A stretch of 63,621 nucleotides of DNA, the filler included, from Octopus bimaculoides (lineage: Eukaryota), in NCBI RefSeq assembly GCF_001194135.2. It is 5 parts of 4 records of this genome, joined end to end, with 100 filler letters (N's around TTAATTAATTAA, not from the genome) between each part and the next. Parts side by side here need not be neighbours in the genome. Positions count along the whole stretch, not along the records: positions 1 to 22,884 come from NC_068996.1; 4 more parts are not named here. One strand, 5' to 3'. Below, piece after piece: positions 1-63,621 of the stretch; position 1 is the first letter of the stretch, and every line of letters begins with the position of its first letter. A program made the translations under genes and the position numbers. Under the pieces are notes generated by a model. The model was given only the letters and a program-made list of their open reading frames with translations, did not search any database and was not told where the DNA came from.

Positions 1-11420: not shown

Positions 11421-13494
11421 ACTTCGGCTCCTAGATTAGCGACTGGAGGCAACAGAAAGCCCAATAGCTTCAGAATAAACATTAACATCCTCACAAATTA
11501 CTGCTGGACTGATTAAAAATTCTTCTACCACAGTTGAAAGCTGCTTTGAAATATTCCGTAACATAAGACGCTGAACGCTGGGGAGATTACCAACGTGTCA
11601 AACAACTTTACAGCTTTGCTTTTCCTTTCACTGCATTCTAAAGACATGGCTTTGCTGTTTTATACGCTGTATTTCCAATAATACTGAACACCCAACCGAA
11701 TTGGAATGTAATTTAAAGGGAGAAAATCGATTGAAATAATTAATCAAGGGAGGTAACTGTATCAAGGCATTTAAACTTGATTATAGCGCGGATTTGGTCT
11801 TAGCTGCAATTAACAATTATAATTCGTGATTATGGGAATCCATAAGCTTAGGCACGAGTCTTCTGCTATAGAATCAGGCTAGCCAACGCTTTGTGAACCG
11901 AATACAATAGACAGAAACTCTACGCGTGTGAATGCACACACATGTTTGATCAATTGAATTATCTACACGTTTGTGATAGTGTGAACGTAGCTTACACAGA
12001 GCCCCAACACGTTCTGAAAAACATGAATACATGTGAGAGTAACAAAGAAATAAGGAAGGTGGTCGTGGGATGTGTTAGAAACAACACACAAGTCTCCCTT
12101 AAACCACACACCTTTCGTCTGAAAATATTGACAGTTTTTTTTTTTTCATCGAAAACGGCTTCTCCAATGGTTTTTAAGTGCATAGTGCAAAAGACNNNNN
12201 NNNNNNNNNNNNNNNNNNNNNNNNNNNNNNNNNNNNNNNNNNNNNNNNNNNNNNNNNNNNNNNNNNNNNNNNNNNNNNNNNNNNNNNNNNNNNNNNNNNN
12301 NNNNNNNNNNNNNNNNNNNNNNNNNNNNNNNNNNNNNNNNNNNNNNNNNNNNNNNNNNNNNNNNNNNNNNNNNNNNNNNNNNNNNNNNNNNNNNNNNNNN
12401 NNNNNNNNNNNNNNNNNNNNNNNNNNNNNNNNNNNNNNNNNNNNNNNNNNNNNNNNNNNNNNNNNNNNNNNNNNNNNNNNNNNNNNNNNNNNNNNNNNNN
12501 NNNNNNNNNNNNNNNNNNNNNNNNNNNNNNNNNNNNNNNNNNNNNNNNNNNNNNNNNNNNNNNNNNNNNNNNNNNNNNNNNNNNNNNNNNNNNNNNNNNN
12601 NNNNNNNNNNNNNNNNNNNNNNNNNNNNNNNNNNNNNNNNNNNNNNNNNNNNNNNNNNNNNNNNNNNNNNNNNNNNNNNNNNNNNNNNNNNNNNNNNNNN
12701 NNNNNNNNNNNNNNNNNNNNNNNNNNNNNNNNNNNNNNNNNNNNNNNNNNNNNNNNNNNNNNNNNNNNNNNNNNNNNNNNNNNNNNNNNNNNNNNNNNNN
12801 NNNATGTATGTATGCATGTATGTATGTATGCATGTATGTATGTGTATATGTATGTATGCATGTATGTATGTGTATGTGTGTGTATGTATGTATGTATGTA
12901 TGTATGTGTGTATGTGTGTCTATGTGTGTGTATGTATGTATATGTGTGTGTATGAATGTATGAATGTATGTGTGTATGTGTGTATATATATGTATGTATG
13001 TATGAATGTATGTATGTATGTATCTATGTGTGTATTTGTGTGTGTATGAATGAATGTATGTATGCATGTATGTATGTATGCATGTATGTATGTGTATATG
13101 TATGCATGTATGTATGTGTATATGTATGTATGTATGTATGTATGTAAGCATGTATGTATGTATGTATGCAGGTATGTGTATAAATTCAGTAAGTATTGAG
13201 AAGCAATAGAAATACTCTTAAGTGAAAATTTTTGGCAGTTTTACTGATTAAAAAGGATTCCATAATATTTTAGTCCATGTTTCCTAATATCTAAAATTAA
13301 TAATAATGAATAAAAATGTTTAAAAGGGATCACTTAAAGGGGTACTTCTTAGTATCTCATGCTTTTTAGTATGCTCAACAAGCACTTAAAAAGTAACGTT
13401 TTAAGTACTTTTTTTGGCAGCGTAAGATCAAATTTAAAAAGGAAATGAAAAAAATAAATAAATATAAAGTGTAAAATTCGATTTGACTAAAAGG

Positions 13495-13692
13495 GTGGCA
13501 GGTAGCACGTAAAAGCACCCATTACACCCTTGGAGTGGTTGGTGTTAGGAAGGGCATCCAGCTGTAGAAACTGTGCTAGATCAGATTGGAGCCTGGTGTA
13601 GCCATCTGGCTTGCCAGTCCCCAGTCAAATCGTCCAACCCATACTAGCATGGAAAGCGGACGTTAAACGACGACGACGATGATGATGATGAT
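13495..13692 (+). mobile_element. 3' end of RTE-type LINE with (GAT)n tail
   Basis: GGAAGGGCATCCAGCTGTAGAAAC...GCATGGAAAGCGGACGTTAAACGACGACGATGATG; same tail at 52255-52420 and 56290-56600. Confidence 0.75.
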
Positions 13693-14049
13693 GTGTGTGT
13701 GTGTGTATGTGTGAAATTTGACTAGTGACTGCTGTTGCTGCTGCCACCATCTGTGGTTGTTTTCAGCCTCTGAGGCAGAGAGAAATAGAGTTTGGTAAGA
13801 AATTGAAGAGGGGGAGAAACTTACCACAAGGGGAGAGAATTGCTGAGAGAGAAATTTTTTTTATATACTTATTTTATCACGTGAGTAGATATTTCTATAT
13901 AATTCATTCTGATTTCCATTTTTTTAATGTCTTGGTTGTCCTTGTAGCTGCAAGGAAATATGTATAGGTCGTCATAACCATAAAACTTTGCTGTATGAAA
14001 TTGTATAATAAAAGGAAATAAATTTTGAGGATGTACCTGTCTCCATATT

Positions 14050-14410
14050 CTCTATTGTATATATTTACAAAGTATTGAACATGGAGATCGATTTGGTTGA
14101 TGGAAATAAAGCCATCCAGCAGAACATGCTGAGTTCATCTCTTTCAGGTCTTCGCATTCCTCAGTTGTCGTAGCCCATGTCTCATTGCATGTAACATCAT
14201 ACAATCTACCTTTCACTTTGAGGGAGAAACCCTTATTTACTAACAGAGATATTAGCTCTCTGAACTTCTCCCAGTCTGTTCTTATTGTAGTAGCTATGTT
14301 TTCAGAACAACCTCCCCAACTACTAACTTGGTCACCTAAGTAACGGAAGCTGTGTACTACTTCTAAGGATTCCCGCTGATATTTAAGGGAGTCTATTTTT
14401 TTGTACATTC
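14050..14410 (-). mobile_element. RTE-type LINE RT fragment (same family as 56290-58990)
   Basis: LEVVHSFRYLGDQVSSWGGC...WEKFRELISLLVNKGFSLKVKGRLYD aligns with FELADSFCYLGDKISNSGGC...WKKFRELLPLLATKG...RVKGRLCD at 57.7-58.2 kb. Confidence 0.85.
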
Positions 14411-14620
14411 CTCGTGTTTAATGGATCTGCACATCAGAGTCTTGGAATGGATTGCTGGTCCTGATTATGTTGAATCAGTTGATGAAGTATTGAACAGATA
14501 TGGGTGCTCTCATACAAACACACACATGCACACATGCACACACAAACGCATGTACGCACACACACACACACACAAATTTCATCATGCCTGTCCAGTGGTG
14601 GATGCAGGTGTGTTGCGCTA

Positions 14621-14634
14621 GTTGCCTGGGCAAC
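14621..14634. promoter_or_regulatory. Palindromic RFX X-box candidate
   Basis: GTTGCCTGGGCAAC = GTTGCC-NN-GGCAAC, the optimal RFX site; no linked gene identified. Confidence 0.35.
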
Positions 14635-15280
14635 ACCCTTTCTAGCTGCACTGTTGCAAATATAATAACATTGTTATTTTATTCCCAGCAGTTTCACAGC
14701 ATTACTGTTTCATATGCATAATGGTCTCTGCTACAACAAAGTTAGAATACATAAAAATGTGTACATTTGTTACATGTTGTAATTTCTGCCTTATATAGTA
14801 CTTTTTTTGAAACTTTTGGGCAACACCAAAAAAAAAAAAAAAAACCTGGATCCCCACCTGCTGTTGATTTTTATATGTTGGAATATAGGGAACTTTTCTT
14901 CCAGCCAATGGAATTAATGGCAAAGCCTGGTGGTTTTTGATTGGCTGTTTTTCTGAAGTTGACTGTCCTATCAAAGAAATACATATAGTGTAAACCTACC
15001 AAAATCATGTCAAGCAAGTTTATTGGATAATGAATTAAACTATCTTATTCCATTCATCACTGAAGCATCTGTAAAAATCAAATGTAGTCATCAATAATAA
15101 TTCTGAATTTCTGATCTGACTAATATTGAAGAGGAAACATAATCTCCTAGCCTCATGTACATCAAAGACGAATTCTTATCAAGGGGAAATGCAATCATTG
15201 AAAATGTTTTGACGGATAATTTTTAGATTTTATCAAATGATTGTCAAGCAGATAAAAAAGTTTAAGTAACAGAGAAATCA

Positions 15281-15360
15281 TACTGTATTTTCCAGCATAT
15301 AAGTCGAATTTTTGAAGGCAAAATTTACAGCCCAAAGATGTAGGTTGACTTATACACCAA
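15281..15360 (+). mobile_element. pogo/Tigger-like DNA transposon terminus
   Basis: TA|CTGTATTTTCCAGCATATAAGTCG resembles the TA|CCGTATTTTCCGGCGTATAAG pogo-family TIR, followed by GACTTATAC. Confidence 0.5.
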
Positions 15361-15849
15361 GATGACTTTGGAGGACCAAAAATTCTATGCAAAATGCAGC
15401 AGAATTTAGAAAGAGAGTGATGATGTTTGGATGAATACATTTCATGTTTACTTTACATACTATGTTGACTTGTTGGAAAATGCCATTAAACAACCCTCTA
15501 TCTTTGCTTTTAAAAATAATGATTGTCTGAATATATGTAAAATTTTACTTGATAATTCTAAAATCATTGATGACTCAGTATCACCTGGGATTAAGGAGGT
15601 TATCCCTTTTGTAATCTATGATGATTATCATTCAATATATATATACCTTATTTGATGTATCAGGTATACTTCAATATTTGCAGGCATTAAAATTGTATAT
15701 ACACACAAAGGTTGATTCTTGCATATTAGATTAATGTTTATAATCAATTCTCACAGTTAAAGATTAGATTATCAATATTACATGATTTCTGATAAAAGAA
15801 AAAAAAAACCAAGTCTCAGGCCTTCATCTGTTGTCCATCCCATTGAATA

Positions 15850-16270
15850 GTATCATTTGTACCTGAACAGACCAATGCATGAATGATACCCCCTGCCACA
15901 TAAGCCACATTTATGGGCTGTACCAATGCTGTTGTAGGTTCCTTCTCTTCCATAAAGGGTGTTTAATAGGATCCAAGCCCGTGTATTATGGTATAGAGAA
16001 CAGGTTGTTGCTTTTCCCCATTTCCAAATCACTGTTGGATCCAAAGGAACAGCACAACTGGTGCAATTTGACACCAGCATTATCACAAGAGTTGCCAAAA
16101 TGAAGTTGTAGACAATGTTGAGCTGCCTTAGGGGCTCCAACTGCAGACTTTTCCTCAGAGTTTCCACCAAAAGTCTTTCATATGACTCGGTATGGCTGCA
16201 AGACTGCAGAGGTTTGAATCGGTTTTCCTCCGCCTAGATGGGTTGCTTGGCCCACTAGCTACCAAGCTCC
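15850..16270 (-). mobile_element. RTE LINE remnant (C-terminal Cys motif)
   Basis: HKCGLCGRGYHSCIGLFRY resembles the RTE C-terminal CxxCGRxxxSRIGLxSH; the rest is heavily decayed. Confidence 0.45.
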
Positions 16271-17027
16271 ATAAACCTAACTAATTTGTTCATTAATCTT
16301 TAGCTGGGAATCTGATGGATGCTACTGCTCTTGATCAGAATAGAAATGGGAACAATAGCGCTAAGAGGTGGCTCCATACTCTTCAAAAACCCAGAACTCC
16401 AAAACCAGTATTCCACTACTAGACACAGTTTGAAGTCATAATCAGGGCAAAAACCAAGACTAATTTAGAATCAGCCTATTAAATTGTTGACTTTAAGAAC
16501 TTAGAATTAGAAAGAAGAGAAAAGAGAAAGGAAAAAATTACCCAAATTTGAGAATATTCAGATAATTCCTCAAATTTATATCTTCAACTTATGAAATATA
16601 TACATTGACTCGTTTTCACAAAGTAAAGTTCTGCATAACAATAATTTTATGTAACTAACTTCACAATTTGGGTATTCATAACTTTTTGGGAATTCCTAAA
16701 AACAAGATCCTGTGTAAGACAGTTCGGTATTCTCTGTAAATGCACAAAACTCGTTTTAAGGGCTACAAACTTTGTATTGTTATTGGATTAGCAAAACAAT
16801 TATGAGAATGTAACCAAGGCATAAGCCTCGCTTTCCCAGGAATTACCAGGTTCGTCAGCTATATATATAAACTGGTAAGAGGAATTGCAAGAAATCTTAA
16901 GTAGAATCTTCATATAACTGTGGATGGAGCATTCGTTCTATCAATAAATTTTTGTGATCACAACTAATTCTATGATGGGATGTCTCAGTTCAAGGAAGAT
17001 CAGAGATTGTCCAGTATTGATAGGACA

Positions 17028-17455
17028 TACTCTTTACTCTTTGCTCTTTACTCTTTTATTTGTTTCAGTCATTTGACTGTGGCCATGCTGGGGCACCACC
17101 TTTAGTTGAGCAAATCAACCCCAGGACTTATTCTTTGTAAGCCTAGTACTTATTCTATCGTTCTCTTTTGCTGAACCGCTAAGTTATGGGGACGTAAACA
17201 CACCAGCATCGGTTGTCAAGCGATGTTGGGGGGACAAACACAGACACACAAACATATACACACACATACATATATATATGTATACATATATATGACGGGC
17301 TTGTTTCAGTTTCCGTCTACCAAATCCACTCACAAGGCTTTGGTCGGCCCGAGGTTATAGTAGAAGACACTTGCCCAAGGTGCCACGCAGTGGGAATGAA
17401 CCTGGAACCATGTGGTTGGTAAGCAAGCTACTTACCACACAGCCACTCCTGCACC
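17028..17455 (-). mobile_element. High-copy tRNA-derived SINE family A, full length
   Basis: Head GGTGCAGGAGTGGCTGTGTGGTAAG...GGTTCCAGGTTCATTCCCACTGCGTGGCACCTTGGGCAAGTGTCTT, internal (AT/GT) tract, and tail GCATGGCCACAGTCAAATGACTGAAACA with tandem (AAAGAGT)-like end. Confidence 0.85.
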
Positions 17456-18317
17456 TATGCACTTTCATCAGGATACAAGATTTAAAACCTATTTAGGAAT
17501 TTTTTCTTTTTTATCATAAAACAATTTAGCATATCTGATGTCATATAAGAAGTATTTTCCTCCCAAAAGAAGTCTCGCAGAATCATCCTGGGTCCTATCT
17601 TCGAAGTTGGATTTACACTACATACTTTAATGCACTATAAATCTTTCCCCTGAATATATGGATGCTGAAATTAGAGTGTGTCTAATATGCTGTGCATCTT
17701 TTGTGCTATCAAATACAATAACAATTATAATGCTAATATATTTAGAAGTGACCATGGTCGATTAACTTGTAACAGGTCACTGCTTCTCTCTCTTCCTCTT
17801 TCCCTGTCTGTCTATCTGTCTGTCTGTCTGTGTCTGTTACACACACTCCCACTCTCTCTCTTATAGAAATTGTACAATTCACAAACGATACCAGGAGAGC
17901 CTTTCTCTATGAAGGAAAATACTGTCAGTGGCCAGATTACTTTAATTCAAATTCCATTAACTTGCTTGATTCGAGGCAATGGAGCAGAAAAATAATAAAA
18001 AAAAAAGAACAAAAAGAGTGTGTTGAAGCTCTTGTAATAATTTTGAAAAGACAAAAGAGAGAAACAAAAGAAGAGAATAAGATAAAAGCATTAAAATGCT
18101 ATTAGGGAGAAACACCACATGATAAAATGGAAGTCTAATTTTTCCAGCCAAATCCCATACTTAAAAGCAACTAAATTAAGTAAATAAAATCATACAAGGA
18201 TTAGTTGGAAGTTCTATATATANNNNNNNNNNNNNNNNNNNNNNNNNNNNNNNNNNNNNNNNNNNNNNNNNNNNNNNNNNNNNNNNNNNNNNNNNNNNNN
18301 NNNNNNNNNNNNNNNNA

Positions 18318-18720
18318 GTAGAACTCATTTCTGGAAACCTCATGGCATACTCAGATTGTTGAAAAATAATATGGCCCCTAAAAGGGATCCTTATGTATAT
18401 CTAAATATCTACTACATATGTGGGAAATTCTGTTTGTGAGTGTGTTTGTGGAGTTGTTAACTAACTCCTCCTACATCGTTTTATCGATTTTGATGAAACT
18501 CGACACGTGAGTAGAACTCATTTCTGGAAACCTCATGGCATACTCAGATTGTTGAAAAATAATATGGCCCCTAAAAGGGATCCTTATGTATATCTAATAT
18601 ATTTTAGTTTAAAAACCAAAGGAAATAACCCATTCGCCCTTGAAGGGATCGGTATATATATATTTAACCAAGGGAAATAACCCATTCATTTTCCTAATTT
18701 ATTTGGTAAAAATGAAATTG
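18318..18720 (+). mobile_element. Non-autonomous Helitron/Helentron-like fragment
   Basis: ATCTACTACATATGTGGGAAATTCTGTTTGTGAGTGTGTTTG...ATCGATTTTGATGAAACTCGACAC resembles Lep1/HINE-type 5' regions; contains an about 85-nt duplication. Confidence 0.4.
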
Positions 18721-19018
18721 AGTAGGCTTATTTCTTAGTATTTGAACTGTTAGAGTTATTTTCGCAATTTTCACATACATACATACATACATGCTTACAT
18801 ACAAACATACATACATACATATATCCATACATACACACACGCATACCTACCTACCTACCTACCTACATACATACATACATACATACATACATACATGCTT
18901 ACATACAAACATACATACATACATACATATATCCATACATACACACACGCATACCTACCTACCTACCTACCTACCTACATACATACATACATACATACAT
19001 ACATACATACATACATAC

Positions 19019-19895
19019 AGTTCAGAATTGCGAGTTTTGTAACTTCAGCTCAGATTGAATTTGAACTATTTTCTCACCGTATTTCTTTGCGATTGTACTG
19101 CATTCTTCTTTCCATCTTCTGCTAATTATTTTCTTTGAATTGAGAAGCTTCTTTAATTCTACCATAGTGTAATGATTTCCATCTTCAAAACTCTGCAGTT
19201 TCAATTAAAAATCTTGTGAGTTGAAAGACATTTCCTTTTTCATAACAGCAATGCTTTTACGCAGGTTACGCTGTATCTCTTCCTGTTCATTGTTTGCTTA
19301 TAACATATTCACCTTTAGTTCGTTAATTTCCTGGATCAACTGAAATTTTATTTTTTGCCAGTCGGCTGTTGTTACTGTTCGGCGAAGACGCTTACTCCTT
19401 TAGTTTTTTCATTTTCTTTCATTAAAAGATCTATTTTCTGGTCCAAGTTTTCCCTATCACGTTCTTGCTGATGTTCAAATTTGTCAAGCTTCCTCTCAGT
19501 GTCATCTTTAGATTTTAAAGCTTCTTTTAAACACGGTGTAAGCTTTTCTTTGACTTCTTTGAGAGACTTAGTCTTCTCTACAAAGTTTTGATGGACGTTT
19601 TGTAATTCTGACTCAACATTTCTTTTATCTCCAGGACACCTTCTCATATCAATTTCTCTCTCAGAACGTTCCATTTCAAAGAAGTGGACCTTTTTATTTA
19701 GTTTTACAATCCTGACATTGAGAAGAGATTTCACATCATCTACATCTTTTCTGGTCGCTTTGCCAACATCTTCCATCAAGTCATCAACGACTTTCTGTAA
19801 ACAGATGATCTGTTCTTTTTTTGTGTAGAAACGTGTTTGGCCAAATCTTTATCTAGAATTGCATTTTCCACAATTTGCTGAACATTTTTCTTGTC
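19019..19895 (-). pseudogene. SCLT1: Intronless decayed copy of sodium channel and clathrin linker 1 (ciliary distal appendage coiled-coil protein), C-terminal half
   Basis: Reconstructed translation QIVENAILDKDLAK..QKKEQI..LMEDVGKATRKDV...EMERSERE..R..GDKRNVESEL...KSKDD...SFEDGNHYTMVELKKLL..KKIISRRWKEE..IQSELK is colinear with recalled human SCLT1 (LLEEANLQKSQA..QKEEDI..VQDATIRTKKEV...QMECAEKQ..R..KEKKAVEEEL...RSKDD...EMEDSNRNSIVELRHLL..QKAANRWKEE..LKSELS). At least 2 frameshifts and 2 in-frame TAA; no introns over about 875 nt. Confidence 0.8.
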
Positions 19896-21805
19896 TTCCA
19901 CCAGATCTGTGCAACCAAGGTTTAGGTCCTCTGCATACCTCACTTGCATCCGCCTCAACCGCAACACCTGAGCGTCATCCAAGCACTGACAAAAATCCGT
20001 GCGAACAGGCCATGTAAATACACTGATAGACCTCCACTTCCTCTGACTTCACTTCTTCTGCAGGTACGCGGGCGACACTGCTCTTGGTCCACTGCCTGGC
20101 ACAGTCCCACAATTGGCTGCCACAACCAGCACTTCATCAGCACCTGTCTCCACCAGGGTTCGTCCTACCATCACTCCAGCCTTCATCTTGCACTCTCTCT
20201 GTCGGCTCCACCATCCCAAGGCAGCCATCAAATGATCCATCCATACTACACTGGAGCAGTAATTCCGATCTTGCTGGGATCATTGTCGTCCGTAATGTTC
20301 TTACCTCACCGCCAGCTGTGGTCCGCTTTACCACCTTAACAGGGACTGATCTTCCTTGCACCCAAAGCTTCATGGAGCTTCTTTGGAATATTCGACTGGC
20401 TGTTGCTCCTTAACACCAGCCCCTTCTAGTTTTCCGACTCTCCTTTAACTTCTGTTACCTTTTTACTCTTCTTTCTTACAGGACAGTCAAAACTCAGATG
20501 TTCCTTTCACCGCATGTCCAGCAATCTCTCCCAGATGTGAACTTTCTACTATCATCCAGCTTTTGTTCTCTTTTCAAGCTGTAACAATCTTACTTCCTGT
20601 GTCCTGCTTTCCAACAGTGCCAGCAACTTCTTCCAACCATCTCTTGTTCTTTCTTCTCCAAATATCCCTCTCTTTTATACCCTGACTTTTCGCAATACCA
20701 ACAACTTTCATTAAGTTTTCCTGCTTCACGTACTTACCCCATACTTGCTTTGGATCCGGAACTGTAGTCCACCTGGAAACTTTTTATGCTAGACCTTACA
20801 TATGATTTAAATTCTAGAACTCTAGACAGTGCCTCTTGCATGATATTCAGTTGTGCCCAGAGCGTCGATAAACTGCTCTTTCAGAAGAAGAGTGAAGAGG
20901 TTGGATGTTGTCTTATGTGCCACGCTTTCCAGGTCCTGGGCAATCTATTGTAGTGACTCCCCCCAAGCCCTTACACAACTCCGAATTCGTGCCCTGTACA
21001 CTTCACTCTGGTACATAGTGCCATATCTTCTTTGTAACATTTCAACTAATGAAGAGTAACGGCTTCTGTCCTCCACTGACAACTGGCTCAACACTTTTAC
21101 TGTAGCACCCTTTAGACTAGCAGCATGCTGAACTGCTCTTTGCCTACTGTTCCAACCATTCTGGTCAACCTTTATCTCAAACAGGACACAGTAGGCTTCC
21201 CATGACACTTTTCCGTCAAATTCTTGTGGCTTCTTCTTAATAGAAATTCTACTGTTGCCTTGCACTTCGCTGGATCTGGGCCTAAATATTGGAGCCTCAT
21301 GATTCCGTCCAGGACTCAAAACTGCCCCTTGACCACCAGCAGGCACACCCGCTTCTGAAAGAGCACCTCTGGACATTTGGCCATTTTCAACATTCAATAC
21401 ATGTCGTCCACCATTTTCGCACACTCTCTGCAAATCAGCCTGAGGATCAGCAGCACAAAACTGTTCCACGGCTTCCATTCTCTCATTAAGCATATTCATA
21501 TACATGTTGCTAACACCATATAATATCATCACTCACCTCACATCTGTACTGCTGTAATTCTTCACAAAGCTTTTTCTTGAACTGCTGTTGACCTTTCTCC
21601 ATTCTTCTTATGAATGTGTCTAGCTGTCCCCGAAGACATGTGTGCTGCGCTTTCTGCTCTTCGTTAAACTCAGTCACTTTATTACTTTGGTTTTGCAATA
21701 TTTTCACGATTGCAACCAGAGACACTTGTTCCTTCCCTGCCCTGCCTCCTTGTGCGCACTCCTTCCAATTCAATAACGAATAATTGGCTCGCTGCAGCAA
21801 TAAAA
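19896..21805 (-). mobile_element. Ty3/Gypsy internal region: gag plus post-protease pol spacer, decayed
   Basis: KKPQEFDGKVSWEAY..FE...NGWN...ASLKGA..VL...RYGT..QSEVYRARIR...GESL; LLKEQFIDAL; frameshifted CWTCGE knuckle near 20500; spacer TTMIPARSE...VGRTLV ending LGCTDLVE. Confidence 0.85.
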
Positions 21806-21823
21806 ATCTCACTTCTGACACCA
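21806..21823 (-). other. Primer-binding site complementary to tRNA-Leu 3' end
   Basis: TGGTGTCAGAAGTGAGAT, a 17/18 match to the canonical TGGTGTCAGAAGTGGGAT, 4 nt after the LTR end. Confidence 0.85.
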
Positions 21824-21827
21824 AAAA

Positions 21828-22287
21828 CGTTGTGAAATGCGGCCTCCTGACGCCAACACGGCTCCAACAGTCTAGCCAGTAGCTAAGAAACTGCAGGCTA
21901 GCCCAGTAAGCCAATTTGCTTAGAGTGGAAGAAGTTGTCGTACCTGATTGAATGTCTTGTGTAATATGCTTCTACGTCGCTCGGATTCGCTTCGACTGGT
22001 CACATCGCAGCTTCGTATCCAACTTGACACCGACAGTCTTCGTATCCAACTTGACACTGACTGTTTACGTTGCCATCTTCACACTTTCTTCGTAGCCAAC
22101 TTACGCTATCTTCTTCCTGTTTGTTTACGTTGCCATCTTCACACTCCGCGTTCTTTTCGTCACGGACTTCACACGCCGAATTCTTTACATCAACAACTTC
22201 ACACCACTCCGATTTTTCTTTTTCTTTTTACCTCACCAACTGACACTGCGCGTTCCTTTACCAGTTCAAATTGTCCACCTCACAACA
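21828..22287 (-). mobile_element. 5' LTR of the Gypsy element (460 bp)
   Basis: Minus strand starts TGTTGTGA and ends TCACAACG (terminal inverted repeat with last base mutated), directly followed by the PBS; internal direct repeats at 22011-22030 and 22038-22057. Confidence 0.75.
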
Positions 22288-22504
22288 AAGACGAACAAAA
22301 CATGAATTTTCCTGTTTGGAGTATTATATCTTGATTCAAATATCTTTGCTGCTACGTCTGTGTGAGTTCTTTTACGTCTGTTATTGTGAGACATTTTTGT
22401 AACTGTTTGTTTAACAGTTGTTTTCGCCCTACGGGGCAGGAAAATACCATTCATTTGTCTTTGCGACAAGAATTTTTGTTTGTTATTTTTGTCTTTTTGA
22501 CAAA

Positions 22505-22884
22505 ATGGCGACAGCCGAAAGCAACGCTCCCATTCAGGGAGAAAATATGCCAAAGCAAAGTTTTTCTCAGGCTGTAGGTGGAAGCACCATTGAATTGAAA
22601 ATTGCAAAAGAGAGTCTGTACGCGTTCAGGAAGTACATACAAAAGGTGGATGGTGAAACCAAATTGATTCCACCACCCGAGACTGTCAATGCCCGAAAGG
22701 AAAAGATAGTAGTATACAAGGTATACAATATAAAAGAAAAAAAGATTACTGAGGTTCGTAACGAACTGGTCGAGAGGTGCCTGGCGCCAATATGGCCAAA
22801 GGTCCGCCACGTCAATCGCGGAGTACGAAGTGCAACGGTTGAGGTGCACTTCGACTCGGCTGAAGTGGCGAGGGAGGTCTCGAC
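22505..22884 (+). mobile_element. L1/Tx1-like ORF1 N-terminus, open up to a contig break
   Basis: MATAESN...KQSFSQAV...KIVVYKVYNIKEKKI...LVERCLAPI...RGVRSATVEVHF is homologous to the 2634-2900 ORF (TIVYKVYAVEGKKI...IIEKALSAV...RGNKFGTVVVQY). Confidence 0.7.
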
Positions 22885-22984
22885 NNNNNNNNNNNNNNNN
22901 NNNNNNNNNNNNNNNNNNNNNNNNNNNNTTAATTAATTAANNNNNNNNNNNNNNNNNNNNNNNNNNNNNNNNNNNNNNNNNNNN
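22885..22984. other. Artificial scaffold linker N44-TTAATTAATTAA-N44
   Basis: Same six-frame-stop 12-mer between N runs at 22929-22940, 50826-50837, 60997-61008 and 62399-62410. Confidence 0.9.
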
Positions 22985-23048
22985 TATATATATGTATATA
23001 TATACAACGGGCTTCGTTCAGTTTCCGCCTACCAAATCCACTCAAAAG

Positions 23049-23125
23049 GCATTGAATAAATCGAGCCTCCATCATCAGAGTAGATCAGGTTTACCCTGAT
23101 GACAGGGGCTCGATTTGTCCAATGC
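23049..23125 (+). other. 77-nt stem-loop (pre-miRNA-like geometry)
   Basis: 36-position stem with 4 mismatches and 3 G-U pairs around the loop TCAGG. Confidence 0.35.
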
Positions 23126-50924: not shown

Positions 50925-52254
50925 CATGGGTGGTAACAGTAACATTGTGGTTCTACTACCTGGTATGTATATTTTCTATTCAGTATTGACAATGTCTTAT
51001 TTACAAGAACAAACTCGCATATCTGTTGAAGTGAAAGATCTCTAGGGTGTTTAGACAAGATATTGATGTTAATTCAGCTCAGCATGCTACCATGTTGATC
51101 TTTGGCATGCTAATAGAGTATAGATGACTGTTTCCTATCATTATATTCCTGCCAGCATTCATTTAGTCTTTCTGCTAAATTCCTAGAAGTGGGCATGTGT
51201 AAGGTAGTATAGGCAGGTATATAAAGGGTAGGATTAGAATGGCAGCAGGATGCATGTAAATATGTCCAACTCCAATATACAACCATACACGTCCATGCAC
51301 ATGCGCATATGCATGCATGTATAGGTAGGTACAGATAGGATAAGATTAGAATAACAGCAGGATATGAGGAAATCCATACAAATACATACATGTAATCACA
51401 AGCAATTCTAAAACACAACCATACACATCCATGCACATACAGAGATATGCATGCACACAAGCACATATACAAAAGAATGCAGGAATACACAACCACGCAC
51501 ATTCATGCACACACACCATACACACATACACAAGATTAGACATGCACATGTAAACTGCACATGTGCACACATGCAGGAATACATGCACATAAGAATGTGC
51601 ACATGCAGATATACACAGACACTTTCCTGTTTAGAAAAACTGCCACACTGCATGCACATGCAGGTGTGCGTGCACACACACACACACACACACATTCACA
51701 GAATCCACTCAACCACACAAACATTCACACTAGACCATACACTCATGTGCATGCCCACACATATACACACTTATCTTGTTCTCTCATTCCCTTTCCTCAT
51801 CCCCACATAAGAAACTACACCCGTAAATTTTCACAGGATGACAAGCAATCCCAGCATATCTGAGATCGAATTGACCTTGAACAAACAGCTGTATCATTAA
51901 TGAGGTCACAGATGGTTAGTGCATGCACACCCACAAACATGAAAACAGGCAGTCATGCAGGTGTACACACACAACCATACACACACATACTCTTTGTTTA
52001 CTCTCACATTTCCCTTCCTTTGTAAGCAAACACAAACGTACATCTACATTTGCACAAACACATATACAAGACTAATTCTCAGATAGACTTAAGGCAGACC
52101 TTGAAGAGAGGAGGCATGTCATTGATGAGGTTGCAAACAGTGACAAAAGGACTTTTGACAAACAACTGATTGATTAATTAGTTGGTAAGATATTAAACCA
52201 ATTGATTAAGAATAAAGAAGTGGTTGTTGAATCAGTGCTTCTGTTATTCATCAT

Positions 52255-52420
52255 TATCATCATCATCATTTAACGTCCGTTGTCCATGCTGGCATGGGTT
52301 GGACAGTTTGAGCAGGGCTGGCAAGCTGGACCAGACTTTAGTCTGATTTTTCATGGATTTTATGGCTGGATGCCCTTCCTAATACCAACCACTCTAAGAG
52401 TGTAATGGGTACTTTTACGT
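52255..52420 (-). mobile_element. 3' end of RTE-type LINE
   Basis: Reverse complement of the 13495-13692 tail. Confidence 0.7.
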
Positions 52421-52668
52421 GATGCCTATGATTTCACTTGGCTTGATGGATCTTCTCAAGCGCAGCATAATGCCAAAGATCTTGGTCATTTGTCATTATT
52501 ATTGGTGTTATGACCCTCCCAAGACAATATACACACATACACATATGAGATAATGTCAGCAAGCATATCTATCATACAAACATTGAAACCATACGAAATG
52601 GATTAACTCAACATAGCCAGTAAATATAAGTAAATTAGTGATTATTTATATATCTACATATATTTATA

Positions 52669-53035
52669 GGTGCAAGTGTGCCTGAATGGTAAGAAGTTTG
52701 TCTCCCAACCACATTGTTCCAGGTTCAGTCCCACTATGTGGTACCTTGGACAAGTGTCTTATTATAGCCTTGGGCCAACTAAAGCTTTGTGAGTGGATTT
52801 AGTAGATGAAAAAGAATCTCATCATATGTATGTATATGTATGTATATATGTGTGTGTGTGTCCATGTTTGTTACCCACCACCACTTGACAACCGATGTTG
52901 GTGTGTATATGTCCCTATAACTTAGCAGTCTGATAAAACAAGTATCAGGATTAAAAAATAAGTACTGGGGTTGATGTGCTCAACTAAATTTCTTAAAGGC
53001 AATGCCCCAGCATGGCTGCAGTCAAATGAATGAAA
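52669..53035 (+). mobile_element. SINE family A, diverged
   Basis: Colinear with the family A consensus. Confidence 0.8.
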
Positions 53036-53044
53036 GAACACACA

Positions 53045-53080
<36 letters not shown>

Positions 53081-53342
53081 CNNNNNNNNNNNNNNNNNNN
53101 NNNNNNNNNNNNNNNNNNNNNNNNNNNNNNNNNNNNNNNNNNNNNNNNNNNNNNNNNNNNNNNNNNNNNNNNNNNNNNNNNNNNNNNNNNNNNNNNNNNN
53201 NNNNNNNNNNNNNNNNNNNNNNNNNNNNNNNNNNNNNNNNNNNNNNNNNNNNNNNNNNNNNNNNNNNNNNNNNNNNNNNNNNNNNNNNNNNNNNNNNNNN
53301 NNNNNNNNNNNNNNNNNNNNNNNNNNNNNNNNNNNNNNNNNN

Positions 53343-53373
<31 letters not shown>

Positions 53374-53804
53374 ACAGCATATTTATCATACAAACATTTA
53401 AGCAATACAAAAAAGACTATGAAAAGAGCATGCATGTGTATATGTGTGTGTGATTCAAAAATATACAAAAAATATACAGTGGTGAAAGAACAACAAACAA
53501 CTGTATTAATTTGATGCTCAGGGAAAATCGAAGTCTTTGACATTTCAAGTCTATCCTCTTCTACAGAAAGGAATTGAGGAGAATAAACTGATGGAGAGAA
53601 AACAGACATGTCTGAATTAACTGTGCTTCATGTTGAACTGACCAGAAGGAAGGAAGTAGCTGGAGGTGTGGGTGGTAAGGGACTGTTACCTGACTAAAGT
53701 GTATGTGCATGCAAGCATGTGTGTATGAGAATAATGTGTGCATGTGTTAAATGTGTTTGATGGAGTGCACATACGTATACATGTGTGTGTGTGGAGGCTC
53801 TCTG

Positions 53805-55520
53805 GCTAGATCCTGATATTTCTCTATTTTTCCAATTTCTTCAGTACTGAAACTATGATCGTATACTGTTTTTTTCATTTTGTCTTCTATAATCATATTT
53901 GGTCTTCTTGCTTCAACTGTATTGTCAGTTTTTATGGAAAGTCCCACAAGATCCTGTAATTCTCATTTTCTATCACAACCTCTCGATTGTGCTCATACTA
54001 CTTTTCAGTTATTTTGAAATTACTCATTTAGCTGACATCCCCAATACACTCTTTTGGGTACATGGTCATGCTTGTGCTTATATTCCTTTTGGGCTAGTAT
54101 ACTGCACTCGTTCAAAAGGTGATTGATACTTTCATCTCTTTTTTTGCAGATCCTATATTTGCTATCTAACTAAGTTTTGTCAATCTTTGCCATATCAGAT
54201 TTGTTCTAATGGCTTGTTCTTAAGTGGTTATAATAAGCATTTTTGTCTCTTCTTTCAAGTTCTCATCCACCAACCAACATACTCAGTTTGTTGCATGAAT
54301 TAGCCATGTAATTTCATTTCTTTCCATTTACTTATTCTGTTGTTCCTCCTTTTCTCTTTGAATTCTCCTATTGTTTCAGTTACTTTTTGGGTATCTGGCT
54401 GCCAGCTGTATTCTTTTTTTACTCTGCACAACATAATCTTTCAGACGTAGTATCATAGTATTAACAGTGTCTCCTGTGTTTCATAATCCTCTGCCACCTT
54501 CCTTTCTTGATAGGTAGAGTTTGTCAGTATTATTTTAGGGTGGAGTGTGTTGTACATTGTTTGCAGCTTTTTGTTTCTTTCATTTAAGTTCTATAGCTTG
54601 ACCTTTGTCCATTTCAGAAGGGGAGCAGTCTGTCTTAATACTGGCGTAGCTTTAATGATGTTTCCTCTATTTAATTTTATATCAAGCACCTTCCTAGTTC
54701 TCCTCTTGTTCTTCTTAGTGACTTTCTCTCTCATTTCTCCTTCCATTGTCCTGTCATCTTGCAGTACTCATAGGTATCTGTATCCTTCATTATTCCACAG
54801 TGATCTAATGATACTGTCTTGTAATTTTATGCCATTAGAGTTTAACTTCTGGCCCATCTTCATAGTTATCGATGTGCATTTATTTACCTTACCCCAAGCT
54901 GTATTCTCAATATCTTCACTGAATACTCTCTCTTTGAATCACTGAATGCAGGCTTTTCCCATTTTTTGTATATAACTTTAAGTTATGCATGTAATGTAGG
55001 TAATTTATTGTCATCTTGGTTGTAGTAAACTCAGAGGCAGGCCTGGATCTTTCTCTGTATACTTGTCCAAGGGATTAACACAATGATAAAGAGTACCAGA
55101 GAATACAAGTCTTCCTTGAAAAGGCACCTGCATATTTTTATGTTTCCTAGCAATTTGTTTCACATATCAGATCCACCTCCTACACTGTCATTGTTTTCTC
55201 CAAAAAGTTATTTATCTTCTCATTGACTCTGAGGGTCCTCAGATACTCCAAGAGCTAATTGTCTGGGACATTGTTGTAAGCCTTCCTGTTAGCTATCCAT
55301 CCAATAGCTAAATTATTTTTTTACTCATACCTCATTCAGTATTCAGTATCTATTTATAGCAAATCAGTAATTCCCCTTGGTTTCTTTTTACATCCTGTTT
55401 GCTCCTCTGGAGCAAATCCAGAAAATTATATAGTTTGTCTGCTAGGAGTCCAGTTAATAGTTTCCTGTTATTGCACAGTGTGGAGTAAAATATTGGCTTT
55501 TGTTGTTTTTTCTTCTTGTT
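53805..55520 (-). mobile_element. R4-like non-LTR retrotransposon, RT plus RLE, decayed
   Basis: KLLTGLLA..APEEQTGC..RG..DLL.ID; NLAIGWI..RKAY..VP; GLFQGD-like; YRYL; KLNRGNIIKA; LHPK..TDKLYLSRKEGGRGL; HDHV; ARRPNM; KIEKYQDL. Confidence 0.8.
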
Positions 55521-55559
55521 AAATACCAGAAAGCTTCAGACAGAAAATACCAGTCTCAA

Positions 55560-55890
55560 AATATGAGATCTTCCAAGGTGAACAGAGTTTTGGTACATTT
55601 GTGTGTCTGTCTTGAAGTCCAACTGCTCCAGTGGTAACTGGTACAGCTTATGCTGCTGGACATCCCCACATTCTTGATATCTCTACTTTGAAATCAGCAT
55701 ACTTCAAGATCTTTTTTCACTTCCTTGTCTACACTTTTTTTCTTAAAAGAATTGCAGTATCTGTTATGAAGCATTTTCTTTTTTCATGTATGATGAGATT
55801 TGGTCTCCATGTTCAGTTGCTCTGTTTGTCTGGATGCCAAAATCCCAGAGAATTTTTGCTTTATCCAGGCCATTTCAAGCCTTAAGTGGT
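55560..55890 (-). mobile_element. Second R4-like RLE fragment
   Basis: KILWDFGIQT...EKKILKYADFKVEISRMWG..AVPVTTGAVGL. Confidence 0.7.
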
Positions 55891-56289
55891 ACATGATTGT
55901 ATCATTTGACTGACAAATTGTATCTGTAGATTTTACAGTGTGATCATTTGTAAATTGAGACAGACCTTATCATGAGATTGCTTGTACCTTTTGGGAAGGA
56001 TAATGCTTTGCAGCCTGCTACAACATGCTCAATATTTTCTTCTCACTAGTTACATAAAGAGTAGTTGTTAACTGAAGTAGCAGAATAAATAAACTTTGCC
56101 CAATGAACTAATATTTAGTGGTTAAATGTGTGCAGCTACCAGCAGACTCTTAGTTTCTGTCTTTAAATTCTCATTACAGAGTCACTCCCATGATGAGCTG
56201 TGATTTTTCACTTTCTTGGTGTTTCTGTGGAACTGTCCATGGAACTACATTTCTTTTAGTGCTTTCTTTCTTTCCCAAATTATCATGCT

Positions 56290-56862
56290 TTCATCATCAT
56301 CATCATTTAATGTCTGTCTTCCATGCTGGAATGGGTTGGATGGTTTGACAGGAGCCGGCCAAGTAGAAGACCACGCCGGGCTATTGTGTCTGTTTTGGCA
56401 GCATTTTTACAGCTGGTTGCCCTTCCTAACACCAACTACCCCGTAGCGTGGACTAAGTGCTTTTTACATGGCACCAGCACAGGCAAGGTCATGTTTTAGT
56501 ATGATTTTTTACAGCTGAATGCCCTTCCAAAAACCAACCAATTCACAGTGTGGACTGGGTACTTTTTATGTGGCACCAGCACTGGCAGGGTCACCAAGTA
56601 ACTTGCAAGACAAGGAATTTTGAGAGGGTAGGGGGCATTGGAGTAGGTGATCTTGTGTCAGGTGATGAAAAATTAGAGTGTGACAGAGAGGTAGAACAGA
56701 AACAAATGTTTTGCTATAGACAAGATACATAGTTACCTGGCTGAGAGAGAGTGAGAGGTAACAAGAAAGAGGACAGAAACGTGTGTACTGCTGTAAAGAA
56801 GAGACTTGTTTACCTAACCAGAGGGAAGAGCAAGGGAAAGAGAGAGAAAGAGGGAAGAGCAA

Positions 56863-56915
<53 letters not shown>

Positions 56916-57773
56916 GGAGACAGCAAGAGTGCAAGAGAGAGCCGGAGAGAGTTGATGGTGGAGTGTCAGGGTATACTCACAAGGAATGAGGTTCATGGCA
57001 TAGATGGGATGGTAGAGTAAGGAAGAGAGAGACAAATGGTAGAAATTGCCTAGGCATGCACTCAAGGTACAGGGTCATAATATACGTGGTCAGGTATTGC
57101 CAATAATGCATGCAGTGACTGGTGAGAACCTGGATATAAGAAAAGGGATGGGGAAAGCAGTGAGGGCAGGGGTGAGGCAGAGATCAATGAGGGAAGGGGT
57201 GGGGAGTGAGAGACAATCATAGTGTATATGAAGAGGAAATATGAGGAAGAGAAATGATGCCATTTGGGAGAGGAGATGTAGTTTGGATTCTAGGGGTAGG
57301 GTGTATGAAAAGTTTGTTATATGTGAGTAGGACACAACACTTCTAGTACTCACTTTCACTGATATGGGTAGGTCTTCTCTAGAACCTCATAGCACCAGAT
57401 ATCTTGGTCCAGTGTCATTTCCTCTGTGAGCCCTAACATCCTAGATCGGTCCTCACCACGTCATCCCATGTCTTCCTGGTCTCCCTCTCCTATAGGTATC
57501 ATCTACTTTCAGTGGCCAGCACTTCTTTATACAGCTGTCTTCATTCAAACGCATCATACATCCAAACCAATGTAGTCTCCTGTCTTGCATGCTGCATTTA
57601 ATTTCTCTTTGTACAACTTTTCTCACCACAGTTACACTTTACCGTTTGTGCTCACTGATGTTGCAAATCCAACAGAGCATATTATCTTCGTGTTTTCTAC
57701 ATTCAGAACCTATGTCTCACTACCATGGAGTATAGCCATTCATACACAAGCATCACACAATCTACCTTTCACT

Positions 57774-57836
<63 letters not shown>

Positions 57837-58004
57837 NNNNNNNNNNNNNNNNNNNNNNNNNNNNNNNNNNNNNNNNNNNNNNNNNNNNNNNNNNNNNNNN
57901 NNNNNNNNNNNNNNNNNNNNNNNNNNNNNNNNNNNNNNNNNNNNNNNNNNNNNNNNNNNNNNNNNNNNNNNNNNNNNNNNNNNNNNNNNNNNNNNNNNNG
58001 AGAA

Positions 58005-58067
<63 letters not shown>

Positions 58068-58990
58068 CCTTTTGTTGCCAACAAAGGTAGTAGTTCTCTG
58101 AACTTCTTCCATCTTATTCTCATTCTAGAAACGATACTTTCAAAGCAACCACCACTGTTACTAATTTTGTCTCCTAAGTAGCAGAAACTATCCGCTAACT
58201 CAAAAGAGACTCCTGGGCATTTGAGAGAGTCTGAGTCCTGCATGCTCTTAATGCTTATTGTTCCTGTACATCTGCCACACATGAAAGCTTCCTTTTCTTT
58301 TAATCTACTTGTGATTCTGTTGCATCTCTTATGTTTCCATAGCTTAGACTGGGTGCAGTGAATGGAATTACTTCCCACTCCTTTCCTACATATTGAGCAG
58401 GACCATTTACCTCAAGGAAATAGAGTCTTATCTGCTTTCTTGCTAACAGCAACTTTAGTCTTTGCTAGGTTAACTTTAAAGCCTTTTGATTCCTGGTTTT
58501 GTTTCCATACCTAGAGCTTCTTCACCAATTTTTCTTCAGATTCTGCAATAAGAGCGAGATTGTCAGCATATAGCAGTTCCCATGGGTATCCAATTTTGAA
58601 TTCTTCTGTTATGGCCTAGAGGACTTTGATGAATAAAAGTGGACTAAGAACTGATCCCTGGTGAACCCCTACTGTATGCTAAATTCATCACTGTGTTCAT
58701 GGCCACCTCTAATCTTACTGACAGCACCGCTGTACATGGCTTGTATGGCTCTAACAGGCTATTCCTCTACTCCTGGCTTCCTTAGAGACCACCAGATAAC
58801 TGAGCAGAGAACTTTGTCAAAAGCTTTCTCCAGGTCAACAAATGCTAAGTACAATGGTTTACTTTTGGCCAAATACTTTTCTTGCAACTGTCTCACTGGG
58901 AAGATGGAATTTGTGGTACTTCTCCTAGGAACAAAACCAAACTGCATCTCATCTAGTTTAATTCTATTCCCAATGAAGTAAGCTATGACT
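56290..58990 (-). mobile_element. 5'-truncated RTE-type LINE with a PHD-like finger inside RT
   Basis: MQFGFVPRRSTT...YLAFVDLEKAFD; HQGSVLSPLLF; ELLYADNL; KVNLAKTKV; Cys/His finger at 58399-58268; FCYLGD; WKKFRELLPLL; GRPGKTWD; then 3' UTR and (GAT)n tail near 56290. Confidence 0.9.
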
Positions 58991-59604
58991 CTCTCTGTAA
59001 CTTTCAGTTATGCTTTTTTCTCAACACAAGTCCTGGTTGTATTGCAGGAGTAATTCTTCTTCATTCGTTGCATAATATTGACTTACTGGCTTTTGTTTTA
59101 AATAATAAAAAAGAAATGCTTAGATGTCCTCTCTCTCCAATGTTCTGTTTCATGTATTGCTTACATTTGCATTCCCTTCATATTTTATCCAATTCACTAA
59201 TCTGGCACTGTAACATACAATGACAACCACCTATGTGTTAAGCAAATTTATTAGATTCTTTGACTCTGTTTCTATATATATATCATACCACTGTTATTGT
59301 ACTGCCAGTCACCTCTCCTTTTCTGAGTTACTTCCAGTTTTTATCCATTCCTCATTCTTATTGACTTTCCATTTATATTTACCACTGATCACCCCACCTT
59401 TGTTCACTATTCACTACATTCACCCCTATGTACATCTGACCACCTCCACTCCATTTCCTATCCATCTTTCACTCACTTATGCATTATGATGTCATTATAC
59501 ATTTGTATGTCATGTATGAAATATAGTGAAACCTAATTCTTTGTTTAATGTGTACATTTCCAATTGTCCAGTTAGACCTATTAATTGTAATTCTTTATTT
59601 TCAG

Positions 59605-59659
59605 ATACCTGTAGTAGACGATGAAATTAAGAAAGCCTCTGGAGACAAAAAAGATGATG
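59605..59659 (+). CDS. Isolated 55-nt candidate exon of an unidentified host gene (IPVVDDEIKKASGDKKDD)
   Basis: Acceptor TTCTTTATTTTCAG, open purine-rich frame and donor GTATGT, in non-repetitive sequence. Confidence 0.5.
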
Positions 59660-59756
59660 GTATGTTTTGAAACTAGTATTGAAATCATGTTCTTTTCAAA
59701 TGGGATGAAGCACTTGGCTATTGTTGAGAGTTATGTATGTTAAGTATACATGTGTC

Positions 59757-60100
59757 TAGGCACAGATGTGGTCGTGTGATAAGGAGCTTGCTTCCCGACT
59801 GCGTGGCACCTTGGGCAAGTGTCTTTCACTATAGCCTTGGACTGACCAAAGAAAGCCTCGTGAGTGGATATGATAGACAGGAACTGAAAAGAAGCCCATC
59901 ATTGTGTGTGTGTGTGTGTGTGTCCCACCACTGCTTGACAACAGAGTTTGGTGTGTTTACATCCCTGCAACTTATCAGTTTGGTAAAAGAGATCAATAAA
60001 ATAAGTACCAGGCTTTAAAAAAAAGTCCTAAAAAGACTAAAAATTCTTCAAGGTGGTTCTCTAGCATGACTGCAGTCTAATGACTGAAACAAGTAAAAGG
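59757..60100 (+). mobile_element. SINE family A, diverged
   Basis: GCGTGGCACCTTGGGCAAGTGTCTTTCACTATAGCC...GCATGACTGCAGTCTAATGACTGAAACAAGTAAAAG. Confidence 0.8.
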
Positions 60101-60144
60101 TATGTGTATGTGAATGTATTTATGCTTGCATATATATATATATA

Positions 60145-60201
<57 letters not shown>

Positions 60202-61052
60202 ATATATATATATGTGTGTGTATATATATATATGTGTNNNNNNNNNNNNNNNNNNNNNNNNNNNNNNNNNNNNNNNNNNNNNNNNNNNNNNNNNNNNNNN
60301 NNNNNNNNNNNNNNNNNNNNNNNNNNNNNNNNNNNNNNNNNNNNNNNNNNNNNNNNNNNNNNNNNNNNNNNNNNNNNNNNNNNNNNNNNNNNNNNNNNNN
60401 NNNNNNNNNNNNNNNNNNNNNNNNNNNNNNNNNNNNNNNNNNNNNNNNNNNNNNNNNNNNNNNNNNNNNNNNNNNNNNNNNNNNNNNNNNNNNNNNNNNN
60501 NNNNNNNNNNNNNNNNNNNNNNNNNNNNNNNNNNNNNNNNNNNNNNNNNNNNNNNNNNNNNNNNNNNNNNNNNNNNNNNNNNNNNNNNNNNNNNNNNNNN
60601 NNNNNNNNNNNNNNNNNNNNNNNNNNNNNNNNNNNNNNNNNNNNNNNNNNNNNNNNNNNNNNNNNNNNNNNNNNNNNNNNNNNNNNNNNNNNNNNNNNNN
60701 NNNNNNNNNNNNNNNNNNNNNNNNNNNNNNNNTCTGCCAGAATTCTATCAGATTGGGCAGTAGATGTTGATGCACCATTTTGCATTATGTTCAAAGTAGC
60801 TTCTGGAATGTGGTGAATTTCTGCAGTCTGTTGCTGCCATTTAAAACCGGCTGCTTTCTTTCCCCAGCAAACTCTCTTCTTTGGAGGCATAATCTATGTA
60901 TATATTAAACAGAACAACAAAAGTTATAATAGATGGCAGGGTCGGTACTTTTNNNNNNNNNNNNNNNNNNNNNNNNNNNNNNNNNNNNNNNNNNNNTTAA
61001 TTAATTAANNNNNNNNNNNNNNNNNNNNNNNNNNNNNNNNNNNNNNNNNNNN

Positions 61053-61112
<60 letters not shown>

Positions 61113-62320
61113 GCGTGAGTAAGTATGTGCTTGTTATTTTTGTATGTGCGTGTGTGTTTGTGGGTCTGTCTGCATGTATGTATGTGTATATGTATGAATG
61201 TATGTATGTATGTATGTATGTATGCATGTATATATCTATTGTAAGCTATCTTTGAGCTCATCAGTAGTCTATTTATTACTGGTTGCTGAAGCAGATGCCT
61301 GGTAAATATAATTAGGCATGAGGGGAAAATGGAAAACTCAGATTGGTGAACACCGTAACATAAACTCAAAATAATGTATACTTTGAAAGGTATTCGCAAG
61401 TGTTACAAACATTGCATATTTTGTAACCCCATCGAAATTAATGAAGAATATGATTCACTGATATGAACACGAAAGACGTCGATAGAATGTATAGAATGTA
61501 TTTATCAGAAACATTTCTGACCCAGATATTCCCATTGTGATTGCCCTCATTTTGTAAGCACTTGTTGAAAGATTGAAGAATACAATTAAAATCAAATTAT
61601 CAGTCATGCTTTTATGCAAACTGAAGCGAATATGACTTCGTAACTGAAGTCGATTATGACAGATCTACCAACATCAGGAGCTATGAAGTTTCGTGCTACG
61701 CAAAGACGAATGTACCGGGGAACAACCTCAGCATTTTCAAACGAACACATTTTACACAAACTTTTTAATTCATTTCCAAATCAGTCACACTTGCTTCAGA
61801 GAGACTGGAATGCACACTATCTTAAAGTTTCTAGTTCATTTCTAAATTTGTTTTATTGCACTCGTAGTAAGATCATCAGTATTAATTTGTTTGTGCCGCA
61901 CCGCCGTGCCTATGTTACAAATGAATATTAACAAGTAATAATGGCATCATTTCCACGCAGCATATAAACGTACTACATCTATAATTCGTACGTGCGATAT
62001 TGTTCTTAATTTAAAAATCAAAATAGCCCAATATTCTTTCACTTTATCATTTGTTATAAACGGAGTATCTATGATACTTCACCTGTAGAATAAATATTTT
62101 GTGTTTCTGAGTAGAAAGAAAAAAAAATCAATATTATTTGCAGTTTCATTTGAGGTAATTTACCTTTGTGCTGTAGTAAAAATGGAGTTATCGTTCTGAA
62201 AGTGGGTAAAGGCTGCTCTAGGCAGCTTTATTTATGCTTGTATAAATGACACACTCGCACAAAACATATACAATATAAAAAAATACACATATACGTACAC
62301 AAAAACGTGGACTTGCATGC

Positions 62321-62354
<34 letters not shown>

Positions 62355-63049
62355 NNNNNNNNNNNNNNNNNNNNNNNNNNNNNNNNNNNNNNNNNNNNTT
62401 AATTAATTAANNNNNNNNNNNNNNNNNNNNNNNNNNNNNNNNNNNNNNNNNNNNTTATCGTTGATTTTTGGTGTCGCATGGCCAAAGATTACCGTGAATT
62501 TTTTTAGAGACACTTTCAAATTTATCAGAATATTTGGGCTGAAGATTGGAATAGTGAAATTTCCATTCACTTAACCATGAAACGATTCGTATCCAATTAA
62601 CTAAAGGCTTGGTTTGTTTACGCTTTTCCCTCCGGTTTTTTGTTCTATGTGTGCCATAAATATCGCCATCCGCTTTAGAGAAAAATTTGTAGTTTGGAAT
62701 CAGTAGTTCTTTGACTGCTATTTCTAAATTTTCAGTATGTTGGAGAAGCAACTCAATTGCTAATCCCTGTATATTTATGATTATATATTTATATATATAT
62801 ATATCACATACATAAATTATTAATTATATATTATTTTGATAACATAATAGGTTAGATAGGATGATGTCTATATTACAATATTACAATAACCAATAATATG
62901 TTGTGCATGTATAGTAATATTACCATCATGAAATTAGCATTAGCTTAACTCACTCTTTCTCATGGAACCTCTAGGAACCTTTTGCAGAACCCTGGGGTTT
63001 CAGGGAACCCTGGTTGAGAAACACTGGTTTGGGGAGTAGAATTTCAGTT

Positions 63050-63470
63050 TCTTCAGCCTCTGCAAGTAGCTCTCCTGTTACACCAAGTGAATCTTCTCTG
63101 TATAGTGGCCTCAAGTTCCACCTCCAGTTAGACACTCCGCAGTGATTGCATCTAGGAGCAGTAATCCAGATGAGTGAGAACAAAAGTTCTCCATAGAAGT
63201 GGCATGGTCTCCTTCTTCCTGGTTCTGAAGGATCTCAGAATCCATTCATTTATTCAATTGCACAGTGTTGTCACCTTGGTAATATGCATAAGGAATGTTG
63301 CACCACTACTCATATGGATTCCTCCCAGGTCATGCACTGACTCTCGCCCTGGAAGTGCCCTACCCACTGGTCCTGTGTATTTTAATTGTAGTCTGCTTGT
63401 GGGCTGTCAGTGAGTTGCTTGGATCTTTTCACCATTGAACTGCATCTTATTTTCATTAGGTTTTGCTGCA
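63050..63470 (-). mobile_element. CR1-type LINE RT C-terminal fragment
   Basis: VHDLGGIHMSS..TFLMHI...WILRSFRTR..ETMPLLWRTFVLTHLDYCS...LEATIQRRFT. Confidence 0.75.
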
Positions 63471-63621
63471 GTTTTACCCCACCCCTCTCTCTCTATCAAT
63501 TTATCTATCTATCTACCTATATATCTATCTGTATATCTATTTATCTACTTATCTGTCTGTCTGTCTGTCTTTCTGTCTATGTATGTATGTATGTATCTAT
63601 CTATCTATCTATCTATCTATC

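What the first reader, a model, noticed from the sequence alone, without database searches (positions are those of the whole stretch)
19019..22287. Gypsy LTR element whose RT-integrase is replaced, in frame, by a host SCLT1 cDNA
Seen on the minus strand, in order: 460-bp LTR (TGTTGTGA...TCACAACG), tRNA-Leu PBS, gag, pol spacer. Exactly where RT should start, the motif LGCTDLVE (normally followed by H-x-I) continues without a stop into DKKNVQQIVENAILDKDLAK (junction about 19896-19901, GTGGAA). About 875 intron-free nt of SCLT1-like coiled coil follow. Established: LTR retrotransposons can capture mRNA by template switching during reverse transcription, giving LTR-flanked retrocopies, and SCLT1 is a multi-exon ciliary distal-appendage gene in vertebrates. 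Inference: this is an LTR-mediated chimeric retrocopy, now decayed (frameshifts, 2 TAA). No 3' LTR is visible because a (CATA)n tract cuts the copy at 19019.
Basis: partly seen in the sequence, partly recalled or inferred. Interest (0 to 1): 0.85.

Follow-up and report, generated by a model that had tools for sequence, protein, structure and literature searches.

The report
Octopus Gypsy element carrying spliced SCLT1
A decayed octopus Gypsy-type retrotransposon has had its reverse transcriptase and integrase replaced by an intron-free piece of the host ciliary gene SCLT1, and two other copies with the same fusion point at other octopus loci show that the hybrid spread as a parasite of its parent element: a clean example of a known mechanism.

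Summary

- **Element layout.** On the minus strand, an LTR remnant, a PBS, gag, CCHC knuckles and the pol spacer run to the motif LGCTDLVE. Intact relatives continue there with H-x-I-(D/H)-TGD, the start of RT.
- **Captured gene.** From that point, 19907-19018 matches eight consecutive exons of octopod SCLT1 (O. sinensis residues 294-590 of 691). It is 88.9% identical in nucleotides.
- **Introns removed.** All seven GT-AG introns, about 15 kb in O. sinensis, are precisely absent.
- **Junction.** Gypsy and SCLT1 homology overlap by 12 nt: GATCTGGTGGAA in the window against GATATGGTGGAA in the parent. This is the microsimilarity expected of an RT template switch.
- **Not a one-off.** Two further decayed copies share the same junction, one in O. 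vulgaris and one in O. bimaculoides, at non-syntenic loci. The O. vulgaris copy joins SCLT1 directly to the Gypsy 3' end, polypurine tract and LTR.

This is therefore a non-autonomous, Bs1-like family that was mobilised after a single capture.

- The true LTR terminus lies outside the proposed TGTTGTGA.
- The protease is deleted in this copy.
- There are three TAA stops and four frameshifting indels.

It is a new member of a known kind, of moderate interest.

The parts
21828..22304 (-). 5' LTR remnant with 27-30-nt tandem repeats in U3. The right end is ...CACAACG.
   Evidence: Homologous to the LTR of copy L004 at 8498-8846, in the same position before the PBS and gag. The LTR-start sequence follows the polypurine tract in L001 and L006. 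Upstream of about 22304 similarity is not above shuffles.
21806..21823 (-). Primer-binding-site-like TGGTGTCAGAAGTGAGAT, 4 nt downstream of the LTR end.
   Evidence: Read directly from the sequence. A decayed counterpart, TGATATCAGAAGTAGGAT, is in L004. Complementarity to the 3' end of eukaryotic tRNA-Leu(CAA) is from memory and was not tested here; no tRNA gene was found in any fetched locus.
20945..21532 (-). gag open reading frame (capsid-like core at 21478-20984), followed by a decayed continuation.
   Evidence: BLASTP to the family gag-PR protein P0040 gives 45% identity and E 7e-41. Supported by tblastn. Pfam Retrotrans_gag is only weak, E 0.17.
20480..20703 (-). Three degenerate CCHC zinc knuckles of gag (CWYC..., CWHC...H, CWTC...), interrupted by stops.
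   Evidence: Three-frame translation. Homologous stretch in L001 and L004.
20373..20377 (-). Deletion point: about 307 bp encoding the aspartic protease core is missing from this copy.
   Evidence: The window HSPs abut at 20373-20377, while L001 (9343-9650) and L004 (9504-9811) keep the protease-coding stretch. Relatives there carry PF13650 and PF13975.
19908..20372 (-). Protease C-terminal region and pol spacer, ending in ...RYAEDLNLGCT. An 18-nt deletion (DVFSAG) lies just before the junction.
   Evidence: tblastn of RT-bearing relatives P0055, P0053 and P0045 aligns to 20240-19896 and stops there. Protein alignment.
19896..19907 (-). Fusion point: GATCTGGTGGAA (D-L-V-E). These 12 nt belong both to the Gypsy RT-start motif TD(L/M)VE-H and to SCLT1 D-M-V-E-D (parent GATATGGTGGAA, 11 of 12 identical).
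   Evidence: DNA alignment of three copies and two parent genes. Gypsy homology ends at 19896 and SCLT1 homology starts at 19907. Protein alignment.
19018..19895 (-). Spliced SCLT1 fragment covering eight consecutive exons, residues 294-590 of the 691-residue O. sinensis protein. Exon joins lie at about 19842/1, 19743-1, 19672/1, 19596/5, 19448-6, 19254-2 and 19117/6. It is decayed by four indels and three TAA stops.
   Evidence: blastn to the O. sinensis gene L005 at 27921-43933 and to the Argonauta gene L002 gives abutting HSPs. GT-AG introns are verified against the proteins. Identity is 88.9% over 876 nt.
18773..19019 (.). (ACAT/TATG)n microsatellite that truncates the copy. The rest of SCLT1, the 3' Gypsy end, the polypurine tract and the 3' LTR are missing.
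   Evidence: TRF finds period 4 with 61.8 copies. SCLT1 homology ends at 19018. No other LTR or SCLT1 piece is in the window.

Best explanation
The region is one decayed, 3'-truncated copy of a non-autonomous Ty3/Gypsy-derived LTR element.

**Capture (inferred).** During reverse transcription of an autonomous Gypsy element in an ancestor of Octopus, after the split from Argonauta, reverse transcriptase left the Gypsy RNA for a co-packaged spliced SCLT1 mRNA. It then returned to the Gypsy RNA at a 12-nt stretch that both templates share, GAT(C/A)TGGTGGAA, which encodes D-(L/M)-V-E. The product kept the 5' LTR, PBS, gag, protease and spacer, and, as the O. vulgaris copy shows, the last ~25 nt of the internal region, the polypurine tract and the 3' LTR. 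In place of RT, RNase H and integrase it carried about 0.9 kb or more of SCLT1 coding sequence.

**Spread (inferred).** Having all the cis signals but no enzymes, the chimera was copied to new loci by proteins supplied in trans by autonomous relatives. This gave at least three dispersed copies with an identical 5' junction.

**Decay.** All copies then decayed neutrally.

**Shown here:** the SCLT1 identity, intron loss, exact junction position, microsimilarity, shared junction at non-syntenic loci, and the 3' Gypsy end after SCLT1 in one copy.

**Inferred:** that the joins were made by RT template switching rather than DNA recombination, and that dispersal was by retrotransposition.
For: - **SCLT1 identity.**
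- **Spliced origin.** Eight exons are contiguous in the window, with seven GT-AG introns (about 15.1 kb in O. sinensis) removed at conserved positions.
- **Junction position.** Intact relatives read ...DLDLGCTD(L/M)VE-H-x-I-(D/H)-TGD..PIK and carry RVT_1 from there.
- **Overlap of homologies.** Gypsy homology ends at 19896 and SCLT1 homology begins at 19907. 11 of these 12 nt are identical between chimera and parent.
- **Loss of enzymes.** No RT, RNase H or integrase remains anywhere in the window.
- **Other copies.** The same junction occurs in L001 (O. vulgaris OX597830.1) and L004 (O. bimaculoides CM046611.1). There is no flank homology or synteny between the loci.
- **Single origin.** The copies share five derived substitutions against 28-48 private ones. 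Copy-to-copy K2P is 0.20-0.25, against 0.14-0.18 to the parent.
- **3' side.** In L001, SCLT1 joins the Gypsy 3' terminal sequence, polypurine tract AGGGAGGGG and LTR start at a 4-nt TGCT overlap. The same Gypsy 3' end is seen in a non-chimeric relative, L006.
- **Composition.** GC content steps down at the junction.
- **No constraint.** Differences by codon position are 28/22/47, against 31/13/137 between the true orthologues. The copy also has indels and stops.
- **Precedent.** The mechanism and its features (partial mRNA, replaced internal ORFs, microsimilarity with a median of 6 bp, secondary retroposition, Bs1 copies sharing switch points) are described in PMC5131818.
Against: - No copy examined is complete with two LTRs and target-site duplications, so retrotransposition of the chimera is inferred and not shown.
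- The original 3' switch point is unknown. The window carries two more exons than L001 and L004 and is then cut by a microsatellite. The L001 3' junction may therefore be a secondary deletion.
- The nucleotide sequence of the autonomous progenitor at the switch site is inferred from protein conservation, not read directly.
- Only three copies were seen, found through annotated proteins. Copy number in any one genome is unknown, and the species of the window is not known.
Confidence: 0.85

Rival explanations
1. The join was made at the DNA level. A LINE-made processed SCLT1 pseudogene and a Gypsy copy would have been fused by microhomology-mediated end joining or deletion. The fusion then spread, by retrotransposition or by duplication.
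For: Microhomology of 4-12 nt is also typical of DNA end joining. All copies carry many later deletions, which shows that DNA-level rearrangement is common here.
Against: - Both ends of the SCLT1 insert are internal to the coding sequence.
- No poly(A) tail or 3' UTR is seen.
- The insert has the same orientation as the element and exactly replaces the internal ORFs between the RT start and about 25 nt before the polypurine tract.
- This is the pattern documented for RT template switching.
- The chimera retains exactly the cis elements needed for mobilisation.
Confidence: 0.08
2. The three copies are not transposed. They would be relics of segmental duplication of one chimeric locus, or orthologues whose flanks have been scrambled.
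For: - No copy has both LTRs or a target-site duplication.
- The flanks available are short, gapped and repeat-rich.
- The window's species is unknown.
Against: - No flank similarity exists apart from an abundant interspersed repeat.
- L004 sits inside an SLC22 transporter cluster that is absent from L001 and the window.
- Homology ends at the element's own boundaries: LTR and PBS on the left, polypurine tract and LTR on the right.
Confidence: 0.05
3. It is not a retrocopy at all. It would be either part of the genuine SCLT1 gene with a Gypsy insertion, an assembly chimera, or a coiled coil native to the transposon.
For: The window comes from a gapped assembly with five N runs. Pfam alone gave only a weak sub-threshold coiled-coil hit (CCCAP, E 0.004).
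Against: - The true gene in O. sinensis spans 53.7 kb, with introns at all seven positions.
- The window piece has stops and frameshifts.
- The same junction is present in two independent assemblies of two other species.
- Exon-by-exon nucleotide identity of 83-96% to a gene conserved across Metazoa fixes the direction as host to element.
Confidence: 0.02

Closest known systems
LTR-mediated retrocopies of metazoans (Tan et al. 2016, Genome Res, PMC5131818)
   Same: - An internal partial, intron-less host cDNA replaces part of the internal ORFs of an LTR retrotransposon.
- It has the same orientation as the element.
- There is microsimilarity at the switch point: 12 nt here, and 4 nt at the L001 3' junction, against a median of 6 bp in Drosophila.
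- There is no poly(A) tail.
- The chimera can behave as a pseudo-LTR retrotransposon.
   Different: - The host is a cephalopod. A library search for octopus or cephalopod retrocopies and LTR retrotransposons turned up no such case.
- The event is old (K2P about 0.12-0.18 to the parent) and all copies are decayed, whereas the described cases are mostly young or polymorphic.
- The 3' junction of the original event is not recoverable from the window.
Bs1 of maize (Elrouby and Bureau 2001, 2010, as summarised in PMC5131818)
   Same: A non-autonomous LTR element carries transduced host exon sequence. It is present in several copies that all share the same switch points, which implies one capture followed by secondary retroposition.
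   Different: - Bs1 combines three host genes and is reported as expressed.
- Here there is one host gene, in an animal.
- No evidence of expression or coding capacity was obtained.
Acutely transforming retroviruses (gag-onc fusions needing a helper virus)
   Same: Replication genes are replaced by a spliced host cDNA fused in frame to gag-pol sequence. The result is replication-defective and depends on proteins supplied in trans.
   Different: - No sign that the captured fragment confers any activity.
- It is an internal coiled-coil piece of a centriole distal-appendage protein.
- The element is an endogenous Ty3/Gypsy element with no env.
LINE-mediated processed pseudogenes
   Same: An intron-less copy of a host mRNA, decayed by frameshifts and stops.
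   Different: - No poly(A) tail and no 3' UTR.
- Both ends are internal to the coding sequence.
- It is embedded between Gypsy 5' and 3' parts instead of LINE-type target-site duplications.

Membership tests
LTR-mediated chimeric retrocopy / pseudo-LTR retrotransposon with captured host cDNA | The internal host-derived sequence lacks the parent gene's introns | tested here: met
   Eight exons are contiguous. Seven GT-AG introns present in the O. sinensis and Argonauta genes are absent.
LTR-mediated chimeric retrocopy / pseudo-LTR retrotransposon with captured host cDNA | The host sequence replaces part of the element's internal ORFs instead of interrupting a continuous element | tested here: met
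   Pol homology stops at 19896, exactly at the RT start. No RT, RNase H or integrase is present anywhere in the window.
LTR-mediated chimeric retrocopy / pseudo-LTR retrotransposon with captured host cDNA | Retrotransposon sequence on both sides of the retrocopy | tested here: inconclusive
   The 5' side is present in the window. The 3' side is lost behind the microsatellite. In the paralogous copy L001, SCLT1 is followed by the Gypsy 3' end, polypurine tract and LTR start.
LTR-mediated chimeric retrocopy / pseudo-LTR retrotransposon with captured host cDNA | Microsimilarity between mRNA and element at the switch points | tested here: met
   There is a 12-nt overlap at 19907-19896, 11 of 12 identical to the parent. 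The L001 3' junction has a 4-nt TGCT overlap. The progenitor's nucleotides are inferred from protein conservation.
LTR-mediated chimeric retrocopy / pseudo-LTR retrotransposon with captured host cDNA | Secondary mobilisation: several copies with the same switch point at different loci | tested here: met
   Three copies (window, L001, L004) share the junction and have no flank homology. Target-site duplications and intact LTR pairs were not available.
Ty3/Gypsy LTR retrotransposon (the carrier) | LTR, tRNA-type PBS, and gag with CCHC knuckles | tested here: met
   The tRNA-Leu assignment of the PBS rests on memory only.
Ty3/Gypsy LTR retrotransposon (the carrier) | Pol domain order PR-RT-RH-IN with Gypsy-type RT and RNase H | tested here: inconclusive
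   These domains are absent from the window itself. Relatives that share the spacer carry PF13650/PF13975, then PF00078, PF17917 and PF17919. In L006, RT pieces are followed by an integrase-like H..GH motif. No phylogeny of RT was made.
Functional SCLT1 gene or expressed SCLT1 retrogene | Intact open reading frame under purifying selection | tested here: not met
   Four frameshifting indels and three TAA stops. Differences by codon position are 28/22/47, against 31/13/137 for the true orthologues. Only residues 294-590 of 691 are present.
LINE-mediated processed pseudogene | A 3' poly(A) tail, the mRNA 3' end included, and flanking target-site duplications | tested here: not met
   The fragment ends inside the coding sequence in all three copies with no poly(A). 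In the window the 3' end is cut by a microsatellite, so that copy alone is uninformative.

The most novel reading that the evidence does not exclude
The chimera may be more than dead cargo, in one of two ways.

1. The in-frame Gag-PR-spacer-SCLT1 fusion was briefly functional. A centriole or distal-appendage-targeting coiled coil could have helped the element or interfered with the host.
2. The family now supplies LTR-driven first exons to host genes. This is suggested by the O. bimaculoides gene model in which a copy forms exon 1 of an SLC22 'organic anion transporter 3' transcript.
Probability: 0.08. Interest if true: 0.6.

Novelty: new member of a known kind. Interest (0 to 1): 0.42.

Why it matters
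It is a well-resolved animal example, outside insects and vertebrates, of LTR-retrotransposon-mediated capture of a host mRNA. Both the switch-point microsimilarity and later amplification of the chimera are visible. That pattern has so far been best documented for maize Bs1 and young Drosophila retrocopies.

It shows that Gypsy elements were a route of RNA-based gene-fragment duplication in octopods. It also gives a diagnostic junction sequence with which the family can be counted and dated across cephalopod genomes.

In practical terms, it warns annotators that SCLT1-like coiled-coil ORFs in Octopus, such as CAI9734879.1 and the N-terminus of an 'organic anion transporter 3' model, are transposon cargo and not genes.

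Tried and rejected
- **Word-indexed protein search** with the repaired 290-residue coiled coil found nothing. PDB sequence search also found nothing.
- **Pfam** gave only a sub-threshold CCCAP/SDCCAG8 coiled-coil hit. I briefly considered SDCCAG8 as an alternative parent and dropped it once the exhaustive HMMER search returned SCLT1 orthologues.
- **Second LTR or further SCLT1, RT or IN pieces in the window:** none found.
- **tRNA genes to test the PBS:** none in the window or in five loci.
- **Exact look-up of a window ORF** to identify the source record: not on record. The P0041 locus was also not on record.
- **Extending the window's LTR** to the true terminus seen in the paralogues: similarity upstream of about 22304 is no better than shuffled sequence.
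- **Orthology of the three copies:** rejected for lack of flank similarity or synteny.
- **Pfam on neighbouring ORFs** (2023-2529, 10384-10710, 14052-14408, 22418-22884) gave nothing usable.
Full report
**1. What is in the sequence**

Read on the minus strand, the region contains, in order:
- An LTR-like stretch with internal 27-30-nt tandem repeats, ending ...CACAACG at 21828.
- Four T residues, then TGGTGTCAGAAGTGAGAT (21823-21806), a PBS-like site.
- A 195-codon gag ORF (21532-20945).
- Three degenerate CCHC knuckles (about 20703-20480).
- A spacer ending in ...RYAEDLNLGCTDLVE.

The same frame then continues without a stop into DKKNVQQIVENAILDKDLAK (ORF 19982-19776).

Downstream lies a lysine- and glutamate-rich decayed reading frame that shifts through three frames. 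It runs to 19018, where a (TATG)n microsatellite (18773-19019) begins.

GC content falls from about 0.46-0.54 to about 0.33-0.37 at about 19900. This fits two sequences of different origin.

The LTR has no second copy in the window.

**2. The coiled coil is SCLT1**

Three early searches were uninformative:
- Pfam gave only a sub-threshold coiled-coil match (CCCAP, E 0.004).
- The word-indexed protein search found nothing.
- The PDB search found nothing.

The exhaustive HMMER search of representatives returned 25 hits:
- The best is a 626-residue protein of the octopod Argonauta hians, 72% identical over 285 residues, E 6e-108.
- Next come 650-730-residue proteins that their sources name sodium channel and clathrin linker 1 (-like). 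They come from a nemertean, a hemichordate, Nematostella, amphioxus, a gastropod and a priapulid.

Searching with the full Argonauta protein found two further groups:
- The O. sinensis orthologue, P0033, 691 residues, mis-named 'M protein, serotype 5'.
- Mammalian SCLT1, at E 1e-32 to 1e-44 over 83-93% of the length.

The window fragment corresponds to residues 294-590 of P0033.

**3. It is a spliced copy**

I fetched the parent genes: Argonauta at 18.8 kb (L002) and O. sinensis at 53.7 kb (L005).

Window 19907-19018 aligns at 83-96% nucleotide identity to eight consecutive O. sinensis exons lying between L005 27921 and 43933. The eight alignments abut one another in the window to within 0-2 nt. 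The Argonauta gene gives the same picture for seven of the eight exons (the eighth is covered by the blastx alignment there).

All seven intervening introns have GT-AG borders. They sit at the same protein positions in both species and total about 15.1 kb in O. sinensis.

The copy is dead:
- Indels at 19818 (-1), 19409 (+1), 19349 (+1) and 19044 (-2).
- TAA stops in the parental frame at 19394-19392, 19300-19298 and 19207-19205.
- Differences from the parent spread over codon positions as 28/22/47. Between the two functional orthologues the figures are 31/13/137.

**4. The junction is exactly at the start of RT and coincides with microsimilarity**

A search with a partial protease-spacer consensus found relatives that carry PF13650/PF13975 protease domains, then PF00078 and PF17917/PF17919.

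The RT-bearing relatives (P0044, P0045, P0055, P0057) read ...(Y/F)AD(V/I)FS..D.DLG(C/R)T.(L/M)V(E/K)-H-x-I-(D/H)-TGD..P(I/V)K....

By tblastn, these proteins align to the window only as far as 19896. No RT, RNase H or integrase remnant exists elsewhere in the window.

SCLT1 homology starts at 19907. The overlapping 12 nt read GATCTGGTGGAA in the chimera and GATATGGTGGAA in the O. sinensis exon, where the protein is ...QMQDMVEDRKNAQQ....

Both templates thus encoded D-(L/M)-V-E in the same codon phase at the crossover. This explains the in-frame fusion without invoking selection.

**5. It is a family, not a single locus**

Two database proteins turned out to be translations of other copies.

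*CAI9734879.1 of O. vulgaris (P0008).* It reads ...LDDAQVLRLRQLQERYADVFSAGDLDLRCTDLVE-GRENAQQIMGNAILDKDL.... Its locus, L001 (OX597830.1), has these features:
- It aligns to window 20857-19244 at about 76-77% identity, straight across the junction.
- It retains the protease stretch that the window has lost at 20373.
- It contains exons a-f and 8 nt of exon g.

*'Organic anion transporter 3' of O. bimaculoides (P0035).* Its N-terminus comes from a third copy, L004 (CM046611.1). This copy has the LTR, a decayed PBS, gag, protease, a spacer with a 244-bp deletion, and SCLT1 exons a-f.

The three loci share no flanks apart from an abundant interspersed repeat, and no synteny.

Over the shared SCLT1 part:

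| Comparison | K2P distance |
|---|---|
| Copy to copy | 0.20-0.25 |
| Copy to O. sinensis parent | 0.14-0.18 |
| Copy to Argonauta parent | 0.35-0.40 |

The copies share five derived substitutions, against 28-48 private ones each.

This fits one capture in the Octopus lineage after its split from Argonauta. A short shared stem was followed by dispersal and then long independent neutral decay.

**6. The 3' side**

In L001 the SCLT1 sequence ...GGATTGCT is followed by TTTGTCGGGTCGAC-AAAGTCT, then AGGGAGGGG, then TAGTGTTACG....

The same string occurs in L006, a non-chimeric, internally deleted relative in O. vulgaris. There it lies downstream of RT and integrase remnants, as ...GTGTGCTTTTGTCGGGACGACGAAAAGCCTAGGGAGGGGGTAGTGTTACGG. 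It is therefore the element's 3' terminal internal sequence, polypurine tract and LTR start.

The sequence after the tract matches the 5' LTR of L004. Further in, it matches the window's LTR.

The L001 junction has a 4-nt TGCT overlap.

The window carries two more exons (g and h) than L001. Either the L001 junction is a secondary RT-mediated deletion, or the window represents the original, longer insert. The original 3' switch point cannot be recovered from these three copies.

**7. Correction of the LTR boundary**

The polypurine-tract-adjacent LTR start in L001, L006 and L004 lies about 78 nt upstream of the conserved TGTGAGGTGGAC motif.

In the window, BLAST similarity reaches only 22300. 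Further upstream it is no better than shuffled sequence.

The window's LTR is 5'-truncated or heavily diverged, and the remnant is about 22304-21828.

**8. Mechanism and comparison**

The anatomy matches, feature for feature, the template-switch model of LTR-mediated retroposition (PMC5131818):
- A partial mRNA.
- Replacement of internal ORFs.
- Microsimilarity at the fusion points.
- No poly(A) tail.
- The chimera acting as a pseudo-LTR element in further rounds.

Maize Bs1 is the precedent for several copies sharing the same switch points.

A search of the paper library for octopus or cephalopod retrocopies and LTR retrotransposons turned up no such case, and a 2026 O. vulgaris repeat-annotation paper does not mention SCLT1, gene capture or chimeras.

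I rate it a new member of a known kind. RT template switching, as opposed to DNA end joining, and trans-mobilisation remain inferences. No complete copy with target-site duplications was available.

**9. Limits**

- Only loci reachable through annotated proteins could be fetched, so copy number is a lower bound.
- The source species of the window is unknown. Its gap structure resembles the O. bimaculoides assembly, but this was not tested.
- The tRNA-Leu assignment of the PBS rests on my memory of the eukaryotic tRNA-Leu(CAA) 3' end and was not tested.

Noticed in passing
L004:10001-10476 (O. bimaculoides CM046611.1): One chimeric copy is annotated as exon 1 of an 'organic anion transporter 3' (SLC22) gene model. 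It contributes 159 codons, made of Gypsy spacer plus SCLT1 fragment. A GT donor lies at 10476 and the next exon is 17 kb downstream. This is either an LTR-driven chimeric transcript or an annotation artefact.
   Followed up: partly
L001:10001-10435 (O. vulgaris OX597830.1): The 144-residue 'hypothetical predicted protein' CAI9734879.1 is simply the Gypsy-SCLT1 junction ORF of a decayed copy. It is a mis-annotation.
   Followed up: yes
P0033 (O. sinensis, gene locus L005): The true O. sinensis SCLT1 orthologue is named 'M protein, serotype 5' in its source record. The Argonauta orthologue is named only 'uncharacterized protein LOC115218488'.
   Followed up: partly
proteins P0046, P0048, P0053-P0055, P0058-P0063: The closest intact relatives of this octopus Gypsy protease-spacer-RT region, at 49-66% identity, are predicted proteins of decapod crustaceans (Petrolisthes cinctipes, Portunus trituberculatus). 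This raises the possibility of horizontal transfer or of an old widely shared lineage.
   Followed up: no
window 22418-22884 (+ strand): An ORF of more than 155 codons (MATAESNAPIQGENMPKQSF...) runs off the edge of the piece, directly upstream of the LTR remnant and on the opposite strand. It has no Pfam match and is probably another repeat's ORF.
   Followed up: partly
window 17034-17451: A roughly 420-bp interspersed repeat has many copies in the fetched octopus loci, at 70-90% identity. About 25 matches fall in the 55-kb SCLT1 gene locus alone. It is SINE-like.
   Followed up: partly
window 10384-10710 (-), 14052-14408 (-), 2023-2529 (-): Other transposon-looking ORF fragments are present. 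By eye they are a mariner-like transposase N-terminus, an RT-like fragment and a CCHC-containing ORF. Pfam returned nothing significant for them.
   Followed up: partly
window 5266-5740 (+): 18-nt and 36-nt tandem repeats lie inside a 338-codon arginine/lysine/serine-rich ORF (4745-5761). Their nature is unknown.
   Followed up: no
window 18317-18404 and 18510-18597: A perfect 88-nt direct duplication lies next to the assembly gap at 18223-18316. It is likely a gap-edge assembly artefact.
   Followed up: no
window 11037-11417, 12804-13177, 18773-19019: Three long (ACAT/ATGT)n microsatellite blocks occur in alternating orientation within 8 kb. The last one truncates the element.
   Followed up: no
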